Sequence record: NC_061447.1
DNA: 64,000 nucleotides
Reading direction: 5' to 3' (one strand)
In this document: one piece after another, positions 1 to 64,000 of the stretch
Layout: the number at the start of each line of letters is the position of its first letter
Position numbering within the stretch: the first letter of the stretch is position 1
The notes under the pieces: model-generated
The model's input: only the letters and a program-made list of their open reading frames with translations
Databases searched by the model: none
What the model was told of the DNA's origin: nothing
Translations under genes and position numbers: made by a program

Positions 1-1
1 G

Positions 2-1162
2 AATGCTAATATCGTGGTATCGGTACAAAGCAAACAGTTCACTGGTCAGGCTGATAACGCTGGTGCGTTCTCTATCAACGTTGACCCACTGCCGTTTGGC
101 GATATCAACCTGACGTTCACTGCTGACGGCTATCTGGATAAAACGGTAACTGTCGTAACTGACTCAGTGCCTGGTCTGGCGCAGATTGACAGCGCATCGT
201 TCCTGACTACTTCTCTGTCTGGTAAAGCAACGCCAGAAGCAGAAGTCGAAATCCTGATCGACGGCCAGTCTAATCAGTTCGCTACTGCCAATGCGCAGGG
301 TGACTGGGCTGCTACTGTCGGTGCCGTTAAAGGCGCTGTGTCTATTCGTGTGCTGGAGAAAGACGGCTACGATGAAGCAACCGCGACAATGCAGCCGACT
401 AAACTCCAGTTCGGTGCAATCGCAGTTGATGACGCTGATGCGTTCGGCGAAACTCGCACTGTGGTATCTGGTACCATTGCAGGTCTGAATGCCGAAGCGA
501 ACGATATCGCTGTTACCGTAACAGTTCAGGCTGGCGTGTACGAAGGTACTGTCAATCTGGCTGCTGGTACGTTCAACATTACTGGTGTTGATGCGAAAGC
601 TGGTGTGGGTTCTACTGGTGTGGTCAACGTTACCTCTGCGTTCTACGAAGATGGTTCAACGTCGTTCACTATTCTGGAAGAGTTCGCTGCGCCTACGCTG
701 CAACAAGCACAGGACGGTCAGACTGCTGTAGTCGGTGACACTGTTGCGAGCGCCACCGTTAAGATCACCATGAACGGCGAAACCAAAACTGCGTCTTCAA
801 ATCCGCAGGGTGCGTTCAGTGTTAACGGCTTCACGAACGTTGTGCCTGGTCCGATCACTATCGAACTGTCACGCGCTCAATATCTGCCAGCTTCCTTCCA
901 GGTTACTCTGGTCGTTGAAGCACTCGGTCAGCTTGATGCTGATCTGAAAGCTGGCGAAGACACCGTTGCAGGACAAGCAACGCCTGGCTCTACTGTCACT
1001 TTGACGCAGGGTAGCGTTACAGGTGATGCTGTAGCTGATGCGTCCACTGGTGAGTTCATTATTACGCTGTCCGGCCCTCTGGTTGAAGGTCAGGCTCAGC
1101 TTGTGGTGCAACATGCTGGCTATGTTGACTTCACCGACACTTTAGCTGTCGCGGCAGCTTAA
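2..1162 (+). CDS. Ig-like repeat virion structural/decoration protein, 5' truncated
   Basis: Frame open from base 2. Repeated ~80-aa beta-rich units (vsG.a.Pgs.V.i...atA...G.fsi) typical of bacterial Ig-like domains. Confidence 0.7.
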   Translation, partial: NANIVVSVQSKQFTGQADNAGAFSINVDPLPFGDINLTFTADGYLDKTVTVVTDSVPGLAQIDSASFLTTSLSGKATPEAEVEILIDGQSNQFATANAQGDWAATVGAVKGAVSIRVLEKDGYDEATATMQPTKLQFGAIAVDDADAFGETRTVVSGTIAGLNAEANDIAVTVTVQAGVYEGTVNLAAGTFNITGVDAKAGVGSTGVVNVTSAFYEDGSTSFTILEEFAAPTLQQAQDGQTAVVGDTVASATVKITMNGETKTASSNPQGAFSVNGFTNVVPGPITIELSRAQYLPASFQVTLVVEALGQLDADLKAGEDTVAGQATPGSTVTLTQGSVTGDAVADASTGEFIITLSGPLVEGQAQLVVQHAGYVDFTDTLAVAAA

Positions 1163-1170
1163 TCCTTTAC

Positions 1171-1186
1171 AGGGGCTTCGGCCCCT
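1171..1186 (+). terminator. cUUCGg hairpin after Ig-repeat gene (no U-tract)
   Basis: AGGGGC-TTCG-GCCCCT. Confidence 0.5.
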
Positions 1187-1215
1187 AATAGAACTGAAAA
1201 TTCGGAGATTTACCC

Positions 1216-1866
1216 ATGAGCAATAAAGTCCTTGTACAACCGATTACCCTGACTACCTATAACGAGCGCTACGGTAAAGACACCGTTGCACCTATGTACG
1301 TTGCTAACCGTACTGAGCCTCGCGGCAACGTAATGTTCAGCGCGAAAGATGACATGGGACAGCCAGTTCCTGTTCTGGTTCCTGCTACCTTCATCCCAAT
1401 CGATCTGACGCAGCAAGCTACCAAAGATAGCCTGATGCAGTCTACTCACCTTCGCCGCGCCCTGCGTATGGGCCACTTGGTTATCATTGATACCAAGAGC
1501 GCCGAAGAGTACATGCGTAGCAGCAAGCTGGCGCAGAAAGAAATGCGTAACCTGAACAAGATGAACGCGGCTATCGCGGCTGAACTGGGTGAAGAAACTG
1601 GCGAACTGCAAGCTATCGATCTGGGCGGTGGTGCTCGTAAGAAAGAAATCATCTTCGAAGGCGGCGAGCAGCTCTCCAGCAACCAGTTCGTTAACGCATT
1701 CATCATGCGAGCGCAAGAAGACAGCGAAGAATCTGACGACAACCTGGAACGTGAATTCCTGTCTCGTGGTCTCGGTCTGCCTGTGTCTGAACTCAACATT
1801 CTGCGCGAGCACATCACTCGTCCAGCAATCGTTGAACTGATCGTTCAGGCTCTTGACGACGCGTAA
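1216..1866 (+). CDS. hypothetical protein
   Basis: GGAG RBS, 216 aa, followed by terminator. Confidence 0.8.
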   Translation: MSNKVLVQPITLTTYNERYGKDTVAPMYVANRTEPRGNVMFSAKDDMGQPVPVLVPATFIPIDLTQQATKDSLMQSTHLRRALRMGHLVIIDTKSAEEYMRSSKLAQKEMRNLNKMNAAIAAELGEETGELQAIDLGGGARKKEIIFEGGEQLSSNQFVNAFIMRAQEDSEESDDNLEREFLSRGLGLPVSELNILREHITRPAIVELIVQALDDA

Positions 1867-1882
1867 TCGACAAGCCATAGAC

Positions 1883-1920
1883 AAAAAAATGGGAGGCCCC
1901 GAAAGGAGTCTCCCATTTTT
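1883..1920. terminator. bidirectional intrinsic terminator between convergent genes
   Basis: A-tract, ATGGGAG...GAAA...CTCCCAT stem, T-tract. Confidence 0.85.
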
Positions 1921-1921
1921 A

Positions 1922-2101
1922 TTACTGCTGCTGTTCTGTTTGCTTGCGTAAGCGATCAAGAAACGCTGATGATTCACCAGGCTTAATCAATCGCGGTTCA
2001 ACTTTGATGCGGTTGATCAGACGCTGCATACGACGAATACTGCGACTGCGTAAATCTTCAATCGAGTGTTGCTTAAACTGCTTTCTGAATTTCAGAGCCA
2101 T
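1922..2101 (-). CDS. small basic protein (59 aa) downstream of primase; below ORF-track cutoff
   Basis: Hand translation MALKFRKQFKQHSIEDLRSRSIRRMQRLINRIKVEPRLIKPGESSAFLDRLRKQTEQQQ; AAGGA RBS; starts 1 nt after primase stop. Confidence 0.65.
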   Translation of the reverse strand: MALKFRKQFKQHSIEDLRSRSIRRMQRLINRIKVEPRLIKPGESSAFLDRLRKQTEQQQ

Positions 2102-2102
2102 T

Positions 2103-3161
2103 CTACTTTCCTTTCTTCTCTATTGCTTTAGGTCGATTCCATCCAAGCGCTTTCGCTGGCATGATGCACTTCTTGCCGTGAATGTCTTTCAGTGTCATGC
2201 GAACTTCTTTGATCAACTTGAATGGTGCGTTATCTGGGTCGAGCTTAATCAGTTTACCTTCTTCATCAAACTCACGAGGCAGCTTGAAGTGTTTGACTGG
2301 TACTGGTGAGTTCTTCGCAAACTCTTCCTTGATCTTGGTACGAAGCAACTTCCCGCCACCGTCATTATCTGTCATGGTGTACACGACACTCACACCAAGC
2401 ATCTCAATCGTTCTGCGTTTCGTTTCACCAAACTGTTCTGCGCCAAGAACTGCCAGAGCAGGTATACCATACGATAACAGCGCGAGAGCATCACGAGGAC
2501 CTTCCACCAGCACAACGTAGCGCAGCTTGTATTTCTTCAAACACTCTTTGACTAATGGAAGTGGGAACAGGCCTTTGTCTTTTGCCCAATCACCTTGCGA
2601 GTTCACATAGCTGGTGCCGTTCATTTGCTTACGCAGATATGCAGCGATACCGCCTATGTATTTCGTTCCGTGTTTGCATGGGAAGAAACAAACGTTCGTC
2701 CCTGTGTGCTGTGCGTTAAGCAAACCACCAGCAGCACGAACAAGCGCTCCAGGATAACCGCGCCACTCAACATCAAGCGGCCACTCCATGTAGCTCTTAC
2801 GTCCAAGCGCTTTCATCAATAGACCAACTGATGGGTAAGTACCGATCTTCGAGCCTATCTGGTCATACGTTTTAAGCAGAGCACTAAGAGAGTTCGTGCC
2901 AGCATCTTTTAGCGCCCAGCCTTTGATCTCTTGTAGTCTCGCGTGTGCTGCGAGTTTGTTCCAGCCACCCTTCTCACCGCAGCCAAAGCAGTGAAAGAAT
3001 CCGAGCGGTATCTCCATCCCTACAGATGTGTAAATACCACAACTAGGAGTCTTATCGCTGTGGAACGGACAGCACACCATAACAGTGTCGCCGTTGTATT
3101 TCTTCTCGCCTGGCAGTTTGCCAATTTCATCGAGAATTATCTGATGGACATCTTCTGCCAT
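2103..3161 (-). CDS. DNA primase (DnaG-type: Zn finger + TOPRIM)
   Basis: CCPFHSDKTPSC...FHCFGC zinc finger; VLVEGPRDAL and DNDGGG TOPRIM motifs. Confidence 0.92.
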   Translation of the reverse strand: MAEDVHQIILDEIGKLPGEKKYNGDTVMVCCPFHSDKTPSCGIYTSVGMEIPLGFFHCFGCGEKGGWNKLAAHARLQEIKGWALKDAGTNSLSALLKTYDQIGSKIGTYPSVGLLMKALGRKSYMEWPLDVEWRGYPGALVRAAGGLLNAQHTGTNVCFFPCKHGTKYIGGIAAYLRKQMNGTSYVNSQGDWAKDKGLFPLPLVKECLKKYKLRYVVLVEGPRDALALLSYGIPALAVLGAEQFGETKRRTIEMLGVSVVYTMTDNDGGGKLLRTKIKEEFAKNSPVPVKHFKLPREFDEEGKLIKLDPDNAPFKLIKEVRMTLKDIHGKKCIMPAKALGWNRPKAIEKKGK

Positions 3162-3200
3162 ACCATCCTCTATTCGTTTCGTAATTTACGCATATAGCTA

Positions 3201-3209
3201 TATTTACAG
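3201..3209 (-). promoter_or_regulatory. CTGTAAATA motif upstream of primase (candidate phage-sigma promoter)
   Basis: Same motif precedes sigma (9581), SSB (10662, CTGTAAACA) and 22889 (22848) on +. Confidence 0.5.
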
Positions 3210-3225
3210 AAAAGGGACAATAAGA

Positions 3226-3561
3226 ATGGGTAATCCACATCGCTATGTACATAAAGCGGAACGTCGCTTTTATGATCGGCACTGGCTACAGTTTTGCGAT
3301 CTACTCAAAGTCGAACCTCAAACGTTAGGCGCGTTCAACAATCAGGGTGATATGATAGGCCTTACTTTGCCTGCCGCTACTGATATTGAGACAATGACCA
3401 GTAGTCTGCGCCTGATGTATTCTTTCAAGGAAGAAGGCGTTGAAGTACGCTGTTACCTGTTTGGTACTCGCTACTACAAGTTCGTTTTCTTTGAACAAAC
3501 AATTGCCGTAAGCGAGGATGACTATGAGAACGTTCGCAAACGTACCAGCGCGAGTCAATGA
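3226..3561 (+). CDS. hypothetical protein
   Basis: ORF divergent from primase, overlaps next gene. Confidence 0.7.
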   Translation: MGNPHRYVHKAERRFYDRHWLQFCDLLKVEPQTLGAFNNQGDMIGLTLPAATDIETMTSSLRLMYSFKEEGVEVRCYLFGTRYYKFVFFEQTIAVSEDDYENVRKRTSASQ

Positions 3562-4609
3562 TACTCGCGTGTTGTCGCGCATCGGCAAGATGATCGATGC
3601 TGCGCTTGACGTAAAGAACCAAGAGAAGCGCTGGCCGAAGAAACGCGTCAGCCCTTCAATGTTTCCTATCTGTGCGATTCAAGAAACGGCCAAGCTGATT
3701 TACCAGAAGCACAACAAGTGCATGACTGGTGAGTCTGGTACGTTGCTGAACATCTTTGCGAAAGCAGGGACAGGGATGCACGAATCGTTGCAGAATGCTC
3801 TGGGCCACAGTGGTCAGATGGTTGGTCACTGGAAGTGTACCAACGAGAAGTGCGTAGAGTACCCGAAGACCAAAGGCAAAATGGTTGACGGTAAGTACAA
3901 GAAAGGGAAGTACACGCGAACTAAAAGCACGAACAACCGCTGCCCATCTTGCGATCAACCTATGGCTTATGCAGAATTGAAAGTCCTGTACAAGTCACTC
4001 AAAGGTTACGTCGATGGACTGATTGATAATCTTGACGGCACATACAGTCTGATCGATTTGAAATCAACTATGGTCACTAAGGCCGCAGATGGTTCGTTCT
4101 TTGTTAAATACCATCGCTTTCAGATCGCGACCTACGCCTATCTTCTCAAAAAGCGTTATGGCTATAACATCGTGGACTACACTCTGGTGTACGTACCGCG
4201 TGACAACCCTAAAAAGTTTGTCGAGAAGACCTTTGTGTTTGACGAGGCAGAGTCAAAACGCGCAAAAGATTTTATGATGGAGCAAATACGCGCATGGGAT
4301 GCTGCGGTAAAATCGGCGCGCACGGGTGATCTGCTGCCAGCTATTAAACGTAAGCCGTGCAAGAGCGCTGAGTATTATTGGGACGAGTTCCACGGATATG
4401 ACACATGCCCTTTTGTTGACTATTGCTTTATTCAATCACACATGATTGACTTCATGAAGAAGTTAGAGCAGCGAATCATGGCCAACCCCGACCTGACATA
4501 TATGGAAATCGTAAGTACGGGTCGGAAAACTCAACAACAAGGTCTGCTGCCGGACAAGAAGCAGAAGTCTCAACGTCCGAAGCATATCGTAAAAACATTT
4601 GAGCTATGA
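3518..4609 (+). CDS. Cas4-like PD-(D/E)xK exonuclease
   Basis: SPSMFPIC, GTGMHE, GYVDGL, IDLKS, QIATY motifs; C-terminal Cys cluster (C...CPFVDYC); inserted C..C/CPSC Zn ribbon. Confidence 0.85.
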   Translation: MTMRTFANVPARVNDTRVLSRIGKMIDAALDVKNQEKRWPKKRVSPSMFPICAIQETAKLIYQKHNKCMTGESGTLLNIFAKAGTGMHESLQNALGHSGQMVGHWKCTNEKCVEYPKTKGKMVDGKYKKGKYTRTKSTNNRCPSCDQPMAYAELKVLYKSLKGYVDGLIDNLDGTYSLIDLKSTMVTKAADGSFFVKYHRFQIATYAYLLKKRYGYNIVDYTLVYVPRDNPKKFVEKTFVFDEAESKRAKDFMMEQIRAWDAAVKSARTGDLLPAIKRKPCKSAEYYWDEFHGYDTCPFVDYCFIQSHMIDFMKKLEQRIMANPDLTYMEIVSTGRKTQQQGLLPDKKQKSQRPKHIVKTFEL

Positions 4610-5016
4610 GCATACAAAAAGATTATGAACGATCATTGCGCCGACTTAAGGAGTCTGTCTATCGCACTGAACAGCTAGGTTATGTGGTGCCTCGCTGCAT
4701 CGACGTTATTCTCTCTAAGGTAAAGCCACCCGATCAAGTACAGTCACGTAAGTATCTGGTAATGCTGATGTTGGTCAGCCAGACCTGTGATAACCTGCGA
4801 TCGGCCTTGACCATGAGAGAACAACTGGTAGTTAAGATGGCTCTACTCAGTCGCAAGCATCCAACACCAGAGATTCAGCGTCGCATTAGACGCCTTGAAG
4901 AACTGGTTAATAGTCAAGACAAGAACATCGAAGGCCAGAGATTGCTACTGGACTACAGAGCAAATATCCTAACCGATATTCTCGACGGCAAAGAACCCAA
5001 CTCTCGATACACTTGA
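4606..5016 (+). CDS. hypothetical protein (coiled-coil)
   Basis: ATGA overlap with upstream gene. Confidence 0.75.
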   Translation: MSIQKDYERSLRRLKESVYRTEQLGYVVPRCIDVILSKVKPPDQVQSRKYLVMLMLVSQTCDNLRSALTMREQLVVKMALLSRKHPTPEIQRRIRRLEELVNSQDKNIEGQRLLLDYRANILTDILDGKEPNSRYT

Positions 5017-5023
5017 GGTAATC

Positions 5024-5500
5024 ATGGAAATTTATGTAAGCCTTAGTCAGGATAGCACGTACAAGAACCGCGCTCGCGTATCAAGCCCAGAGTCCACAAC
5101 TGGACGCACTGACCTGGCCGATTACGCTTCATTGGAGAAGAAGCTCCGTCTCACAGAAGAAGCCAAGGACAAAGAAAAACTAGCTCAAAAGGCTGGTGGC
5201 GGTGATTCTGTAAAGGGTAAGAAAGGCGCCAAGAAATCCGGCGAAACTAAACCCGAAGAAGACGATACTGACATTGATACCGACACTGATACAGATGGTG
5301 GTGACGATGAAACAGATGACGCTTCCGATGATACTGGAGACGACTCCGATGGAAAGTCTAAGACTAAGAAAGGTGGAAAGAAATCTGACACCTCTGGAGA
5401 TGCTGACGCAGAAGACGCAGAAGACCCTGACGCGGATGAATCCGAAGGTGATGACGGGGATGCAGATGCTGAAAGCATTGATGACGAGGACATCGAATAA
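5024..5500 (+). CDS. charged low-complexity protein with MEIYVSLS N-terminus
   Basis: GAGG RBS; K-rich and D-rich blocks. Confidence 0.8.
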   Translation: MEIYVSLSQDSTYKNRARVSSPESTTGRTDLADYASLEKKLRLTEEAKDKEKLAQKAGGGDSVKGKKGAKKSGETKPEEDDTDIDTDTDTDGGDDETDDASDDTGDDSDGKSKTKKGGKKSDTSGDADAEDAEDPDADESEGDDGDADAESIDDEDIE

Positions 5501-5534
5501 CGATCCCGTCGATGTGCCGAAAACGCATGATGCA

Positions 5535-5996
5535 ATGATCGAAGTCCTGATCGCCATTCGTTATATGTGCATGAAGCGAATGGTCTATCCTGTAGTCGCT
5601 GCAACAATCGAGCAGAGCAACAACTATCTGGTGATGAACAAAGCCTGTCTCCAGATGAAGCCTACGAAAGTCTATACTGCCCTGCAAGATCCAAACTGTG
5701 AAGTGAACTCGCGTTGGTTATTACGTGCATTCACGCGCACTGCCTTGCACTTCGATTTGTTGCCTGTGATAGCAGATAGGAGTGGCGACTTCCAGCCGTT
5801 AATCACTCGCTATTTCACACAGGATGATCCTGACTTCGCGTATCGTCGTCAGTACGACATTCGGAACCTGACCCAGCTTACTCAAATTCGTAAGCCGCGA
5901 ATGTATCTGCTTAATGGAGTTAATTATGGCGTACAAATCACTCGCCAAGAAACCGAAGAAGTCGAAAGCCGCCAAAGAGGCCGAGACTCGGAATAA
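5535..5996 (+). CDS. hypothetical protein (start re-assigned; GTG 5514 also possible)
   Basis: The track's 5274 start overlaps the real 5024 gene; only the part after 5500 looks like a natural protein. Confidence 0.65.
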   Translation: MIEVLIAIRYMCMKRMVYPVVAATIEQSNNYLVMNKACLQMKPTKVYTALQDPNCEVNSRWLLRAFTRTALHFDLLPVIADRSGDFQPLITRYFTQDDPDFAYRRQYDIRNLTQLTQIRKPRMYLLNGVNYGVQITRQETEEVESRQRGRDSE

Positions 5997-6582
5997 GGCA
6001 CACAAACAAGCGAAGCGTGGTAAGCTCGCGCAAGCTGTTAAAACTATCAGTGCTGCTACAGCCAAGTCTCGTCGCATGACCAAAGGTGAGAAACGCGCAA
6101 TTCAATTGCAGCCATTCAAGCCGCAAGTTGTACCTCAGCCACCGAAGACTCCTCTGATGGAAAAAGGTATGTCGCTTACTGCGCTGATGCGCTCGACACC
6201 TCGCCTGATGAAAGAGAACGCGATGGAGTGTTACGTTAACGGTGTGAAACGCGGTAAGACTAACAAAGGTCTGCCGATGATCATGGCTAACGTGCGACAC
6301 AAAGATCCACTGCGCCCTAATAAAACAGTGCGCATTCACAAGCCGATGATTATCGGTCTGGATGACCCGTTCAAGCCTATTTCAAAACAAAAGCGTGTAC
6401 TGGTCAGTTGTCCATGTGAGAACTTTGTTTTCATGTGGGAGTATGCGGACGCCGAACACGGCTGTGCGCGAATTATTTACGGCAACGGTGAGCCACCTGA
6501 CTTCACTAACCCAGGACATGCGCCTGGTTTGTGCAAGCACCTGATGGCTTTAGCCGATCAAGTCAAACGCAACGGAGATTAA
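5926..6582 (+). CDS. SWIM-type Zn-finger protein with basic N-terminus
   Basis: VSCPCENF...GLCKHLMAL (CxC-xn-CxH); GGAG RBS at 5916. Confidence 0.75.
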   Translation: MAYKSLAKKPKKSKAAKEAETRNKAHKQAKRGKLAQAVKTISAATAKSRRMTKGEKRAIQLQPFKPQVVPQPPKTPLMEKGMSLTALMRSTPRLMKENAMECYVNGVKRGKTNKGLPMIMANVRHKDPLRPNKTVRIHKPMIIGLDDPFKPISKQKRVLVSCPCENFVFMWEYADAEHGCARIIYGNGEPPDFTNPGHAPGLCKHLMALADQVKRNGD

Positions 6583-6587
6583 TCTCG

Positions 6588-6869
6588 ATGTTCTTTAAAA
6601 ATCCTGCGATGGGTGTTGTGCCCAGCCAGCCAATCATCCACTCGATTACAGAGATGCACCGTCGTGTTGCAGAACTGAATGGTGAACTGATCGCTGCTGG
6701 CTGTACTGTAGTTGAGAACTGCGGTGAGATGCTGATTGAAGTACCTGCTGGTGCATCTATCACTGTGGATGAAATCGTGCAGCGTCATATGGACATGTTC
6801 AAAGGTCCTATCGTCAGTCGTCCTGCTCGTTTGCAAATCGGAGGCGAAGATGCAGAAGCAGAAATTTAA
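6588..6869 (+). CDS. hypothetical protein
   Basis: GGAG RBS, co-directional packing. Confidence 0.65.
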   Translation: MFFKNPAMGVVPSQPIIHSITEMHRRVAELNGELIAAGCTVVENCGEMLIEVPAGASITVDEIVQRHMDMFKGPIVSRPARLQIGGEDAEAEI

Positions 6870-7281
6870 TCCTGCAATCAATAGTGTGTCGTTGCACTTT
6901 GGTCCGCACATCGTTCACGGACATGCAGAAGAAAGCGCGTTTGGCAAAGTGATGCAGAACATGTTGCTGCGCGAGATCAACAAAACATGCGGCGAGATGT
7001 TTGAGAAGATGGCTGGTACCCCTGCTGCCGCTCCTACATCATTCGATTTTTCTGAGGTAAAAGCCAGCAGCATTCTCGGGTCTGTCCAGCGCTGGCGTGA
7101 GATGATTGCCAGACAGGAACCAGTCAAGGAGTTCGAACCGTGCTCTGTGCCTGACTGGATGCGACCAGGTCTTCGAGCTAAAGGCATGACTGATGAACAG
7201 ATTGATAAGATCATTATCACTGCTGTCGAGCCTTCGTTTGAAGACGTTCCAGGCATTGTGTTGAGAACGGTGTCCTCCTAA
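6850..7281 (+). CDS. hypothetical protein
   Basis: GGAGG RBS before ATG 6850. Confidence 0.7.
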   Translation: MQKQKFNPAINSVSLHFGPHIVHGHAEESAFGKVMQNMLLREINKTCGEMFEKMAGTPAAAPTSFDFSEVKASSILGSVQRWREMIARQEPVKEFEPCSVPDWMRPGLRAKGMTDEQIDKIIITAVEPSFEDVPGIVLRTVSS

Positions 7282-7496
7282 TGGCATGTTCAGGTTGCGG
7301 CCGTCGTAGCACACGCATTAGCTATCACGGCGCTTCTGCTCCTCAAGTCGAAGTCGAAGAGGACGATACGTTAAGCGCTGCGCGTTTAACTCCAATGGGC
7401 TGGGTACGCACCTGCGTTAAGTGCGGGAAAGTGTCTGAGCCTTCACCATTTGCAGAAAACATCAATAAGCCATGTGACTGCACTTTAGACGAGTGA
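7281..7496 (+). CDS. small Cys-rich (Zn-binding?) protein
   Basis: CSGC, CVKC, CDC; TAATG coupling. Confidence 0.7.
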   Translation: MACSGCGRRSTRISYHGASAPQVEVEEDDTLSAARLTPMGWVRTCVKCGKVSEPSPFAENINKPCDCTLDE

Positions 7497-8227
7497 TCAT
7501 GATGAACAATCTCGTTGGCCTTGTGGCCGCTCTGGACCATTGTCGCTTCTATGCGGAGAATATGGTTCACATTCAATTCGGCAGTTCTCTTTGTGTTGTG
7601 CCTCCTGAGGCGCCATACAATCAACCAATCAATGAGCGACGTCTGCACTCATTGGCGGAAAGCATCGAGCTGGCATTCGACAATGCAATCAGCCGTACTG
7701 ATTTGGAATTTCCTATTCAGGGTATTCTCTATCGCTTCCGTTCTCTCTTTGGTCAGTACGTTGCGCAATATCGTGAAGATCTGTCGCGTGGTAACCCGTA
7801 CAAAGACAAGCAGGAAACTCTGACGCCCGCAGTTCCTGAGCGTCTTCCTGGCGAGCATGAGAAAGAGTTTGCATCGCGCTTCCTTAAGTATACCTCAGAC
7901 CAAGTTCAGGCATTTCTGTCTATGGTGTGTTTTGATCAGTATGCGCGTGAACAAACTGATTGTTGGTTGCCTGCTCCTGCTCCAGCGTTTGATCATCCTA
8001 CGAACACCTTCAATGAAAGCCCACTAGCGTTTACGACTACGCATAACGTTCTGGTCAATCATTTGATGGAAGCGATGTTGAAAACGTATAGCGACACGCT
8101 GGATATTCATGTATCGTTGCGCGACTACGGCGTGTCTGTATTATTCCCGCTGGTGGCTGAATGCCGTAACGTGATTTACGCTGCATGGCCTATCCCTAAC
8201 GCTAAAGGACAAAAACCAAATGTCTGA
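7493..8227 (+). CDS. hypothetical protein
   Basis: GTGA overlap, 244 aa. Confidence 0.75.
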   Translation: MIMMNNLVGLVAALDHCRFYAENMVHIQFGSSLCVVPPEAPYNQPINERRLHSLAESIELAFDNAISRTDLEFPIQGILYRFRSLFGQYVAQYREDLSRGNPYKDKQETLTPAVPERLPGEHEKEFASRFLKYTSDQVQAFLSMVCFDQYAREQTDCWLPAPAPAFDHPTNTFNESPLAFTTTHNVLVNHLMEAMLKTYSDTLDIHVSLRDYGVSVLFPLVAECRNVIYAAWPIPNAKGQKPNV

Positions 8228-8753
8228 TGTTATTCTGTTCGATAAACAAAATGAGTGGGAAGACTTCGGCAGCGCGGTCTACGAAGAATTTCGTCTGAAC
8301 GTAATGACGGGAAGTAGCAGTGCCAGCCAGATCCCAACTGTCGCACCGTTCGAAGACGTGAAGCACCAACTAAGCTATTCGAGCATTCTGCCTGAAGGTG
8401 AGCAGTCGCCTATCGTTGTGCTTGACATTCTTGTCATGGAAATCGATCTGGCTGAAGGTGAATCCAGCAGCTACAATGCAGACAGTCTGGACGAAGCTGT
8501 GCGTAAAGTTGTGGCACTGTACCAGGCTCGCGCTCGCGATCTTGACTGCCACCTGACAGGCAACTTCATCACAGCAGACCACAAAGTCAATGGTGCCCTG
8601 CTGCGTATCTATCGCAATCAGGACTTTGTGTGCAAAGGTCACCCTGAACTTCTGCACGGTAAACCGCTCGGTATGTTCCACTGCGACAAATGCGGTCAAC
8701 TGCAACAGGCTGGCTGCTTCCACTTGCCCAAAGAGGAAACTCAAAATGGTTAA
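8220..8753 (+). CDS. hypothetical protein with C-terminal Zn-ribbon-like motif
   Basis: C..H...HCDKCG...CFH. Confidence 0.7.
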   Translation: MSDVILFDKQNEWEDFGSAVYEEFRLNVMTGSSSASQIPTVAPFEDVKHQLSYSSILPEGEQSPIVVLDILVMEIDLAEGESSSYNADSLDEAVRKVVALYQARARDLDCHLTGNFITADHKVNGALLRIYRNQDFVCKGHPELLHGKPLGMFHCDKCGQLQQAGCFHLPKEETQNG

Positions 8754-9213
8754 AGGTGGCCTGTGGCGCGTCTTCCCTGACTATGATTCAGAGGAGATGC
8801 TGCTGAAACTCGGTGCTGCTATCGGCATCGACCGTGATAGCGATGATGTGCCAGAAGAATTGCACGTTACTCTGGCTTATGATGAAACCAATCCTGACGT
8901 TCAGGCTGAGCAAAACGATGCTGGTGAGTTCTTCGCTACCGTCGCTTCTGCTGAACTGTTCGGCGAAGGTCAAGATAAGATTCTGGTTCTCGTTCTCGAA
9001 TCACCTGACCTGTGTGCGGAGCATGAGCGCATTCACGCATGTGGTGCAGCGGAGTTTTGGCACTCGCCGTATCGCCCGCACGTCACGTTGCTGAAACACG
9101 CGAAAGACAGTCAGGCTGAATATCTCAATCAGATCATTCAGCACCCAGGACGCCCTCCAATTACTCTGCGCTTCATTGATGAAGACCGCAAGGTGCTGGA
9201 GAAGCGTAGCTAA
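8746..9213 (+). CDS. 2H phosphoesterase, T4 gp57B/Acb1 (anti-CBASS nuclease)-like
   Basis: Two HxT motifs (LHVTLAY, YRPHVTL) and LVLVLES.DL...H...GA block matching 57B/Acb1 as recalled; GAGG RBS. Confidence 0.8.
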   Translation: MVKGGLWRVFPDYDSEEMLLKLGAAIGIDRDSDDVPEELHVTLAYDETNPDVQAEQNDAGEFFATVASAELFGEGQDKILVLVLESPDLCAEHERIHACGAAEFWHSPYRPHVTLLKHAKDSQAEYLNQIIQHPGRPPITLRFIDEDRKVLEKRS

Positions 9214-9264
9214 AATCTAGCGGTGGCCTTGTGCTGCCGCTTTTGTCATTCTGGAGTAAATCCC

Positions 9265-9576
9265 ATGGAAATCTTTGTAAGCCTTTCACACGAGATTCGT
9301 GTTGATCGTCAGGACACGTCAGAGAAACAATTGCCTCTCGATGGCCAGCAACGCGCACTGGAGCAACAGGACCAGCAGCGCATCAAAGAAGAATATGGTA
9401 TCGACACACCCAAGGAAGAGATTGAGAAAAAGGAAAAAGAGCGCACTGAACGCGAACAGGAGCAGCGTGAAGAACAACGCACTAAACCACCAGCAGATTT
9501 AGGCCAGCGTAAGCCTGAGGCAGAACTAACTGGCTCCGAGATTCAAGATCAACACGATGACCTCACGAAGATCTAG
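9265..9576 (+). CDS. charged protein with MEIFVSLS N-terminus
   Basis: GGAG RBS at 9253; E/Q/K/R-rich. Confidence 0.75.
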   Translation: MEIFVSLSHEIRVDRQDTSEKQLPLDGQQRALEQQDQQRIKEEYGIDTPKEEIEKKEKERTEREQEQREEQRTKPPADLGQRKPEAELTGSEIQDQHDDLTKI

Positions 9577-9580
9577 GAAT

Positions 9581-9589
9581 CTGTAAATA
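9581..9589 (+). promoter_or_regulatory. CTGTAAATA motif upstream of sigma factor
   Basis: Intergenic, 32 nt before ATG 9622. Confidence 0.5.
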
Positions 9590-9621
9590 AGAGTCAAAGC
9601 AACTAACAGGTGTATTTGACC

Positions 9622-10659
9622 ATGAACAATAAGTCGAATCTCACAGGCGGTCAGATAGAAAGCGTCATGGACACCATGCTTCACGACTGCCTCCGTGAGA
9701 TTGTTGAGAACACGAACGTATTCGATGTGCAACTGACCTACCTGTTGAACATGATTACGTCGAATAAGAAGCGAAAGCCGTATAACGCAGAAACGCGTGA
9801 CCGTGCGATTAGCCTTCTGATTAAGGCGCTCTCTGTGCCTCGTGATCAGAAAATGATTTATATCCAGGAACTGAAAATGGAGCGCAACTTCATCTACGTC
9901 TTCCTGGAAAATGTAATTAAGCGATACTACGCGACGTATGTTGATCTCTATCGCGGATTCATTTCGACGCAAGACCCTATCAAGCGCGAAGCGTATTCGA
10001 AACGATTGAACGCATACGTGAAGATGTTTGGTGCAGAGTCTCGTTCCAAACTCTTTATCGCGTTGTGCCGTCTGAATGACCTTCTACCGCAGTTCATGGA
10101 ATACTTCCACTCGGTAGTTGCTGACTTCTATAGACTATGCAGCAAGCAAACAAAATTCTACGTTGATACGAACCGCGGTAAGCTGTACGACAGCAAAGAC
10201 GTGCGCCAGAACTTCCTGCGTAACGTCATCGTGGCTATCAACAAGTATGACTCGTCGCGTGGTGCGATTGTGAGTTATACGAAGTGGTGGATCTTGAACG
10301 CACAAACCTGTAGTAGTAGCGAGCATGAATACGGCATCGCGTACACTATTCCCCAGACTCAACGTAAGAAACTGGCTACAGGTGAAGATACCACTTCTCT
10401 GAATTTCTCGGTAAGTCTCGATACTTCTGCGAATGAATCTGATGAAGGTGCGGACGCGTCCCTACATCAAAAAGTGAGTGACCATCATCACTTAGAAGAT
10501 CACGTAGATAGTGAAAGACGTACCGAAAAACTGAGGCTGCTTATTAAGCGCGTAGACCCACTCGGCGTTGCTCGTCTAACGATGGACGTTGGTGAGGAGT
10601 TCGATAAATTCGAACTTGAACAGATGCGCAAACATATGCAGGCTCAAGGGCTAGCCTAA
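9622..10659 (+). CDS. phage sigma-70-like RNA polymerase sigma factor
   Basis: DVRQNFLRNVIVAINKYDSSRGAIVSYTKWWILNA resembles sigma70 regions 2.2-2.4; VSLD motif of region 3. Confidence 0.8.
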   Translation: MNNKSNLTGGQIESVMDTMLHDCLREIVENTNVFDVQLTYLLNMITSNKKRKPYNAETRDRAISLLIKALSVPRDQKMIYIQELKMERNFIYVFLENVIKRYYATYVDLYRGFISTQDPIKREAYSKRLNAYVKMFGAESRSKLFIALCRLNDLLPQFMEYFHSVVADFYRLCSKQTKFYVDTNRGKLYDSKDVRQNFLRNVIVAINKYDSSRGAIVSYTKWWILNAQTCSSSEHEYGIAYTIPQTQRKKLATGEDTTSLNFSVSLDTSANESDEGADASLHQKVSDHHHLEDHVDSERRTEKLRLLIKRVDPLGVARLTMDVGEEFDKFELEQMRKHMQAQGLA

Positions 10660-10709
10660 AACTGTAAACAATGCTCACACAAGAGCAAACTCAATATTGA
10701 GGAACAACA

Positions 10710-11954
10710 ATGGCACGTGGATTTGGTGACATTCAAGACAACAGCAAGCGCGATAGCTTGCGTGAGTCAGAGATCTTTGAAATCTTCCCTCTTTCGAAGA
10801 AAGCAAACGGCAACTGGGTATCAATTCGTCTGCTTGACCTTGACCTGCTTCCAATCAAGAAGCACTGGATCAAGATCATGGGCGGCAAAGATAAAGACAA
10901 AGAGATCAAAATCCCGCGCATGTGCGTTAGCTTCGACCCGGACAATCAGAACAAACCTCTGAACGGTATGAAGTGCCCGTACTGTGGTATCGCTCACGGT
11001 AACGACGAATCTGGTGCGCCGGCGCAGTACGACTATAAGTGGTACGCACAGGCAATCATTCGTGACGAGCAGGCTGCTGCACCGCGTAAAATGCCTAAGC
11101 TCACTAAGCAAGAGCAGAAGACAGGCAAGAAAGAAATGGGCAGTGAGTCTTGGACTCCTGTTATGTGTATTCCTCTGTCTAACTCTCTGGCAGGCAAAAT
11201 CCGCGAGCTGGGTGAACGTAACATTCACACAGTCAAAGATAAGAAGTCTGGCAAGAAGTCTAAGCAGGCGTTCCAGGTTAACCATCCGAAGTATGGCTGC
11301 GATATTGAAATCAAATACAACGCCAAAAAATCTCCGGCCGAGCGTTACACCATCGAACGTGGCGATCACACTCCGCTGACCGAAGAAGAAAAGGGCTACC
11401 TGACCTGGGACTTCGACAACTGGAACGAAATCTACGACATGCTGGGTCGTCTGGACGAAGCCGCCGCTATGGCAGACTTCAAAAAGATGGACGTTATCGG
11501 TGTCAACACCAACGATGATGGTGATGATGACGAAGACGATGACGACGATGACATGGCGCTGGGCCGCAAGAAGAAAGGCGGCAAGGCAGACAAGAAAAAA
11601 CGTCGCAACGATGACGATGATGACGACGAGGATGAAGATGACGACGATGACCGTCCATCCAAGTCCAAGAAGTCAAAAGCGTCTAAGTCTCGTAAGCTGT
11701 TAGACGATGACGAAGATGACGATGACGAAGACGATGATGACGATCGTCCTTCGAAAAAGAAAAAGTCCTCGAAGGTGAAGTCTAAGAAGTCTAAGAAGTC
11801 GGACGATGATGACGACGACGAAGACGATGCACCTAAGAAGAAGAAAAAGAAATCTTCTGACAAGGTGAAATCATCCGATAAGAAGAAGAAAAAGAAATCT
11901 TCTGATGACGATGATGACGACGCGCCGAAGAAGAAAAAGAAAAAGAAAAAGTAA
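10710..11954 (+). CDS. T4 gp32-like single-stranded DNA-binding protein with long D/K block tail
   Basis: IRLL..HWI..C...CPYC N-terminal pattern; directly upstream of RecA; long alternating acidic/basic tail. Confidence 0.7.
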   Translation: MARGFGDIQDNSKRDSLRESEIFEIFPLSKKANGNWVSIRLLDLDLLPIKKHWIKIMGGKDKDKEIKIPRMCVSFDPDNQNKPLNGMKCPYCGIAHGNDESGAPAQYDYKWYAQAIIRDEQAAAPRKMPKLTKQEQKTGKKEMGSESWTPVMCIPLSNSLAGKIRELGERNIHTVKDKKSGKKSKQAFQVNHPKYGCDIEIKYNAKKSPAERYTIERGDHTPLTEEEKGYLTWDFDNWNEIYDMLGRLDEAAAMADFKKMDVIGVNTNDDGDDDEDDDDDDMALGRKKKGGKADKKKRRNDDDDDDEDEDDDDDRPSKSKKSKASKSRKLLDDDEDDDDEDDDDDRPSKKKKSSKVKSKKSKKSDDDDDDEDDAPKKKKKKSSDKVKSSDKKKKKKSSDDDDDDAPKKKKKKKK

Positions 11955-11962
11955 TCGGTAAC

Positions 11963-11989
11963 GGGGTAGCTTAGGCTGCCCCTTCTTTT
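11963..11989 (+). terminator. intrinsic terminator
   Basis: GGGGTAGC-TTAG-GCTGCCCC + TTCTTTT. Confidence 0.85.
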
Positions 11990-12011
11990 CTCAATCTGGA
12001 CTATAGCACAA

Positions 12012-14531
12012 ATGGCTAAAGCGAAACGAATCAAGGCTGAAAAAGAAGCCGAAGGTAAAACCAAAGCCAAGAAAGGTAAAGCAGTCGCAGCCGATGATGT
12101 TGGCGGCGTAGAAGTCATGGGCTTTGACCTGGCTAGTTTGATGGACGATGTTCTTGATGGCATCGAAAAGAAAACGAAAGTAAGTTCGCAGGATGCAGCG
12201 CGTCACGCACCTCGTATCTCAACAGGCTGTCTCGCACTCGACATGTTCCTGTCTGGTGGCATTGTCCCTGGTGGCTGGTACACGTTTAGCGGCGGTGAGC
12301 AGTCGTGTAAGTCAACAATGACCATGAGTATTATGGCGAGCCTGATTCGTCTGCATTACTCTGGCATTAGCGTAGTGTTTGACTACGAAGGTTCAACCGA
12401 CGCAGAGTACGTTGCTGGTCAGTTGAAAACGTTCGGCGTTCGCGTTGACCCGAAAACTATCTTCGGTGTGCGTGATGACGAAGACGGTAGCTGGATCGTT
12501 AAGCCTAAGATCCGTTACTATGCCCCAGACAACGGTGAGCGCTTCTTCGATTATATGTCGATGCTGCGTCGTCGTCTGCCAGACAAGATCGTTGAGAAAG
12601 ACGGTACCGCGTATTACATCTTTGAGAACAACAAAGAGAACGCGAAGAAGCTGGCTGGTAAGTACGACAAGAAATGGTTTAGCCGTAACAACCAGTTCAA
12701 AGTACCTGCGCCAGACGGTCACATGCAGGCTATGGTTATCGTTGACTCCTATCCTGCAATGATGCCAGATCAGGTCGATGATGACGAAGGCTCGAAAGCA
12801 ATGGCGCTGCAAGCGCGTATGTTCTCTGACGGCATCAAACGTTTCCGTGGTGGTATGCGCCGTAAGATGATGACCATCGTTGGTGTTAACCAGTTGCGTC
12901 AGAAGCCTGCTGTTATGTTCGGTAGCCCTGAGTATGAGCCAGGTGGTGATGCGTTGAAGTTCTACTGCTTCGACCGCGATACTCTGATTCGTACTGATCA
13001 CGGCGTGCTGACTGCACCTCAGATCAAAGAGCTGATCGATGCTGGCAAGGAAGTCATGGTCGAATCGTTCGACGGCTTCCAGAAGATCAATGGCGCGTGG
13101 AAAGTTGATGACGCTCCGTTCCCAATCGAACTGAACGCTGGTGGACATGCGTATGTTGGTAGCGCTGAACACCGTCAGTTCACCTTCATGTATGACACGA
13201 CTGCTGATGGTATGGCTGTGCTGCGTCCTGAGTGGAACACGCTCAACCAGCTTGCTCAATATCCAGAGCAGAAAGGCCAGTATGCAGGTCTGCGTGTACC
13301 ACCTGTGAAAGAACTGAAAGCGAACGTGCCTGATGCGTTTGATGAAGCAAGCCAGCTCGTTAGCAATCTACTTGGCAACGCTGACTTCGTAAGCGTACAA
13401 CTGCCTCTGGCTGTTGCTGGTGATACCACGTTTGCTGCGAACGTACTGACTACCAATATGATTGGTGATCAGGATGATGTTCACACGTTCTCTTTGTGGG
13501 CACGTCACCTACTGTCTATCGGTATCTATGCTTACGCCGATGAAAGCGGTCTGCATATCCCAGGTCTGAACTATCACGAACTGCAAGCGGCTGTAACTCA
13601 GGATGAACTCGGTGCATTTGCTGGTATCAGCTTCGAAGCCACCAGCCGTCAACGTCAGACTCAGATGCTGACTGTGATTGCAGACGTGTTCCCTGAACTG
13701 ACCCGCTACGTGCTGGACTATCAGTTGCAGACAGGCCAGGATAAAATCTATCTGGCGCCAGAGCAGGACTTCGCACAGGCTCTCGACCTGATTCTGCATA
13801 AGCAGATTGAAGGTTACGATGACCAGTACGACCTGCTGATGCAGCAACTGGCGTACATCGACGACTGGTATAACTTCGATAACTCTATCGTTCCTGTTCC
13901 GTTCACGCTGAAAGCTCTGGTCAATCCTGTGGAGTTCTGGGATGTGAACGTCGAAGAAACGTCTGTTGTGATCACTAACGGTTTCGTTAGTCACAACTCT
14001 GACGTGCGTGTTCGTCTGGCTTCTCGTGCTGTGCCTCAGGGCTGGCCGACAATGAAAGACGCACCGGGTATCGTTGGTGAGAAGTCTGTAACTGTTGAAG
14101 GTGGTACCGACCGCTACCGTTTCATTGCAGCCAAGACCATCAAGAACAAGATGGGCGGCATCCCTAACCAGCAGACTTGGTTACGTCTGTGGGAAGCTGA
14201 CGGCAACGGTGAAGCGCGTGGCTTCGACCCAGTGTTCGATACGTGGCATTACCTGAAAACTCTCGGCCTGATCAACGGCACTCGTAAGAGCTTCAAGATC
14301 AAGGCGCCATGCCCGCTCGCATCTGACGTTAAGATGGACTGGGATGACTTCCGTACTCTTATCAACGGCAGCAAAGAGCAAGTTGTTGGCGTGTGTAAGA
14401 AACTGAAAGTCAAACCTGCTGGCCTGCGTCTGTGGTGCTTCAAGTTCGTGCAGTCTACCAAAGGCAACGAGATGTTGAAGAACGCTATCAGTAAGTCTGC
14501 GAAGACTTCTGATGACGATGACGACGAGTAA
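12012..14531 (+). CDS. recA: RecA/UvsX-like recombinase precursor containing an intein
   Basis: GGEQSCKST Walker A variant, VIVDS Walker B, QARMFS, VNQLRQK, GGDALKFY/SDVRV RecA motifs. Confidence 0.93.
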   Translation: MAKAKRIKAEKEAEGKTKAKKGKAVAADDVGGVEVMGFDLASLMDDVLDGIEKKTKVSSQDAARHAPRISTGCLALDMFLSGGIVPGGWYTFSGGEQSCKSTMTMSIMASLIRLHYSGISVVFDYEGSTDAEYVAGQLKTFGVRVDPKTIFGVRDDEDGSWIVKPKIRYYAPDNGERFFDYMSMLRRRLPDKIVEKDGTAYYIFENNKENAKKLAGKYDKKWFSRNNQFKVPAPDGHMQAMVIVDSYPAMMPDQVDDDEGSKAMALQARMFSDGIKRFRGGMRRKMMTIVGVNQLRQKPAVMFGSPEYEPGGDALKFYCFDRDTLIRTDHGVLTAPQIKELIDAGKEVMVESFDGFQKINGAWKVDDAPFPIELNAGGHAYVGSAEHRQFTFMYDTTADGMAVLRPEWNTLNQLAQYPEQKGQYAGLRVPPVKELKANVPDAFDEASQLVSNLLGNADFVSVQLPLAVAGDTTFAANVLTTNMIGDQDDVHTFSLWARHLLSIGIYAYADESGLHIPGLNYHELQAAVTQDELGAFAGISFEATSRQRQTQMLTVIADVFPELTRYVLDYQLQTGQDKIYLAPEQDFAQALDLILHKQIEGYDDQYDLLMQQLAYIDDWYNFDNSIVPVPFTLKALVNPVEFWDVNVEETSVVITNGFVSHNSDVRVRLASRAVPQGWPTMKDAPGIVGEKSVTVEGGTDRYRFIAAKTIKNKMGGIPNQQTWLRLWEADGNGEARGFDPVFDTWHYLKTLGLINGTRKSFKIKAPCPLASDVKMDWDDFRTLINGSKEQVVGVCKKLKVKPAGLRLWCFKFVQSTKGNEMLKNAISKSAKTSDDDDDE
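12966..13997 (+). mobile_element. intein (344 aa) in RecA with degenerate LAGLIDADG-like core
   Basis: Begins CFDRDTLIRT (block A) right after LKFY; SAEHRQF (block B-like); ends WDVNVEETSVVITNGFVSHN followed by Ser+1; removal restores LKFY-SDVRVRL. Confidence 0.92.
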
Positions 14532-14538
14532 TAAACGC

Positions 14539-14565
14539 GGGAGGGCTTCGGCTCTCCCTTCTTTT
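14539..14565 (+). terminator. intrinsic terminator
   Basis: GGGAGGGC-TTCG-GCTCTCCC + TTCTTTT. Confidence 0.88.
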
Positions 14566-14580
14566 GTTTGAGGAGAACAA

Positions 14581-15009
14581 ATGCGTACTCAAATCTATAC
14601 TGCTGATATCCTTAATCTGGAAACAGTGACAGTCAACGAAGAAGACGGTAGTGAGGTTCGTACACCAACTATCGTGCCTAACGTTGAAGGCGAACCTGAG
14701 TTCAATGTCGATACAGTCTATTCTCTGTTGCAGTCAGCACTGCCAGAAGAGTCTGCTCCTGATACACGCCGAATCGTATTGGTAACTCTTGATTTGGTGG
14801 CAGGCTTCTCTACCAACGGCCTGGAAAACTTCTTCGACCCTATCGCTCGCGTCGAAGATATCACTGCTGGTAACGTCGGCAGCATTCTCGGCCTACAGGT
14901 TGTCGTCAATGACAAGTCTGTTGCGCCATGCCTTGCAGTGGCAAACGTTAGCGATGTTGAAGAGGGTGTCACAATTCTCTCATACAGCGCGGCCCGCGTA
15001 AAACTGTAA
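14581..15009 (+). CDS. hypothetical protein
   Basis: GAGGAG RBS. Confidence 0.8.
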   Translation: MRTQIYTADILNLETVTVNEEDGSEVRTPTIVPNVEGEPEFNVDTVYSLLQSALPEESAPDTRRIVLVTLDLVAGFSTNGLENFFDPIARVEDITAGNVGSILGLQVVVNDKSVAPCLAVANVSDVEEGVTILSYSAARVKL

Positions 15010-15109
15010 ACCAATAGTGGGAGGCATCCCTCCCACATTCTCTCGCTTGATAGGCTATCCGCCACAAGCAAACAACTTAACTCGATAGGCTATGCGCCAG
15101 GAGTGTTTT

Positions 15110-15820
15110 ATGAAAAAGATTCAGACTAACATCTTACCAACCGAAGCTCTGCACGGACTTATTCACGGATTTTTCCATCAGGCAAAATCTCCTGAACATC
15201 CATCTGATAGTTCACGGAGTTTGATCTATATTGATGTTACCGACACTAGTGCTAGAAACGCATTGTACGCGATACTGAAACGCGAGCCTTCTAGCTATAC
15301 GCATCCAGTTGCCTATGATCGCGTTGGTGACGTGCGTGGCTTTACCGCACCTCGCCATCTTCCTGTAGTTCTGTCTGCGAACTTAGCACATGTGGATAAA
15401 CCAACACTGGCAAGCTCTCTTGCTGGTATTTTTAGCGCTCTTTCTCACACCGTACATAAATACGATACACAAATAACTATCTACGGTGAACCCCAGATTG
15501 AGAAACTTCTGTCTGACGTTCGAAATATTCAGTTTAAGGACTTCTTGGAAGTATGTACACCAGAACTCGCTTGCGGTGACTTCGATCTAAAATCCAACAT
15601 CACCGTAGACAACTTTGTGTCTATTGCGATCGATCCAGAGTTCGCACAGCGTATTCCGGAAAGCCCAGGTACGACCTACACGTTCGGCCGTGACTTCATG
15701 TTCATGCACTATGAAGATCTGCACAAAGTCATTCAGATCCTGCGTAAATATAAGAAGAACTGCACCTTGCATCCAGACTTGATGCGCTACTACTTCATGA
15801 ACGTAATCTGTAAATATTGA
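15110..15820 (+). CDS. hypothetical protein (possible distant paralog of 16983)
   Basis: AGGAG RBS before ATG 15110. Confidence 0.75.
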   Translation: MKKIQTNILPTEALHGLIHGFFHQAKSPEHPSDSSRSLIYIDVTDTSARNALYAILKREPSSYTHPVAYDRVGDVRGFTAPRHLPVVLSANLAHVDKPTLASSLAGIFSALSHTVHKYDTQITIYGEPQIEKLLSDVRNIQFKDFLEVCTPELACGDFDLKSNITVDNFVSIAIDPEFAQRIPESPGTTYTFGRDFMFMHYEDLHKVIQILRKYKKNCTLHPDLMRYYFMNVICKY

Positions 15821-15868
15821 TCACCAACCGAACACAAATGCTGTGTGTAGTCTAGCCCGACTTGGGCA

Positions 15869-15899
15869 GGGGAGAGCCTGATGGCCTCCCCATTTTTTT
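15869..15899 (+). terminator. intrinsic terminator just upstream of AcrVA2-like gene RBS
   Basis: GGGGAG..GCC-TGAT-GGCCTCCCC + 7 T. Confidence 0.75.
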
Positions 15900-15913
15900 G
15901 TCTGGGAGTTTCT

Positions 15914-16936
15914 ATGTCTGAAAAAGCAACATTCGTCCAAGTACATGAGGCATACCTACAGGAGTCCGCCTCTCGTGGTGCAGCACGATCAAAGATAACC
16001 GATCACTTCACTAAGTACCTGAAAAACAAGAACGGTAAACTCCCTTCCCTCGGAATCCCTATGGAAGAGTTTGTTCGTTGGGCTAATATGATTCCAACGG
16101 AGATCAATCCTGACATAGCACGTCAGCTAATGTTTATTTCGTCAGCGACCTATACGCATTACGTTTGGTCTTTTACGAAAGCATCGTTTGTGATTGAGAA
16201 AGAACTGTGGCCGCATCTGATTGAGGGTGATGCACCTAAAGTGCTGCCGACCTCTACGCTGCGTCAATTACCTCACTGGTCGCAGTGGATCAATTGTGTG
16301 TTCACACTCGACTACAAACATGCCGCGACCGGTAACAAATACGAAATTGATATTGAAGGGTTCTGGGCAACATACGTTAACTACCAAGAGGCAACTCACC
16401 TGAGCTTGTCCTGCTTCGGTGTGTATAATGATGGCACAGGCAATCAAGTAATGTCGCTCTATATCATATTTGACATTACCAAAGACATGGAACTGTCTGA
16501 TGGTTTCGATTGGTTCATGCACCTTGTAGGCGCTAACGGCGCGACTGGTGTTGACAGTAATTCTGACAACGGCCCTGAGATCACTGGAGCTGTCATGGCT
16601 CTCATGAAGCCTGTCGTTAACGTGCTGCTGTTCGTTGCATCACAGGTAGACAATATCTATAAAGGAGGAATCAAATCACTCAAACCTAGACGTAGCGGTA
16701 ACAGTTACAAAATCATTCCTGTTCGTGATGTTCGTGAGTGGAATGTGGGTACAGAGTTGCTTAATGAAATTCGTACCTATGAAAGCGAAGTGAAATCTCA
16801 TGAATCTAATGGTCGTCGTGCGCATATACGCAGAGGCCATCATCATAGTTATTGGTACGGACCTTTAAAGGGTGAGCGTGAATTAAAGTCACGCTGGGTA
16901 CCACCATGTGTTGTTCGTGGCACTATCGCAGAATAA
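15914..16936 (+). CDS. AcrVA2/FinQ-family protein
   Basis: Collinear motifs with AcrVA2 as recalled: W..T, LP.S...LP.W, I.GFWA.Y, LL......I.YKG, G..L..E.R.Y.S, HIRRGH.H.YW.G, RW.P..V. Confidence 0.7.
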   Translation: MSEKATFVQVHEAYLQESASRGAARSKITDHFTKYLKNKNGKLPSLGIPMEEFVRWANMIPTEINPDIARQLMFISSATYTHYVWSFTKASFVIEKELWPHLIEGDAPKVLPTSTLRQLPHWSQWINCVFTLDYKHAATGNKYEIDIEGFWATYVNYQEATHLSLSCFGVYNDGTGNQVMSLYIIFDITKDMELSDGFDWFMHLVGANGATGVDSNSDNGPEITGAVMALMKPVVNVLLFVASQVDNIYKGGIKSLKPRRSGNSYKIIPVRDVREWNVGTELLNEIRTYESEVKSHESNGRRAHIRRGHHHSYWYGPLKGERELKSRWVPPCVVRGTIAE

Positions 16937-16982
16937 CTTTTTATCTCAACTCCATGTATGGGCGTTATGCCCGGAGGCTATT

Positions 16983-17750
16983 ATGAAATCTCGTGTACAA
17001 CATATGTATATCCCTGCTATGGGATCGTTTGACCCTTACGTCCGTTCTCTGTGCCATATGGCGCGAGCACTGGAAAACAATGGCTTGAATTACGGCACGT
17101 CAAAGCCTGTCGTGATCATCGGCACTTCTAAACGTGTAGTCGAAGCCTACGTTAAGCAGTTACTGAATACAAACAATCTGCCACACACTCTCATTTGCTT
17201 TGGTGTGGACGAACCGCCTATCAGTCATCGTGACTATACTTACGCTGGCGCCCACGTTGTGTTGATGCACGATCTAACGTATGTTTGCAGCGACACAATG
17301 AACAAGGTTGCCACACGCGTCCTAGAAATCATAGACAGCCTGAAACAGAAAGAAGGTGATACTGACCTCAAAAACAGTGAGCTGTCTTTGGTGTATTCAA
17401 ACCCGGACTTGTGGCAGGCTATTCTTGACTACGGCGCTGCTTCATTTATGCACATGGGTGGACGTAATATCGAATATCGCAGCGGCTTGGTTTCATCTGT
17501 AAGCCTTGATGCACTGATGAAGTGCGAAAGCAACCAAGAATACCATGAGCTTCGTGCCGAAACTATTACGATCGGCCTGGAGTTCTTCTGTGTGCGCACG
17601 GACTACCTGCTGTCCAAAGTGCATAACCTGTTGTGGTCACTCGCGTGTGATGACTGTGAGTTCAAAGCGAACCATCGTATCATCTTCCACGAAGACTTCC
17701 GCCGCTTGTTCTTTGAAGAATACATCCTCAGGGACTTCAAGGGCTTTTAA
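16983..17750 (+). CDS. hypothetical protein (possible distant paralog of 15110)
   Basis: GGAGG RBS before ATG 16983. Confidence 0.75.
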   Translation: MKSRVQHMYIPAMGSFDPYVRSLCHMARALENNGLNYGTSKPVVIIGTSKRVVEAYVKQLLNTNNLPHTLICFGVDEPPISHRDYTYAGAHVVLMHDLTYVCSDTMNKVATRVLEIIDSLKQKEGDTDLKNSELSLVYSNPDLWQAILDYGAASFMHMGGRNIEYRSGLVSSVSLDALMKCESNQEYHELRAETITIGLEFFCVRTDYLLSKVHNLLWSLACDDCEFKANHRIIFHEDFRRLFFEEYILRDFKGF

Positions 17751-17824
17751 GAATATTCTTAGCCTGCTCTCTAATTTCTATATGTTGGCAAGTAGTGCTG
17801 ACGTAGAGTTATTGGAGAAATAAC

Positions 17825-18085
17825 ATGTGCGGTCGTAGCCTTATCAGGTTGAAGTACAACGCACGGTCCTCGAACTGGTGCAATAATAAAGTAAACGCTT
17901 GTAGTGAGCGGAAGGCGACCAACGTACAATGCGAAGATTTTCTGGCAGCAACGAAAAACTGCCGCAGTGTGCAAGAGTCGTCCAGTGTTGTTTCTTTCTT
18001 TGATGGCCAAGAGCTGGTTGGTCAGGCTGTATGGCATGAGATAGAAGGCGACAATACACTTCAATTCCGGTTGCTACTTGCTTAA
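17825..18085 (+). CDS. small Cys-containing hypothetical protein
   Basis: GGAG RBS, followed by terminator. Confidence 0.55.
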   Translation: MCGRSLIRLKYNARSSNWCNNKVNACSERKATNVQCEDFLAATKNCRSVQESSSVVSFFDGQELVGQAVWHEIEGDNTLQFRLLLA

Positions 18086-18089
18086 CGAT

Positions 18090-18127
18090 AAAAGGGCTTT
18101 CAGAGAGTATCTGATGGCCCTTTTCTT
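18090..18127. terminator. intrinsic terminator (possibly bidirectional)
   Basis: AAAAGGGC...GCCCTTTT. Confidence 0.75.
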
Positions 18128-18183
18128 ATTCTGACGCTAATTTTGACCTGTCAATACACACAAACCGAACTCGGGGTAATAAC

Positions 18184-19824
18184 ATGTCTTTGATTAAGAT
18201 TGAAGGTGTTGCATCCACCTCCGCTCCAACGCGAGCGCAGAAAGATGCTGCTGAATTTCTGTTTGGCTCTAAGGGCCACGCAATCGTTGCCGTGCTCGAC
18301 AAATTCAGTCGTGCCAAAGAACTGCGTTCTGCACACCTTGATGGTCTGCTCAAGCTGATGAAAGAAGGCGAAGATGATGATATCATCAAATTCGGTGCTT
18401 CTGCTTTGGGCAAGAAAACCATCCAGAATGCCAAAGCGTTTGCTGTTGCGAAAACTTTGACTGCTTCTATCAAGGCACTGAAACTGATTCGCGTTCCTGT
18501 TAAGTGGATCGAAGGTCACTCTGATGTGGCTGCTGCTCGCGTACAGGAAACCAAAGAGGTTCGCGCACGTCGTACTGCTGGGAACAAAGTTGAGAAGCCG
18601 ATTAAGCTCGACAACCCAGGCGCACCTGAAGCTACTACCGTAGATAACAAAGTTATTGATCCGAAGAAGGGATCTGCGACGCCAGCCACAGATGAAGTGA
18701 GTGTAATTTCAAGCACGTCATACAACAAGTCTATTGGCGTTAACTCTATTGTAATTCGACGCTTCTTCCGTGGCCATGAAGTCACCAGCTCTCTGATGTT
18801 CAGAAAAGGTGTAGGTGAGCAAGCGACTCAACTCGGACTTTCCTCTCACGGTAACGGCCATGAGCAAGGTGCTGGTCTGTTGGTTGAAGCGTTCAAAGCA
18901 ACTGGCGTCAAGCCTGTTTGGTATCTGGCTGATGCTGGCGATGCTGCGTTCGATCTGGGTTCTGCTGCAAACGTGGCGAAAGTGTTTAAGTGGCTGCGAG
19001 CACGAAAAGTCGGTATGACCTTTGACGCAAAAGCGAAACTGCCTAAGTCCGGCAAAGTTCCAGCAGGCGCCTCTCGAATTGTTCGAAACGATATCGGTAA
19101 GCAGAAGACTGCAACGGCAGACGAAATCAATAAAATGACCTTTGAATTTGTTAAGAGCAAAAACACAGGCAAAGATTCCGTAGAGCTAAGTTTCAAACAA
19201 CCTTCGAACGGTCATGAGTGGTCACTGAACCTGTCACGTCAAGGCGATTCTATTGCGAGCGATCATGACGGTACATCTGGCTATCAGACGGCAGAATCAT
19301 TCCTGCAGCGTGGCGTCACTGCCATTGGTGGTACCCTTGTTTGGGAGCACCAACAGCCAGGTAGCGCGAGCTTCAAATTCGCAAGCGAAGATCAGGCCAA
19401 ACAGTTTATGGCCTGGGCCAAGAAGCAGAAAGCCCAAACCATCAACTTCAAGACTGAGCCAAAACTCACAGTCGCTAAGAGCGCAGGATATACGCCGTCA
19501 GGCAAATCTGATGTGACGCTGGTGGATGAACTGGCAGAAGTTACCGCACGTAAGATCGCTGCAAAGCCATTGCAGGCGCGTGAAGAATATTTCAATGCGC
19601 TGCGTAATACTCTGCACTCTAACCTGCGTAACTCTGTGGTTAACACAACGTCCGATGGTGTTACCGTTGCACTTGGTAGCAAGCTGTACACGATCCGCCT
19701 GTCAGATAACGCGTGGACTATTCAGACTGGCGCTACTGGTAAGCAGAAAAAAGTCGGTGCAACGTTCGATATCGTTGACCTGCTGGGTATGATGGACAAG
19801 AGCATTCTGCGTCCTAAAGCATAA
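18184..19824 (+). CDS. K/A-rich multi-domain protein, possibly virion-internal
   Basis: 546 aa, own terminators on both sides; no recognised domain. Confidence 0.7.
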   Translation: MSLIKIEGVASTSAPTRAQKDAAEFLFGSKGHAIVAVLDKFSRAKELRSAHLDGLLKLMKEGEDDDIIKFGASALGKKTIQNAKAFAVAKTLTASIKALKLIRVPVKWIEGHSDVAAARVQETKEVRARRTAGNKVEKPIKLDNPGAPEATTVDNKVIDPKKGSATPATDEVSVISSTSYNKSIGVNSIVIRRFFRGHEVTSSLMFRKGVGEQATQLGLSSHGNGHEQGAGLLVEAFKATGVKPVWYLADAGDAAFDLGSAANVAKVFKWLRARKVGMTFDAKAKLPKSGKVPAGASRIVRNDIGKQKTATADEINKMTFEFVKSKNTGKDSVELSFKQPSNGHEWSLNLSRQGDSIASDHDGTSGYQTAESFLQRGVTAIGGTLVWEHQQPGSASFKFASEDQAKQFMAWAKKQKAQTINFKTEPKLTVAKSAGYTPSGKSDVTLVDELAEVTARKIAAKPLQAREEYFNALRNTLHSNLRNSVVNTTSDGVTVALGSKLYTIRLSDNAWTIQTGATGKQKKVGATFDIVDLLGMMDKSILRPKA

Positions 19825-19826
19825 TC

Positions 19827-19855
19827 AAAAGGGGTGGCTTCGGCTGCCCCTTTTT
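19827..19855 (+). terminator. intrinsic terminator
   Basis: AAAAGGGGTGGC-TTCG-GCTGCCCCTTTTT. Confidence 0.88.
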
Positions 19856-19886
19856 GCGTCTATATGCCCTCAGATCTGTGAAGTCT

Positions 19887-19939
19887 GCAAATAATAGGCT
19901 GAAATAGCTCTTTATACGCACACGCGCCTGTGATACAAT
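19887..19939 (+). promoter_or_regulatory. box promoter P1
   Basis: GCAAATAA-TAGGCTGAAA-29 bp-(TGA)TACAAT. Confidence 0.8.
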
Positions 19940-19992
19940 ATATGCAGACGCTACATGTCGTAGCGCATACAACTCATGCTAAGGGGCATACA

Positions 19993-20697
19993 ATGAAAGC
20001 AGCAGATTTTGACAAAGCATTCAACGCGAAAGACGAAGCAACCTTAAACGCATACGCCGACAAAATTGTTGCGGCGCTTAACGCTCTTGGTCGCTATGAC
20101 CTGAAACTTCAAATCCTCTTCGGCACCGACCCGTACGGCGAGTGCCCTGATTTTGTGAATGACCCGAACGGTTTCCGCGTTACACAGAACGGCGAAGAAA
20201 TTTTCGATATCTACACGCCGACTGAAAAACAAATTGAAGCCGATTCGTCTGATGCTTTCGTATACGCTTCATTAACTGGCGTTGAAGCCACGAAGTGGGG
20301 CAAGATGGTAAGCGAAGATGACGTGACAGAAATCGCCGCTGACCTGAACGAAGAAATCGAACGTGCCAGCCGCGTGTTTGATGAATCTGATCGTCAGATG
20401 CTGCAAAAACTCGCCGACACTTTGAACGCTCGTATGGATCGTACCGATGCGCGAGTGATCGTAACGAACGGCGCCGAAGACGATCTGATTCTTATGGTAG
20501 TTGGCTATGACGCCGAAGAAGATGAAGTCAGTGATGAATACGGCTTCTTCTTATCGCTTCCGTATACTGATGTAGAAGGCACCGACGAGAAATACAGCCT
20601 GCACTACGCTGGCTACCCTGGCGTGAATGATCACTCATACAGCTCTGCTGACCTCGACGAAATTTCAGAAGAAATCGAGTCACTCGACCTGATGTAA
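19993..20697 (+). CDS. acidic hypothetical protein
   Basis: AAGGGG RBS; first gene after P1. Confidence 0.8.
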   Translation: MKAADFDKAFNAKDEATLNAYADKIVAALNALGRYDLKLQILFGTDPYGECPDFVNDPNGFRVTQNGEEIFDIYTPTEKQIEADSSDAFVYASLTGVEATKWGKMVSEDDVTEIAADLNEEIERASRVFDESDRQMLQKLADTLNARMDRTDARVIVTNGAEDDLILMVVGYDAEEDEVSDEYGFFLSLPYTDVEGTDEKYSLHYAGYPGVNDHSYSSADLDEISEEIESLDLM

Positions 20698-20708
20698 TCT
20701 ACACAAAG

Positions 20709-20753
20709 CTGGTCAAAAGCGCCATAGCAATGTGGCGCTCATTATCGTATTAT
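20709..20753 (+). promoter_or_regulatory. box promoter P2
   Basis: CTGGTCAAAA-29 bp-TATTAT. Confidence 0.65.
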
Positions 20754-20801
20754 GTAATCTCTAGCGCAATGACGCGCTCAACACAGAAAGAGGCAATAAC
20801 A

Positions 20802-21041
20802 ATGGCTGAGAAACAAGTAGTTCTTGATCTGATCGCAGACGTAGCATCACCTACAGAAGTTATCTTCGAAGATGGTCAATCGTCTAATGAGTGGCTGGCT
20901 CCATACGATCTGCGTCTGACCGTGTCGCAGAACGAAGGGCCGAACGGCTACCCCGAAGTGAACATCATCGGCGATGAAGACAATCTGAAACGCTTCTTGT
21001 CTGAACAAGACCTTGAAGGTTCGGTCGAAGAAGTGAAGTAA
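20802..21041 (+). CDS. small acidic hypothetical protein
   Basis: GAGG RBS. Confidence 0.75.
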   Translation: MAEKQVVLDLIADVASPTEVIFEDGQSSNEWLAPYDLRLTVSQNEGPNGYPEVNIIGDEDNLKRFLSEQDLEGSVEEVK

Positions 21042-21050
21042 AGTTGTTTG

Positions 21051-21081
21051 AGCGGGGCTTCGGCCTCGCTTCTTTTTTTTT
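21051..21081 (+). terminator. intrinsic terminator
   Basis: AGCGGGGC-TTCG-GCCTCGCT + long T tract. Confidence 0.9.
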
Positions 21082-21101
21082 ATTCTGCCTGAGATTAAAC
21101 G

Positions 21102-21605
21102 ATGAAAACATCATACCTGATTATTCGCCTCAACGCCAAAGATATGTATGACCGTGAATTTTTAATGCGCGGCTTTAACGCAAAACGCATTGAGAAAGTT
21201 ATCGGCGTTATCGCTATTGTAGGTGAAGGCCTGCTGACAGATGATTCTAAGATGTACCACCTGTCGCGTGTCGATATCAACCTGCTTGAGTCAGATACTC
21301 AACAAAGCTGGGCGCGTTTCAACTGGTCCTGTGTTGACGATAACCTCATTGATTCTGGCATGCGCCGTTTGCCAACTGAGTTGCGCGATAGAATTACGGC
21401 GATGCGCACTAATCGCATTTACTGCGAAGTCGATACGGCTATACCAGAAGCGTTTCGTGACTGTCATACTAAGTTTGTGTACAAGTCACGCCCCGCACGT
21501 CTGACCGTTAGTGACGAGAAAACAGGTACGCTCGACGAGTTCACTGTAGAAGAAATCGTAGCTAACCTGAAAACGCGCATTAAAGGCGTCACTATCGCTT
21601 TCTAA
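21102..21605 (+). CDS. hypothetical protein
   Basis: ORF in + strand run. Confidence 0.75.
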   Translation: MKTSYLIIRLNAKDMYDREFLMRGFNAKRIEKVIGVIAIVGEGLLTDDSKMYHLSRVDINLLESDTQQSWARFNWSCVDDNLIDSGMRRLPTELRDRITAMRTNRIYCEVDTAIPEAFRDCHTKFVYKSRPARLTVSDEKTGTLDEFTVEEIVANLKTRIKGVTIAF

Positions 21606-21667
21606 TCCTTGTCTGACTGTGGCGTTACGGCGCCACTTACTTCACAATCTAATTGAGAGAACATGCC

Positions 21668-22282
21668 ATGAACCTTATTAAAACTTTCTTCGCCAAACGC
21701 TCTTACGCTTCTCTGGCTGCTGGTAACTTTGCAATCGACGCCAAACACGTACAAGAGCTGGTGGAATGTGAGTGTATGATCGTACACGTAGACACTGGCC
21801 ACCGTAATGCGTTCGCGTTAAAGAACATCTCTATCACGCCTATCGACGAACACAACGTTCGCATTACGTTCGACCCGCTGACCGACGCACACGCTATGCC
21901 TGTGACTGTCATGCCGAAAGATCTGAAAGGCAGTATTGATGTGTACGACATGTACGCAGAAGACCTGAAAGACGTGCCGCGTTTCAACGTGTCGAATGAC
22001 GCATCAGGCAACAATCCTAATCTGCTGTCGCTTGACCTCGAAAGCCGCCAGCGTTTCACTCAATACTTCGGTGGCATGTGTACGCTGACAGACCTGTGCT
22101 TGACGCTGCACGACAAAGGCATTCACGTTGTCGATATTCACCATAACGTTAAGCAGCACGATCATGGCGTTGGCGTTTTCACTCAGCGCTACCGCACAGC
22201 ATTCGAACTCAACAAAGACAACGGCATTAAGCGCCACAACGACGACTATCCTGTTCTGGCTCGCATGACCGTATTAATGTAA
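21668..22282 (+). CDS. hypothetical protein
   Basis: GAGAG RBS-like; followed by terminator hairpin 22292-22314. Confidence 0.75.
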   Translation: MNLIKTFFAKRSYASLAAGNFAIDAKHVQELVECECMIVHVDTGHRNAFALKNISITPIDEHNVRITFDPLTDAHAMPVTVMPKDLKGSIDVYDMYAEDLKDVPRFNVSNDASGNNPNLLSLDLESRQRFTQYFGGMCTLTDLCLTLHDKGIHVVDIHHNVKQHDHGVGVFTQRYRTAFELNKDNGIKRHNDDYPVLARMTVLM

Positions 22283-22330
22283 ACACACATTGCCTCGCAT
22301 TGAGCGGGGCTTTTCTATTTGGAGAATGTT

Positions 22331-22591
22331 ATGGTATACGAACGCGAAGAACTCGAAGACATGCCGCTTGATGTGCTTTATCATTTGGCGAGCGCCAAAG
22401 GTCTTCTGGACGATCTGGACGATGATGACGATGTGCCTGATCGTGAAGTGCTGGTGGGCATGATTCTCGATGCTCAGAATGAAGACGAACAGGCAGAGCA
22501 AGATGCTGCCAACAAACAACGCGCCGAAGATGATCGCGACCCACGTATCAATCGTCGTGATGGTCAAGACGGCTCAGAGGATTATTGCTAA
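22331..22591 (+). CDS. small acidic protein with helix-extension-helix (Rho-N/SAP-like) motif
   Basis: ELEDMPLDVLYHLASAKGL...DREVLVGMIL; GGAG RBS. Confidence 0.65.
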   Translation: MVYEREELEDMPLDVLYHLASAKGLLDDLDDDDDVPDREVLVGMILDAQNEDEQAEQDAANKQRAEDDRDPRINRRDGQDGSEDYC

Positions 22592-22809
22592 TGACACCTA
22601 CTGAATTGAATGAGTATCTGCATCTGGTACTGACGCCTGTAGCTATGGCCTGGCGTGAGCAATTCCCTAAGAAGAAGCAAGCGATGGTCTCTATTAAGAC
22701 TGCGTACTCTTGCCGAATCAAATTCGTTGAGGACCGTGAAGTTGAAAAACGGTGGCAGGCCTTCTGTCGCACACACGGCCTCAAGAACGAGGAAACACTC
22801 GAAAGCTAA
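22591..22809 (+). CDS. hypothetical protein
   Basis: TAATG coupling. Confidence 0.65.
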   Translation: MTPTELNEYLHLVLTPVAMAWREQFPKKKQAMVSIKTAYSCRIKFVEDREVEKRWQAFCRTHGLKNEETLES

Positions 22810-22811
22810 AT

Positions 22812-22842
22812 AAAAGGGCTGCCATTGCTGGTGGCCCTTTTT
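22812..22842. terminator. intrinsic terminator
   Basis: AAAAGGGC...GCCCTTTTT. Confidence 0.85.
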
Positions 22843-22847
22843 CATTT

Positions 22848-22856
22848 CTGTAAATA
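22848..22856 (+). promoter_or_regulatory. CTGTAAATA motif
   Basis: Immediately after a terminator, 32 nt before ATG 22889. Confidence 0.55.
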
Positions 22857-22888
22857 TCTCGTACACAAACAACAATGCGAGATATACA

Positions 22889-23257
22889 ATGCGCCGCTTC
22901 GTTATCGTCTTCAACGTCAGTCAGGCAGAGCTTGATGACCGCCGCTTCTTTCAATCTAAGTTCAATATCGTTTCGTCACTGCGCCGCGCTCGCTGTGTCT
23001 TCCTCGTCGTTCGTGAAACCAAACAGGTGCTGTGTGTTTCAGAACTGACCTATCAACCGAGCGTCGAGCCAGGCATTCGTCAGGTAGACTTTGATGCGCC
23101 GCGTGACGTAACAGCATACGTGCTGCCTTTCGCAGAACTCACCGCAGCGATGATCAATAACTCACAAGACCTGAGCATTCGCTACTTTGGCCGCAGCCTT
23201 GATATGGACATGGACCAGGCCAAACGCTTTCACACTCAACTGGAGATTATCCCATGA
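22889..23257 (+). CDS. hypothetical protein
   Basis: ORF, ATGA-coupled to RHH gene. Confidence 0.7.
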   Translation: MRRFVIVFNVSQAELDDRRFFQSKFNIVSSLRRARCVFLVVRETKQVLCVSELTYQPSVEPGIRQVDFDAPRDVTAYVLPFAELTAAMINNSQDLSIRYFGRSLDMDMDQAKRFHTQLEIIP

Positions 23258-23499
23258 GTCAATCATTAGGCGCCTCACTTGGCGCTCGCTTCGCTGTCAC
23301 CTCTCAGGCTAACATTGAGAAGCGTAAGAAGCGCGACCCCAAAAACAGAACACTAAGCTGCGCCGCTACCTCAGCGCAGTATGATGCACTTGGTATGCTC
23401 GCCAACAAACTCAACGTGTCTCGTTCGCGCGCCGTAGAGATTGCAGTCGAAGAACTGTTGGCTAAGCACGGCGTTAAGGTGCAGACTGACAATGAGTGA
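23254..23499 (+). CDS. ribbon-helix-helix (CopG/MetJ/Arc-like) DNA-binding protein
   Basis: RTLSCAAT...YDALGMLANKLNVSRSRAVEIAVEELL. Confidence 0.7.
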   Translation: MSQSLGASLGARFAVTSQANIEKRKKRDPKNRTLSCAATSAQYDALGMLANKLNVSRSRAVEIAVEELLAKHGVKVQTDNE

Positions 23500-23854
23500 C
23501 ACGCACATCTACTGCAAGCTGTATGGCGTTCAGCACCGCTTAAAGATCACGGCCTTCAACTTCATGAAGCAGCCGAACATGATCACGGTTGATTCGTCTG
23601 ACGTGCTCAAGATGATGCCGCTGATTAATGTCGGTGCTGCATACGACACGTACACGCCATACAACGTACTCAAAGCGGGACGCGCTGACTTCAAAATCAA
23701 ATTGATGGAGCGCACTGATGCAAACGTCTGGCGCTATGAGTTCGAAGACTATCGTGGCCAACGCTTCGAAACGTACCTGATACGGAGACACTATGAAACG
23801 CCTCGGGATTGTAACGGTGTTGTCATTAAAGGACAAACAACCCAAATCATGTGA
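23492..23854 (+). CDS. hypothetical protein
   Basis: Overlaps RHH stop. Confidence 0.65.
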   Translation: MSDTHIYCKLYGVQHRLKITAFNFMKQPNMITVDSSDVLKMMPLINVGAAYDTYTPYNVLKAGRADFKIKLMERTDANVWRYEFEDYRGQRFETYLIRRHYETPRDCNGVVIKGQTTQIM

Positions 23855-24428
23855 CCTCGATATCACGCCTGTATCGAAAGACGAAGAATGGGGCTCGCTG
23901 AGTCCCTTTCATTTAGGTCCATGCAGAACGCCAGATGGCGTCATGTTCCACAACATGGAAAACTTGTGGCAGTACAGCAAGGTCTATGAAGAACATCTCG
24001 TCAATTCGAACGATCTATTTCACGGCGAGATTGCTGCCGATTGGTGGGCGTGGCATTTGAAAGGCAGTACGACAAAACAGGCGCATCGCTATCCTATGGG
24101 GAAAGGCCAAAAGGCTCTGTTCTCCAAATGGGGCGACTTGCGCCTTTCTTACGTTGCCGCACGAAAACAAATCTATGTGCCTGAGTATGCAAAGCTGGTG
24201 GTGCAGCAAAAGATGTTCAAGCGCCTGCTCAAGGAATATAAGAAAGGTGCCCACATAGTTCTGCGTGACTATGACACCTACGATATTCAGAAGGCCTATC
24301 CAGATGCACGTAGTCCCTGGATATCGGCTATCCAAAACAACAATGCTAAATTCGGACATGCGTTCGTTATTGCATTGGCCCTGCTCTTTCACGAACGACC
24401 ACTATGGTACAATCAATGGGTAATCTAA
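23793..24428 (+). CDS. DUF6939-like protein (NADAR-related fold suspected)
   Basis: LSPFHLGP, NMENLWQYSKVY, RYPMGKG, LSYVAARKQIYVPEY, LRDYD, GHAFV motifs; GGAG RBS. Confidence 0.6.
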   Translation: MKRLGIVTVLSLKDKQPKSCDLDITPVSKDEEWGSLSPFHLGPCRTPDGVMFHNMENLWQYSKVYEEHLVNSNDLFHGEIAADWWAWHLKGSTTKQAHRYPMGKGQKALFSKWGDLRLSYVAARKQIYVPEYAKLVVQQKMFKRLLKEYKKGAHIVLRDYDTYDIQKAYPDARSPWISAIQNNNAKFGHAFVIALALLFHERPLWYNQWVI

Positions 24429-24733
24429 ACGGAAGCTACTGGCGATTCGATATAGACGAACGTGCAGGCAACATCAATCTACCTCATCTTCCTGCTGACT
24501 ATACTGTGGTGATCAAAGACAACCTGACGCTACAGCGCACTACAGTCAAAATTGATGGCCTGACTATCGTGACCTCTCAGGGAAAGACCTGCGGTAGCCT
24601 TCAATTCATTACAGGCGCAAACATGCTTATCTGGTCCTCGTTCGAAGCATTCAGATTTACGCTGATTGTAGACGAGGTGAAGCATTACAGACTCAAAGCA
24701 GTCGACCGTCAATCTGACGAACTCTGCAAATAA
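24404..24733 (+). CDS. hypothetical protein
   Basis: ORF in run; stop codon lies in promoter P3. Confidence 0.65.
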   Translation: MVQSMGNLNGSYWRFDIDERAGNINLPHLPADYTVVIKDNLTLQRTTVKIDGLTIVTSQGKTCGSLQFITGANMLIWSSFEAFRFTLIVDEVKHYRLKAVDRQSDELCK

Positions 24734-24778
24734 CTGGTCAAAATAGCCATTCTTTTCAGTACCAGCTTATGATATACT
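24726..24778 (+). promoter_or_regulatory. box promoter P3
   Basis: GCAAATAA-CTGGTCAAAA-29 bp-(TGA)TATACT. Confidence 0.85.
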
Positions 24779-24825
24779 AAGAGCGAGCGCTATTGCTCAA
24801 AACAACACAAGCTGAGGAGCTTAAC

Positions 24826-25143
24826 ATGTCATCTTCTACTACTCTGACTTTCATCTTCCCAGAACTGACCTCTCTGGAAGTTTCTATCGGTAACGGCGTT
24901 GTCCCGCACTATTTGGGAATTGCCGAGAACATGGACAAGACGTTCAGCGATGTTAAGGCGCTACGTCTGATGCAAGACTCGAACGTCGTAGGCGTTATGA
25001 GCCGCTTCGATCAGTCCATGCTTAATATGCTGATCGCTCGCCACGAAACGCATGAGCATATTCGCTGTCGTGATGCCATTGAGCACGGCACCGAGCACTT
25101 CCCATCTACCTGTCTCTACCTGAAGGTAGCGCATCACCGCTAA
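24826..25143 (+). CDS. hypothetical protein
   Basis: GAGGAG RBS. Confidence 0.75.
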   Translation: MSSSTTLTFIFPELTSLEVSIGNGVVPHYLGIAENMDKTFSDVKALRLMQDSNVVGVMSRFDQSMLNMLIARHETHEHIRCRDAIEHGTEHFPSTCLYLKVAHHR

Positions 25144-25207
25144 GATTTGTGAAGGGCCTTCAACGAGGGTCCTTTGAAAATCAAACCATGTTCTGAGGAG
25201 AACAACA

Positions 25208-25561
25208 ATGCCAGCAACTGAATTGCCTATCGACGCTCGCGCTTTCGATGACCTGAGCAATAGCAACTTCCTGCAAGTGTGCAACGCGATCTCTTTCTGT
25301 GTGTCTCGTGGCGATCTTGAGTTTCGCCATCATATCAAAGGACGCCACATCGACGTTGCGTATCGCGCTGGTGGTCACAACGTTTTCGGTATCAGCACTG
25401 TTCGCATTCTGATGCCGTCCGAAGTTCTGCGTGAAGATATCGTAGAAGACTTCGAAATCATTCACGGCGATGCAGTCATTCAGATCGAACGCCAGAAAGA
25501 TTCGTTCTCGACGTTGCAGCGTATCGCTGGTGCAGTTGAAGCGTGTATGCCTAAGAAGTGA
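25208..25561 (+). CDS. hypothetical protein
   Basis: GAGGAG RBS. Confidence 0.78.
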   Translation: MPATELPIDARAFDDLSNSNFLQVCNAISFCVSRGDLEFRHHIKGRHIDVAYRAGGHNVFGISTVRILMPSEVLREDIVEDFEIIHGDAVIQIERQKDSFSTLQRIAGAVEACMPKK

Positions 25562-25626
25562 TTGTTGCTCGCAGGTTCTTACGAGAGCCTGCTGTCAACA
25601 TAACACCATGAGCTGAGGAGCTTAAC

Positions 25627-26031
25627 ATGAAACAATTTCCACTGCGTAATCGCATCTACACGTTGAAAGAAATCGAGCATGACCTCGAACTGCGTGATAG
25701 CCCGTTCCTGCGCTTCGTCCCGCAGAAAGTGCGTTACGTAGGCATGCCAGCAGGCATTCAGGTTATTCAGCAGTCGCATATTGCTAACCTGTCTGACCTG
25801 CCTGGTTGGGCAGATACTGAATGGATATACGTGCGCGAGACCGAAGAGTGGATTCCACTTTTCCGCGCCGTTGATGATGCGGCTATTGAAGCGCTCTGTG
25901 TTATCGAGCCTGACGTGTCTCAGTTCCGCTCTGACAACACGTTGTTCATCTACCCGAAAGGTACTGAGTGTAAACAGTACGATGGTTATGACGAAGAAGT
26001 TCACGGCGAACTTCTGGAGCGTGATGAATGA
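25627..26031 (+). CDS. hypothetical protein
   Basis: GAGGAG RBS. Confidence 0.78.
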   Translation: MKQFPLRNRIYTLKEIEHDLELRDSPFLRFVPQKVRYVGMPAGIQVIQQSHIANLSDLPGWADTEWIYVRETEEWIPLFRAVDDAAIEALCVIEPDVSQFRSDNTLFIYPKGTECKQYDGYDEEVHGELLERDE

Positions 26032-26207
26032 CTAAATGGCATCGCAAGATGCGGCGGATAATGCGGCAGTACATGGCATGCTGCATAGTTGTCGTGCTAC
26101 TTCTGGTTCTGACATTCATATTCAGAAGTCTGCCGCTTGGTTTGTTCACGCTCGCCTTTACTGTGGTTGTTACCGCAATCTACTCGTGGCGAGTGAGTAA
26201 GATGTAA
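26028..26207 (+). CDS. small two-TM membrane protein (59 aa), not in ORF track
   Basis: MTKWHRKMRRIMRQYMACCIVVVLLLVLTFIFRSLPLGLFTLAFTVVVTAIYSWRVSKM; ATGA overlap; terminator follows. Confidence 0.65.
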   Translation: MTKWHRKMRRIMRQYMACCIVVVLLLVLTFIFRSLPLGLFTLAFTVVVTAIYSWRVSKM

Positions 26208-26213
26208 CTGTCA

Positions 26214-26244
26214 GGGATGCTCACTTCGGTGGGTGTCCCGTTTT
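26214..26244 (+). terminator. intrinsic terminator
   Basis: GGGATGCTCAC-TTCG-GTGGGTGTCCC + GTTTT. Confidence 0.85.
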
Positions 26245-26263
26245 ACATTCAAGGACTAATCCT

Positions 26264-26716
26264 ATGGAAATGTTTGATCGCTCAAACGTGATTAAAGCAA
26301 TCATGCGTAACCTGAAAGACGCGCGGAGAATAGAAGACATACGCACGTTCGACGACAAGGTATACTTCAAAGTTAACGGCGTAGGCTACTTTGTCACTGG
26401 CAGCTATCCTAATCTGAAAGTTGTATCTCGCGGTCAGTATGACCAAGAGATGATGAACCAACTCAACTATGTTTATCGGCGCAAGAAGGGTGTAGAAGAA
26501 GATACGCCAATGCGCATAGCACGTACCTCTCGCAATCTCACACTGACGCAGATAGCTAAAGAGTTGGGACTGGACCCAGGTAACCTGAGTCGAATCGAAC
26601 GGGGTATGCAGATACCTTCAATGGAGTTGGCGGAACGTATCGCCGCGTATTTCGATAACACAATAACAGCAATTCAAATTTGTCATCCGACTTATAAGGG
26701 GAATCCAAATGCTTGA
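26264..26716 (+). CDS. XRE-family HTH transcriptional regulator with extra N-terminal domain
   Basis: RNLTLTQIAKELGLDPGNLSRIERGMQIPSMELAERIA. Confidence 0.85.
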   Translation: MEMFDRSNVIKAIMRNLKDARRIEDIRTFDDKVYFKVNGVGYFVTGSYPNLKVVSRGQYDQEMMNQLNYVYRRKKGVEEDTPMRIARTSRNLTLTQIAKELGLDPGNLSRIERGMQIPSMELAERIAAYFDNTITAIQICHPTYKGNPNA

Positions 26717-27248
26717 CCAAATCACTCACATCGTCCAAGTGATGATGACCAGCCTGAAAGACGTTCGTGAAGTAGATCAGGTTAACTTCATTGGCAATCA
26801 GGCTGTGCGCTTTCGTATGAACGGTAAAATCTTTGACGTGCGTGGTCACTACCCGCTGTTTTCTGTGCATGAGATCGAAGGCTCTTGCATGTCTGGCTCG
26901 AAAGCTGCCTACGAGATCGAGCGTCAGATGAATGGCGGCCCGATTGAAAGTCAGGACAGCGAAGACTTCGCGCATGATTCGCATGAAGAAGCGGTGAACG
27001 ATCTGCTGTGCAATCACGTTGACAGCATGTGTGAAGAACGTGTACGCGCCTATAATGAAGAATGCGGCGGCCCTGATTTAGACCCAATCAATGCGCAACG
27101 CGTTTGGTTGAAAGCGCACTTCATTCATATCAGCGCGGAAGTCCCAAGCATGTTGGAGACTGTGATGTTCATGGAAGGCAAAGAGCGTTACGAGCAACTG
27201 CGCAAGGCAATCAAAGAGATTTACTCTCCTAAACCAAAAGTAGCCTAA
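26709..27248 (+). CDS. hypothetical protein sharing N-terminal domain with the upstream HTH protein
   Basis: V.F..NG..f.V.G.YP...V in both. Confidence 0.75.
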   Translation: MLDQITHIVQVMMTSLKDVREVDQVNFIGNQAVRFRMNGKIFDVRGHYPLFSVHEIEGSCMSGSKAAYEIERQMNGGPIESQDSEDFAHDSHEEAVNDLLCNHVDSMCEERVRAYNEECGGPDLDPINAQRVWLKAHFIHISAEVPSMLETVMFMEGKERYEQLRKAIKEIYSPKPKVA

Positions 27249-27260
27249 GAGGAAATAGAA

Positions 27261-27701
27261 ATGAGCGAAATAGATATTCTGATCCGTGAGTTCGAACGGG
27301 CGTATCTCAAGTCACTGGCGTCGTCTTGGGGAAACGTTGCGTATCACGTTCACGACCTTCACCCTGAGATGAAGAATTTCCGAGTGTACTTGCGCTTTCG
27401 CACCCAGTTCCAGTGTCTCTGGAATCGCCCTGTGTTAGTGCTGTCTACTATCGACGTGACTAACCCAGGTCAAGGCGAGTTCTCGAAGTTACTCGCACGT
27501 ACCAAAGAGCTGTGTCGGCAGCGTGACTGGATTCTCCAGATTGAAAACGTAATAACGCCGAAGTTCAGAAAGTTTCTACAGCGTGGTGGATTCAAGCCGT
27601 TTGGCATTGACGCCGAAATACCGTTCGGTAGTCTCTACTGGTTCCACGACGAGACAATCCCAACGCAGTGTGCAATGTACAGACAGGAGCGCTCACTATG
27701 A
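27261..27701 (+). CDS. putative GNAT-family acetyltransferase
   Basis: LSTIDVTNPGQGEFSKLL (motif A-like); FRKFLQRGGF (motif B-like). Confidence 0.6.
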   Translation: MSEIDILIREFERAYLKSLASSWGNVAYHVHDLHPEMKNFRVYLRFRTQFQCLWNRPVLVLSTIDVTNPGQGEFSKLLARTKELCRQRDWILQIENVITPKFRKFLQRGGFKPFGIDAEIPFGSLYWFHDETIPTQCAMYRQERSL

Positions 27702-28141
27702 ATATCTGGTGGCCCTCAATTGCTATTGGCTTGCTGCCTCTAGCTACATGCTACGCTGTGTTTCCGTGGTTTCGTGCTGCCGTGAATCGTCGTCTGACAT
27801 TCAAAGCGTTTGACTATGACGCTCTCGACGAGATTCTCGCAGGCAACATGCCTGAGCGTCTGCGCATTAAATGTTTGCAGGCGAGTTACAGTTCGAACGA
27901 CGGTGAGCACACGCACGTGGACATTTATCCGTATAAAGAGAATACGGCTGTGATTCGCATTGCGATGGATGATGACTTCCCTGTCGCCCGAATGTTTCGT
28001 GATGTGTTGATCAATAACATCACCGCACTGTGCCTGAAAGGTCGCAAGCTGCCTCTGATTACGATCAACCAATCGACGTATCAGGTGCTGGGCTATCAAC
28101 ACGACAACTACTACCTCCACATTTACGTGGAGCATAAATAA
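27698..28141 (+). CDS. hypothetical protein with N-terminal TM segment
   Basis: AGGAG RBS; hydrophobic N-terminus. Confidence 0.72.
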   Translation: MNIWWPSIAIGLLPLATCYAVFPWFRAAVNRRLTFKAFDYDALDEILAGNMPERLRIKCLQASYSSNDGEHTHVDIYPYKENTAVIRIAMDDDFPVARMFRDVLINNITALCLKGRKLPLITINQSTYQVLGYQHDNYYLHIYVEHK

Positions 28142-28150
28142 GGGACTATC

Positions 28151-28450
28151 ATGGTCACCCAACAACAACTCAAAGAGTTTTCTGCATTGCCCTCTTTAGA
28201 CAGGAAAGTGTTTCTGCGTAGTATGCAAGTAGAGATGTTGGGTGCCCTCCCTGAGGTCGAAGCGATTGTGCGTGAGATGTTGTGTCGCGCTATCGTGGTA
28301 GACGTGGTCCAAGCGGAGATGGCACTCCTTGCAGCACGTCAAATGTGCGAGAACAAGGACGTAAAGAAAGCCATTGACGATTTACTTTTATTCGCGGCTC
28401 GTATTCACGATGCCACCGACGATACCTTATTTCTTGGAGATATAGCATGA
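28151..28450 (+). CDS. hypothetical protein
   Basis: ORF in run. Confidence 0.7.
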   Translation: MVTQQQLKEFSALPSLDRKVFLRSMQVEMLGALPEVEAIVREMLCRAIVVDVVQAEMALLAARQMCENKDVKKAIDDLLLFAARIHDATDDTLFLGDIA

Positions 28451-29502
28451 ACACAATTTCTGGTTCCGTAATTGACGAAGATGTTCTGGACTGGCTTGAT
28501 AACTTTAGCTCGCACGACCAGCGTAAGATTGCTGACACGATCAACGCGATTGCTTATGTGCACCGTACCGAGCTGTCTATTCCAAACATGCTGCATGACG
28601 AAGATATTGCTGCGCTGTCTCATGCTGACCTGTTCACCATTCTGTCGCTCGCTGCACCGAATGCGAAGTATGATCTCACGTTGTCTAACGTGCAACTGCT
28701 TGGTCTGGCTATGAGTGCTATGGGCATCATCAACTACAACATGCCTGAGTTGAATAGTCCGATCATGATCAAACGCACCTTTGCCGACGAGCGCCGCAAA
28801 AACATGCTCGGTGGTGATAGCTCTCGTGGTGATGTGATCAAAGCACTCAATCAGTGGTTGTGTGGTATGCGCGATATTGACCTGACTCACGCAGGCACCG
28901 ACTATGCTCCTGATATCCCAGGCATGTATCTGTGTCTCGACGAGCACGAACAGATTCGCTACGGCCGCCTATTCCGTAACAGCAGTGATGGATGGACCTT
29001 CTGCGAATCGCACGAGAACAATGGCGCCACTGTTTGGTATGATCGTCAGACAACGCATCTCAAAGAAGATGACCTGCCGATGACGCTACTTAGTCATTGG
29101 GTGCTGGTGGCTGAATGGTACAGCCCGAACGAACGTGCTGCACAGAAAGCAATTCCGATCGGTATCGTAAGCGACACCCATCGCATCTTTATGTTCCTGC
29201 GTAGCCTCAGCCCCCATGTGAAAGCAGAGCTGGTGGCACACTTCAAAGGTGTGCTTGACCATAAAGATCCAACGTCCGTTGACTCTATCGGTCGCTTGAC
29301 TGAACACGACTGGCGAACGGCAGCAATCGCAGTTGCTGATGACGCTAAAATGCCTGATGGTGTTAAGAGCTGGTCAGAAGTAAACGCGTGGGTGTGCTTC
29401 GTTGCTGTTGCAGAAGCGCTTGGCTTTAACTTTGAAACTCGTCAGTTTGACCCGCAGTTTGACTATCAGGCAAACGACGATGCACTGGATGCAGATGAAT
29501 GA
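28447..29502 (+). CDS. hypothetical protein
   Basis: GGAG RBS; ATGA overlap; 351 aa. Confidence 0.8.
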   Translation: MNTISGSVIDEDVLDWLDNFSSHDQRKIADTINAIAYVHRTELSIPNMLHDEDIAALSHADLFTILSLAAPNAKYDLTLSNVQLLGLAMSAMGIINYNMPELNSPIMIKRTFADERRKNMLGGDSSRGDVIKALNQWLCGMRDIDLTHAGTDYAPDIPGMYLCLDEHEQIRYGRLFRNSSDGWTFCESHENNGATVWYDRQTTHLKEDDLPMTLLSHWVLVAEWYSPNERAAQKAIPIGIVSDTHRIFMFLRSLSPHVKAELVAHFKGVLDHKDPTSVDSIGRLTEHDWRTAAIAVADDAKMPDGVKSWSEVNAWVCFVAVAEALGFNFETRQFDPQFDYQANDDALDADE

Positions 29503-29708
29503 ATAGAAAGATGATCGCCTGGTTCGCTTTGGTGATCTTCTGCGTGGTGGGAGTGGTTGCTTCCACCGTCGCACTCAATCACTACAGCTTCTTGTTGAGC
29601 ACGTTGCTCACAATCGTATTCGGCGTTGGCCTAGTTATCTGCGTGAAGTGCTTAGACGCGGCCACATGGGATTACTGCGTTAAGAAAGGAAAAGAAAAGA
29701 ATGGCTAA
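29499..29708 (+). CDS. small two-TM membrane protein
   Basis: Two hydrophobic stretches. Confidence 0.72.
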   Translation: MNRKMIAWFALVIFCVVGVVASTVALNHYSFLLSTLLTIVFGVGLVICVKCLDAATWDYCVKKGKEKNG

Positions 29709-30234
29709 ATCACTTGGTGTTTACCTGACGTATATCTTGCGCCATAAGCCACAAGATATCGGCATCGCAATGGACACTCAGGGTTGGGTGTCTGTGCATG
29801 ATCTGCTTGAGAAGGCTCGTTATGTAAAACCAGTCACTCTTGAATCGCTGACAGCCGAAGTGGAGTCAGACAACAAAGGCCGCTTCGAGTTCAACAAAAA
29901 CAAAACGCGCATCCGTTGTGTTCAGGGTCACTCGGTTGAGCATGTGCTTTTGAACATGCAGGCGTGGACAGACTGGTCGCCGTTATATCACGGTACGGCA
30001 GAAAAGAACATCTCGTCTATTCAACATGACGGCATCCTCAAGCGCAAACGCAAGCACGTCCATTTGAGCAACGATATCGAAACTGCTCGACGTGTTGGTC
30101 AACGTCACGGCGTACCTGTTGTGTTTCAGATCGACACGCTGTCCATGATTACTCACGGCTATAAGTTCTACCGTGCTGAGAACGGAGTCATCCTGACCGA
30201 GTACGTGCCGTCCCGTTATATCCGACTGGTGTAG
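29701..30234 (+). CDS. kptA: RNA 2'-phosphotransferase (Tpt1/KptA)
   Basis: LRHKP..IG..MD..GWV, DNKGRF, IRCVQGHS, LYHGT, RKHVHLS, RHG.PVV, NGVILT. Confidence 0.93.
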   Translation: MAKSLGVYLTYILRHKPQDIGIAMDTQGWVSVHDLLEKARYVKPVTLESLTAEVESDNKGRFEFNKNKTRIRCVQGHSVEHVLLNMQAWTDWSPLYHGTAEKNISSIQHDGILKRKRKHVHLSNDIETARRVGQRHGVPVVFQIDTLSMITHGYKFYRAENGVILTEYVPSRYIRLV

Positions 30235-30236
30235 TT

Positions 30237-30650
30237 ATGGAGAAGACGTACATGACACACTGGGGATCTCGGTATGTGAGATCTCCAACGGGCAAATGGT
30301 ACTCTGTTCATGGTCGCGAAGGTGCCTGGGTGACGAATCGCTACGGCACTTCATTCTATCGTAGCGGCACAGAGGTGTGGCGAGACATATCTCCTGCCTC
30401 TTGTAGGAATCTGGAGCGTGAGTTTCTCAAACGAACCCGCAATGACTTCAAGGATAATAAGAACAAGTACAACCACTGGGGTAAGGTAGTGCTGGTGATT
30501 GCACGTCAGTCGGAAGAAGAAAAGAACCCGCACACGTCAGAGCTTGCTGAGATGCTCGAAGCGCTTAGACAGACTTTCTATGGACAGAAGGTACAGCAAC
30601 TAAGCACAATTCTGGACGAAATAGGTCTTACAGACAGATATCGTTCGTGA
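30237..30650 (+). CDS. hypothetical protein
   Basis: ORF in run; 3' end contains promoter P4. Confidence 0.7.
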   Translation: MEKTYMTHWGSRYVRSPTGKWYSVHGREGAWVTNRYGTSFYRSGTEVWRDISPASCRNLEREFLKRTRNDFKDNKNKYNHWGKVVLVIARQSEEEKNPHTSELAEMLEALRQTFYGQKVQQLSTILDEIGLTDRYRS

Positions 30651-30656
30651 TATAAT
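30604..30656 (+). promoter_or_regulatory. box promoter P4 (within end of upstream CDS)
   Basis: GCACAATT-CTGGACGAAA-29 bp-(TGA)TATAAT. Confidence 0.8.
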
Positions 30657-30705
30657 AGAGATGAACGCTAGACACTCGTTTAGCTACTTACATGAGGACA
30701 TGTAT

Positions 30706-31029
30706 ATGAAAAAGAAAACTGCTGCTCAACCTACAATCGAAGGTCGCGTTTTTACTCTTTTCAGTGCCGAGCAAATTCCGCCTGAATCGACTACGCCGTT
30801 TGCTGATCGTGATTCCTTCCTTCCTCTGTTACGTAGAGTTCAGGAAAGTTCTAGGCTGGAACGCATTCGTGGTATGTCCTGCTGTCCATACTGCGGTGAG
30901 ATGATGATGCTTGGTGAATATACCAAAGACAACTGGCTCTGGTCTTATTCTTACCAGCACATGATCGAACACCACAACGTAAAGCCGTCCGCAGAATTTA
31001 TTGCCTACGTTGAAACTGCTTCCAACTAA
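30706..31029 (+). CDS. small putative Zn-binding protein
   Basis: CPYC ... HMIEHH; GAGG RBS. Confidence 0.7.
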   Translation: MKKKTAAQPTIEGRVFTLFSAEQIPPESTTPFADRDSFLPLLRRVQESSRLERIRGMSCCPYCGEMMMLGEYTKDNWLWSYSYQHMIEHHNVKPSAEFIAYVETASN

Positions 31030-31056
31030 TCTGAATTTTACCTGAGGAACATGTAC

Positions 31057-32550
31057 ATGAAAAAGATTAAACACGCTTTCCGTCTGACCGACCTGGTTAA
31101 TATTGAAAAAGTCGATACCGTTGATTATTCCCAATTGCATCACGGTAAACGTGCTATCATTGTTGGTCGTGAGCTTGACTGTCAAATGTACGATCTTCAC
31201 ATCGAAGGTGTTGGCGTTCATCACATGCAATACCCAGAAGAATGTTTGTCGCTCATTAAGCGCAATCAGGGTGAGATGCTCGACAAGTGGGAAGCTGGTA
31301 AGTACGGCAAGAAGAAAAAGAAAGAGCGCGAGATCCCTAACGTGCTGCGTAACTTCACTGCTATTCTGCCTGTGACCTGCAACGCCGATTGTTCGTTCTG
31401 TCCTGAGAAGGAGATGGAAAACAAGGCGCCTCAGAAAGAGTGGCAAGACAAACTGATTGCTGCGATTAAGACGCACGGGCATCGCGTTGACCACGTATCA
31501 ATCTCAGGCGGCGAACCTACGCTGCGTATGAAGTACCTGTTCGAAACGATCGACCAGATTCAGACCAAAGCACATATGTATAAAGTCGGTCTGACGTCGA
31601 ACGGTCAGTTCCTTGAGAAACCTAATCAGTTGCTGACGTTCCTCGACCTGAACACCAACGAGATGTTGGAAAGCAAACTGTCGCATCTGAATATCAGTAT
31701 GCACTCGTTCGACCGCGAAAAAGCAAACAAGATCATGGGCGTCAACTATACGTGGACTCTCGAAGACCTTGCTCGCTTCCGCCGTCAGTTAGGCCGCAAG
31801 CTGAGTTTCCACATCAACTTTGTTATCAACGAACAGAACATTGATAACATCGAGTGGGAGTTCCGTCAGGCCAACGAGTTCATGAAAGAGAATCAGTGGA
31901 TTGACGTTGTGTTCCGTGTTGACTACAACAACAAAAAGCTGAACAAAGAACTGCGTAAGTATGGTCTGGCTGTACAGGCAGCGCGTGAAGCAAAACGACC
32001 ACGTGATAAGAGCATCAAATACTTAGCGCCTAAGATCAAGGAGCCTAAGCTGATCGAGTTGTTTAACTCTATCTTCGACGGTAGCTTCTACGATGATTTG
32101 ACCGAAGAGACTATGCCTGGACTTGGCGATACGTTTACAACCGCATGTCCGTCCTGCTTCACGCATCGTAGCACAGACCTCGGTAACAGCTTCGCATACC
32201 TGAAAGCGTCTTCATACGAACCGAACGAAGACGAAGAAGAATATACCGAGATGGTATTCCACATGGACGGCAACTTGTACTTCGACTGGTCACGCAAAGA
32301 GCCTGTGCCGGAAATGAAGGCGAAGACTAAAAAGACGAAGCGTTTCGACTTCGAGTTCGAGCAAAAAGGCGAACATGATGCACCTAACGGTGCTGCGCTT
32401 AAACTTGAACAGGGCAAGAAAGCCAAACCTGTCCGCGTTAAGAAGGCCAAGAAGACTGAGCCACAGGGCTACCCAGATAGCTGCAACTATTCTTCTCCGT
32501 GCAGTTACTCGCGTGGTTCGTCTTGCAATTTCGGCAGCGGCATGTGCTAA
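31057..32550 (+). CDS. radical SAM enzyme with C-terminal Cys/Ser/Gly-rich tail
   Basis: CNADCSFC (CxxxCxxC), ISGGEPT, LTSNG, NISMHS; tail DSCNYSSPCSYSRGSSCNFGSGMC. Confidence 0.88.
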   Translation: MKKIKHAFRLTDLVNIEKVDTVDYSQLHHGKRAIIVGRELDCQMYDLHIEGVGVHHMQYPEECLSLIKRNQGEMLDKWEAGKYGKKKKKEREIPNVLRNFTAILPVTCNADCSFCPEKEMENKAPQKEWQDKLIAAIKTHGHRVDHVSISGGEPTLRMKYLFETIDQIQTKAHMYKVGLTSNGQFLEKPNQLLTFLDLNTNEMLESKLSHLNISMHSFDREKANKIMGVNYTWTLEDLARFRRQLGRKLSFHINFVINEQNIDNIEWEFRQANEFMKENQWIDVVFRVDYNNKKLNKELRKYGLAVQAAREAKRPRDKSIKYLAPKIKEPKLIELFNSIFDGSFYDDLTEETMPGLGDTFTTACPSCFTHRSTDLGNSFAYLKASSYEPNEDEEEYTEMVFHMDGNLYFDWSRKEPVPEMKAKTKKTKRFDFEFEQKGEHDAPNGAALKLEQGKKAKPVRVKKAKKTEPQGYPDSCNYSSPCSYSRGSSCNFGSGMC

Positions 32551-32564
32551 TAAGGAAAACTAAA

Positions 32565-33182
32565 ATGGCTACTCAAAAAGAAGTAAACGATTTTCTGATC
32601 GAGTTCGAAAAGAACTACGGTCTCTCTATTCCTATCACGGACGAAGACGAGTTTGGTCTTAACGTCCTTGAGCAAACCAATCGAGGTTCTTTCATCGGCT
32701 ATCTCGATGAAGATGTGTTTGACATGTACGACCAGGAAGGTGAGTTTGACGAAGACGAGGATGACGATGTTATCGACGGCGAAGATGAAGAAGCCGTGCT
32801 TGATCGCATTGACGCAGAGCTTGATCGCTCGCACGTCTTCCGCGTCCTGTATCTGGCGCTGAGAGACTGGCAAGGCACCATCAAAGAACTTGAGATGGTA
32901 ATGTTCGACGTCATGGAAGAGATGGATATTCTCGAAGAACACCCAGAGGTTATCACGGAGCCTCTGGCCACCATCGTCGTTTCACAAGATGACCTGAAAG
33001 CTCTGGCTGACATTGTGCGTGAATGCACAGGTCCAGAAACGCATCGTTTGTACGGCATGTTAACCGTACGCAAACTGCAACGTCTTGCTGCGGGTCGACC
33101 GTTCCCTGAGAAGTTTGCTGGCCTCACTATTACGAGTAGTGCGTTTGAACTTACCGAAGCGCTGGCCGAGCTTGGAGAATAA
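32565..33182 (+). CDS. acidic hypothetical protein
   Basis: AAGGA RBS. Confidence 0.78.
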   Translation: MATQKEVNDFLIEFEKNYGLSIPITDEDEFGLNVLEQTNRGSFIGYLDEDVFDMYDQEGEFDEDEDDDVIDGEDEEAVLDRIDAELDRSHVFRVLYLALRDWQGTIKELEMVMFDVMEEMDILEEHPEVITEPLATIVVSQDDLKALADIVRECTGPETHRLYGMLTVRKLQRLAAGRPFPEKFAGLTITSSAFELTEALAELGE

Positions 33183-33183
33183 C

Positions 33184-33540
33184 ATGCGTCGTAACTATTA
33201 CTATGACAGCCCTTTCTATTACGGGCTTATTGTGTGGCGTAGACGCCTTGCTGTTGTTTGTGCGATGTTGATTGCTATTCTGATCATGCACGGTCGCTCC
33301 GCGCCTGCTGTAGAAGACATGTGGTTCTGGACCGGCATTATCTTCGGTGTCGTAGGTGGTGTGTGCTATATTCGTATGTGGTCCTATGAATGCTATCTGC
33401 TTGCTGCAATGGGTCCACTAGATAACAGCACTGTTATTGGTTCGTTGAACTTCGATAAGATTGAACGGCGCCACGCTGTCTGGTACGAAAAGAAGTTCGG
33501 TCACAAGCCACCTAAAACTAACACATGGAGTATTGACTGA
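33184..33540 (+). CDS. two-TM membrane protein
   Basis: GGAG RBS; hydrophobic segments. Confidence 0.72.
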   Translation: MRRNYYYDSPFYYGLIVWRRRLAVVCAMLIAILIMHGRSAPAVEDMWFWTGIIFGVVGGVCYIRMWSYECYLLAAMGPLDNSTVIGSLNFDKIERRHAVWYEKKFGHKPPKTNTWSID

Positions 33541-34007
33541 TGCCGCGCATGTTTACTGAAACTCACCGCACCAAGTATTTCCGTGATCGCAATCATCCTG
33601 AGTATCACGGTGATGTGTGCGAGCGCATCCACCTTGAAGGTATGGAGACGTTGAAAGACCTGAAATACTATCAGGCTGCTATCGCGTTGAAGCGCCGCAG
33701 TAGCCCACATCGTGTGCGTCGTCTGGTTGAGCCTAAGACGTGGGATCAACTTTGTCAGTCACGTGGCGAGCGTCACGATATGTATTATCTACGCGCTCAA
33801 TTCAAATTGTCGGCGGCCCGATTGAAGTCACTGCGTATTGCATACACCGAAGAGCATTGCCGTAGACATGGCGATCCTATGCGACTCGAAGTGAAAGACG
33901 CAGATGGTAATCGCGTTGATTTGTTCGTAACCTATGATGCGGCCAATCACTGTAAACTACGTTCAGGGCTTGGCGCTACAATTAATCGCTACGAGGAAAA
34001 GAAATAA
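33540..34007 (+). CDS. basic hypothetical protein
   Basis: TGATG coupling. Confidence 0.72.
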   Translation: MPRMFTETHRTKYFRDRNHPEYHGDVCERIHLEGMETLKDLKYYQAAIALKRRSSPHRVRRLVEPKTWDQLCQSRGERHDMYYLRAQFKLSAARLKSLRIAYTEEHCRRHGDPMRLEVKDADGNRVDLFVTYDAANHCKLRSGLGATINRYEEKK

Positions 34008-34008
34008 A

Positions 34009-34272
34009 ATGGCAGTAGGTTTTGTCAAAGACGATGGCGTGAACGATACCATCGAAACAAACGTGCTGAACGAGATTGACCGCGCTCGTTCAGAACTTCA
34101 AGGCGTAGGTTCCGACTACTGCGTCAACCCTGACTGCGGTGAAAAGATTCCTGTAATGCGTAAGCTCGCTATGCCGAACGCGCGTTACTGTGTTAACTGT
34201 CAGGCAGCGCACGATGGTACTGCTAACGTCGGCTACAATCGTCGTGGCTCAAAAGATTCCCAGCTGAGGTAA
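34009..34272 (+). CDS. ybiI: DksA/TraR C4 zinc-finger protein, YbiI-like
   Basis: MAVGFVKDDGVN..., C....CGEKIP..R..A.P....C..CQ, C-terminus GYNRRGSKDSQLR matches E. coli YbiI as recalled. Confidence 0.88.
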   Translation: MAVGFVKDDGVNDTIETNVLNEIDRARSELQGVGSDYCVNPDCGEKIPVMRKLAMPNARYCVNCQAAHDGTANVGYNRRGSKDSQLR

Positions 34273-34274
34273 CT

Positions 34275-34703
34275 ATGGAAACTAAAGTATTGCAGTCTGC
34301 CACTGAGTGGCGCGTTAAGGTTACGCAGAAAGATCAGCCAAGCAACACGTTCACTGATGTGTATCGCTCCGAAGAGGAATATCAGAAGTGGATGGACTTG
34401 CATAAGAACGACTACACGGTAGAAGTGAACGTTGTTCAGACGCTGACTATCGAAGTGAAGAAAGGCACCTACCCTGACGTCCAGCCAGTAGTTGATCCGA
34501 ACGTGACGTATTCTCTCGAAGCGTTCGTTAAGACTGCTAACGACTGGGTAGTTATTCGTAGCGGTATCGCAACGCCAGAAGAAGTTACTGGTCTGGTTGA
34601 TCGCCTTAATCTCAAGTACAACAAGCCAGAGTCTGCTACTCATTTCCGTGTTGTGCGTGTTGTGCGCAGCGAAGTAGAAGAACTGTGGGGAGAGATGTGG
34701 TGA
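34275..34703 (+). CDS. hypothetical protein
   Basis: GAGG RBS. Confidence 0.75.
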   Translation: METKVLQSATEWRVKVTQKDQPSNTFTDVYRSEEEYQKWMDLHKNDYTVEVNVVQTLTIEVKKGTYPDVQPVVDPNVTYSLEAFVKTANDWVVIRSGIATPEEVTGLVDRLNLKYNKPESATHFRVVRVVRSEVEELWGEMW

Positions 34704-34885
34704 ACGAAGAAGAACGCAAACAGTTCCTCGAACGCTTAGGTAAGCGTAGCGAAGAACGCGCCGAACCTTACTCACGTTGCGAAGACTGCCGTACACCTCT
34801 AGCAGAAGATGAAGTGTACGGTGAATTTGATGACCTGTGTGAGAATTGCTGTGCTGATCGTGAAGACTCAGGGGAGCCAACATAA
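34700..34885 (+). CDS. small Zn-ribbon-like protein
   Basis: CEDC...CENC; GTG start with GGAG. Confidence 0.6.
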   Translation: MNEEERKQFLERLGKRSEERAEPYSRCEDCRTPLAEDEVYGEFDDLCENCCADREDSGEPT

Positions 34886-35202
34886 TGCTGCGTAAACTTT
34901 GGGTAGCTATTGGATTCAAATTTCCTACTGTGGCTGATGCTATGCGTAAACGTCAGGCATGTACACGCGTTGGCTATAAGAGCTACTGCGTTATGAATCG
35001 TGCTGGATTCGCAGAGGCATTTACTCACCACCTGCATGAGTATCGTGATTCCAGCCCTTCGCTGGCTGTGCTCAATAAACACAAGCATGAAGAAGTAGCG
35101 GCCAAGGCACAGCGTATGGACTATCCGTGCGTTGTTGTTTTTGCTGACGATGGCTTCTCTGCAATTGCAATTGATGCACCTACTATGGATCGCCACGTAT
35201 GA
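34885..35202 (+). CDS. hypothetical protein
   Basis: TAATG coupling. Confidence 0.7.
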   Translation: MLRKLWVAIGFKFPTVADAMRKRQACTRVGYKSYCVMNRAGFAEAFTHHLHEYRDSSPSLAVLNKHKHEEVAAKAQRMDYPCVVVFADDGFSAIAIDAPTMDRHV

Positions 35203-35552
35203 AACTCAAAAACACACCACGCGGGCTGTGGTTGTACGTTAAACAACTCTACTTAATGTGTCTGTTGCTTAAGGATGAATATGACCTTATCCGACTGGAG
35301 CATGAGTCAGAAGTTCTTGACGCTCTGCAAAGATTGACCGAACGGGACATGGCTAATAGCACAGATATAGGTGTACGCGTTCTGTTGTTCTTTAAGGAAC
35401 ACAAGAAACCACGTAGCGCAAGATATAACCTGCCTTACCTGTGGCCTAAGCGCGACCTAATTCGTTTGCTCAACCAGAACGGTGTTGCAGTAGGTCCCGT
35501 GCCGAACTACTTTGTAGCACTCCATCAACTCGTCGATAAGGGCTTCAAGTGA
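35199..35552 (+). CDS. hypothetical protein
   Basis: ATGA overlap. Confidence 0.7.
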   Translation: MKLKNTPRGLWLYVKQLYLMCLLLKDEYDLIRLEHESEVLDALQRLTERDMANSTDIGVRVLLFFKEHKKPRSARYNLPYLWPKRDLIRLLNQNGVAVGPVPNYFVALHQLVDKGFK

Positions 35553-35887
35553 TGAAGACAGTAACCTGTTCTGTAAATGCGCTACACGGTAAACGTGTGC
35601 TACCAGTCTTCTTTCAAGAGGAAGAAGAAAAGTTTTATATCGGCAGTGACTTCTGGAAAAGTCTGAACCTGCGCGACGACCTGTTCATTGAGCCTCAAAC
35701 AGAGCAAGTCATCCACAATGACGAGCGCATGAACCGCACCGAGTTCATTCGTGTCTCTACCGTGCGCGATGTTATTCATGCGCTGCATCGTTGCCGCAGT
35801 TATATCTGCTACTTTGAGTACATCTCCGACGAGGAAATTGACAGCCTCGCCGAAGCACTCGAACATTGGGAAAAACCAGAGGACTAA
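35549..35887 (+). CDS. hypothetical protein
   Basis: GTGA overlap. Confidence 0.7.
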   Translation: MMKTVTCSVNALHGKRVLPVFFQEEEEKFYIGSDFWKSLNLRDDLFIEPQTEQVIHNDERMNRTEFIRVSTVRDVIHALHRCRSYICYFEYISDEEIDSLAEALEHWEKPED

Positions 35888-35889
35888 TC

Positions 35890-36513
35890 ATGAACACCAC
35901 AATTCAATTTCTCATGGATGAGAACGAGATAGAAGACGCACTCACCTCGTATCACACTGACCCTACCGATGAAAACAAACGTCGTGTGATTGAAACGATT
36001 TTGAGTGAGTCTAAACACGCACCAAAACCAGACATTGAACCTGAGGCGCATCGCATTATATTTGTGCCGTCCGTAACTACACTTAGAAGTGAGCCTGCTG
36101 TTACGCAATATGCTTCTTTCAGTGGTGAGATCGACAAGATGCTCGTGGCCACTGCTAAATTGGCTAAGCGTGTTGCAGACAAAATTCATGAGGCAGGCAG
36201 CTCCGCTGTGCTTGTTCGCTTCGACCCAGAAGAATGGTATTCGTATCGCATTCCTATTCTTCTGGGTTTCTACGATCTGGCGTTAGAGTCGAAAACGCTG
36301 GACGGGATTGATTCCTCCATGCGCGACCTCATGCGCAAGGTAGGCAATCTGCCTTTCGATGAAGATGTTGAAGCCTTCTACGAAAGAATAAATCGTTATG
36401 TGGCTGAGGGAGAGCATGAAGGCTGTCTGCGCTCCATCACTCAAATGGTGGACACTAAGTTCACACGCAACTTACCTCAAACCGAAACCGAAGAAGAAGG
36501 TGAAGAAGAATGA
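35890..36513 (+). CDS. hypothetical protein
   Basis: GAGGA RBS. Confidence 0.75.
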   Translation: MNTTIQFLMDENEIEDALTSYHTDPTDENKRRVIETILSESKHAPKPDIEPEAHRIIFVPSVTTLRSEPAVTQYASFSGEIDKMLVATAKLAKRVADKIHEAGSSAVLVRFDPEEWYSYRIPILLGFYDLALESKTLDGIDSSMRDLMRKVGNLPFDEDVEAFYERINRYVAEGEHEGCLRSITQMVDTKFTRNLPQTETEEEGEEE

Positions 36514-36881
36514 TCAGACAAATGCCGTTGCAGCTTTTAAGCAAGGACCCAGACGTAACAGCTCAATCGACCGCAGCGCGTCTAGGCCTTGTTAACTACA
36601 CGATAGTCGTTCGTGGTGACTGGCAACTGATCTGCGGCACTGGCGTAGATCGTAAACCGCGCATCGCACTTATCGGTCCTTATAAAATCAATCCTGATTT
36701 GACCGGTGTGCATATTCTGACTCATGCTGGCTTCTCTGATATTGACGCACTGTTGGCTCTCGGTCTGCATCGCAATGACTTACGCCGTATGCAGAAAGAA
36801 CACCGTGCTCGCGTCAAAGCTGTAAAAGAACAGAAACGCATGGGCAACACTACCGCACTCGACGATATCAAGGGGAAGTAA
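36510..36881 (+). CDS. hypothetical protein
   Basis: ATGA overlap. Confidence 0.7.
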   Translation: MIRQMPLQLLSKDPDVTAQSTAARLGLVNYTIVVRGDWQLICGTGVDRKPRIALIGPYKINPDLTGVHILTHAGFSDIDALLALGLHRNDLRRMQKEHRARVKAVKEQKRMGNTTALDDIKGK

Positions 36882-36882
36882 G

Positions 36883-37641
36883 ATGAAACAGTTATTCGTA
36901 GGCAGCCACCCAAACACCGTTCGCTTTTCTGATCTCGACAGCCGTGACCGCATCTGTGAGATTCGCGCGATGATCGCTGACGCGTATCGCATGTTGCGTG
37001 ATTCAATTGGCGAACAGGCCAAGAACGAAACGAATACCTTCCACGGCCCGTGGCTTGTGTTTCGCAATCTCATGAACGATCACCCTGCCGCCTGTCTGGA
37101 AGAGTTTCGTCATGCGTCTATCTACTTCGATGCAGACACCGAAGGCAAGGTAACTGAGATTGCTGATCTGATTGAACAGCACATCGAACTCTCCCGTGAA
37201 GCCCTGAGCCTGAAAGGTGTGCACCAACATCAGGCTGACGCGATGATCAGTATTCAACCTGACACAGCTACGCGTGAAGTAACGTTGCGTGTTGGTCTTG
37301 GCAAAACGCGTAGCAATAACCCGCATCTCATTTTGGCTGATAGTGTTCGTCACTACATCGACCTGGCCTCCACTGCTGCATCGACGTTCGAGTTCTGCGT
37401 ACTGCTCACCAAGAAGCTGGACTCTGACGCCCACGATAACTACGGCGAGATGACGCACGACGAGATGGTAGACTGTGTACACGGCCTAATTCTCGGCTCG
37501 TCTAAAAGCATAAAGAACCTCCGTGAACTGATCATGGACAGCATTAACGAATTGTCTATGCCGTATTCTCAATTCGTTTCTGGTCCTAAGTTCGACGACG
37601 AACAGGCGGCTGACGATGAAAACTTTGCGCTGCGTGGCTAA
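36883..37641 (+). CDS. hypothetical protein
   Basis: GGGGA RBS. Confidence 0.78.
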   Translation: MKQLFVGSHPNTVRFSDLDSRDRICEIRAMIADAYRMLRDSIGEQAKNETNTFHGPWLVFRNLMNDHPAACLEEFRHASIYFDADTEGKVTEIADLIEQHIELSREALSLKGVHQHQADAMISIQPDTATREVTLRVGLGKTRSNNPHLILADSVRHYIDLASTAASTFEFCVLLTKKLDSDAHDNYGEMTHDEMVDCVHGLILGSSKSIKNLRELIMDSINELSMPYSQFVSGPKFDDEQAADDENFALRG

Positions 37642-37819
37642 ACGTTATTGGCGCGAGGTGGTGATACTGATCGTGTTAGTTGTCATCGCCTTCGCTTTAC
37701 CTTATTTTGAAGTGCGCAACCCTAAGCTGACTATGCTGGTGGCTGTTATTGTGGCTGTGTACTTCTTCGCTACTTGGGCATGTAAGCCCAGTTACGGAAA
37801 AGACAATGAGAAAAAATGA
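37616..37819 (+). CDS. small two-TM membrane protein
   Basis: Two hydrophobic stretches. Confidence 0.7.
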   Translation: MKTLRCVAKRYWREVVILIVLVVIAFALPYFEVRNPKLTMLVAVIVAVYFFATWACKPSYGKDNEKK

Positions 37820-38357
37820 AATCGTACTGAGTGCCGAAGAGATTGCAGACGGCATTGAGAAGATCAATCACGCATTGCTGCAAGTTGGTCTGCGTTGTAA
37901 TGAAGGTGATGTTGGTTACGAAACTGTGTACACCGATGACCGTGGTGAAACGCAGGGTGGCTGGTACGCCGAGTTCGATAAGAAGTCCCGCGACAAACTG
38001 CGCGAATCAAAGAAAGTGTCATGGCGTAACTGCGGCATGATTAGCGGCGACACGCTCGACAGCATTCTGCGTACTGCTGCCAGTCTGAAATTCCGTAACT
38101 ACGGCAAAGAGCCTAATCCTACTCAGATTAAAAAGGTGGTGCACATGATGACCAAAGAAGGTGCCACGCAGAAAGCGCTTGAGACCTACAACTCGGCCAA
38201 GCCTTTGTCCGATGGTGACCTCAAGCTGTGTATCGAACACTTCCGCACTCTGGAAAACTTAATCAAAGTTGACCCGATGTTGAAGCTGGCGCAGCCGTAT
38301 GTTGTAAACAACCTGTATCAACTCGAAAACTATTTGCAAGCACGTAAGAGCAAGTAA
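37806..38357 (+). CDS. hypothetical protein
   Basis: ORF in run; terminator-like hairpin 38363-38390 follows. Confidence 0.72.
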   Translation: MRKNEIVLSAEEIADGIEKINHALLQVGLRCNEGDVGYETVYTDDRGETQGGWYAEFDKKSRDKLRESKKVSWRNCGMISGDTLDSILRTAASLKFRNYGKEPNPTQIKKVVHMMTKEGATQKALETYNSAKPLSDGDLKLCIEHFRTLENLIKVDPMLKLAQPYVVNNLYQLENYLQARKSK

Positions 38358-38415
38358 CAATCATGGGAGGCCCTTAACAGGGTTTCCCATTAGTCATTTC
38401 TGGAGCAAATTTCGC

Positions 38416-39396
38416 ATGAGATTCGGATTCGCCTGTAAGCTGCTTGACGCAAACGACAAACAACCATACACCAACAAGAGCCTTAGCTATAAACATTTCT
38501 CGGCGCTATCCGCACCTGACCAGCATGAAAAACTTTTGGCCGTTGTCGCACACAACCTGACTTCGTTACTCGACATGATAAAGCACGTTGGTCGTCTGCG
38601 TACCGACCTGCGTATGTTTCGAATCACAAGTGAGTTACTTCCGTTGTACACTCACCCGAAAGTGTTCCACATGTACATGCGCCATGACGTCGCAGCCTTA
38701 ACAGAAAAGATGTTAGCACTCTGTGGTGCAGCGGCACGTCGGCTTGATGTGCGACTATCTTTTCACCCAGGTCAGTTCACGGTACTTGCATCTGATCGTC
38801 CTGACGTGGTTGAGAACTCCATTCGTGAACTTGAGTACCATGCGTACTGTGCCTACCACATGGGATATGGCCGACGCTTTCAAGACTTCAAGATCAACAT
38901 TCACCTCAGCGGTAAACTTGGTGCAAAAGGCTTTCGTGCCGCACACCAGAAACTTTCTGACCACTGCCGCAAGATGTTGACCGTTGAGAACGACGAGATC
39001 ACTTCCAGCCTCGAAGACTGTTTAGAGCTGGCAGACATATGCCCGATCGTCCTCGACATTCATCATCACTGGGTTATGACTAACGAGTACATACAGCCGA
39101 CCGATGATCGTGTTAAGCGTGTCATTGACTCTTGGCGTGGCGTTCGACCGACTGCTCACTACTCTGTGTCGAAGCCTGAGTTCGTGCCGTCACGTGGTCT
39201 GCCTGATCAGAACAAGCTGTCCGCTAATCGTATGCAGTTACGCGCACACTCTGACTACTATCACAATGACGATGTAAACGACTGGGCCCTCAGCTTCACT
39301 GATTTTGACCTGATGTGTGAGTCAAAAGCTAAAAACAGGGCTAGAGTCAAACTGGCGTGTTTTAGCGTCAACTCTGCAAATAAATGGACAAAATGA
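38416..39396 (+). CDS. uvsE: UV-damage endonuclease (UvsE/UvdE)
   Basis: RFGFACK, MFRITSELLP, RLSFHPGQF, INIH, VENDE, VLDIHHH, HYS, AHSD, MCESKAK. Confidence 0.92.
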   Translation: MRFGFACKLLDANDKQPYTNKSLSYKHFSALSAPDQHEKLLAVVAHNLTSLLDMIKHVGRLRTDLRMFRITSELLPLYTHPKVFHMYMRHDVAALTEKMLALCGAAARRLDVRLSFHPGQFTVLASDRPDVVENSIRELEYHAYCAYHMGYGRRFQDFKINIHLSGKLGAKGFRAAHQKLSDHCRKMLTVENDEITSSLEDCLELADICPIVLDIHHHWVMTNEYIQPTDDRVKRVIDSWRGVRPTAHYSVSKPEFVPSRGLPDQNKLSANRMQLRAHSDYYHNDDVNDWALSFTDFDLMCESKAKNRARVKLACFSVNSANKWTK

Positions 39397-39429
39397 GGCT
39401 TGTTTGCGATATTCGACCTGTGATACACT
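39376..39429 (+). promoter_or_regulatory. box promoter P5 (overlaps UvsE C-terminus)
   Basis: GCAAATAA-ATGGACAAAA-30 bp-(TGA)TACACT. Confidence 0.8.
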
Positions 39430-39485
39430 GTTTATGAGCACTATCGCTCGTTTTTCTCATATAACTAGACAGAGGAAATAAGACA

Positions 39486-39788
39486 ATGTTCACAACAACC
39501 ACTATCGCAAAGAAAGCACCTGTTGTTCAGTCCGCCAACCATTCATTCGGTATTACTGGTATCACACCAACTAACCGTATCTCCTGCATTTGGCCTGGCG
39601 CTCTGGAAGTTCCTGCGAATATTAAACGTTGGTGCCGTGTAAACGAAATCACCAACGACCTTGATGCTTACATGCGTGTTCGCTTTAAAGGTCGCCGCGC
39701 AGATATTCTGAACCTGGTGACTAAACACCTTGCTCCGAATAATCCTGAGCTGGCAGTTCGTATTCTCGCAACTATCACTGAGGCGTAA
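39486..39788 (+). CDS. hypothetical protein
   Basis: GAGGA RBS; first gene after P5. Confidence 0.75.
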   Translation: MFTTTTIAKKAPVVQSANHSFGITGITPTNRISCIWPGALEVPANIKRWCRVNEITNDLDAYMRVRFKGRRADILNLVTKHLAPNNPELAVRILATITEA

Positions 39789-39789
39789 A

Positions 39790-40053
39790 ATGAAAGTCCA
39801 ATGTTTGGAAGCCGTATACGGTACTACGAATACCAATACTCCGCTTGTGGAGAAACGTGGCTTCCGTCCTGTCGAATCAAAATATCTCGATGGTACGGAG
39901 GTTAGATTACAACGGTTATCACACGATATACATGAACGTGTGGTTGTGGGTTACGACCGTTTTGGCCGTGCTGTGTATGGAACACAAGTACCACAATCAA
40001 CGTTCGAAGTGCGTGACAGCAAGGAAAGCGAACCGAATAAAACGGCGCCCTAG
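39790..40053 (+). CDS. hypothetical protein
   Basis: GAGG RBS. Confidence 0.6.
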   Translation: MKVQCLEAVYGTTNTNTPLVEKRGFRPVESKYLDGTEVRLQRLSHDIHERVVVGYDRFGRAVYGTQVPQSTFEVRDSKESEPNKTAP

Positions 40054-40126
40054 CAAGCTCACAACCAGAAGCCATAGAATAACCAACAATAAATTCATGT
40101 GCTGACCTATCGTGGGGTGTCTTAAA

Positions 40127-40504
40127 ATGATCGTCATTTGTAACAGTTCAAAACAGTTTTGTGCTGATCGTCTGGCACACGGGGATGCTTTTGTTTTTGG
40201 TAAAACTCGCATGTTGCTACGTGCGGACTTTATCGTCCTGACCGACAAAAACAATTGCTTCTATGTAGTACGCAAATCTGATGTTGTTTGGGCTCCCGAG
40301 CTTACGGGTGCGACGCATGTGATTAAAATCCGGGCGTTCGCCCAGATTAAGCCATTTGAACTCAACGCAGCATGTCCTCAGTTCAATAGCCGCGTATTCG
40401 GAACAATCGCGTTCCGCAATCCGCACTTCGAACACAGACTCTCTGGTCTGAAATACGTAGAGACAAACTTCGGAGGTTTACATGGCACGTTATCATGTGT
40501 TTAG
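40127..40504 (+). CDS. hypothetical protein
   Basis: ORF in run. Confidence 0.6.
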   Translation: MIVICNSSKQFCADRLAHGDAFVFGKTRMLLRADFIVLTDKNNCFYVVRKSDVVWAPELTGATHVIKIRAFAQIKPFELNAACPQFNSRVFGTIAFRNPHFEHRLSGLKYVETNFGGLHGTLSCV

Positions 40505-40733
40505 CGCAACCCATAAATACTACGGCGAAGCATACGAAGGTACGTGGCTGAAAGAGATTACACTCAACGGCCATCAAGTTACCTCAGCCGAGTTTAAAGA
40601 CTTCGAGAGCGCAAAGGAATGCGCGGACAAGCTGCATGAGGTTTGCGATATAGGGTGGATCGTATACAACGCCTTCTCTGAAAGAGCGATGTACGATACC
40701 CGCACAGAGCAAGGCGAGTCTGTAAATACATAG
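40482..40733 (+). CDS. hypothetical protein
   Basis: GGAGG RBS. Confidence 0.72.
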   Translation: MARYHVFSATHKYYGEAYEGTWLKEITLNGHQVTSAEFKDFESAKECADKLHEVCDIGWIVYNAFSERAMYDTRTEQGESVNT

Positions 40734-40807
40734 CAGCCTCGCCTGCACCTATTCTTAATGTGGCGCTTACGGGCAACACACAAATTCACTATCTAATGAG
40801 GTTCAGA

Positions 40808-41320
40808 ATGAAATTCACTTCCATCGCTATCGCACTGGTTATGGCCGCTTCTTCCGCTAACGCTGCAAACTACAAAGCGCCAGCACCTGCTGCGGGCATG
40901 GAGTCTTCTGGCATGTCTATCTCTGACAAACTGGACGACTCCTGCCAAACTAAGCTGGCTCAGGCCATTGACCTGCGTGGTGCCGTTGTTGACTTTGCCG
41001 TGTCGCGTGACGCTATCGACACTGTGCCGCTCTGGCCTCTGGTCTGTGCGCCGACTGTTGAAACCAAATCAATCAACGTTGAGCGTACCGGCGCTGACCT
41101 GACGATCACCTACATCAACAACGATGTGAAGATGCCAAAACTTACTTTGGTGTTGCAGCGCGTTAAGTCTGAGAACGACGATGATGCACCTGCGTATCAG
41201 ATCGTTCAGGTTGGAGATATGAATGCGATGGGCTACGAAGAACAGTCCGCCGTTAAAGACTGGTTGCTTGATTGCTACGCGGCCACTATTCAAGATGACA
41301 TGGTGGCGGTGCTGAACTAA
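40808..41320 (+). CDS. exported (signal peptide) protein
   Basis: MKFTSIAIALVMAASSANA SPase I-type signal; GAGG RBS. Confidence 0.75.
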   Translation: MKFTSIAIALVMAASSANAANYKAPAPAAGMESSGMSISDKLDDSCQTKLAQAIDLRGAVVDFAVSRDAIDTVPLWPLVCAPTVETKSINVERTGADLTITYINNDVKMPKLTLVLQRVKSENDDDAPAYQIVQVGDMNAMGYEEQSAVKDWLLDCYAATIQDDMVAVLN

Positions 41321-41625
41321 TGAAAGGAAAGAAGTTAGACGTATTCCTGCAACAACGCACGGCAATAAACAAGGTCGCCTCAAGTCCACAAGACTGGCAG
41401 ACTTATAAAGAAATGCTGTTGAACATACGGCTTGCCGTTGCTGTTGAACCACGACCCGATGCTGCGGTGCGACACTTAGCTCGCACTTGGCACGCGGAAA
41501 AGAAATATGCGCTCCCTGTCTGTCAGGCCACGCTTTTAAAACTGATGACGTTGAAGAAAGCGAACCAAACGCTTGAAGAAATGATCGCGCTCTACATTGA
41601 CCTTGAGGAAGGACCAATCAAATGA
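41320..41625 (+). CDS. hypothetical protein
   Basis: TAATG coupling. Confidence 0.7.
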   Translation: MKGKKLDVFLQQRTAINKVASSPQDWQTYKEMLLNIRLAVAVEPRPDAAVRHLARTWHAEKKYALPVCQATLLKLMTLKKANQTLEEMIALYIDLEEGPIK

Positions 41626-42824
41626 CCGAAGCTGAGATGAACATCGACCAAGTAACAAACGCCGCTAAAACCATTTTTCGTTCTGGTACCGCTGAACAGC
41701 GTGATGCACTTCGTGCTGTAGCCAACACGGTGCTTGCTGGTTCTGCTGCGCTGGCTTACGAAGGCACCGAGCCTGATGTTGAAACTACCTATCGTCTGCT
41801 GTCTAAGATTCAATTCTCTGGCGATGGCCAACAAATGCTACCTGCCGATGAAATCTACGCACTCGACACGTTGCTGCGTAAAGGCAAGAAAGCCACGTTC
41901 ATGCGCGCCGTAGAAAACATAGCACTGACTATGTACTGCACTGACCCACGTACTGCTGGTCGCGGTTATTGGCCAAAGAACAACAACGATCTGAATCTGC
42001 TATTGACCCGCGCTTTTATCTGGCTGGTTGCTCAGGAAGGTCTGGAGAACATTCTGGTCAAAGACACTTCTGTAGTGAGCCATACGCGTCTGGCGCAGTT
42101 CCTGATCGCAACGCAGGTTGCAGGTAAAGACGAAGGTGCGCTGCGTCACTTCACGCTTTATCATCCGCATCAAGATACAGGCAACATCTATTCCTGCAAC
42201 GTGCTACCTGATGAATATATCGCTTCATTGAAAGCGGCGCGTCGTGCGAATCGTCCTGAAGAATACGATCAGGTTCGTGGAATGTCGTTCAATCAACTCG
42301 CAGATCTGTGTGAGCGCCTGAATGTTATTGGTCCTAACTCTGTGCCAAAACACTCATGTAGCTGTGATGATGAAGATTGCGAATGTGAGGACGATGATTA
42401 CCGCAGCCGAGAAGATTACGAAGGCGACACCGAAGAACTGCTTGAAGATTTTTACGGTAAGTTCGGTGACCCTGACGACGACGAAGAACCAGAACAAGAT
42501 ATCTGGCAGCCTGACGTATCGCTCATGGAAGTCGAAATCGATCTGCCTGCCGTAACGTTACCGCGTCCTGCGCCGGATGCTTATGTAGGCCGAGCGCCTT
42601 CTCGCTACAAGAAGCCAGTTCAGAAAACATCGCGTACTAAATTGCTCCTTACCCGTGAGCAACAAATCTGGCACACGATTGATACTGATAACAAAGAGTT
42701 CGGTGATCGTCGTTTTGCTATTACGCTCGTATCACGCCACACGTGCGGCGTAAGTCATGCAATCGCCACAGCCCGTGAAGCACTCGCAGTTGCTGCCGTG
42801 CTTATGGACGAAAGTAGCAAATAA
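41622..42824 (+). CDS. hypothetical protein with acidic insert
   Basis: 400 aa; CSCDDEDCEC acidic segment. Confidence 0.8.
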   Translation: MTEAEMNIDQVTNAAKTIFRSGTAEQRDALRAVANTVLAGSAALAYEGTEPDVETTYRLLSKIQFSGDGQQMLPADEIYALDTLLRKGKKATFMRAVENIALTMYCTDPRTAGRGYWPKNNNDLNLLLTRAFIWLVAQEGLENILVKDTSVVSHTRLAQFLIATQVAGKDEGALRHFTLYHPHQDTGNIYSCNVLPDEYIASLKAARRANRPEEYDQVRGMSFNQLADLCERLNVIGPNSVPKHSCSCDDEDCECEDDDYRSREDYEGDTEELLEDFYGKFGDPDDDEEPEQDIWQPDVSLMEVEIDLPAVTLPRPAPDAYVGRAPSRYKKPVQKTSRTKLLLTREQQIWHTIDTDNKEFGDRRFAITLVSRHTCGVSHAIATAREALAVAAVLMDESSK

Positions 42825-42869
42825 CTGGTCAAACTAGCGCTTCGATTCGAGGCGCTTTTCTGCTATAAT
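42817..42869 (+). promoter_or_regulatory. box promoter P6 (terminator hairpin inside spacer)
   Basis: GCAAATAA-CTGGTCAAAC-29 bp-(TGC)TATAAT. Confidence 0.85.
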
Positions 42870-42937
42870 CATAGCTAGAGCAATATTGCTCTCAACGTCA
42901 TTTTTTAACCATACGTTTATAACGGGAATTGTCATTT

Positions 42938-43240
42938 ATGTCACGCACTATTTCACGCAAGAAAGCAGTTAACCTCATGTCCACCACTTACAACGCGAAA
43001 CACCCTGAGTACCTGCCACGCCTGTTGGCAGAAGATATGGACTCGACTCACCTGTTTGAGTTTCGTGAAATGGTAATCGCCAAGATTCAATCTGGTGAAG
43101 ACCCAACTAAAGTGGTCGATGACATGATCGATACTGCAATCCGCGTCACTCAGGTTCGTCGTCGCACCAGCAATGACTATAATCCGAAAATCGCTGACGT
43201 GCTGACTGATGAAATGCGTGAGATGCTCCGTAACCTTTAA
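42938..43240 (+). CDS. hypothetical protein
   Basis: First ORF after P6; start uncertain. Confidence 0.65.
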   Translation: MSRTISRKKAVNLMSTTYNAKHPEYLPRLLAEDMDSTHLFEFREMVIAKIQSGEDPTKVVDDMIDTAIRVTQVRRRTSNDYNPKIADVLTDEMREMLRNL

Positions 43241-43248
43241 GGATTAAA

Positions 43249-43803
43249 ATGAAAAGCTACGGTTACTTCTTTATTCTGAATCACATCGCTATGGCCGTAG
43301 ATGCACCCGACAAGGACGTCGGGTTTAAAGCTATGGTTGAACTGGATATGCTCAATCGCGCATCTATTTTTGCTCGACCTGACGCAGAGCCTCGCGCTGC
43401 TAAACTTGTGCGTGACTTAACTCAGGCAATCTACCCACCGGCATCCGATATTCATCCGACTGTTGCGCAGCGTATGATGTTGGTGAAAGCTCTGCACGAT
43501 GAAGAACTCGAATCTATCGTTGGTGGTATTCGCTTCTTCGTGCCGTTTGCGTACACGAAAGAACAACTGACCGAGCAGTTCGGTTTCTTTGATAGTGGTG
43601 AAGCGCTTAACGTGCCGTACTATCTACGGCACATGCTCATGGAAGATCAAGCTGTCTTCCTTGACGGTAAGCTGACCAGCTTCGCGCATTCGTGCGCACA
43701 CGGCGAAGTGACGCAGACAGCCAGAACTTACGGTCTGCTTCCTGCTCAGGCTTATGGCAAAAACGATATTCCTGAGCAATTCAAACATCTGCCTCTGTTT
43801 TAG
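43249..43803 (+). CDS. hypothetical protein
   Basis: AAGGA RBS. Confidence 0.75.
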   Translation: MKSYGYFFILNHIAMAVDAPDKDVGFKAMVELDMLNRASIFARPDAEPRAAKLVRDLTQAIYPPASDIHPTVAQRMMLVKALHDEELESIVGGIRFFVPFAYTKEQLTEQFGFFDSGEALNVPYYLRHMLMEDQAVFLDGKLTSFAHSCAHGEVTQTARTYGLLPAQAYGKNDIPEQFKHLPLF

Positions 43804-43815
43804 GAGACAACGCTC

Positions 43816-44274
43816 ATGGGAGTTGTTAAAGGCATAACCGCTACCACGTTCCCTTCACGGGGACGTGACGAGGGCCAGAAGATTGCTCTCAAGACTCGCT
43901 GGGGAATTTATCCAGCGGTCATTGTGCGACAAGATAACGACCAGCCGTACAATGAGATATGGAAGATCGATGCAAAGAATCTTCCTCGCCGTTACTTCGC
44001 TGAAAGCGATGACCTGTTCGTGTCTCGCCACTACATTGAGAACTACGCGAAGCATTCACCTATCTGTGCTAAAGGTGAGTACGAAGGTCAGTTCGTCGAT
44101 GTTGTGTTTGACTACGACACGCAAAATAAATGCGAAGGCGTTGTTGTGACGCATCGTGATTTGCTTTTGGTAATTCTTATTACCACAGGCCCACATTCAG
44201 GTCGCTACGTCACTGGCAAAGAATGTCAGTATGCACCGCGACCTCGTTCCACCAAAGAACTAATCGACAACTAA
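43816..44274 (+). CDS. hypothetical protein with two similar small beta domains
   Basis: G..EGQ.i......  ...viV..D unit occurs twice. Confidence 0.72.
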   Translation: MGVVKGITATTFPSRGRDEGQKIALKTRWGIYPAVIVRQDNDQPYNEIWKIDAKNLPRRYFAESDDLFVSRHYIENYAKHSPICAKGEYEGQFVDVVFDYDTQNKCEGVVVTHRDLLLVILITTGPHSGRYVTGKECQYAPRPRSTKELIDN

Positions 44275-44284
44275 GGACGTACTA

Positions 44285-44779
44285 ATGCAATTCAAAGTAA
44301 TGCCAGACCTCAATCGCTACCCTGACTTCATCATGCCTAAACGCGCCTCCGGTCAGGCTGCTGGTGTTGACCTGTTTGCTCAGGAAGACATGGAGATCAC
44401 AAACAATACCGAACTGTTTGAGCTGGGCTTTAAAGCAGCGGTCCCTGAAGGTTACGTTGGCATCATCTTCCCTCGCAGCGGCCTGGGTGCTAAGTTCAAC
44501 TGTCAATTGTCTAACACGCTTGGTGTGATTGATAGTGACTATCGTGGAGAGTGGATGGCAGCTCTGCATCTCGGCGGTAAAGGCACTAAGGTTCAGATCG
44601 TCGAAACGCATCGACCGAGCCACGATCAAACACATCGCCTTGTGGTTAAGAAAGGCGAAGCGTATGCACAAGTGCTGTTCTTCGAAGTGCCTCTGATGGA
44701 GATCGTGCAGGTCTCCGAGCTGGACGACACTGAACGTGGTGAGGGTGGTTTCGGTTCCACCACACCTGCCCGTGGATGA
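44285..44779 (+). CDS. dut: dUTPase (trimeric)
   Basis: AGVDL, IFPRSGLG, GVIDSDYRGE, AYAQ, TERGEGGFGST. Confidence 0.96.
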   Translation: MQFKVMPDLNRYPDFIMPKRASGQAAGVDLFAQEDMEITNNTELFELGFKAAVPEGYVGIIFPRSGLGAKFNCQLSNTLGVIDSDYRGEWMAALHLGGKGTKVQIVETHRPSHDQTHRLVVKKGEAYAQVLFFEVPLMEIVQVSELDDTERGEGGFGSTTPARG

Positions 44780-44987
44780 TCTGCTGATAGTGCTTATCGC
44801 CTACTATATTGTGGGCGTTATCATATTCATTCGCGATCTATACGATGCCGCAGAAGACACGGTGCTCCGCAAACAGTTCGATGCAGAACTCGAACAGACC
44901 TCTAATACAGGTCTGGCGATTGAACTTATCCGTGTTGTGCTATTCGTTGTGTTTATCCACATCCCTTGCTGGATATTCCGCGTATAG
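44772..44987 (+). CDS. small two-TM membrane protein
   Basis: GTG start overlapping dut stop; hydrophobic segments. Confidence 0.6.
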   Translation: MDDLLIVLIAYYIVGVIIFIRDLYDAAEDTVLRKQFDAELEQTSNTGLAIELIRVVLFVVFIHIPCWIFRV

Positions 44988-45045
44988 TGACGCTACTCAC
45001 ACGAGGAGCCTTACGTGGGCTCCTCATTATCGTAATATAAACACT

Positions 45046-45360
45046 ATGGCAAAGAAAACTTATCTGCTACCTCGTGAGCGCCCAAGCCCGTTGCCTAATC
45101 TACGAGCCTATCTCGCGTTTCTCGCCCGGAAGCCTAATGCTAATCGCGCAGTATTAGAATCGTATTGCAAAGCAAGTGTGGCACAAATGGCGCGCGGCCG
45201 TTTCTTTGTAGGTAAGCTCTTTGGCTACAAGGTGTATACGAAATCGAACAAGCTCGCATACACGGTTGTCTGGATTGACCCATACAACTACGATTGTCTT
45301 GTTCTAAACCATCAAAGGAGAGAAGTAGAGTTTAAAAACCTTTATGGCCTGCTTTTATAG
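45046..45360 (+). CDS. basic hypothetical protein
   Basis: ORF after hairpin 45004-45024. Confidence 0.6.
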   Translation: MAKKTYLLPRERPSPLPNLRAYLAFLARKPNANRAVLESYCKASVAQMARGRFFVGKLFGYKVYTKSNKLAYTVVWIDPYNYDCLVLNHQRREVEFKNLYGLLL

Positions 45361-45397
45361 TTGGGTCCTAGCGCCTTCACACTAGGGGAATCTTCCG

Positions 45398-46078
45398 ATG
45401 ATAACTGTTCTTAACAATCGTACCGACGAGGTAATTAACCGCCTGAACGTAGCAGTATGGATTTGCGTAGCGTTTGCATCGGCAATCTTTGCCGCATTGC
45501 TCTTAACGCCAGCATCTGCCAGTATGTCTACAGGCCCTGACAACGCCATTGATATTTCATCTTCCGTGTCACTCGATCCCTCCAATCGCGTGGCAACCAA
45601 ATACAAGGAGATAGAAAAGGCAGTAGCTGCAAAAGAGGAACGAAGGCCAAAACGCTATGTAACACGCGAGCGCCTCCGACAACTCTATGCTCACTTGCCT
45701 CATCCTTCTGACTTAGGCAAGCAGATTGATTTGGCCGCAGAGAAGTACAACGTAGATGCAAAACTGCTTCTATCGATCTGCGTCTCCGAGTCGCATCTTC
45801 GTGCAAAGGTCAGAAATAAATCCGGCGCTACGGGCCTGTGTCAAATCATGCCTAACATGCACGGACGTACTGTTAAGGAACTGCAAGATTATCGCATCAA
45901 CGTTGATCAGGCAGCCCAGATTGTTGCGTTACTAAACAAGCAGTGTAAAGGACGACGCGCCTGCGTTATCCAAAGTTACAACACTGGTTGGGGAGCATAT
46001 TTGAAGGGGGTACGTGCCCCGCAATATTTAGCGAAAGTTCAGACTGAGTATCGCCGCAAGCATACTCCATCTTCATAA
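45398..46078 (+). CDS. lytic transglycosylase (SLT domain) with N-terminal TM/signal segment
   Basis: AAEKYNVD..LL.SIC.SES, SGATGLCQIMP, YRINVDQAAQ, YNTG. Confidence 0.88.
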   Translation: MITVLNNRTDEVINRLNVAVWICVAFASAIFAALLLTPASASMSTGPDNAIDISSSVSLDPSNRVATKYKEIEKAVAAKEERRPKRYVTRERLRQLYAHLPHPSDLGKQIDLAAEKYNVDAKLLLSICVSESHLRAKVRNKSGATGLCQIMPNMHGRTVKELQDYRINVDQAAQIVALLNKQCKGRRACVIQSYNTGWGAYLKGVRAPQYLAKVQTEYRRKHTPSS

Positions 46079-46092
46079 TAGAGGACATAATA

Positions 46093-46779
46093 ATGAACAT
46101 CAATATCACCACGCTGTACAAAATGCAATTCCAGTTACTGAAACCTCTGTCACCTCGTCAGGAGTATGCGCTTGTTGTGCTGCTCTGTGACAACGTGCAA
46201 GATGGGGATGTGGCTGCACTGGCTCAAGTAATCGTTCGTGACTATCCGCACGTTGCGCGTCTGTATGATGCGTTCGCTGCCGCCAACCAGTATGAGAATG
46301 CCGTGCCGTTCATCGTACCTGTGTTGAACTCGGATGAAGTCACCGAAGAGATCTTCTGCATTCGTAATCACGCTCTGGTTGTTGCACCTGACCTGCGCGA
46401 TTCTCTGTATCAGGCTCTGACTCGCGTTGTAATGATGCGTGAAACTCCTGATGAATTGCTGATGCGTGAAGGCGCTGAATTGATTCTGGTCCATGACGCT
46501 CTGCCGTTCTTGCTTGGCCAGTTCGTTGACAGTATGCTCGACGCGTACAACTGTGGTGTGCTGCCTGTGGTTATTCGTCCTACGAAAGACCAGCAGGCTA
46601 TGCGTGATGATCGCCTGTTGTCGTTTGAGATGTTGCGCGACAACAATATGTTCTCTGGAAGTCTGGACTTCACTAAAGCTCTACAGCCGAGCGAGAAAGC
46701 GAAAGCAATTGCTGCCCAGCTTATCTCTCGTCTGCGTGGTGTCAAGTCGGCACACGGCTTCGATGCAGTAACACAATAA
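46093..46779 (+). CDS. hypothetical protein
   Basis: GAGGA RBS. Confidence 0.78.
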   Translation: MNINITTLYKMQFQLLKPLSPRQEYALVVLLCDNVQDGDVAALAQVIVRDYPHVARLYDAFAAANQYENAVPFIVPVLNSDEVTEEIFCIRNHALVVAPDLRDSLYQALTRVVMMRETPDELLMREGAELILVHDALPFLLGQFVDSMLDAYNCGVLPVVIRPTKDQQAMRDDRLLSFEMLRDNNMFSGSLDFTKALQPSEKAKAIAAQLISRLRGVKSAHGFDAVTQ

Positions 46780-46784
46780 AACAC

Positions 46785-46815
46785 AACGGGAGACCTTAAC
46801 TGGTTTCCCGTTTTT
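46785..46815 (+). terminator. intrinsic terminator
   Basis: AACGGGAGACC...GGTTTCCCGTTTTT. Confidence 0.8.
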
Positions 46816-46846
46816 CATTTCTGCGCAAATTTTTGAGACTACGACG

Positions 46847-47815
46847 ATGACTAATCAATTCCAACAAATCCCTGCAGGTAAAACCCTTCTGCCATTCTAT
46901 TCTTCTGTTGCACTTAACGTCTACTTCAACGAGCGTATCAAACGTCTTGGCCTGACTAAGGTGTGGGAATACGTAGAGCGCAACAACTGTCCTGCGTTCG
47001 GCGACGATCAGATAATGGAAGCTCTGCACTATCATTCGACCGTACACATGAAGCACGTAACGGCTCTTGCGCTTTGGTTGCTTGACTGCGAAGCTATTCA
47101 CGATTGGCAATACAGAAACGGCGCAGTCCCATTAGCTATTGCCTGTATGTTCCACGACATGAATCATACTCTCGGTCAGAAAGACGATGCGTACAATGTC
47201 CAGCAAGCTGTTGCCGCATTGGAGAAAGCTGCTCACCATGAACTGGCCGACGCTGTGCTGATCGATAACTGCGATATTGCGGCCGACCTGATTCGTGTTA
47301 CGCAATTCCCCTACTCGGAAGACCGCGTGCCGAAGAATATGATTGAGCGTTGTATTCGTGACGCGGATATTCTCTACGGCATGCAGCCGTTTGTTATCGA
47401 CCACGTTATGTTTGGTTTACGTGAAGAAGTGAATAGCAATCCTGATATGCCTTATACCTTCACACAGAAAGAGTGGGCTGCTGGTCGTGTTGACTTCCTG
47501 CGTAGCGTTGAGATGTTTACGCAGACCGGCAAAGACGCTATGGACTGGTTGCTTGATGCAGAAAACGATCACAACCATCAGGCGAAGATTGAAAGCTGGA
47601 TGACAGACAACATTGATTTTATTGTTACCAGTGCTCGCCGCGTCAAAGCGAACGATGTTCTGTTTATCGACACACCAGAAGATACGTTGAAAGCTCGTCG
47701 CTTGATTGAGCGTGTTGCTGACATGGGTGTGGGTTTCAACGTCTATTTCAATGACGGCACTTCGGTTCATCTGCGTAATGGCGAGAGTTGTGTGGTCTGC
47801 GAAAGACGCAAATAA
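46847..47815 (+). CDS. HD-superfamily metal-dependent phosphohydrolase
   Basis: YHSTVH, ACMFHDMNH, IRDADIL. Confidence 0.85.
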   Translation: MTNQFQQIPAGKTLLPFYSSVALNVYFNERIKRLGLTKVWEYVERNNCPAFGDDQIMEALHYHSTVHMKHVTALALWLLDCEAIHDWQYRNGAVPLAIACMFHDMNHTLGQKDDAYNVQQAVAALEKAAHHELADAVLIDNCDIAADLIRVTQFPYSEDRVPKNMIERCIRDADILYGMQPFVIDHVMFGLREEVNSNPDMPYTFTQKEWAAGRVDFLRSVEMFTQTGKDAMDWLLDAENDHNHQAKIESWMTDNIDFIVTSARRVKANDVLFIDTPEDTLKARRLIERVADMGVGFNVYFNDGTSVHLRNGESCVVCERRK

Positions 47816-47860
47816 TAGGATGAAATAGGCGGTATACGAACCACGTGCCTGTGATATAAT
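47808..47860 (+). promoter_or_regulatory. box promoter P7
   Basis: GCAAATAA-TAGGATGAAA-29 bp-(TGA)TATAAT. Confidence 0.85.
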
Positions 47861-47892
47861 ACGCATAGACACACATAATAGAGAGAACTCGA

Positions 47893-48597
47893 ATGAAATA
47901 CTTGAAGCGCATTCATCCAAACGTAGACGCCAGCTTATTTGCGGTTAATGGAATCGTAATGCCGATGGCCTTCTTCTACATGGACGTCACCGTTCACGAT
48001 CAGGAACGCGGCGACAAAGAAATAAAAATCGGTGTGCGTATGAATCCTAACGTTTCTCGTGAATCTTATTTGCCTGGCGTGGATTACAGAACGTTTATTC
48101 CAGTGTTAGCCTGCGACCCGTCCTCCGACGAAGGGTTCCACACCGAGCTGGGATTCATCGACATTAACAGTCGCTATGTTGACATGCACCACCAGAAGCG
48201 AACGTATATTGCTTATCTTGGTTCGTTGCCTGATGTTGCTGAGTCCGATGTACGCGACAAACGTTATGTATGTCCAGTAGACATACGCCAAGTACCGCCA
48301 CATCCTGACATGCCTCAACGTTTCCGCAACGTGCCACGCTACGGAGCAACGATACGCACTGACTATCTGCGCACTTCTGTGCTCGACCAGATAGATGATG
48401 AAACGTGGGAAGCGCTGCGCACCATCGACCACGCTAAAGGCACCACGTGGTCGCAGTTCTTAGATGCCGCAACGTCAGGGCGCTTCACTCCGCACGATGA
48501 TCTGTCAGACTGCTTGGAGAGTCTGGAAGAAGAATACATGCCCGAACATATCTTCAAGCGTATTCGTATTTCTCAATTCGAGAAAAGAAGGGGCTAA
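47893..48597 (+). CDS. hypothetical protein
   Basis: First gene after P7. Confidence 0.78.
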   Translation: MKYLKRIHPNVDASLFAVNGIVMPMAFFYMDVTVHDQERGDKEIKIGVRMNPNVSRESYLPGVDYRTFIPVLACDPSSDEGFHTELGFIDINSRYVDMHHQKRTYIAYLGSLPDVAESDVRDKRYVCPVDIRQVPPHPDMPQRFRNVPRYGATIRTDYLRTSVLDQIDDETWEALRTIDHAKGTTWSQFLDAATSGRFTPHDDLSDCLESLEEEYMPEHIFKRIRISQFEKRRG

Positions 48598-48599
48598 TC

Positions 48600-48830
48600 A
48601 TGATGCACGATATATACAAGGTAAGTGCTGTCTTGTTCTACCTGCTTGGCGCTATGGCTTTCCTTGCACATATCGTTGGCTTCGTGAAGAACTGGATGAA
48701 GATAAAAGAGATGCGGCAGAAAGCACAGGCGAAGATCGCCAAAGTGAAAACGCCGCATGAACTGATTAAACGCCGTTTGCGAAAAGCAGAAGAACGCGCA
48801 CGGCACCGCCCACGTAAACTGAGAGATTGA
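48600..48830 (+). CDS. small membrane protein with basic tail
   Basis: One TM then K/R-rich segment. Confidence 0.7.
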   Translation: MMHDIYKVSAVLFYLLGAMAFLAHIVGFVKNWMKIKEMRQKAQAKIAKVKTPHELIKRRLRKAEERARHRPRKLRD

Positions 48831-49141
48831 TTATGGCTGAGATAACTATCGAACCCAAATTGACAAACAAAGTACGCAAGGCTCTTGAGACTTGCTGGGA
48901 TGAAACAACCAATAGAAACGAAGGCCCGATAGCATTCTCGTTTCTCGCCTCATCTTTTGCCAAAGATGGTAAGCGCCTGTTCGAAGGTGAGTTGCGCCTG
49001 ATCAATGCGATTCTGCGCGAAGCCATAAACATCAACCTGTATGGCTGGTACGTAGCAACTGTCCATAACAGTAAAAAGGGTGACATGCTGATATTCCAGC
49101 CTGTTGCTGACCTCGAAGATATCGTTGAACTGGAGCTGTGA
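48827..49141 (+). CDS. hypothetical protein (paralog of next gene)
   Basis: Shared C-terminal YG.w.......lvF.PV..l..vVEL. Confidence 0.7.
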   Translation: MIMAEITIEPKLTNKVRKALETCWDETTNRNEGPIAFSFLASSFAKDGKRLFEGELRLINAILREAININLYGWYVATVHNSKKGDMLIFQPVADLEDIVELEL

Positions 49142-49142
49142 C

Positions 49143-49451
49143 ATGAAAGAAAAATCAAAAGTTAATCTGCACCATATCCAAACAGTAACGCTGCGTACTC
49201 TGGATGATATTCTGCAACGTAAGAGCGAACACGATCTGCCTAATACGTCGTTCTCTGTTAAACAGTCTCACCTATTTCCTGATACGGAGATGACGATTAA
49301 ACACGCGAGCGATATGGCGATCTTTCTTTCATCGCCTTCCGTATGTGAGAAGTACGGTCGATGGGCAATAGCGCCTGAGCGAAATGCAAACAACGAACTT
49401 GTTGTTGTGTTTGTTCCCGTTCCTGCCATTTCAAATGTCGTGGAGCTGTAG
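49143..49451 (+). CDS. hypothetical protein (paralog of previous gene)
   Basis: GGAG RBS. Confidence 0.7.
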   Translation: MKEKSKVNLHHIQTVTLRTLDDILQRKSEHDLPNTSFSVKQSHLFPDTEMTIKHASDMAIFLSSPSVCEKYGRWAIAPERNANNELVVVFVPVPAISNVVEL

Positions 49452-49452
49452 C

Positions 49453-50028
49453 ATGGAACAGATTGATATGTTTGATACGCAGGGTGCTCATGAAATCTCC
49501 GAGTACACTGAACTTGATTCAGATCGTTTGCATCCGTCTGTGGTTACGCGCAATGACCGTCGCGTGATTGCTGCGTTCGGCCAGCCTGTACTTAGTGACG
49601 AATATCTTGCTAAGTACCCAAGTATGCGTCCTGGTAAATTGAAGTTTCGCAAGAAGCTGGTTGTGATTCATGAGTTCGTGCTCGTCACGCATGATAAACT
49701 GAAAGCCAGTTTGTTGAAAAATCAGGGCGACGTGCGCCGTATGAGCAACGCCGACCCGCAGTACCTGATCAATGTGTACAACCACACAGAGAAGGTAGCG
49801 TTGTTCATGCGTGACTTTGAAGACTTCATGAGCCACTTCATGAATGCCCTTCATTTGTTTACTGTGGCAACTGTGTATGATGGCCGACTGCTGGTATTTG
49901 CAGAGAACGGCGATCCGCTTGTTACCTCAGAAGAAACGTTGGCGATGCTCACCGAGATTGAGCACTTCATCAACAAGAGCAAAGTGTATCGCGTACACTC
50001 ACAACACGCTATCTACCGTACAATCTAA
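49453..50028 (+). CDS. hypothetical protein
   Basis: GGAG RBS. Confidence 0.75.
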   Translation: MEQIDMFDTQGAHEISEYTELDSDRLHPSVVTRNDRRVIAAFGQPVLSDEYLAKYPSMRPGKLKFRKKLVVIHEFVLVTHDKLKASLLKNQGDVRRMSNADPQYLINVYNHTEKVALFMRDFEDFMSHFMNALHLFTVATVYDGRLLVFAENGDPLVTSEETLAMLTEIEHFINKSKVYRVHSQHAIYRTI

Positions 50029-50064
50029 CCTGAGCGCTTACGGGCGCTCTACTGGAGAAACATT

Positions 50065-51600
50065 ATGTCATTCGATCTTCGTCAAAACTTACTGCTTGTT
50101 CGTGACGCTGCCCTGACAGGCAAGCCGCTGTTTTATTTCTACAACGCCATGGGACGTGAGATGGTTCTTACTGGCGATGTGCTGCGTGAAATCATTGAGC
50201 GCCAGAAAGAAGGTACGCTCTGCACTAACACTTACTGGGGTTTCGCTACTGACCCTACGCTGGAAGTTTGGTCGTTCGACGATAACAATGACCTAATGCT
50301 TCACCATCACGTAGGTAGGTCCTGCAAAACGTTCCTGCCGTATGAGATGCTTGAGAGTGCGCACGAAGGCTTCAAGCCAATCAATGGTCTGTTCATTGAA
50401 GACAGTCTGCGCCGCATAATCAAGATTCATCTCAAGGCAACCTGTCGTGAAGAACAAAAGATCACTTGGTTCGCTGATCTGCCAGAGCCTGAAATGCGTA
50501 GCATGTTACTGTCGTTTGGTGTAGGCCCAATGCGCGTGTCGCGTGAAGATAAAGAAGGTCTGATCAAACTACATGATCGCTGGCTCGAAGACTTCGACGA
50601 TAAATACAAGTACACGCATAACGCAATCGGCTTGGACGACAACGAAAAAATTCCTGCTGACTATCGCCCTGACCGCATTCGTGATCTTACGAAGCGTATG
50701 ATGGCTAACGGTAAGACGCAGGATATGATGGACCAAACTCTGAATGACTTGTTGCGTCAGTGCCGTATTCGCGGCGATATCCCGCATCCTGGTCGTAACT
50801 TCAATCGTTATCAATTGACTTGCTACTATGCAACGCATTTGATCTTTGCGCACGACGCGAAAGATAAAATGGCTGAACTGATTGATAATCCGCAATTCGT
50901 GGTCAACTTTATTTATGGTTGGTACCCGGACTATACGTGGATTACGATCAACGAAGAAACGTTTGAGTACCAGCAATCGTTGGTACGTGCCGCGCTGATT
51001 AGCTTGCAGCGTCATGTACAAAATGAAGTTGGCGTATACAAGATCGATCGTGGCATGGTTACGTGTGCAGATAACTTCGACCCACATGCAGACGAAGAAT
51101 CAGAAGATGGTGATGTTGATCTGGATAAACTGGACAGAGAAGGTCTGTTAGATCTGGTCATCCAGTATAAGCTGGCCTCAGCCAAGAAAGCCGCATCACT
51201 TGATATCTCTGAGTTACGTGAGCTTTGTGAAGATCATTTCGGGTATGATGAAGTTGAGGAGGACGAGCCGGAACAGGAGCGTGAGCCTCGTAAATTCCCA
51301 GCAGTCAGTGATGACCGCAATATCAGCTACGAAACGATTCGTAAGACTCTGATGAAAGCTAAAGTTCCTCGCGCTACATATGCTGGGGACCTGTACTCAA
51401 ACAAGAAAACCGTCGTGCGTGATGTGCGTAAAAGCATAATAAGTGCTCTGACAAATGCAGTCGAAGCTGGTCTGCTGGATAAACTGCCTCAAATTTCATT
51501 GGAGGCTATCGCTTACGCTCTGACAAAAATGAAAGATGGTGATCGCTATCCTCGTGATGCAGAATACCTGAAAGAACTAATTAAACACGCACTGCGTTAA
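50065..51600 (+). CDS. hypothetical multidomain protein with acidic HeH-like segment
   Basis: GGAG RBS; LDKLDREGLLDLV...LDISELRELC. Confidence 0.8.
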   Translation: MSFDLRQNLLLVRDAALTGKPLFYFYNAMGREMVLTGDVLREIIERQKEGTLCTNTYWGFATDPTLEVWSFDDNNDLMLHHHVGRSCKTFLPYEMLESAHEGFKPINGLFIEDSLRRIIKIHLKATCREEQKITWFADLPEPEMRSMLLSFGVGPMRVSREDKEGLIKLHDRWLEDFDDKYKYTHNAIGLDDNEKIPADYRPDRIRDLTKRMMANGKTQDMMDQTLNDLLRQCRIRGDIPHPGRNFNRYQLTCYYATHLIFAHDAKDKMAELIDNPQFVVNFIYGWYPDYTWITINEETFEYQQSLVRAALISLQRHVQNEVGVYKIDRGMVTCADNFDPHADEESEDGDVDLDKLDREGLLDLVIQYKLASAKKAASLDISELRELCEDHFGYDEVEEDEPEQEREPRKFPAVSDDRNISYETIRKTLMKAKVPRATYAGDLYSNKKTVVRDVRKSIISALTNAVEAGLLDKLPQISLEAIAYALTKMKDGDRYPRDAEYLKELIKHALR

Positions 51601-51635
51601 TTGTCCAACCATACCTAACATTGTAGGGAACAAAA

Positions 51636-52070
51636 ATGAAATTCGAACAAAACATTCTGGTAGTAAATCGTATTCAACTGGCTATGAACGACGAGCTGGT
51701 CAAGAAGCTGACTGATGCTGCGCGTGATGATCGTGGCGCATCGGCTATGTCACTGGCTTATGCGACCGCAATCGTTATGGCTAAACTTCAACATAAGATT
51801 ACCTTCGCTTTGGCTGAGGAGAATCCTGAGGCCTGTGTTCGTGCTGAACTACTCTGGACTGATCATGGCTCAGTCACCACAAGTGCGCTATTCCTCATAG
51901 CGTCCGCAGCCGACGAAGAAGTATTAAACCACGTCGAAGACCACGACTACCTGAACCATCTGCACACAATCAAACGTGTAGCAGAGGAGAACGGATTTAA
52001 CCTCCATGTCTTCCCCGTGGCTGCTAACTTCCCGTTCAAGCGTACTGAAATCCCGGCTAATATGCAGTGA
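51636..52070 (+). CDS. hypothetical protein
   Basis: AGGGA RBS. Confidence 0.75.
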   Translation: MKFEQNILVVNRIQLAMNDELVKKLTDAARDDRGASAMSLAYATAIVMAKLQHKITFALAEENPEACVRAELLWTDHGSVTTSALFLIASAADEEVLNHVEDHDYLNHLHTIKRVAEENGFNLHVFPVAANFPFKRTEIPANMQ

Positions 52071-52078
52071 GGTGATCT

Positions 52079-52378
52079 ATGACTGATAAACTGACATTGG
52101 TACCGAATGTCGCTATCGTCCTGAAGATGAACGAACGCCGCGCATTCTTAGGGCCGAAAGAAGATGGGTTTGTCTATCTGGCAAGCAAGGAAGCACTCGA
52201 TAAATTCGAGGCGCATATCCTGCGCTACCGCAGCCGCGAAGAATACTCTGAGATAGAGGAACGTGAATTACGCGCTCTGACAGACGAGGGTGTTCTGGCT
52301 CTGAGTCATGAAGTCAAAACAGACCCAGACAGACCGTGGCTGTGGACAAAGACAGACTTCCGCAAGAAGCTCTGGTAA
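52079..52378 (+). CDS. hypothetical protein
   Basis: GAGGTG RBS. Confidence 0.75.
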   Translation: MTDKLTLVPNVAIVLKMNERRAFLGPKEDGFVYLASKEALDKFEAHILRYRSREEYSEIEERELRALTDEGVLALSHEVKTDPDRPWLWTKTDFRKKLW

Positions 52379-52431
52379 GCATAAAACTGGACAAAACAGC
52401 GGTAGTATCTGAAAGCGTCCTATGATACAAT
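52379..52431 (+). promoter_or_regulatory. box promoter P8
   Basis: GCATAAAA-CTGGACAAAA-29 bp-(TGA)TACAAT. Confidence 0.85.
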
Positions 52432-52484
52432 AGAAGCGTAGCTTGTGCTGCGCTTTTATAACATATGTCTGAGGAGACAACGAA

Positions 52485-52949
52485 ATGATGAACGAAACTC
52501 AAGCAACCCCATCTGATATCGAATTGCAGGACCGCATGATGGACGCCGCTGTCCAGAAAGTTATTGAACTGACCCCTGAGTGGATTGACGTGGCAGCCGC
52601 AGGCCTTCGCCTGTACCTGACCGTGTGTGACCAGCTTGGTGGTCCGATTCCTGAAATGCGTTTCGTACACAACAACCGTCCATGCAAACTCCAGTTCAAT
52701 TTGAACGAAGTTGCCGAAGGTTCTGAGTTTGTTGCGAACGATATCGATCATGCCAAGCAGATGGAAATCTGTGAGGCGATTCTCGCTACAGCCGAAGCGA
52801 ACGAAGATGGTCACTCGCTAATGGACCTTGCGATTTGTTCTGGCCGCCTGTTTATGATCGGCTACGATGGTCTTGCTGGCACGGTTAGCAAAGTTTGCTT
52901 CCGCTTCGCCAAAAAGAACTACGTCATGAATCTGGTTGAGGCTAAATAA
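52485..52949 (+). CDS. hypothetical protein
   Basis: GAGGAG RBS; first gene after P8. Confidence 0.8.
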   Translation: MMNETQATPSDIELQDRMMDAAVQKVIELTPEWIDVAAAGLRLYLTVCDQLGGPIPEMRFVHNNRPCKLQFNLNEVAEGSEFVANDIDHAKQMEICEAILATAEANEDGHSLMDLAICSGRLFMIGYDGLAGTVSKVCFRFAKKNYVMNLVEAK

Positions 52950-52950
52950 C

Positions 52951-53646
52951 ATGAAACTCTCACCGTTTATGTTGAAACGCAGTAAGCTGGCTCCTGAAGT
53001 ATTTGCACTCGTTCGTGAAAACGAAGTGCTCGCCTCATTCAGACCTAGAAAGTTTCTGGAAGCTCTCCAGGCAGTTGTTAAAGAGCACGGTCTGAAAGAA
53101 GTCGATGTTGTATGGCGTGACGGCTCCCGTACCGTAGAGCACTTAGTTGTCTCGCTCACCCGTGAGCTGGTATCAACTGATACTATCATGAACCGATACA
53201 ACATGTGCCTGATGCTTCGCTCGCAGGGTATTGCGGCCAGTCTTGCCGTACCTGTCGATATTCGCACGATGTATGATGAACACGGTCCGATGATCAGTGA
53301 GATTCACATTGACCCTGAAATCGCAGACAAGCTGGCTGTGGCCCTCGCACCAAAACATCCCCTGTATGCGGATGCTCATAACGGGTATGAGGAGGATGAT
53401 GACGCCATCGACGACGAGGACGACTTTAACGACGATGAATGTATCGACGATGAAGAAGACTTCGACATGGAAGATGCTAACCCTGAAATCGAGCGTATGA
53501 TGATTTGCAGTTGGGGATATCGCGCCGAAGACTGGGCAATCACTCTGAACGATGATCAGGTTCAGGAAGTACACAGCCTTGAGGTTGGTGTTGACCCTGA
53601 CATTGAACTGCCACTCGCACCTGATGCGAAGGACAAATACTTCTAA
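52951..53646 (+). CDS. hypothetical protein with acidic segment
   Basis: GAGG RBS. Confidence 0.75.
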   Translation: MKLSPFMLKRSKLAPEVFALVRENEVLASFRPRKFLEALQAVVKEHGLKEVDVVWRDGSRTVEHLVVSLTRELVSTDTIMNRYNMCLMLRSQGIAASLAVPVDIRTMYDEHGPMISEIHIDPEIADKLAVALAPKHPLYADAHNGYEEDDDAIDDEDDFNDDECIDDEEDFDMEDANPEIERMMICSWGYRAEDWAITLNDDQVQEVHSLEVGVDPDIELPLAPDAKDKYF

Positions 53647-53837
53647 TGAAAACCACTAACGAAATGATCAAAGAGTTGCGACAACGCGGCGAGCTTGTTA
53701 TTGAAGAACGCCAGAAAGACGCAGTGCCCGACTTAACGTTCACGCTTGATTGTCTGTGTCTCACATACAAGAAGCGGGAAGTGGAAACAACCAAGCGCGG
53801 CCGCGTTATCACAATCAAGTTGACGAACATGCACTAA
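53646..53837 (+). CDS. small hypothetical protein
   Basis: TAATG coupling. Confidence 0.6.
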   Translation: MKTTNEMIKELRQRGELVIEERQKDAVPDLTFTLDCLCLTYKKREVETTKRGRVITIKLTNMH

Positions 53838-53978
53838 CAATCAGTTTGGCTCGCCCGTCCAGAAATGCTCACCCCCAATGAGGCGCCCCATCGCAGAGGC
53901 GTGACGACGCGGGTCCTTTTTGAAGCGTACTGAGTAGTGCGCTGCATAAAGTACCTAAAACCAAACAGGAGGCTGTTA

Positions 53979-54392
53979 ATGAAGTTCAACGAAGCAAGTA
54001 AAGATGCACAGGTCATTCTCATGGGTGGTGCACTCGCTGGTGTGATTGAAGTCTTCGGACGCGACGAAGAAGACGAAGGCAAAAAGCTGATCGAAACGGC
54101 ATTAAGCCAGATAGGTCTGACGTTCGACGAGTTCTGTGTGCTGATGACAGATATGGCGCCTGAGGTAGAAGTTGAGGTCGAAGCGATTCTCGGTGAGCAT
54201 AAAGCTGTACGTGTTGCTGATGCAGACGATGACTTCGATGATGAAGACCTCGACACTGCGGAAGAACGACCAGGCAATCTCAACGATGACGGCCGTACCG
54301 ATGAAAACGGTTGGCAGAACCTCGACGAAGGTGAAGATGAAGTCTGCTTCTCCTGCCATAAAGAGCATTGCGAATGCAATCGTGTGGGGTAA
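53979..54392 (+). CDS. acidic hypothetical protein
   Basis: AGGAGG RBS; C-terminal CFSC..HCEC. Confidence 0.75.
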   Translation: MKFNEASKDAQVILMGGALAGVIEVFGRDEEDEGKKLIETALSQIGLTFDEFCVLMTDMAPEVEVEVEAILGEHKAVRVADADDDFDDEDLDTAEERPGNLNDDGRTDENGWQNLDEGEDEVCFSCHKEHCECNRVG

Positions 54393-54396
54393 TCAA

Positions 54397-54612
54397 ATGA
54401 GCCGACGTCCTACACAAGATGAAGTGAGCGGCCAGATAGCTGCCGCCGAAGAACAACGCTATAATGAGCAAATCGCTCAGTACGACGACTGGACAGACGA
54501 CGAGCTGGCCGACGCTGTAGAAGCTAACGAGCTTGTGGACGAAGATGACGACGCAAGCAACTACAGCCGCGAAGCGCTGATTCGAATGCTTCTGGCAGAT
54601 CGTCGCTTCTAA
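54397..54612 (+). CDS. small acidic protein with HeH-like motif
   Basis: YDDWTDDELADAVEANEL...SREALIRML. Confidence 0.65.
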   Translation: MSRRPTQDEVSGQIAAAEEQRYNEQIAQYDDWTDDELADAVEANELVDEDDDASNYSREALIRMLLADRRF

Positions 54613-54665
54613 GCATAAATCTGGACAAAATGAGGATTGTCTCAAAACAGCGTCCGTGATACAAT
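54613..54665 (+). promoter_or_regulatory. box promoter P9
   Basis: GCATAAAT-CTGGACAAAA-29 bp-(TGA)TACAAT. Confidence 0.85.
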
Positions 54666-54667
54666 AT

Positions 54668-54860
54668 AGAGACAGCGAGACATGTTCTCTCTGTGATGTG
54701 CCTATAACGTCTTGACCGTGTGTTTATTTTTTCCCGGGCACACGGTCCTTTTTAAAGCTGCTTCCTGTGAGGCTGTTTTAAAAAGGGTTCGATACCCTTT
54801 GAGCGCGTCGGGCTTTACGCGGTTTCCGCCTGCCGTGCTCTCATGCTAAACCGCAAAGGA
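54668..54860 (+). ncRNA. candidate structured ncRNA or 5' leader with tRNA T-arm mimic
   Basis: Stacked hairpins 54714-54747, 54747-54786, AAGGG-TTCGATA-CCCTT at 54783-54799, GCGGTTT/AAACCGC 54819-54854; no ORF. Confidence 0.45.
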
Positions 54861-54867
54861 AATAGAT

Positions 54868-55698
54868 ATGCCTAATACTTCACGCCCTAAGACAGAAGAC
54901 AAATTCTCCCGCGCTCGCGCCGCTAAGAACTCGCCAAAGCGCGTTAAAGGCAAAAAGCCTAGCGAGCGTCCTGAGAACGAAGGTGAGAAGAAACGCCCAA
55001 CACCACGCGGGCCGTCTTCCGCTAAACCACGTCAACTGCCTCCTGGCTACGGTTACAAATCGAAAGCTACGGGCGAACGTCTCCCGGACACGCAGACGAA
55101 AATTCGTGACGAGGAACGCGTGTTCAATCTGGTTCACGCAATCTTATCAGCATGGAAGGTTACGACTGACGCGGAAGCGGTTGCTACGGGTATCATCAAA
55201 GTGTCTCGTCGTAAGATTGAAGGCGCCTTGCGTGACCTCAAGAATACGCGCTTCACTAAAATCCCGTCGCTGGTTAACGATATTCTGACCGATATGGACC
55301 TCTACAAAGAGTTCGGTCAGTGGGTGTATGTCGAACACGATTCTCCTGATTGGATTTTCGTTCGACTGCCTGAAAACAGTACGCAAGTGATTCGTGCTGA
55401 TATCAGTTCTGATCGTATTGGCGAAACGTCTGCTGCCGTGACAACCAGAACAGAAGTTCTGCTTGACGGTGCGCACCTCGAAGAAGATGAAGAGGAGATT
55501 CCTGAGAACGTCGAGTATGGCGACGAAGAAGAAGAATCTGACGAAGAAGAAGAATCTGACGAAGAAGAAGATGATAACGCCGCTGCTGTTGCTAAGATGC
55601 GCAAGTATCTGGTAGCTGCGCAAATCATCAAGCCAGAAGCTGCCGTCAAGCTGTCTGACAATGACGTAGTGAGGTTGTATAGCTACTACCGAGCGTAA
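54868..55698 (+). CDS. hypothetical protein, basic N-terminus and acidic C-terminus
   Basis: AAGGA RBS. Confidence 0.8.
   Translation: MPNTSRPKTEDKFSRARAAKNSPKRVKGKKPSERPENEGEKKRPTPRGPSSAKPRQLPPGYGYKSKATGERLPDTQTKIRDEERVFNLVHAILSAWKVTTDAEAVATGIIKVSRRKIEGALRDLKNTRFTKIPSLVNDILTDMDLYKEFGQWVYVEHDSPDWIFVRLPENSTQVIRADISSDRIGETSAAVTTRTEVLLDGAHLEEDEEEIPENVEYGDEEEESDEEEESDEEEDDNAAAVAKMRKYLVAAQIIKPEAAVKLSDNDVVRLYSYYRA
55522..55571 (+). repeat. 18-bp coding tandem repeat (GACGAAGAAGAAGAATCT x~2.8)
   Basis: Encodes DEEEES repeats. Confidence 0.8.
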
Positions 55699-55750
55699 GC
55701 ACTAACGAGCGGGGCAGTGAAATATAGCTGCCCTGCTATCTGCGAAGTAT

Positions 55751-55804
55751 GCAGAAAACTGGACAAAATCGTGGTTGTTATCTGCCGGCCACCTATGCTA
55801 TAAT
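55751..55804 (+). promoter_or_regulatory. box promoter P10
   Basis: GCAGAAAA-CTGGACAAAA-30 bp-(TGC)TATAAT. Confidence 0.85.
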
Positions 55805-55860
55805 AGATTCAGACGCAATAGTGCGTCACACACAAAAACATATACTGAGGAGTATTAATC

Positions 55861-57492
55861 ATGGCACGTATCGAAACTAACACTAACCTGGTTGGCAAAA
55901 CTATCGTCCTGCTGAACGGCACCAAATCTAAAATCGAAGATGCAATCGCGTCTGGTTATAAAGTGAAGGGCCTGACCAAGCGCATCGCCACCCGCTGCAT
56001 CATCAAAGAAGGCTCTCACTTCCGCGAAATCGAACGCATGAACATGAGCCAGCTGGAAGATACAGGCGAAGGTTATGTTAAGCTGAAAGATGCGAAAGCG
56101 TCTGGCAAGAAAACTGCCAAGAAAGAAACTGCCGCGCCGAAAGCGTCTGGCAAGAAAGCTGGCTCTAAGAAAACTTCTGGCAAGAAAGACGCCAAGCCGA
56201 CGAAAGACAAAGAGCCTAAAGTTCGTCGTAAATCTTCCGAAGAGCAATCCGAAGATTACCAGAATCTGGCTCACGCTATCATCAAAGGCGGCAAAGCCAA
56301 GCCTGCTGTTGAGATCGAAGCTGTAGACGAGTCGCTGACTGATGCAGTTGCTCAACGTCTGGCCCATTACGTGCTTAACTCTGACGTTGCAAAAGTGTGC
56401 GCTGATAACAAAACGCCGATCGCTAACGCACTGGACGTTACTTACGGTGCTGAGTATGCGCCTGAAGGTAACGTGCTCCAGATTACGCTGAATCTGCAAT
56501 ACGCTGCGCCTGTGAAAACTGTTGCTGCTGCGCCTGAGCTGGACGAAGCTGTGGCGAAACGTGCTGCCAAGCTCGCTGCTAAGAAGATTGGCAAAGTGCT
56601 GGCGAAAGCAATCAAAGCGGCCTTCGACCTTGAAGACGCGAACGACCTGCTGCCTGGTACCGTGTTGACCAGCGAAGGTACTGAGTTCGTGTTCGTCGGT
56701 GAGTCTGCGAAACATGCAGGCAAAGCGCTGATGTATAGCGCCGACACTGACGGCTTCAAATCATTCGGTGCCGACAAACTGGCCGACTTCGAAATCGTCG
56801 CTGATGAAAGCGAAGAAGAGGAAGAAGATGAAATTGAAGATGAAGATGAAATCGAGGAGGAAGAAGAAGAGGAAGAATCCTCCGAAGACGAAGAAGACGG
56901 TGAAGAAGACGATGGCGAAGAAGAAGACGGCGAACCGCAAGATGCCGAATACGAGTTCGTCGCAGTCGATGCTGATCAACTCGAACTGGTCAACAAGAAA
57001 GTAACCGCCAAGTATCACGCTTCACTGGCTGAACGCTTCGGTGTTGACGAAGAAGCTCTGGCCCCAGGCCTGATGTTAACTGACGGCGAAACTACTTTCG
57101 CTTACCTCGGCTGCGATAGCAAAGGCGGTCTGCTGGTTATCGACCTGTCTGATGATGCAGACGAAGATGATAACGTGCTGGTGTATAGCAAAGCCGATAT
57201 CAAAACTCTGACCGACTTTAGCCCTGTGATCGATAGCGGTGAAGCTGACGATTCAGAAGAAGAAGACGGTGAAGAAGAAGACGGTGAAGAAAACGACTTC
57301 GAAGATGAAGAAGATGGCGAAGAGGAAGACGGCGAAGAAGAAGACGACTTCGAGTTTAACGACCTGCCGTCCGAAGATCTGGAAGACCTGTCCGAAGACG
57401 AACTGCGTGACCGCGTTGTTGAAGCCGGCCTGACCACTGTGCGTAAAGCTGAGAACATGAAAGCCGCACAACTGCGCAAGCTGCTGAAATAA
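55861..57492 (+). CDS. modular protein: H1-like K/A segment, two similar beta domains, acidic tracts, C-terminal HeH
   Basis: GAGGAG RBS; KASGKK repeats; LEDLSEDELRDRVVEAGL. Confidence 0.82.
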   Translation: MARIETNTNLVGKTIVLLNGTKSKIEDAIASGYKVKGLTKRIATRCIIKEGSHFREIERMNMSQLEDTGEGYVKLKDAKASGKKTAKKETAAPKASGKKAGSKKTSGKKDAKPTKDKEPKVRRKSSEEQSEDYQNLAHAIIKGGKAKPAVEIEAVDESLTDAVAQRLAHYVLNSDVAKVCADNKTPIANALDVTYGAEYAPEGNVLQITLNLQYAAPVKTVAAAPELDEAVAKRAAKLAAKKIGKVLAKAIKAAFDLEDANDLLPGTVLTSEGTEFVFVGESAKHAGKALMYSADTDGFKSFGADKLADFEIVADESEEEEEDEIEDEDEIEEEEEEEESSEDEEDGEEDDGEEEDGEPQDAEYEFVAVDADQLELVNKKVTAKYHASLAERFGVDEEALAPGLMLTDGETTFAYLGCDSKGGLLVIDLSDDADEDDNVLVYSKADIKTLTDFSPVIDSGEADDSEEEDGEEEDGEENDFEDEEDGEEEDGEEEDDFEFNDLPSEDLEDLSEDELRDRVVEAGLTTVRKAENMKAAQLRKLLK

Positions 57493-57580
57493 GATCGACC
57501 TGTAATACGAAAACTTGAAGTAAGATGCGGTTCAGACAGAGCCGCATCTCTGACAACTAAGCTGATTGAGGAATCACACT

Positions 57581-58813
57581 ATGTCAAACGCAAATGCAAA
57601 CCTGTTGAATGCCCGTGTACGTCGTCTGGACGGCACCACCACTTTCATCAACAAAGTAAACGCTAACGGTTATAGCACCGACGCGAAAGGTCCGCAGATT
57701 CCGGTGAAGCGTATCGTGCTTGCTGGTAAAACTCTGAAAGAGATCGAACAGCCGTATGCGAAAGCCGAGCACGTTCTGATTGACGGCATCACCGTTAAGC
57801 TGAACAAGCCCCAGCAGAAAGATCTGCGCAACGACGAAATCGACGTTGACACTATCAAGCCTGACTTCGGCAATTTGGTCTACATCGACCCTGAGACAGG
57901 CAAGCCTGCTGTGAAAACTGCGAAAGTGAAAGGCGGCGTGAAAGCTACCCGCGAACGTAACAAAGACAAGCGCACCAAGAAAGAGCGTAAAGCAGAAGTC
58001 GCCGCGTCGAAAGACGAAATCGACATGCTGCCGTCTGCTAAAGTTGATCGTAAAGCTGAACTGGCTGGCATCATCGACGCAACCATCGCCGACGCGAATA
58101 CGAAAGACCGTCGCAAGATGTTGAGCGAAGCGTTTGACATGGACTGGAAAGATGTGAAGAAACACGGCGGTGCTGGTGTTATCAAACACATGGGCCGCAA
58201 AGCTGCACAGACCGCAGTGAATCGCCTGAACGCCAGCGTAACGCAAGACACGTTCATCAAGCAGATGCCTGTCGCGTTGAAACGTCTGATTCAAGACGGC
58301 GCCCTGACGTTGAATCGTTCGCAGATTGAGCGCGTACTTAGTGCGCTTGACCTCGACGTGAAATTCTACGATGTTGCCATTCAAACTCTGATGGGCAACC
58401 TCAAGCTGTCTCTCGATAAGTCCATCGAGAACCCGAAAGTGAAATCAAAGAAGGCAAAGCATAAACTTGCCGTGCCTACATACGCTTCGGAAAAAGAAAT
58501 CACCAAGCGTATTCGCAAGATGACGATCAAGCTCATTAAGCCAAGCAAGAAAGATATGCCAGCGCTGAAAGAGCACTCGAAAGCATCGAAAGCGGTTATC
58601 GCTAAAAAGCTGGGTATCAAATCTTCTGACGTGAAGCGCGGCCTGATCGTCTACAAGCCGAATGGCGTTGAGTTGATGTTCCTGACTTGCGATATGACGG
58701 GTCCTGTCTTCATCGACAAAGACGGTGCTGAATGTGTGATGGCCCATGCTAATGTTGACAGCACGTTCAACCTGACCCTGGGCAAAACCTCTGAACTGGA
58801 TGCCAGCGTATGA
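57581..58813 (+). CDS. basic protein, partial paralog of 55861 gene
   Basis: GAGGA RBS; shared N- and C-terminal domains. Confidence 0.8.
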   Translation: MSNANANLLNARVRRLDGTTTFINKVNANGYSTDAKGPQIPVKRIVLAGKTLKEIEQPYAKAEHVLIDGITVKLNKPQQKDLRNDEIDVDTIKPDFGNLVYIDPETGKPAVKTAKVKGGVKATRERNKDKRTKKERKAEVAASKDEIDMLPSAKVDRKAELAGIIDATIADANTKDRRKMLSEAFDMDWKDVKKHGGAGVIKHMGRKAAQTAVNRLNASVTQDTFIKQMPVALKRLIQDGALTLNRSQIERVLSALDLDVKFYDVAIQTLMGNLKLSLDKSIENPKVKSKKAKHKLAVPTYASEKEITKRIRKMTIKLIKPSKKDMPALKEHSKASKAVIAKKLGIKSSDVKRGLIVYKPNGVELMFLTCDMTGPVFIDKDGAECVMAHANVDSTFNLTLGKTSELDASV

Positions 58814-59190
58814 CAAACAACGAAATCGTTTTGTCTGGTGTATTCGCTCAAATCTATTCGCGGCTGACAACGGCCGCGATACTCAAAACCTACGTGTACT
58901 ACTCTGACCTGTCACCTGCGGTGTTTGGTCTCCAGCTTAACGTGAGCACGGCACAGTATCACGCGCTGTGGGAATTTGTAGTGAAGACCATGCGTCTTGA
59001 TATTGCTAACGGCCGCCCACCGTTAGCTGCTCTTTATGTGTCGCGGGCAAACGACGAGAAGGCTCCTGCGAAGAAGTTCTTCTCTGAATACTACAAGCTC
59101 ACTGGGAAGCGCCTGACACTTGATGAATGGCAAGCACTCGTTGAACATGTGTGGAAATCATATGAGCCAGATCTTCGGGAGCCATCATGA
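58810..59190 (+). CDS. hypothetical protein
   Basis: ATGA overlap. Confidence 0.72.
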   Translation: MTNNEIVLSGVFAQIYSRLTTAAILKTYVYYSDLSPAVFGLQLNVSTAQYHALWEFVVKTMRLDIANGRPPLAALYVSRANDEKAPAKKFFSEYYKLTGKRLTLDEWQALVEHVWKSYEPDLREPS

Positions 59191-59648
59191 AAAAGTCGAA
59201 AGTTGTAATTAGTCGTGGCGGCTACAGGCCGTCTTCACCAGAAGAAGCTCAGAAGCTGGTAGCTGAGTTTATTCTGGGTACCATCGGAGTTAACCCTACT
59301 GTTATCAGCCAGCAAATGTTATTGAACGTTGCGAACTACAATTACCTGACGTCTATTGCTGACACGGGTAAGGCAAATCAAGCGAACCAGAGCGCATTGC
59401 ATAAAACTGTAAAAGAACTTAATGCGTTCTGTAGATTGCACAAGATTCCACTGGGATTACTAATTATGCCGCATACGTCGGCCAGTGATTATGCTGGTGA
59501 CGAGGTTGTAGCGATTCCTTGGGAGCATGTGCGCACAAACGCATTGAGCCAGTCTGCCATCGAATCTCTGTTTGAAGTAGTTGTAGCCGATGGTTATCCG
59601 CAGTTTGTGACTGATGCGAAAACAGTAGAGGGATACAATGTTTTATGA
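59187..59648 (+). CDS. hypothetical protein
   Basis: ATGA overlap, GGAG RBS. Confidence 0.72.
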   Translation: MKKSKVVISRGGYRPSSPEEAQKLVAEFILGTIGVNPTVISQQMLLNVANYNYLTSIADTGKANQANQSALHKTVKELNAFCRLHKIPLGLLIMPHTSASDYAGDEVVAIPWEHVRTNALSQSAIESLFEVVVADGYPQFVTDAKTVEGYNVL

Positions 59649-60918
59649 CCACGTATTCAACCACGACCAGAGACAGTTGCTCTTGTCTGTGGCTGAATCT
59701 AAATATCTGGTGCGGCTTGACTGCCCCGACTATTTGAAAAAGTCGAAACATGCAATTGAAGTTCGGCACACAGTAACCAACCGCGGCGAGCAACGCCGTA
59801 GCGGTACAATCACAACTGCATTCGTACCTCGCATTCATTCCGCAACCGTACAGCGGCTTGTGCGTGAAGTACGTGACACCCAAAGCAAGAGCGCGTCGTC
59901 CAGTCTGGCTGCGCTGTTTGAGCTAGGGCTTGGTGTACCGAAGCAACATGACATTGCGGTGTACCTGAAAGACTACTGCCAGGAAAACGATAAGAAGGGT
60001 GTGGGTATCAAGTATATCCGCAAACTGATTAACGAATACCACCGCAAGCATCGTCATAGCTTCGCGGGAAGTCGCTGGTTGATGCCTGCCGCTTACACGG
60101 CGAACATGCTCAACATGCAGTCCTTCATTCATCTGAAAGAAGACGGCTATGCGAACAAGGTGAAAGTGCCTGATGGTATTCCTGTCGTGTTCATCTACCA
60201 GAACACGAATCATGAGCAAGCCACATTTACTTTGTGTGACGCATTCACGATAAGCCCGCTTGGTTATCCGATGCCGTTCGCACAGATAGCGTTACGACCT
60301 GAGTTCAAAGCTGCACCGAAAGAGTTCAAGTCGAAAGCGCTGCGTGGCAAGAGCATGTATGCGATGGTCATGGGCATGGTTTACTGGACAGAAGGTGATT
60401 CTGTTTCTAACTTCCGCGAACTGCAAGATATCGACGACGACCCGTACCTGACGTTGCTGTCAAACGACAAGTATGCTGATCGCCGCAGCCCTGAATATCA
60501 GGCACTGCTGGACGAACGTGTTGCGTTGAACGAGCAGGCGCCGAAGTGGAACGCAGTGATTGCCAAGTACGGTAGCACGACTCGAACGCTCAAGCCTGAG
60601 CAAGCCGAGAAGCTCCAGAAAGCTAACGACTTCTTCCAGAAGCGTAAAGAGTTCATGGATGCTTTCGACAAGTTCGAGAAGAAAGAGAACCACCATGCAG
60701 CGAAGAAGTTCGCCGCAGCCCGTGCTCTGTTTGCCGCCGTAGATTGTGGTACTATCATGGACCGCAGTACGTACATGTCGGTATCGTCTGGTCTTGACGA
60801 TGTGAATAAAATTCTCACTCGGTGGGGATTCACTACAGTCAACACTGTTAATAGTAGTTTGAAGAAGTCTATCCTTACTTATGACCGCAAAGGCGCAAGT
60901 CGCGTCTGGTCACTGTAG
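59638..60918 (+). CDS. hypothetical protein (basic, 426 aa)
   Basis: GAGGGA RBS. Confidence 0.78.
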   Translation: MFYDHVFNHDQRQLLLSVAESKYLVRLDCPDYLKKSKHAIEVRHTVTNRGEQRRSGTITTAFVPRIHSATVQRLVREVRDTQSKSASSSLAALFELGLGVPKQHDIAVYLKDYCQENDKKGVGIKYIRKLINEYHRKHRHSFAGSRWLMPAAYTANMLNMQSFIHLKEDGYANKVKVPDGIPVVFIYQNTNHEQATFTLCDAFTISPLGYPMPFAQIALRPEFKAAPKEFKSKALRGKSMYAMVMGMVYWTEGDSVSNFRELQDIDDDPYLTLLSNDKYADRRSPEYQALLDERVALNEQAPKWNAVIAKYGSTTRTLKPEQAEKLQKANDFFQKRKEFMDAFDKFEKKENHHAAKKFAAARALFAAVDCGTIMDRSTYMSVSSGLDDVNKILTRWGFTTVNTVNSSLKKSILTYDRKGASRVWSL

Positions 60919-60945
60919 ACAACCTTATCTGAGGAGATAACACAA

Positions 60946-63900
60946 ATGTCTAATAATAACCTGGGCGCTGCTGCAACATTCGGTTCTGAGACTCAACGCC
61001 AGATCGCTGATGAACAACGTCGCGCTAACTCGTCCGAGTCGGGCCACATCAACAAATGTACCATCGTTGTTTTGACTTCGCTTAACGCACACGGCCGCTT
61101 CTCTTATATGAGCGCCAGTGAGCAACTGCACGAAAAGCAGATCGAAGGCAAAGTGATGGACCGTCTGCCAAACCTGATCGAACGCGCATCTGGTCCTTCG
61201 ACTGACCAAAACAGCGCGTACTACATCCTGCATCCAAACAACGGTGTGCCTACTCGTATCGACGAGCGCATCAAAGTGGGTGAAGGCGATGCAGTCATCG
61301 TTTCGTATACTGTAAATAAAGCAGTGTCGGAGATGCACGGCAGTCTGTCGCTTGCTCTGTTCAGTGCTGGCGAAACAGATCTCGCGGACCTCGCAGCCGA
61401 GTTTGGCGTTCACTCCATCTCGATTGTCGAAGAAAGCAAAGCTGGTCCGTACATCCGCGCATTGGCCGCGCAGGTGGAAAATCTGCAAACTGTAAATATC
61501 ACAAGCATTGATGAAACTGACGGCGCTTTCGATAAAGCAGTAATCGACTACAGCGCGTTGCCGGCCAATCCTGTTACTGTGCTGTCCGGCGCTGTGCGTA
61601 CTTTCATCATGCAAACCATTGGCGGCGAGATCGTTGCTGCAATTCCAAATAACGGAGAACTGAACGTGAAACAACCTACTAACGCAACGCCGGTTAATCT
61701 GAACGAAGACTTCGATGCCGAAGACGAAGTTGTAGATCAGAACGAAGGCAGCGAAGAAGAAGTCGCGGCCGGCACGGACCTGTTTGGCTACAAGGCTGAA
61801 ACCCTGAGCGTCGAACAAATGTCCGAAGCGCTTGAAGCTATAGGCTACACGCTGGACGCTATGAACGAAGACGGCATCCGCGAATCGTTCGAAACTGAGC
61901 AGGCCATCTGGCTGGAAAAAAGCGAAAGCGGTGACGACTCCGCTGATGACTCTGCGGAAGACGAAGAAGAAGAGGAAGAAGATGGCGAAGAAGAAGACTT
62001 CGATGCTGTTCAGTTCCTCGCTTCTGTGCTGGTCGCCGAAGAGCTTGATCGCGCCGGTCTGAAAGTTCTGATCCGCACTCAGGATATTCCGGTGATGAAG
62101 AAAGACACCGTTGAAACTCTGACTGCGAAACTGCTGGAAGTTGTTGAAGGTGCAACCGAGCAGGAAATGATTGAACTGCTGAACACCTTCGTCGGCGCTC
62201 TGCAAGAGCACGAAATCGCCTGCCCTAACATGCTGGCCGCTCTGTCTTCTGACGAAGAAGACGAAGAAGACGAAGAAGAATCCGATGAAGAAGAATCGGA
62301 AGAAGACGAGTCCGAAGACAGCGAAGAAGAAGACGAAGACGAAGACGAAGTGCAGCACCAGATCGACGCTGTTACCGATCCTCTCGACTACTTCCAGTTT
62401 GCTGGCGGTATGCTGACTGCCGAACAACGCGCTGCCGCTGTTACTGCTATGGGCGAAGACGCCTCAACGATGACCATCGTTCAGGTAATGAAAGCGTTCA
62501 CCCGCATCCAGGGTCAGGCCAACGAAGAAGTTGAAGCCGAAGAAGTTGAAACCTCTAACGCCGAGCAAGTTGTTGAGCTGCTGCGCCAGTACGACGACGC
62601 TACAATTCAGCACGTAGCAGAAAGCCTGGGCATTCTGGTCGATGAATGCGAAACTGCTGACGAAATGATCGAAGCGATCATTAACGGCGGTAGCGAAGAT
62701 GACTTCGCGGCTGTTGAAGAAATCGCAACCAACTACGGTGTTGACCTGTCAGAGATTGCTGACGAAGACGGTCTGTCGTTTGTTGACGCGCTGCTGGCTG
62801 TGCTGCCTGAGTTCCTGGCCGATGACGAATCTGCCGATCAGGAAGACGAAGGCGAAAGCGACGAAGAAGCCGAAGATGAAGAAGGCGACTTCGTGGATGA
62901 CGAAGAAGAAGACGAAGAAGACAGCGCCGAGCAGGCTGCCGAGTCTGAAACTAACGATCATCTGAAATTCGTTAAAGACGTTGACACCACCAACTCCGTC
63001 GGCCCGATGCTGTCTGTCGATATGGACCAGACGCTGATCATCAACTTCACTCTGACTGACGGTAACACCTACGGTCCGATTGAAAGCGAACTGTCTGACG
63101 TTGGCGGCTTTAACTACCGCTACCCGTTCAATCTGGGTAAACCTGGTAAAGCGCCTGGCTCTATGCACCTGCCAGCTCAGTCTATTCTGGATATTCTGGA
63201 GCGCGTCGGTACTACTCGCTTCCTCGCTAACCCTAAAACGTTTGATATTGAAACGTGGGCGGAAAGCCTGGAGCAGACCATCAAGCAGGACCTCGATGCG
63301 AACCTGTACGCCGGCCGCATTGAAGACGGCATGGACCCTACCGAAGCGGGTCTGATTGTTGGTGACTTCATCGACGAAGAAGAAATGGCTCAGGCTGCTG
63401 AGATGGGCTATCTCGACGAAGACGGTCTGGACGAAATGCAGGGTGATCATCTGCCGCTGGCTAGCCTGTACAGTGCTAAGTCTCGCGTTCGTCCTGTTCA
63501 GGTTGACACCGCACACGTTGCGCTGCACACCACCGTGATGAACGTAGCTGTCCCAGGCTTCTGGGGTGACTCCGAAGTTTCACGTCTGGTGCAGGCTGCT
63601 GTTAACCGCGTTATCTCTCTGGCTGAAACAGTCGAAGGTATCAAAGTGTACGCTGGCTTCACTATGGAGTCTGCTGCTCTGCTGAACAACGACCGCCTGT
63701 TCGAAGCGCTGACCGCACTGCGCGCCATGGAAAACGTACAGTCCTACTCTGCTGCTGACGCTGCGAACTTCGACGATGCCGAAGACGTGATCGAAGTAGC
63801 AAGTGCGCTGGACTCTCGTGACCTGCCGCTGGCTGTGCTGTCTGGTGGTCTGGCTGCTGCAACGTTCGACAACGGCGGTGACCTGACCGTGCTGGTGCTG

Positions 63901-63957
63901 TGCTCTCCTGAGGACGAAGAAGACGAGTCCGCAGAAGACGAAGGCGACGACGAGTAA
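60946..63957 (+). CDS. very large acidic protein (1003 aa) with repeated HeH/SAP-like modules
   Basis: GAGGAG RBS; D/E tracts separating helical modules; globular N- and C-terminal regions. Confidence 0.85.
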   Translation: MSNNNLGAAATFGSETQRQIADEQRRANSSESGHINKCTIVVLTSLNAHGRFSYMSASEQLHEKQIEGKVMDRLPNLIERASGPSTDQNSAYYILHPNNGVPTRIDERIKVGEGDAVIVSYTVNKAVSEMHGSLSLALFSAGETDLADLAAEFGVHSISIVEESKAGPYIRALAAQVENLQTVNITSIDETDGAFDKAVIDYSALPANPVTVLSGAVRTFIMQTIGGEIVAAIPNNGELNVKQPTNATPVNLNEDFDAEDEVVDQNEGSEEEVAAGTDLFGYKAETLSVEQMSEALEAIGYTLDAMNEDGIRESFETEQAIWLEKSESGDDSADDSAEDEEEEEEDGEEEDFDAVQFLASVLVAEELDRAGLKVLIRTQDIPVMKKDTVETLTAKLLEVVEGATEQEMIELLNTFVGALQEHEIACPNMLAALSSDEEDEEDEEESDEEESEEDESEDSEEEDEDEDEVQHQIDAVTDPLDYFQFAGGMLTAEQRAAAVTAMGEDASTMTIVQVMKAFTRIQGQANEEVEAEEVETSNAEQVVELLRQYDDATIQHVAESLGILVDECETADEMIEAIINGGSEDDFAAVEEIATNYGVDLSEIADEDGLSFVDALLAVLPEFLADDESADQEDEGESDEEAEDEEGDFVDDEEEDEEDSAEQAAESETNDHLKFVKDVDTTNSVGPMLSVDMDQTLIINFTLTDGNTYGPIESELSDVGGFNYRYPFNLGKPGKAPGSMHLPAQSILDILERVGTTRFLANPKTFDIETWAESLEQTIKQDLDANLYAGRIEDGMDPTEAGLIVGDFIDEEEMAQAAEMGYLDEDGLDEMQGDHLPLASLYSAKSRVRPVQVDTAHVALHTTVMNVAVPGFWGDSEVSRLVQAAVNRVISLAETVEGIKVYAGFTMESAALLNNDRLFEALTALRAMENVQSYSAADAANFDDAEDVIEVASALDSRDLPLAVLSGGLAAATFDNGGDLTVLVLCSPEDEEDESAEDEGDDE

Positions 63958-63970
63958 TATCGTCTGATTG

Positions 63971-64000
63971 AGCGGCTCGAAAGGGCCGCTTACTTTTCTT
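63971..64000 (+). terminator. intrinsic terminator
   Basis: AGCGGCTC-GAAA-GGGCCGCT + TACTTTTCTT. Confidence 0.85.

Follow-up and report, generated by a model that had tools for sequence, protein, structure and literature searches.

Does the small gene at positions 8746-9213 of the 64-kb stretch of DNA analyzed here (hereafter the window) encode a phage enzyme that destroys the cyclic nucleotide messengers of host immunity, and how far does it resemble Acb1, the anti-CBASS protein encoded by gene 57B of phage T4? By megablast, the window is identical to record positions 186001-250000 of Erwinia phage pEa_SNUABM_33 (MZ443779.1 / NC_061447.1), a 263-kb Alexandravirus whose host is Erwinia amylovora. 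The reading frame that the first-pass annotation had picked out for its two HxT motifs coincides exactly with an annotated gene, MPK70_gp239 (here gp239), which runs from an ATG at 8746 to a TAA stop codon at 9211-9213.

A Misnamed Gene in an Erwinia Phage

The product of gp239 is called "RNA ligase" in RefSeq and "hypothetical protein" in GenBank, and the orthologue in Dickeya phage AD1 (97% identical) is annotated as "putative cyclic phosphodiesterase." The RefSeq label originates from PHROG 755, which matches gp239 at 1.6e-29. An ATP-dependent RNA ligase was considered and rejected, as the protein has no nucleotidyltransferase ligase domain and matches only members of the 2H superfamily; the family assignment given below corrects this misleading name. 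The gene and its immediate surroundings comprise the following features.

8220-8753, plus strand: gp238, the conserved upstream neighbor (PHROG 29033, without assigned function), adjacent to gp239 in four named genera
8733-8737, plus strand: Shine-Dalgarno-like GAGGA, 8 nt upstream of the gp239 ATG
8746-9213, plus strand: gp239 (MPK70_gp239, YP_010302021.1), 155 aa, Acb1-family 2H phosphodiesterase
9219-9252, plus strand: terminator-like hairpin with a T-rich tail (9-bp stem, 9219-9241), directly 3' of the gp239 stop codon

A GAGGA-type motif also precedes the start of the orthologues in AD1, SNUABM_17, SNUABM_30, and Y3. The start of gp239 overlaps the end of gp238 (stop codon 8751-8753), which suggests translational coupling of the two genes. 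In the window the frame of gp239 is open upstream as far as 8590. The annotated start nevertheless stands because the orthologues have in-frame stop codons shortly upstream of it, 9 codons away in JA33 and 31 codons away in Alexandra, and these stops rule out a conserved N-terminal extension. Eight phages from four genera carry an intact copy, and the dN/dS values are 0.07-0.16. Thus, gp239 is a real gene under purifying selection.

Assignment to the Acb1 Family

The Pfam model Acb1 (PF23474) was the best-scoring family on gp239, at 45.7 bits against a curated cutoff of 27 (E 6.9e-12). The generic 2'-5' RNA ligase and LigT Pfam models scored the protein under their own thresholds (18.7 against 23.3 bits for PF02834, with PF13563 also below its curated threshold), and the NCBIfam equivalog for RNA 2',3'-cyclic phosphodiesterases (TIGR02258) gave 23.5 bits where 65.7 are required. 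The LigT-type RNA 2',3'-cyclic phosphodiesterase that had been offered as an alternative at first reading therefore finds no support at any curated threshold.

Profile comparisons pointed the same way. A profile built from 12 close relatives found the Acb1 structure 7T26 of Erwinia phage FBB1 at E 2.2e-13, and an exhaustive search with it yielded 1,836 cluster representatives. All 104 sampled relatives, comprising 98 of these representatives and six closer homologues, match PF23474. Among solved structures, a deeper profile of the gp239 family recovered FBB1 Acb1 at E 9.3e-30 and PDE-9 of Burkholderia phage BCSR5 at E 2.6e-23, with LigT proteins at E > 0.1 and the Arabidopsis structure 1fsi at E 0.0045.

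The T4-type and FBB1 comparators were reached, as named hits, via a bridging relative (P0016) in a phage collection. They are the T4-type orthologue of T4_ev151 (L007:2986-3444) and FBB1 Acb1 (L006:2992-3450), both encoded after dNMP kinase and 57A; nine of the nine residue numbers given by Hobbs et al. (2022) fit the T4-type protein used. BLASTP aligned gp239 to the T4 type with 34% identity over 89 aa and to FBB1 Acb1 with 31% over 81 aa, and hhalign matched the gp239 family to 23 proteins with a C-terminal Trp (T4/FBB1 type) at 99.96% (E 4.5e-39, 164 columns). These results bear out the likeness to T4 gp57B that the first-pass annotation had proposed.

The residues expected to carry catalysis are encoded as follows.

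8863-8871, plus strand: first His-x-Thr (H40 and T42; residues 40-42), equivalent to H44/T46 of T4 Acb1
9079-9087, plus strand: second His-x-Thr (H112 and T114; residues 112-114), equivalent to H113/T115 of T4 Acb1

His-x-Thr occurs exactly twice in gp239, the two copies lying about 70 residues apart. The motif count is weak evidence by itself, because 9% of shuffled versions of the protein also have at least two His-x-Thr/Ser motifs. Conservation of the motifs is near complete in a MAFFT alignment of 109 family members: the first has His in 109/109 and Thr in 108/109, and the second has His in 109/109, followed by Thr in 86 and Ser in 23. The putative catalytic tetrad of gp239 is intact.

As a phage-encoded, single-domain protein of 155 aa, gp239 is within the size range of the Acb1 family (~140-170 aa), to which it belongs in the broad sense defined by PF23474. 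This assignment is right but not new, being present in UniProt names and in DefenseFinder output. The orthologues of pEa_SNUABM_2 (in UniRef) and JA29 (in UniProt) are named "Anti-CBASS protein Acb1," and a DefenseFinder survey from 2026 reported acb1 in 61 Erwinia phage genomes (PMC13480210). The same survey found acb1 and CBASS type I to be positively correlated (PMC13480210).

Predicted Fold

An AlphaFold model of gp239 (pLDDT 87.1, pTM 0.82) has the fold predicted for the 2H family. When the model was compared with the PDB by Foldseek, the top matches were the BCSR5 structures 9q2y and 9q2g (TM 0.76-0.78, over 156-159 columns), followed by FBB1 Acb1 (7t26/7t27; TM 0.61-0.68). The comparison with Acb1 structures that had been suggested as a check thus places FBB1 Acb1 among the top folds, behind the BCSR5 enzyme. 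Both of these best-matching phage enzymes cleave 3'3'-cGAMP (PMC9117128; 10.1101/2025.08.21.671373). Lower matches included the Arabidopsis ADP-ribose cyclic phosphate phosphodiesterase, Usb1, LigT, and the penguinpox cGAMP phosphodiesterase; the Arabidopsis structures 1jh6/1fsi were the best non-phage match (E 3e-5, TM 0.64/0.56). In BFVD, a library of viral models, the best fold was that of the JA29 orthologue. Acb1 is accordingly the best family for gp239 by sequence, profile, and fold, as the first reading of an Acb1/gp57B-like 2H phosphoesterase had it.

Lids and Base-Contacting Residues

We then compared gp239 with T4 Acb1 at the positions that contact the nucleotide, using a residue register on which MAFFT (109 sequences) and hhalign agree.

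8761-8763, plus strand: Leu6, in the column of base-stacking Tyr12 of T4 Acb1
8959-8961, plus strand: Phe72, in the column of base-stacking Trp74 of T4 Acb1; the aromatic is retained
9061-9063, plus strand: His106, in the column of base-stacking Phe107 of T4 Acb1
9106-9153, plus strand: residues 121-136, a helix (121-131 in the model) and a Pro-rich loop, gapped in T4/FBB1
9190-9192, plus strand: Lys149, in the column of Glu141 of T4 Acb1, which reads adenine N6
9208-9210, plus strand: Ser155, the last residue, aligned with the lid residue Trp147 of T4 Acb1

Of the five residues with which T4 Acb1 contacts the nucleotide, three are replaced in gp239 and a fourth (Trp147) is missing. Leu6 adjoins Trp7, which is invariant. 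The Tyr12 column holds Tyr or Phe in 101/109 family members, and the Phe107 column holds Phe, Tyr, or Trp in 101/109 and His in 7/109. Within the lineage, His occupies the latter in Alexandravirus and Phe in Y3, Yoloswag, and JA33. The Trp74 column is Phe in 59/109 and Trp in 18/109, and FBB1 Acb1 also has Phe there. Glu is found in the Glu141 column in 54/109. Leu6 and Lys149 are common to all Alexandravirus orthologues examined and to Sasquatchvirus Y3, and the equivalents of Tyr12 and Glu141 stay Tyr and Glu in Yoloswagvirus (Yoloswag) and Salmondvirus (JA33). On this distribution, Alexandravirus and Sasquatchvirus carry the Leu/Lys pair as a derived state.

Neither of the two known lids was found in gp239. 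In both MAFFT and hhalign alignments the protein stops at the Trp147 column, leaving no C-terminal lid, and just 5 residues stand before the Tyr12 column and first strand, leaving no N-terminal lid of the PDE-9 type. Among the 109 sequences, a sample biased toward relatives of the query, the C-terminal Trp is found in 23, a long N-terminus in 38, and neither feature in 28. The interval from the second His to the Glu141-equivalent column is 36 residues in gp239 against 27 in T4/FBB1 (9 longer), and this extra stretch, with helix 121-131, aligns to BCSR5 PDE-9 (9q2g). On these alignments gp239 is not placed in the lid-bearing T4/FBB1 subgroup, whose defining contacts it lacks.

Published work on related enzymes gives these differences their weight. 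Glu141 of T4 Acb1 reads adenine N6, which explains the adenine requirement of that enzyme (PMC9117128; PMC13577500). T4 Acb1 without its lid stops triggering Panoptes, and the lid was considered by the authors to be needed for catalysis, yet lid-deleted PDE-9 still cleaves 3'3'-cGAMP (10.1101/2025.08.21.671373). According to the same study, messenger specificity sits in the enzyme core and varies among members of the Acb1 structural group itself, and two structural groups of viral 2H enzymes cut 0 of 18 messengers tested (10.1101/2025.08.21.671373). The enzymes tested in that preprint include no member of the lid-less subgroup and no Alexandra-like protein (10.1101/2025.08.21.671373).

Since gp239 has no lid and carries the Leu, His, and Lys replacements, its substrate range probably differs from that of T4 Acb1. 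It is possible, if on the doubtful side, that Alexandravirus and Sasquatchvirus represent a derived, lid-less Acb1 branch in which the Glu-to-Lys and Tyr-to-Leu changes shift or narrow the set of messengers cleaved. If so, this branch could drop the adenine requirement, or could spare decoy messengers that trap broad-range Acb1. Its enzymes might also travel inside the virion and be at work as soon as infection begins, as with the homologue CBB_118 of Pectobacterium phage CBB. Roughly one in four of the sampled relatives is lid-less, and this form, along with the Glu-to-Lys change, provides a natural comparison for studying messenger specificity in viral 2H enzymes.

Genomic Context

The order of genes around gp239 is a PD-(D/E)XK nuclease, small unknown genes, gp238, gp239, a small gene, and then sigma-like, SSB, and RecA/UvsX-like genes. 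The position of gp239 does not vary among four named genera, and its two nearest metagenomic relatives keep the surrounding gene order. The small ORFs upstream of gp239 other than gp238 had no Pfam hits.

For gp238, no Pfam match was found, homologues occur only in the phage lineage of gp239, and an AlphaFold model (pLDDT 74.6) resembled no PDB structure at E < 0.001. The idea of an anti-defense island therefore gains no support from gp238, whose PHROG is of unknown function.

The hairpin after gp239 folds at -14 kcal/mol with a z-score of -1.33, so that its stability alone is not significant. Its stem is invariant, with a variable loop and diverging flanks, in AD1, SNUABM_17, SNUABM_30, Alexandra, Y3, and Yoloswag (three genera), and the hairpin is absent after the JA33 orthologue. 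The support for a terminator comes from this conservation and not from stability. Because the conserved hairpin lies directly 3' of the gene, gp239 probably closes a transcription unit and is not inside the sigma/SSB/RecA unit. An Rfam search of positions 3000-13000 found nothing, and a scan for sigma-70 promoters was uninformative, giving fewer matches than in shuffled sequence.

The first-pass annotation had called the location unusual, inside a core replication and transcription block. That description does not hold: the position is fixed across the four genera, the gene ends a small-gene run before the hairpin, and T4 acb1 itself adjoins dNMP kinase. Neighbors in DNA or nucleotide metabolism are common to gp239 and to T4/FBB1 acb1.

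A Probable Anti-signaling Phosphodiesterase

We hold with moderate confidence that gp239 is an Acb1-family 2H phosphodiesterase that destroys CBASS-type immune messengers (cyclic di- or trinucleotides) of the host, and this is the most likely function among those considered. We infer its catalytic activity, the messenger that it cuts, and the protection that it would give the phage. The protein would be made from the last cistron of the small-gene run and would be an active, metal-independent 2H phosphodiesterase. Its two His-x-Thr motifs would provide acid-base catalysis, by a chemistry taken over from T4 and FBB1 Acb1: attack of the ribose 2'-OH on the neighboring 3'-5' phosphodiester would yield an intermediate with a 2',3'-cyclic phosphate, from which the linear product would form. 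With the cyclic di- or trinucleotide signal destroyed, the CBASS effector would never be switched on.

The points counted for an anti-signaling role were the score above the PF23474 threshold, the profile and fold matches to FBB1 Acb1 and PDE-9, the invariant tetrad, the aromatic at the Trp74 position, the dN/dS values and intact orthologues, the cleavage of 3'3'-cGAMP by lid-deleted PDE-9, the neighbors of the CBB homologue, and the correlation of acb1 with CBASS type I. Counted against it were the absence of both lids, the replacement of three of five contacts, the inactivity of some viral 2H groups on 18 messengers, the absence of lid-less members from the tested enzymes, and the Tpt1 of the same phage, along with the standing of gp239 as a fixed core gene of its lineage and not part of a variable island.

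It is unlikely, in our judgment, that gp239 instead serves RNA or ADP-ribose metabolism as a housekeeping cyclic phosphodiesterase, working in the pathway of the phage's own Tpt1/KptA. It could do so in two ways, by opening 2',3'-cyclic phosphate RNA ends or by hydrolyzing ADP-ribose 1''-2''-cyclic phosphate, the by-product of Tpt1. In fungal and plant tRNA ligation, 2H enzymes act before Tpt1 and on the Tpt1 by-product, which is hydrolyzed by the plant and yeast 2H CPDases.

29701-30234 of the window: Tpt1/KptA RNA 2'-phosphotransferase (PF01885, 152.6 bits)

Tpt1 is present throughout the Alexandra-like phages, as this reading would expect, but it lies 20 kb from gp239 in another gene run and the co-occurrence is not strict: CBB has the 2H gene without a match to Tpt1, and in Ea35-70-like phages Tpt1 occurs without a match to gp239. 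Phage records matching the Acb1-family relative P0016 number more than 1,300, against 98 for the window Tpt1. The Arabidopsis structures 1jh6/1fsi are the best fold after the phage enzymes and the family profile does reach 1fsi (E 0.0045); that profile nonetheless favors Acb1 by more than 25 orders of magnitude, and the dedicated models TIGR02258 (23.5 against 65.7 bits) and PF02834 (18.7 against 23.3 bits) fall short. A housekeeping role would also suit a fixed core gene with a dN/dS of about 0.1, a protein without a lid or the adenine-reading Glu, and the names "putative cyclic phosphodiesterase" or "RNA ligase" chosen by annotators. Against this, the annotation of the 263-kb genome contains no ATP-dependent RNA ligase or polynucleotide kinase, gp239 alone being labeled "RNA ligase."

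Rather improbable, too, is that gp239 is an active viral 2H phosphodiesterase with a substrate other than the adenine-containing CBASS signals cut by T4 Acb1, for example one with a different linkage or base, or the signal of another defense system. The label "anti-CBASS" would then be wrong and the family right. Such a shift is suggested by the replacements of Glu141 by Lys, Tyr12 by Leu, and Phe107 by His in a protein without a lid, by the derived state of the Leu/Lys pair in Alexandravirus and Sasquatchvirus (Tyr/Glu in the sister genera), and by the finding that substrate range follows the enzyme core, with two groups inactive on 18 messengers (10.1101/2025.08.21.671373). On the other hand, 3'3'-cGAMP is cleaved by both of the enzymes nearest in solved fold, the variability of the Glu141 column (Glu in 54/109) means that it may not decide substrate class, and nothing observed points positively to an alternative substrate. 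Finally, a chance ORF or inactive relic, conceivable from two short motifs that 9% of shuffles reproduce, is refuted by the conservation data and has next to no probability, the gene being annotated in all relatives, intact in eight phages (dN/dS 0.07-0.16), invariant in its tetrad, flanked by a Shine-Dalgarno motif and a conserved hairpin, and matched to its family at E-values of 1e-12 to 1e-39.

The predicted anti-signaling enzyme is located in Alexandra-like jumbo phages, which are used in phage cocktails against fire blight. [quoted passage not shown] A paper on phage PaBG makes no mention of that phage's 2H gene.

Comparison with Known Systems

T4 Acb1 (gene 57B, NP_049750.1) and FBB1 Acb1 (7T26/7T27) share with gp239 the PF23474 family, the 2H fold, the His-x-Thr tetrad, an aromatic at the Trp74 position, and the form of a single-domain phage protein of ~150 aa. 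They differ in that identity to gp239 is only 31-34% over the central 80-90 residues, and in that gp239 is without the C-terminal lid and has Leu, His, and Lys in place of Tyr12, Phe107, and Glu141.

The 2H enzyme PDE-9 of Burkholderia phage BCSR5 (9Q2G/9Q2Y) resembles gp239 in its longer second lobe and is the best structural match, at 20-23% sequence identity. PDE-9 has an N-terminal lid of ~15 residues, whereas gp239 has 5 residues before the first strand. PDE-9 cleaves 3'3'-cGAMP and largely spares 2'3'-c-di-AMP (10.1101/2025.08.21.671373).

The LigT/ThpR proteins and the plant and yeast CPDases (5LDI, 1FSI/1JH6) have in common with gp239 the 2H superfamily, the tetrad, and 2',3'-cyclic phosphate chemistry. 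They are more distant in fold (TM 0.48-0.64, rmsd 4-8 Å) and in profile comparisons, with E-values from 0.0045 to > 0.1 against 1e-30 for Acb1.

CBB_118 is, like gp239, a lid-less Acb1-family homologue (27% identity), and CBB, like the window phage, is a jumbo phage of a plant-pathogenic enterobacterium. The neighbors of CBB_118 are NAD-salvage, Sir2, and Nudix genes, whereas gp239 is in a nuclease/sigma/SSB/RecA region. Purified virions contained CBB_118, at a peptide coverage of 60% (PMC5259590).

The annotation and gene neighbourhood of gp239

The RefSeq product name "RNA ligase", carried by gp239 (NC_061447.1; window 8746-9213) and its RefSeq orthologues, is inherited from the label of PHROG 755, and it is misleading because gp239 contains no ligase domain. 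The gene immediately upstream, gp238, adjoins the Acb1-like gene in every case and overlaps its start:

8220-8753, + strand, gp238

A Cys/His cluster near the gp238 C-terminus is invariant, and the confident part of its predicted structure is a two-sheet core. A Pfam search with gp238 returned no match, nor did its predicted fold match any among solved structures. In Erwinia phage Yoloswag, the run of small genes 5' of the Acb1-like gene includes an additional gene:

L003 (Yoloswag locus) 3175-3708, gp231, labelled "phosphoesterase", with a weak, below-threshold calcineurin-like match

Other genes in the window

Three further genes in the window are of note:

12012-14531, + strand, RecA/UvsX-like protein (839 aa), with the RecA match in two separate stretches
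29701-30234, + strand, Tpt1/KptA RNA 2'-phosphotransferase (PF01885, 152.6 bits)
31057-32550, + strand, radical SAM protein (497 aa; PF04055 at 52 bits, with an additional 4Fe-4S cluster domain), just 3' of the Tpt1 gene

The split RecA match, the shorter JA33 orthologue (501 aa versus 839 aa) and the intein splicing domain present in a metagenomic relative (L018, from 9290) together suggest that the RecA/UvsX-like gene of the window may contain an intein or other large insert. Matches to the window Tpt1 were detected by tblastn in 98 phage records, the majority of them Erwinia and Dickeya jumbo phages. Mislabelled gp239 aside, the genome annotation of the Tpt1-bearing phage pEa_SNUABM_33 lists no RNA ligase.

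2H phosphodiesterases and virions

Pectobacterium phage CBB encodes a lid-less Acb1-family homologue whose neighbours are NAD-salvage, Sir2 and Nudix genes:

L005 5001-5447, equivalently L017 301-747 (both CBB loci), CBB_118

CsCl-purified CBB virions contain CBB_118 (7 peptides, 60.4% coverage; PMC5259590), and this hints that the protein is delivered together with the phage DNA. The Acb1-family profile also matched residues 482-593, in the C-terminal part of the cyanophage Pam3 portal protein (PDB 8hds_A; E 1e-11), and the 2H fold occurs within several large "structural" proteins of the viral model library. Thus, 2H phosphodiesterase domains may also be fused to virion proteins.

Follow-up and report, generated by a model that had tools for sequence, protein, structure and literature searches.

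The recombinase gene and its in-frame insert

The window analyzed here is a stretch of 64,000 nucleotides from NC_061447.1, the record of the Erwinia jumbo phage pEa_SNUABM_33. In this window, a RecA/UvsX recombinase gene is interrupted by an in-frame insert. The features of the locus, with the evidence for them in brackets, are as follows.

12012..14531, + strand: RecA/UvsX-like recombinase precursor gene, 839 amino acids plus stop (open reading frame list)
12012..12965, + strand: N-extein, amino acids 1-318, ending at Tyr318 (phmmer against PDB)
12921..12926, + strand: vacant L2-loop intein site, Gly304/Ser305, between 12923 and 12924 (alignment, junction strings, DNA)
12966..13997, + strand: intein, 344 amino acids, class 1 by motifs (translation, AF2 model, HINT fold, invariant residues)
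12966..13298, + strand: HINT domain, N-terminal part, intein amino acids 1-111 (model secondary structure, invariant columns)
13329..13622, + strand: LAGLIDADG-like half-domain, intein amino acids 122-219, alpha-beta-beta-alpha-beta-beta-alpha (VIA-align)
13623..13883, + strand: four-helix bundle, intein amino acids 220-306, replacing the second LAGLIDADG half (models)
13884..13997, + strand: HINT domain, C-terminal part with blocks F and G, intein amino acids 307-344 (invariant residues, DNA)
13998..14531, + strand: C-extein, 177 amino acids plus stop, beginning with Ser+1 (13998-14000), SDVRVRLASR...

The precursor gene is a 100% match to positions 198012-200531 of MZ443779, where it is labeled "hypothetical protein". 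In the records that were checked, the intein is never annotated, and the gene is called "hypothetical protein", "UvsX-like recombinase", "putative RecA protein" or similar. The N part of the precursor matches Pfam RecA (4e-23), and the whole precursor matches phrog_97, the UvsX-like recombinase family (1.9e-78). In the latter match, residues 12-831 of the protein span positions 11-479 of the profile, indicating that ~340 amino acids are extra. The N-extein contains a Walker A-like motif, GGEQSCKST, and the L2-like loop NQLRQKPAVMFGSPEYEPGGDALKFY. Residues 241-318 align without gaps to residues 140-218 of E. coli RecA (phmmer against PDB; 1n03/2reb numbering), placing Tyr318 of the precursor at E. 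coli RecA Tyr218. The C-extein alone matches phrog_97 (1e-18) and is continuous with intein-less orthologs. Antisense open reading frames within the region (161, 288 and 66 amino acids) gave no family matches and were taken as chance frames.

The insert contains no stop and lies in frame between Tyr318 and Ser663 of the precursor. A sequence-only reading of this DNA had described a 344-amino-acid insertion with Cys1, a terminal His-Asn pair and Ser+1, and this was confirmed at the codon level for 12966-13997. The Cys1 codon TGC (12966-12968) stands immediately 3' of TTC TAC (Phe-Tyr), and the His-Asn codons CAC AAC (13992-13997) are followed by TCT for Ser+1. The class-1 splicing residues, namely Cys1, Ser66-Ala-Glu-His69, Asp326, His343-Asn344 and the extein Ser+1, are invariant in 14-15 homologs with identities down to ~30% (28-31%). 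The N-terminal HINT part holds block A, CFDRDTLIRT, and block B, GSAEHRQ (Ser66 at 13161-13163, His69 at 13170-13172), and its invariant columns are C1, F2, T6, I8, R9, T10, G65, S66, H69, R70 and Q71. In the C-terminal part, blocks F and G read FWDVNVEETSVVITNGFVSHN, with Asp326 at 13941-13943, and D326, V327, V329, T332, T337, N338, F340, V341, S342, H343 and N344 are invariant.

An AF2 model of the intein, based on an alignment of 14 sequences, reached a pLDDT of 88.3 and a pTM of 0.87. The N- and C-terminal parts of the insert together form a HINT fold in this model, with Z 16.2 to the NpuDnaB intein 4o1r (129 amino acids, rmsd 2.0; VIA-align). At a Z of at least 8, the intein model matched 28 chains, nearly all of which are intein, BIL, Vint or hedgehog HINT domains, and Foldseek matched it to PI-PfuI (7e-6). 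Mycobacterial RecA inteins (PI-MtuI at site "a" and the M. leprae type at site "b") are likewise class 1, with Cys1, His-Asn, a RecA-family host and a nested LAGLIDADG-derived domain, and the HINT domain superimposes on the splicing domain of the Mtu RecA intein, 2imz (Z 14.7, 129 amino acids, rmsd 2.5). However, sequence similarity to these inteins was undetectable by phmmer against PDB, and the phage intein differs from them in its jumbo-phage RecA/UvsX-like host, its Ser at +1 and its insertion after Tyr218.

Profile searches did not recognize the insert. On its own, it gave no intein or LAGLIDADG match in Pfam (E up to 1) or PHROGs, it is not among the PF14890 Intein_splicing matches in the phage's own genome (E up to 0.01), and phmmer against PDB sequences returned no intein, with chance matches only (E at least 0.1). 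A CUE domain match on the insert (Pfam, E 0.014) was dismissed as sub-threshold. The miss by PF14890/Hint is a failure of profile sensitivity and not a defining property. The silence of Pfam and PHROGs would also fit an error of annotation or assembly, or a domain inserted in the recombinase that does not splice, but either is extremely improbable beside a HINT fold at Z 16, the invariance of all class-1 catalytic residues, the exact empty-site alleles given below and the recurrence of the insert in 53 phage records that were sequenced independently. The earlier claim of an intein in a phage RecA is fully supported by fold, motifs and empty-site alleles. As far as sequence and model can tell, the insert is a genuine class-1 intein within a phage RecA/UvsX-like recombinase, predicted to splice in cis.

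In the proposed pathway, the 839-amino-acid precursor would be translated as a single chain. Cys1 would perform the N-S acyl shift, Ser+1 would attack the thioester, and Asn344 would cyclize, aided by His343, His69 and Asp326. This would release the free 344-amino-acid intein and a recombinase of ~495 amino acids, which would be the mature size, instead of 839, in these fire-blight and soft-rot biocontrol phages.

The insertion point and its other inteins

The sequence-only reading had suggested a comparison with intein-less orthologs in sister phages, and such orthologs do read through the site. They are continuous over the junction (marked by a slash) in JA29 (ALKFY/SDVRLRMASR), NCTB (ALKFF/SDVRIK) and PaBG (ALRFY/SDCRLK), and P0041, P0042 and P0045 are further alleles without an intein at the LKFY/S junction. 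The intein site directly follows the equivalent of E. coli RecA Tyr218. This is where the L2 DNA-binding loop ends, and it is also the subunit-interface strand of RecA. The L2-loop point G204/N205 is presumably the M. leprae "b" site, and we assume that the RecA-b (M. leprae-type) junction in the L2 loop has the form ...GVMFG/(C...HN)/SPETTTGG.... The M. tuberculosis RecA intein presumably inserts directly after KVVKNK. The present intein does not match the RecA-b-type position but lies 14 residues downstream of the L2-loop site (Gly304/Ser305), after LKFY.

Genome contigs were scanned for the pattern GGxALKFYC. This gave at least 120 matches, a scope insufficient to judge cellular RecA inteins at the post-Tyr218 point, and 119 of the 120 among the matches listed are non-intein. 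One of these is a chance match outside RecA, and the others come from ordinary bacterial RecAs in which a Cys naturally follows Tyr218. The one other match listed is the phage gene itself, on a probably mis-binned MAG contig. A long open reading frame (L038) was considered as a possible downstream intein and rejected as a merely open GC-rich frame.

Five insertion points, a-e, are catalogued for RadA/RecA, and a, b and d lie at the monomer-monomer interface (Topilina et al. 2015, PMC4513877). No catalogue entry for a RecA point after Tyr218 was found in the literature examined, although the post-Tyr218 point may equal catalogued site "d". Within this scope, the point is apparently uncatalogued, and it is used by three different inteins in jumbo-phage RecAs. 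The second of these, in P0044 (L143), has 469 amino acids and shares the LKFY/S point and Ser+1. Its last 21 residues are 57% identical to the pEa_SNUABM_33 intein family (hhalign probability 91%), whereas the remainder is unalignable; an alignment of these 21 residues alone is no evidence that the two inteins share an origin over their full length. The nuclease domain of the P0044 intein is intact and recognized by Pfam (LAGLIDADG_3, 2.9e-16), and the intein is present in P0044 and absent from P0042, which have near-identical exteins. The third (L161) also uses the LKFY/S point with Ser+1 but is shorter, with 289 amino acids, and unrelated in sequence.

The L2-loop site, vacant in pEa_SNUABM_33, is occupied by a 350-amino-acid LAGLIDADG intein with the junctions MFG/C...HN/SPE in some sister phages (pEa_SNUABM_17 and fHe-Yen9-02), in metagenomic relatives and in many bacterial RecAs (140 proteins). 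It resembles the LKFY/S intein in being a class-1 intein of the same gene, 14 codons off, with Cys1...HN/Ser+1. In contrast to the LKFY/S intein, it is recognized by Pfam (Intein_splicing, 2.2e-13), and it has two canonical LAGLIDADG-type motifs, AVGDSS and FYMDDG. Its occurrence is sporadic, as only one of P0033 and P0028, with 100% identical exteins, is a carrier. Being both sporadic and shared with bacteria, the L2-loop intein behaves as actively homing, unlike the LKFY/S intein. For these two inteins, 14 codons apart, each of the four possible allele states (none, one or the other, both) exists naturally in the clade. These states occur in cultured phages with tractable hosts, which is convenient for studying homing, co-conversion, fixation and possible conditional splicing.

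The nested nuclease-like domain

The nested domain consists of two dissimilar pieces. The first, the LAGLIDADG-like half, carries the motif-1 remnant LLGNAD140, and its VIA-align matches are weak (Z 4-7): the WhiA LAGLIDADG domain (Z 7.0), the nuclease domain of the TliVMA intein (Z 5.0), I-DmoI (Z 4.9) and I-CreI-type enzymes (about Z 4.1-4.4). In the second piece, the four-helix bundle, the first helix ends in VIAD240, a position that is D or E in all homologs. A structural search with the bundle gave no specific match, only generic helical ones (Z at most 5.1), and residues 220-306 are helical in the whole-intein model and the domain-only model alike. The two-half LAGLIDADG saddle was not found, as only amino acids 122-219 have the half topology and the structural matches span one half. 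In the ESM Atlas, recognition of the nested domain was below a useful level, with unnamed clusters only. Nevertheless, the nested domain is retained and the intein length stays at 317-354 amino acids down to ~30% identity.

Three remnants of LAGLIDADG blocks had been named in the sequence-only reading, one of which stood. VSNLLGNAD is at the expected place, the end of model helix 122-138. In the same model, LAVAGDT is part of the beta1-beta2 hairpin and HLLSIGI closes helix 172-183; because of these positions, both were rejected as LAGLIDADG blocks. The second motif is more plausibly represented by MLTVIAD(240), at the end of the modelled helix 223-238. Both D140 and D240 are present in this phage; D140 also occurs in its nearest relatives and is replaced by V, G, Q or R in other homologs. 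Mycobacterial RecA inteins reportedly cleave DNA although their motifs are atypical.

The PhoVMA/TliVMA inteins (7qst, 7qsu and 7qss), which have degenerating homing-endonuclease domains, rank among the best structural matches to the whole chain. The TliVMA intein 7qsu matches with Z 16.0 over 227 amino acids, and Foldseek gave an E of about 2e-5 for 7qst, 7qsu and 7qss. These inteins likewise have a HINT domain with a nuclease domain nested at the same position. However, they are VMA inteins of archaea and are not similar in sequence to the phage intein, in which the second nuclease half is a helical bundle and purifying selection is measurable across the phage clade. Judged by the models, the nested domain derives from a LAGLIDADG homing endonuclease, remodelled to one LAGLIDADG-like half plus a four-helix bundle. 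The earlier description of a decayed endonuclease holds in that a Pfam LAGLIDADG match is missing, one half is left, followed by the helical bundle, and the first Asp is not conserved. It does not hold for the present state of the domain, which is not decaying now, with an omega of 0.07-0.20, its length kept and D240 conserved.

Distribution, selection and the fate of the nested domain

The intein was found in 53 of 53 phage records of the clade (those with a gene coverage of at least 80%). The clade is not polymorphic for the presence of the intein, and the sporadic occurrence that is a signature of homing is not seen. The intein and extein trees share the same four major lineages, and the trees are incongruent at L013, which points to some horizontal exchange. 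The GC content of the insert is close to that of its flanks. It had been proposed that the intein homed between co-infecting phages, but as a recent event this is not supported, given its presence in every record and a tree that follows the exteins at clade level. Together, these observations give the intein the appearance of an anciently resident and not a recently homing element.

The nested domain is under purifying selection. Omega is 0.05-0.09 for the exteins, 0.09-0.14 for the HINT parts and 0.13-0.20 for the nested domain; by part, it is 0.13 for the HINT N-part, 0.13 for the four-helix bundle and 0.07-0.19 for the LAGLIDADG-like half (0.07-0.15 in close pairs). The LAGLIDADG-like half is also the most variable, recombining part of the intein, as seen from its mosaic identities. 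Internal intein segments recombine between phages, and the half-domain is exchanged like a cassette where the exteins are identical. Purifying selection and this exchange exceed what would be predicted for a pure "structural filler". A nuclease domain that is remodelled yet selected bears on the persistence of "dead" homing domains in inteins.

The reading that we favor, with moderate confidence, is that of a genuine old class-1 intein, mostly vertically inherited, with a remodelled nested domain that is no longer homing and is retained for folding or splicing. The intein would have been gained after the split from NCTB/PaBG-like phages and then inherited mostly vertically; it is carried by every Alexandra/Yoloswag/fHe-Yen9-02-like record found, and its composition is now like that of the gene. 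Judging from its position, a 344-amino-acid insert that stayed in place should prevent the recombinase from working, and the exteins are strongly constrained in every carrier; therefore, splicing would have to be efficient during infection. From the sequences, we infer that the intein splices, that its nuclease activity has been lost, so that the nested domain most likely drives homing no more, and that the domain is kept because intein folding and splicing need it.

Alternatively, the nested domain may be an active, non-canonical homing or competition nuclease, which would make the intein a mobile selfish element with the variable half as its DNA-recognition module. The constraint on the domain (omega 0.07-0.20) and the exchange of modules between phages of identical extein are in line with this, and in this phage and those closest to it, the two candidate LAGLIDADG helices end in D140 and D240. 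In addition, intein-less targets occur in a common host, as Dickeya solani MK10 is infected by JA29 and also by AD1, which carries the intein. We nevertheless regard an active nuclease as unlikely: the second beta-saddle half is absent, as is a Pfam LAGLIDADG match, many family members have lost D140 but not the domain, and the clade lacks presence/absence polymorphism, whereas the adjacent L2-site intein is sporadic and has canonical motifs.

The intein could also act as a conditional-splicing switch, in which the recombinase is gated by ssDNA, redox, metal ions or infection stage and the benefit explains fixation. Its position at the end of the L2 DNA-binding loop would allow extein-intein contacts to sense the DNA or filament state, and the long-term fixation and the selected nested domain are compatible with such a benefit. 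There is a precedent in the P. horikoshii RadA intein, which splices conditionally (PMC4513877). However, Cys1 is the sole cysteine in the intein, and N-extein position -7 is Gly here and Cys in others, which gives no sign of a conserved disulfide trap. An intein is also hard to remove precisely from a strongly conserved gene, and this accounts for fixation just as well. We regard a switch as distinctly unlikely.

It is highly unlikely that the nested domain or the excised intein was recruited to a non-homing function, for example as a DNA- or protein-binding regulator like the LAGLIDADG-derived WhiA. The best structural match of the half-domain is indeed the WhiA domain, but a Z of 7 is within the range of common arrangements. 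The helical bundle is constrained as strongly as the splicing domain (omega 0.13), and deeply diverged half-domain alleles are maintained and exchanged. Against recruitment, the Atlas and family searches were empty, and neither a partner nor a motif emerged.

Compared with the favored reading of a domain retained for folding or splicing, it is only tentatively suggested, and in our opinion doubtful, that the nested domain is a selected exchangeable module, either the recognition part of an active non-canonical nuclease or a recruited DNA- or protein-binding function. If true, this would represent a domesticated intein domain in a cultured phage system. Phages whose exteins are identical exchange the hypervariable half like a cassette, and each allele is under purifying selection.

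The recombinase gene and its intein

The source record, MZ443779, is the genome of Erwinia phage pEa_SNUABM_33, a jumbo phage of 263 kb, and the window covers its bases 186001-250000 (window 12012 is record 198012). The features concerned are:

10710-11954, plus strand: single-strand DNA-binding protein gene (phrog_15004, 4.8e-147)
12012-14531, plus strand: recombinase ORF of 839 aa
12966-13997, plus strand: insert of 344 aa within the recombinase

The recombinase gene, which comes after the single-strand DNA-binding protein gene in the relatives as well, is named 'hypothetical protein', 'UvsX-like recombinase' or 'putative RecA protein' in GenBank. Pfam RecA matches the N-terminal 318 of the 839 aa (4e-23), and the full-length protein matches phrog_97 ('UvsX-like recombinase', 1.9e-78); its residues 12-831 align to positions 11-479 of the profile, which leaves about 340 surplus residues. 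The C-terminal tail of the single-strand DNA-binding protein (about 150 aa) consists of long Asp/Glu runs alternating with Lys runs. The antisense ORF at 11432-12163, of equal length, is an artefact of this Asp/Glu-Lys repeat.

The sequence-only reading had proposed an intein of exactly this extent, starting with Cys, ending with His-Asn and followed by Ser. DNA and translation agree with it: TTC TAC (Phe-Tyr) is followed by TGC (Cys), and CAC AAC (His-Asn) by TCT (Ser). Four independent lines make it almost certain that the insert is an intein, and an insert of any other kind is barely conceivable. First, the intein-less orthologues proposed as a check have been found, being uninterrupted across the junction in Dickeya phage JA29 (ALKFY/SDVRL), phage NCTB (ALKFF/SDVRI), Pseudomonas phage PaBG (ALRFY/SDCRL) and several metagenomic relatives. 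Second, in an AlphaFold2 model (pLDDT 88.3, pTM 0.87, 14 homologues in the alignment) the intein ends build a HINT domain, which matches the NpuDnaB intein (Z 16.2, 129 aa, rmsd 2.0), the TliVMA intein (Z 16.0 over 227 aa) and the splicing domain of the RecA intein from M. tuberculosis (Z 14.7); the top Foldseek matches are PI-PfuI, VMA inteins and PI-SceI. Third, the class-1 splicing residues are complete (Cys1, Ser66-x-x-His69 in block B with Ser66 where Thr is usual, Asp326 as block F, His343-Asn344 and Ser+1) and invariant in homologues down to 28-31% identity. Fourth, the same insert is present in 53 phage records, each time in the recombinase gene. A role as a conditional-splicing switch is rather improbable; no second cysteine is conserved.

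The intein is unannotated and is missed by standard profiles, the insert alone giving no match in Pfam, PHROGs or a PDB sequence search. A RecA intein in these phages was not mentioned in any literature found, and the PaBG paper reports terminase inteins only.

Insertion point and other inteins

Residues 241-318 align gap-free to E. coli RecA 140-218, which places the intein after the equivalent of Tyr218, where the L2 loop segment NQ.R.K..VMFG.PE...GG.ALKFY ends. The end of the RecA L2 loop is also part of the subunit interface, and an unspliced protein should therefore not work. This site is distinct from the L2 point (...VMFG/C...), which we take to be the M. leprae 'RecA-b' site, and from the M. 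tuberculosis RecA site 'a', presumably further downstream, after KVVKNK. It is a RecA insertion point that was not found catalogued. Topilina et al. (PMC4513877) describe five RadA/RecA insertion points (a-e), of which a, b and d belong to the monomer-monomer interface, c and e to the ATP site; the post-Tyr218 site may coincide with 'd'.

Bacterial genomes were scanned for the pattern GGxALKFYC, giving at least 120 matches. Among the 120 listed (L021-L140), 118 are bacterial RecAs in which Cys stands naturally after Tyr218, and the string 'LKFYC' by itself is therefore no evidence of an intein; one is a chance match outside RecA, and the sole intein is that of this phage gene, on contig L060. 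Many bacterial RecAs thus have Cys in place of Ala at this position (ALKFYCSVR and the like). L060 (JAVWLC010000071.1, 9.2 kb, from the MAG of a 'Raoultibacter sp.') encodes the phage RecA with this intein in an allele like that of locus L011; the contig probably comes from a jumbo phage and was mis-binned into the bacterial MAG.

In the same clade, sister phages carry a second and mobile intein, 14 codons upstream of the LKFY/S point. This 350-aa intein (...VMFG/C...HN/SPEYEP) is found in pEa_SNUABM_17, Yersinia phage fHe-Yen9-02 and metagenomic contigs, and its family comprises 140 proteins, including phage RecAs and bacterial RecAs of the form ...GVMFG/C...VHN/SPETTTGGNALKFY/ASVR. The L2-site intein is sporadic, present in just one of the homologues P0033 and P0028, whose exteins are 100% identical, whereas the 344-aa intein looks like an old resident. 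In viral contigs, the LKFY/S point is occupied by the family of the 344-aa intein and by one unrelated 289-aa intein. A 469-aa intein at the same point, present in P0044 and lacking in P0042 with the same extein junction, can be aligned to the 344-aa family over its last 21 residues only. At least two more intein signals are present in the pEa_SNUABM_33 genome (G000), outside the window.

Other intein sites and signals
Window 12921-12926: vacant L2 site (Gly304/Ser305)
L006:1909-2958, L014:1913-2962, L007:1071-2117: L2-site inteins, 350 aa, canonical LAGLIDADG
L161, match at 1907-1938: unrelated 289-aa intein at the LKFY/S point, 230-kb viral contig
L143:2250-3656: 469-aa intein at the LKFY/S point, metagenomic NCTB-like RecA, intact Pfam LAGLIDADG_3 domain
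G000:C1:30832-32985 (L142:265-2418): C5 cytosine methylase-like protein, DNA_methylase (1.9e-37), Hint_2 and Intein_splicing
Around G000:C1:3161-3697 (L141:823-3537): 944-aa ORF, no further Pfam family

The nested domain

Residues 112-306 were also modelled separately (pLDDT 86.0). In both models, residues 122-219 form helix-strand-strand-helix-strand-strand-helix, a topology that matches one LAGLIDADG half. None of their best structural matches, all of them to LAGLIDADG domains, is strong: WhiA (Z 7.0), the nuclease domain of TliVMA (Z 5.0), I-DmoI (Z 4.9) and enzymes of the I-CreI type (Z about 4.1-4.4). Residues 220-306 form four helices with generic matches only (Z up to 5.1). Of three proposed LAGLIDADG remnants, VSNLLGNAD holds, lying at the end of the first helix (LLGNAD140), but LAVAGDT and HLLSIGI were rejected because they lie in a beta hairpin and the second helix. 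D140 is kept in the closest relatives only; the first bundle helix ends in VIAD240, with D or E in every homologue.

The earlier description as a decayed endonuclease is borne out in part. With one half and a helical bundle, the models no longer show the canonical two-fold nuclease architecture, a point in favour of 'degenerate'. Even so, the domain is not drifting: a length of 317-354 aa is kept down to about 30% identity, and omega is 0.07-0.20. In a codon model of 18 sequences, omega is 0.20 for the LAGLIDADG-like half and bundle taken together, 0.12-0.14 for the HINT parts and 0.06-0.09 for the exteins, which belong to the most constrained sequences in the analysis. In the Alexandra-like clade, the values are 0.19 (half), 0.13 (bundle), 0.09-0.13 (HINT parts) and 0.05-0.07 (exteins). 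Close pairs give 0.07-0.15 for the half, where pEa_SNUABM_33 and AD1 differ by 24 synonymous and 6 non-synonymous changes. The nuclease-derived domain is remodelled, yet under selection.

This selection, together with the presence of both D140 and D240 in pEa_SNUABM_33, would also suit a still-active, non-canonical nuclease, an unlikely reading given the altered architecture. Recruitment of the nested domain or the free intein to a new function is very improbable. Somewhat favoured is efficient splicing with a non-mobile ex-nuclease: the precursor would splice by the standard class-1 route, releasing a recombinase of about 495 aa, and the remodelled former homing endonuclease would no longer drive mobility, being retained because the intein needs it for folding and splicing.

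History and recombination

The intein is present in 53/53 records covering at least 80% of the gene, and intein and extein trees contain the same four main lineages (Alexandra-like, Yoloswag-like, fHe-Yen9-02-like and Afa-NA1). Both results speak against the suggested homing between co-infecting phages as a recent event. The extein tree leaves the branching order of the four unresolved, and the intein branches are several times longer; across the family, identity to pEa_SNUABM_33 falls from 99% to 69% in the exteins and from 98% to 29% in the intein. GC content is the same in insert and flanks. This points to long residence rather than to recent invasion. Intein-less JA29 falls in the basal polytomy, and either late gain of the intein or loss in the JA29 lineage is possible.

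RecA with this intein occurs in the records of Alcaligenes phage Afa-NA1 (PV550095.1, 78 kb) and Salmonella phage Sen-NF (PV359490.1, 108 kb), with 30% intein identity and scores identical between the records. Both are far shorter than their jumbo-phage relatives, the Afa-NA1 gene starts at record base 1, and the two assemblies may be incomplete or wrongly labelled.

Recombination has taken place inside the intein. P0033 and P0028 are 98-100% identical in the bundle and C-terminal HINT part, 82% in the N-terminal HINT part and 56% in the LAGLIDADG-like half; in the latter two parts, P0033 resembles P0021 (exteins 85% identical). Between pEa_SNUABM_33 and pEa_SNUABM_17, synonymous divergence is 1.6 in the half-domain and 0.5-0.7 in the exteins and adjoining intein parts. 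Locus L013 is incongruent between the intein and extein trees. One possible cause of the internal recombination is co-conversion during homing of the L2-site intein.

The LAGLIDADG-like half (window 13299-13622, aa 112-219) behaves like an exchangeable, deeply diverged cassette in P0021, P0028, P0031 and P0033; at synonymous sites it has diverged two to three times as far as its flanks, yet its omega is 0.07-0.19.

What the first reader, a model, noticed from the sequence alone, without database searches (positions are those of the whole stretch)
15914..16936. Full-length AcrVA2/FinQ-family protein in an enterobacterial lytic jumbo phage
Seen: 340-aa protein with WSFTKASF, LPTSTLRQLPHW, IEGFWATY, LLFVASQVDNIYKG, VGTELLNEIRTYES, RAHIRRGHHHSYWYG and RWVPPCVV. 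These are collinear with my recollection of Moraxella AcrVA2 (WRNTLGIY, TPTSIFLNLPDW, IKGFWAIY, LLWLC...ITYKG, IGERLGSEVRRYQS, RPHIRRGHWHGYWQG, RWQPAVFV). Known: AcrVA2 recognises the nascent Cas12a N-terminus and triggers degradation of its mRNA; FinQ inhibits F-plasmid transfer-gene expression. Inference: Cas12a is uncommon in enterobacteria, so this homologue may silence a different host defence or conjugation protein co-translationally, an undescribed target.
Basis: partly seen in the sequence, partly recalled or inferred. Interest (0 to 1): 0.85.

Follow-up and report, generated by a model that had tools for sequence, protein, structure and literature searches.

The report
AcrVA2-like gene in Erwinia jumbo phage
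An unannotated gene of a 263-kb Erwinia phage encodes a full-length relative of AcrVA2 and FinQ, proteins that silence one chosen gene while it is being translated; the family is already published, including its presence in big phages whose hosts lack Cas12a, but here the gene sits in a fixed slot where sister phages carry very different versions.

Summary
Window 15914-16936 (+) is an intact 340-aa ORF, gp246 of Erwinia phage pEa_SNUABM_33 (Alexandravirus, 263 kb), deposited as 'hypothetical protein'.

It belongs to the AcrVA2/FinQ family:
- PDB sequence search returns only AcrVA2 (E 2.3e-9; family profile E 2e-49).
- Foldseek returns only AcrVA2 structures (E 3e-9).
- hhalign to an E. coli protein named finQ gives probability 98.9%.
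- Every residue that matters strongly in AcrVA2 mutagenesis is kept (W85, H304, R306, H309).

It is also not new: Marino et al. described about 1,800 orthologues, including megaphage ones, mostly without Cas12a.

What I add:
- The gene is present at one syntenic slot in every related Erwinia/Dickeya jumbo phage examined.
- It occurs there as discrete allele classes of 26-56% identity.
- These are exchanged as an ORF-sized cassette (about 15900-16894) between flanks that stay 78-94% identical in DNA.
- The C-terminal module is conserved, while the N-terminal and central parts diverge.
- Within a class, selection is purifying.

Verdict: new member of a known kind, of moderate interest.

The parts
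15826..15899 (+). Conserved non-coding block directly 5' of the gene. It contains a single-copy motif (15837-15853), a small hairpin (15855-15867), and a terminator-like hairpin (15869-15891) followed by a T-run (15893-15899). It forms the left edge of the exchangeable cassette.
   Evidence: Its core motif is kept in 9 of 13 syntenic loci whatever allele follows. The motif occurs once in the 64-kb window. The hairpin is predicted by folding. There is no Rfam family and no sigma-70-like promoter. Its role is unresolved.
15904..15908 (+). Shine-Dalgarno sequence GGGAG, 5 nt before the ATG
   Evidence: Read directly from the sequence.
15914..16936 (+). CDS gp246: AcrVA2/FinQ-family protein, 340 aa plus stop
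   Evidence: It is the only family member in the window.
15914..16588 (+). Variable part, aa 1-225: N-terminal helices, the W85/P120 box, and the central beta-sheet. This is the inferred target-reading part.
   Evidence: Mean identity among the nine allele classes is 21% (aa 1-70), 35% (71-130) and 17% (131-225). Secondary structure comes from the model. The assigned role is an inference from AcrVA2.
16739..16933 (+). Conserved C-terminal module, aa 276-340, including H304-I-R306-R-G-H309 (nt 16823-16840) and W328. By homology this is the ribosome-associating effector part.
   Evidence: It is the most conserved region, at 50% among allele classes. H304, R306, H309 and W328 are invariant in 54 of 54 diverse family members. 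The H-x-R-x-x-H motif is present in 153 of 154 representatives. The AcrVA2 equivalents H286, R288 and H291 are needed for activity. The C-terminal part of AcrVA2 associates with ribosomes.
15900..16894 (+). Exchangeable allele cassette: the RBS plus codons 1-327
   Evidence: DNA homology to AD1, pEa_1, Alexandra and pEa_3 stops at about 15899-15916 and resumes at exactly 16895. The flanks stay 78-94% identical. GC content is 45.3% in the cassette against 48.0-48.5% in the flanks.

Best explanation
gp246 is a full-length, functional member of the AcrVA2/FinQ family (Pfam PF26125 'AcrVA2-like').

By homology it most likely works as a target-specific, translation-coupled gene silencer. The conserved C-terminal module (aa about 276-340, with H304-x-R306-x-x-H309 and W328) would place the protein on translating ribosomes and engage a host RNase. 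The divergent N-terminal and central parts would recognise the first residues of one particular nascent protein, whose mRNA is then destroyed.

The target is not Cas12a, because the host has none. It is most likely a host (Erwinia/Dickeya) defence protein.

Sister phages keep the gene at one fixed slot but swap ORF-sized alleles of very different sequence. I read these alleles as different target specificities.

Shown here: family membership, conservation of the key residues, the pattern of regional conservation, the cassette exchange, and purifying selection. Inferred: ribosome association, mRNA decay, and the nature of the target.
For: - Membership: PDB phmmer returns only AcrVA2 (E 2.3e-9) and the family profile gives E 2e-49. 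Foldseek returns only 7ci1/7ci2 (E 3e-9, probability 1.00). hhalign to 'protein finQ' of E. coli gives probability 98.9% and E 2.9e-17. Relatives of 46-96% identity carry PF26125 'AcrVA2-like'.
- Key residues: W85, H304, R306 and H309 align with AcrVA2 W79, H286, R288 and H291. All four are invariant in 54 of 54 members, and their mutation inactivates AcrVA2.
- Mechanistic template: AcrVA2 binds the nascent Cas12a N-terminus, its C-terminal part associates with ribosomes and polysomes, and it recruits a cellular enzyme for mRNA decay.
- Modular conservation fits that template: the C-terminal 65 aa are 50% identical among allele classes, against 17-21% for the N-terminal and central parts.
- The gene is functional: dN/dS is 0.06-0.10 within its allele class, like its neighbours at 0.07-0.12.
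- Arms-race-like locus: AD1 is 98% (UvsX), 95% (gp247) and 99% (gp248) identical in the neighbours but only 30% in this gene, and the cassette edges are sharp. At least seven allele classes occur in phages of the same host species, and five of them come from the same kind of sample (Korean stream water).
- The host has type I-E CRISPR only.
Against: - There are no functional data for this protein or for any jumbo-phage member.
- The AcrVA2 D89 equivalent is Glu here. This is a conservative change; the column is D in 32 and E in 9 of 54 members.
- The C-terminal motif region is modelled with low confidence (pLDDT below 50 at aa 304-325 and 330-335), and global TM-scores to AcrVA2 are only 0.44-0.49.
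- The gene is present in every relative examined. That is unusual for accessory anti-defence genes and could point to a core phage function.
- No sign of positive selection was seen among close alleles.
- The neighbouring genes give no clue to function.
- Nothing identifies the target.
Confidence: 0.5

Rival explanations
1. A FinQ-like competition factor between mobile elements. It uses the same translation-coupled silencing chemistry, but the target is a protein of a co-resident plasmid, a prophage or a competing phage rather than a host defence protein.
For: [quoted passage not shown] Many allele classes co-circulate in phages from the same host and the same kind of sample, so co-infection is plausible. 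It is in fact implied by the cassette exchange.
Against: The protein is no closer to FinQ than to AcrVA2: hhalign identity is 28% and confined to aa 82-339. tblastn against 72,556 plasmids found one weak hit and no finQ plasmid. A phage of a lineage used for lysis of its host has little obvious need to block conjugation. No target is identified.
Confidence: 0.2
2. A core phage regulator or host-takeover factor. The ribosome-associating module would be used to shut down a broad set of host mRNAs, or to time the phage's own gene expression, rather than to disarm one defence protein.
For: The gene is present at the same slot in all 48 Erwinia and 3 Dickeya jumbo-phage records that matched. It sits in a replication/recombination gene block with a sigma factor, SSB and UvsX. 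A conserved leader with a terminator-like hairpin immediately precedes it, suggesting controlled expression. Selection is purifying.
Against: A conserved core function does not predict alleles of 26-56% identity exchanged as cassettes between near-identical backbones. AcrVA2 is highly specific in transcriptome data. The variable parts are those that read the target in the template.
Confidence: 0.15
3. A genuine anti-Cas12a anti-CRISPR, kept for hosts that do carry type V-A systems.
For: It is homologous to the only characterised anti-CRISPR of the family. AcrVA2 tolerates divergent Cas12a orthologues because it reads a short conserved N-terminal motif.
Against: The recorded hosts are E. amylovora and Dickeya solani, and E. 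amylovora has type I-E CRISPR only. Identity to AcrVA2 in the structural alignment is 16%. Most family members occur without Cas12a. Multiple divergent alleles against a single conserved motif would be unexpected.
Confidence: 0.03

Closest known systems
AcrVA2 (Moraxella bovoculi prophage; PDB 7CI1/7CI2)
   Same: Similar length (340 against 322 aa). It has the same fold and is the only significant PDB match. The equivalents of W79, H286, R288 and H291 are conserved. The C-terminal region is flexible or of low confidence in the model here; a paper on a Shewanella phage homologue describes C-terminal flexibility.
   Different: Only about 16% identity in the structural alignment. The first 70 aa are not alignable by sequence. 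It is encoded by a 263-kb phage of a lineage used as a lytic biocontrol agent, not by a prophage. The host lacks Cas12a, and there is no AcrVA1-like partner next to it. The target is unknown.
FinQ (fertility inhibition protein of IncI-type plasmids such as R820a, and enterobacterial homologues named 'protein finQ')
   Same: Same family: hhalign probability 98.9% and E 2.9e-17 over aa 82-339. The finQ cluster representative P0099 is hit by the Erwinia-phage profile at E 5.6e-15. Both occur in Enterobacterales without Cas12a.
   Different: FinQ is carried on plasmids rather than phages. The N-terminal 80 aa are unrelated. Direct tblastn against plasmids does not recover it.
Megaphage ORFs 142, 248, 85 and 178, aligned with AcrVA2 and FinQ in Marino et al., Extended Data Fig. 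11
   Same: They are AcrVA2-family proteins of very large phages, retain the H-x-R motif, and have hosts without Cas12a.
   Different: They come from a different phage lineage (metagenomic megaphages). Erwinia and Dickeya jumbo phages were not found in the stored part of that paper's homologue table, which was cut on storage. No fixed variable locus was described there.
ORF43 of Shewanella phage vB_SbaS_Y11, reported as a 'putative anti-CRISPR AcrVA2'
   Same: A phage-encoded family member in a gammaproteobacterial setting in which the paper found a type I-E system, in a Shewanella genome.
   Different: It is a 63-kb siphovirus. Its function is likewise untested.

Membership tests
AcrVA2/FinQ family (Pfam PF26125 'AcrVA2-like') | Significant sequence similarity to AcrVA2 over nearly its whole length | tested here: met
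   phmmer E 2.3e-9, query 72-335 against chain 67-317 of 323. A family profile containing the query gives E 2e-49 over chain 8-319.
AcrVA2/FinQ family (Pfam PF26125 'AcrVA2-like') | Same three-dimensional fold as the AcrVA2 crystal structure | tested here: met
   AF2 model with pLDDT 75 and pTM 0.77. The top three Foldseek PDB hits are 7ci2_A, 7ci1_B and 7ci1_A (E 3e-9 to 2.5e-8, probability 1.00), and the next hit has E 0.04. Caveat: TM-scores are 0.44-0.49 and the alignment used for modelling was shallow (7 sequences).
AcrVA2/FinQ family (Pfam PF26125 'AcrVA2-like') | C-terminal H-x-R-x-x-H motif (AcrVA2 H286, R288, H291; needed for activity) | tested here: met
   H304, R306 and H309 align with it. 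They are invariant in 54 of 54 members. The motif is present in 153 of 154 representatives.
AcrVA2/FinQ family (Pfam PF26125 'AcrVA2-like') | N-proximal conserved Trp (AcrVA2 W79) and acidic residue (D89) | tested here: met
   W85 is invariant in 54 of 54. Position 95 is Glu here, and that column is D in 32 and E in 9 of 54.
AcrVA2/FinQ family (Pfam PF26125 'AcrVA2-like') | Score above threshold against the Pfam PF26125 model | tested here: inconclusive
   The local Pfam-A copy returned no such model for the query or its relatives. Precomputed hits to PF26125 are on record for relatives of 96%, 56%, 51% and 46% identity, and the family is named 'AcrVA2-like'. The query itself was not scored.
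AcrVA2/FinQ family (Pfam PF26125 'AcrVA2-like') | Significant similarity to FinQ | tested here: met
   hhalign against P0155 ('protein finQ [Escherichia coli]') gives probability 98.9% and E 2.9e-17.
Type V-A anti-CRISPR (functional class) | Inhibits Cas12a in a host that carries Cas12a | not testable with these tools
   The literature gives type I-E only for E. amylovora. No Cas12a survey of the hosts was run here.
Translation-coupled mRNA silencers (AcrVA2 mechanism) | Association with ribosomes, binding of a nascent N-terminal peptide, and loss of the target mRNA | not testable with these tools
   Known for AcrVA2 only. Here it is inferred from conserved residues and modular conservation.
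Fertility inhibition (FinQ function) | Lowers expression of conjugative transfer genes | not testable with these tools
   No data. The known FinQ function comes from the literature.

The most novel reading that the evidence does not exclude
The Erwinia/Dickeya jumbo phages (Alexandravirus, Sasquatchvirus, Yoloswagvirus, Rivsvirus and relatives) maintain one dedicated slot into which ORF-sized AcrVA2-family alleles are recombined. The alleles share a constant ribosome-docking C-terminus, and each has its own nascent-peptide reader that silences a different host defence or competitor protein. That would make the locus a natural library of re-targetable co-translational gene silencers in near-isogenic phage backgrounds.
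Probability: 0.3. Interest if true: 0.7.

Novelty: new member of a known kind. Interest (0 to 1): 0.42.

Why it matters
Only one member of this large family has a known target, namely Cas12a for AcrVA2. The census here found 2,083 clusters at 50% identity. What the other members silence is an open question already posed in the literature.

This phage group offers a convenient descriptive handle on that question:
- Several very different alleles sit at the same position.
- They are embedded in otherwise closely related genomes.
- The phages all grow on the same cultivable host species.

Comparing infections by existing isolates could therefore show which transcripts each allele removes.

Practically, about 50 deposited jumbo-phage records call this gene 'hypothetical protein' and could be re-annotated. 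Phages of this group are candidates for fire-blight biocontrol, so knowing their counter-defence content is useful.

Tried and rejected
- Family libraries: the local Pfam-A, NCBIfam and PADLOC gave nothing for the protein. NCBIfam gave nothing even for proteins that NCBI names finQ/AcrVA2 family, so those negatives carry no weight. PHROGs places it in phrog_6160, of unknown function.
- Word-indexed homologue search: it returned only 5-6 close relatives in three tries. This limited the alignment for structure prediction to 7 sequences.
- Direct tblastn against plasmids: one weak Nitrosomonas hit and no finQ plasmid. The FinQ link needed a profile.
- Positive selection among close alleles: not found. 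dN/dS is 0.05-0.16 in every region. Divergence between classes is therefore attributed to allele replacement, not to fast point substitution.
- Alternative start at ATG 15881: rejected, because it lies in the hairpin, has no RBS, and is not shared by relatives.
- Upstream conserved motif as a general phage promoter: rejected, because it occurs once in 64 kb. There is no sigma-70-like promoter and no Rfam family. Covariation is too thin to claim more than the hairpin.
- Neighbours gp244, gp245, gp247, gp248 and gp249: no family or PDB match, so no guilt by association.
- Foreign origin of the cassette: only a small GC difference (45.3% against about 48%), which is not decisive.

Full report
**1. 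The observation**

Window 15914-16936 (+) is an intact ORF of 340 codons plus stop. The window is 100% identical to Erwinia phage pEa_SNUABM_33 (NC_061447.1, 263,237 bp, genus Alexandravirus, host Erwinia amylovora). Window position equals record position minus 186,000. The ORF is the deposited CDS MPK70_gp246 / YP_010302028.1, 'hypothetical protein'.

The start at 15914 has a GGGAG ribosome-binding site at 15904-15908 and matches the starts of relatives. The longer ORF from 15881 begins inside a hairpin and is rejected. It is the only family member in the window.

**2. What it is**

- A sequence search of all PDB chains returns AcrVA2 (7ci1/7ci2) as the only significant match: E 2.3e-9, query 72-335 against chain 67-317 of 323.
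- A profile of the query plus 53 diverse relatives hits AcrVA2 at E 2e-49 across chain residues 8-319.
- An AlphaFold2 model (pLDDT 75, pTM 0.77) finds the three AcrVA2 chains as its only significant PDB matches in Foldseek (E 3e-9 to 2.5e-8, probability 1.00; next hit E 0.04). TM-scores of 0.44-0.49 show that domain orientation, or the shallow 7-sequence alignment, limits the global fit.
- An exhaustive HMMER census finds 2,083 clusters at 50% identity with E<=1e-3. Of these, 403 reach E<=1e-10 and only 8 reach E<=1e-30. Most of the 150 best are 310-360 aa long.
- One representative, P0099 (E 5.6e-15), stands for a cluster whose members NCBI names 'protein finQ' and 'AcrVA2 family anti-CRISPR protein'. 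hhalign of the Erwinia-phage profile against an E. coli finQ protein gives probability 98.9% and E 2.9e-17.
- Relatives of 46-96% identity carry precomputed hits to Pfam PF26125, which names 'AcrVA2-like'.
- The local Pfam, NCBIfam and PADLOC libraries returned nothing. NCBIfam also returned nothing for finQ proteins themselves, so these negatives carry no weight.

**3. Key residues**

In AcrVA2, mutation of H286, R288 or H291 abolishes activity, and mutation of W79 or D89 weakens it. In the pairwise alignment these correspond to H304, R306, H309, W85 and E95 of gp246.

Across 54 diverse family members, W85, P120, G279, H304, R306, H309 and W328 are invariant. Position 95 is D in 32 and E in 9 of 54. 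The H-x-R-x-x-H motif is present in 153 of 154 representatives, at a median of 41 residues from the C-terminus.

**4. Mechanistic template from the literature**

- AcrVA2 recognises the nascent N-terminal polypeptide of Cas12a and causes translation-dependent loss of its mRNA, independently of promoter and codon usage.
- A 2026 review of the later work states that the C-terminal part of AcrVA2 associates with ribosomes and polysomes. It also states that AcrVA2 does not cut the RNA itself but recruits a cellular enzyme.
- FinQ lowers mRNA levels of F transfer genes by an undetermined mechanism.
- The same paper reports about 1,800 orthologues on plasmids and megaphages, mostly without Cas12a, and proposes other targets.
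- E. amylovora has a type I-E system and a remnant I-F array.

**5. What the surroundings add**

tblastn against 50,697 phage records finds the protein in 64 records: 48 Erwinia, 3 Dickeya, and 13 Klebsiella- or Serratia-named. Every listed record is a jumbo phage of 254-307 kb with one copy. In the Erwinia phages and Dickeya phage AD1 whose loci I fetched, the gene sits at the same syntenic place after SSB and the UvsX-like gene. In Dickeya phage JA13 and Klebsiella phage FBKp24 it lies in a different neighbourhood.

Identity to gp246 falls into discrete classes: 90-100%, 56%, 45%, 42%, 37%, 32% and about 30%. These classes do not follow the phage backbone. The table gives amino-acid identity to pEa_SNUABM_33:

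| Phage (genus) | UvsX-like | gp247 | gp248 | gp246 (this gene) |
|---|---|---|---|---|
| Dickeya phage AD1 (Alexandravirus) | 98% | 95% | 99% | 30% |
| Erwinia phage Y3 (Sasquatchvirus) | 79% | 53% | 78% | 56% |

At the DNA level, homology to AD1, pEa_1, Alexandra and pEa_3 stops at about 15899-15916. That is just after the T-run of the upstream hairpin and just before or at the start codon. Homology resumes at exactly 16895, 14 codons before the stop. The flanks are 78-94% identical. The exchanged unit is therefore the ORF itself.

The neighbouring genes gp244, gp245 and the middle of gp249 are also mosaic. gp245 is absent from pEa_3 and from some metagenomic contigs.

Five allele classes come from phages isolated from Korean stream water on E. 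amylovora.

**6. Where the alleles differ**

Mean pairwise identity among nine allele classes, by region:

| Region (aa) | Identity |
|---|---|
| 1-70 | 21% |
| 71-130 | 35% |
| 131-225 | 17% |
| 226-275 | 31% |
| 276-340 | 50% |

Even between close alleles, the replacements fall mostly in aa 1-70 and 131-225.

Within the pEa_33 class the gene is under purifying selection (dN/dS 0.10 against pEa_17 and 0.06 against phB78). Its neighbours are similar at 0.07-0.12. The gene is therefore functional, and the large differences between classes reflect replacement by old, divergent alleles rather than rapid substitution.

This pattern, a constant C-terminal module with variable N-terminal and central parts, is what the AcrVA2 template predicts for a family with one effector mechanism and many specificities. 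It remains an inference.

**7. Upstream element**

A block of about 75 nt (15826-15899) directly 5' of the gene has its core motif in 9 of 13 syntenic loci, whatever allele follows. It is present even where gp245 is missing. It contains:

- a motif that occurs once in the 64-kb window (15837-15853);
- a small hairpin (15855-15867);
- a terminator-like hairpin with a T-run (15869-15899).

There is no sigma-70-like promoter and no Rfam family, and only one compensatory pair. It may be the terminator of the preceding gene and a recombination anchor, or a leader that gates expression. This is unresolved.

**8. Distribution beyond this clade**

- 322 IMG/VR contigs encode relatives. Most of the 80 best are 8-140 kb, so the family is not specific to jumbo phages.
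- BFVD fold matches include Erwinia phages Yoloswag and RisingSun and Dickeya phage JA13.
- A contig binned as 'Raoultibacter sp.' has the same RecA-like / 141-aa / 237-aa / AcrVA2-like gene order, so it is a phage fragment.

**9. Verdict**

Family membership is secure (about 0.97). The AcrVA2-type mechanism is likely but untested (about 0.6). A non-Cas12a host defence target is the best guess (about 0.4 of the total). The rivals are a competitor-element target, a core regulatory or takeover role, and true anti-Cas12a activity, which is unlikely.

Against the literature this is a new, unannotated member of a known family. The fixed-slot cassette exchange is an additional descriptive observation of moderate interest.

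The short peptide strings used to locate a FinQ-like representative were copied from the paper supplement shown, not from memory.

Noticed in passing
window 12012-14531 (+), insert at 12966-13997: The UvsX/RecA-like gene gp243 encodes 839 aa. It contains a 344-aa insert (aa 319-662) that starts with Cys and ends with His-Asn followed by Ser, splitting a RecA-type '...ALKFY | S...' motif. This looks like an intein. Pfam matched RecA in two stretches and found no intein or endonuclease domain. The pEa_SNUABM_17 homologue is larger still, at 3,576 bp.
   Followed up: partly
window 14581-15820 (+) (gp244, gp245) and 18652-19485 (middle of gp249): Further mosaic segments lie beside the AcrVA2-like cassette. 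Across same-genus phages gp244 is 48-83% identical and gp245 is 30-73% identical. gp245 is absent from pEa_SNUABM_3. The middle of gp249 has no DNA match in AD1. None has a family or PDB match.
   Followed up: partly
window 15826-15899 (+): A conserved, single-copy non-coding block with a terminator-like hairpin lies immediately before the gene. Its core motif is kept in 9 of 13 loci, across genera and allele classes. Its function is unresolved.
   Followed up: partly
L094 (GCA_036638175.1, JAVWLC010000071.1, 9,239 bp): A contig deposited as a 'Raoultibacter sp.' MAG has the gene order of these jumbo phages and encodes an AcrVA2-like allele 51% identical to gp246. It is most likely a phage fragment that was mis-binned.
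   Followed up: partly
BFVD entry A0A223LH45 (Erwinia phage vB_EamM_RisingSun): A protein annotated 'putative mycothiosynthase' matches the gp246 model (Foldseek E 9e-11, probability 1.00). It is probably a mis-named AcrVA2-family member in a second, unrelated lineage of Erwinia jumbo phages.
   Followed up: no
L011:4848-6472 (Dickeya phage JA13): In JA13 the AcrVA2-like gene overlaps by 4 nt the start of a gene annotated as a (p)ppGpp synthetase/hydrolase. This is a different neighbourhood from the Alexandravirus slot.
   Followed up: no
L061-L066, L073, L083, L084, L091, L092 (IMG/VR contigs of 77-144 kb): In a set of IMG/VR contigs of 77-144 kb, a distant family member (about 24% identity) lies within 1-2 kb of a contig end.
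   Followed up: no
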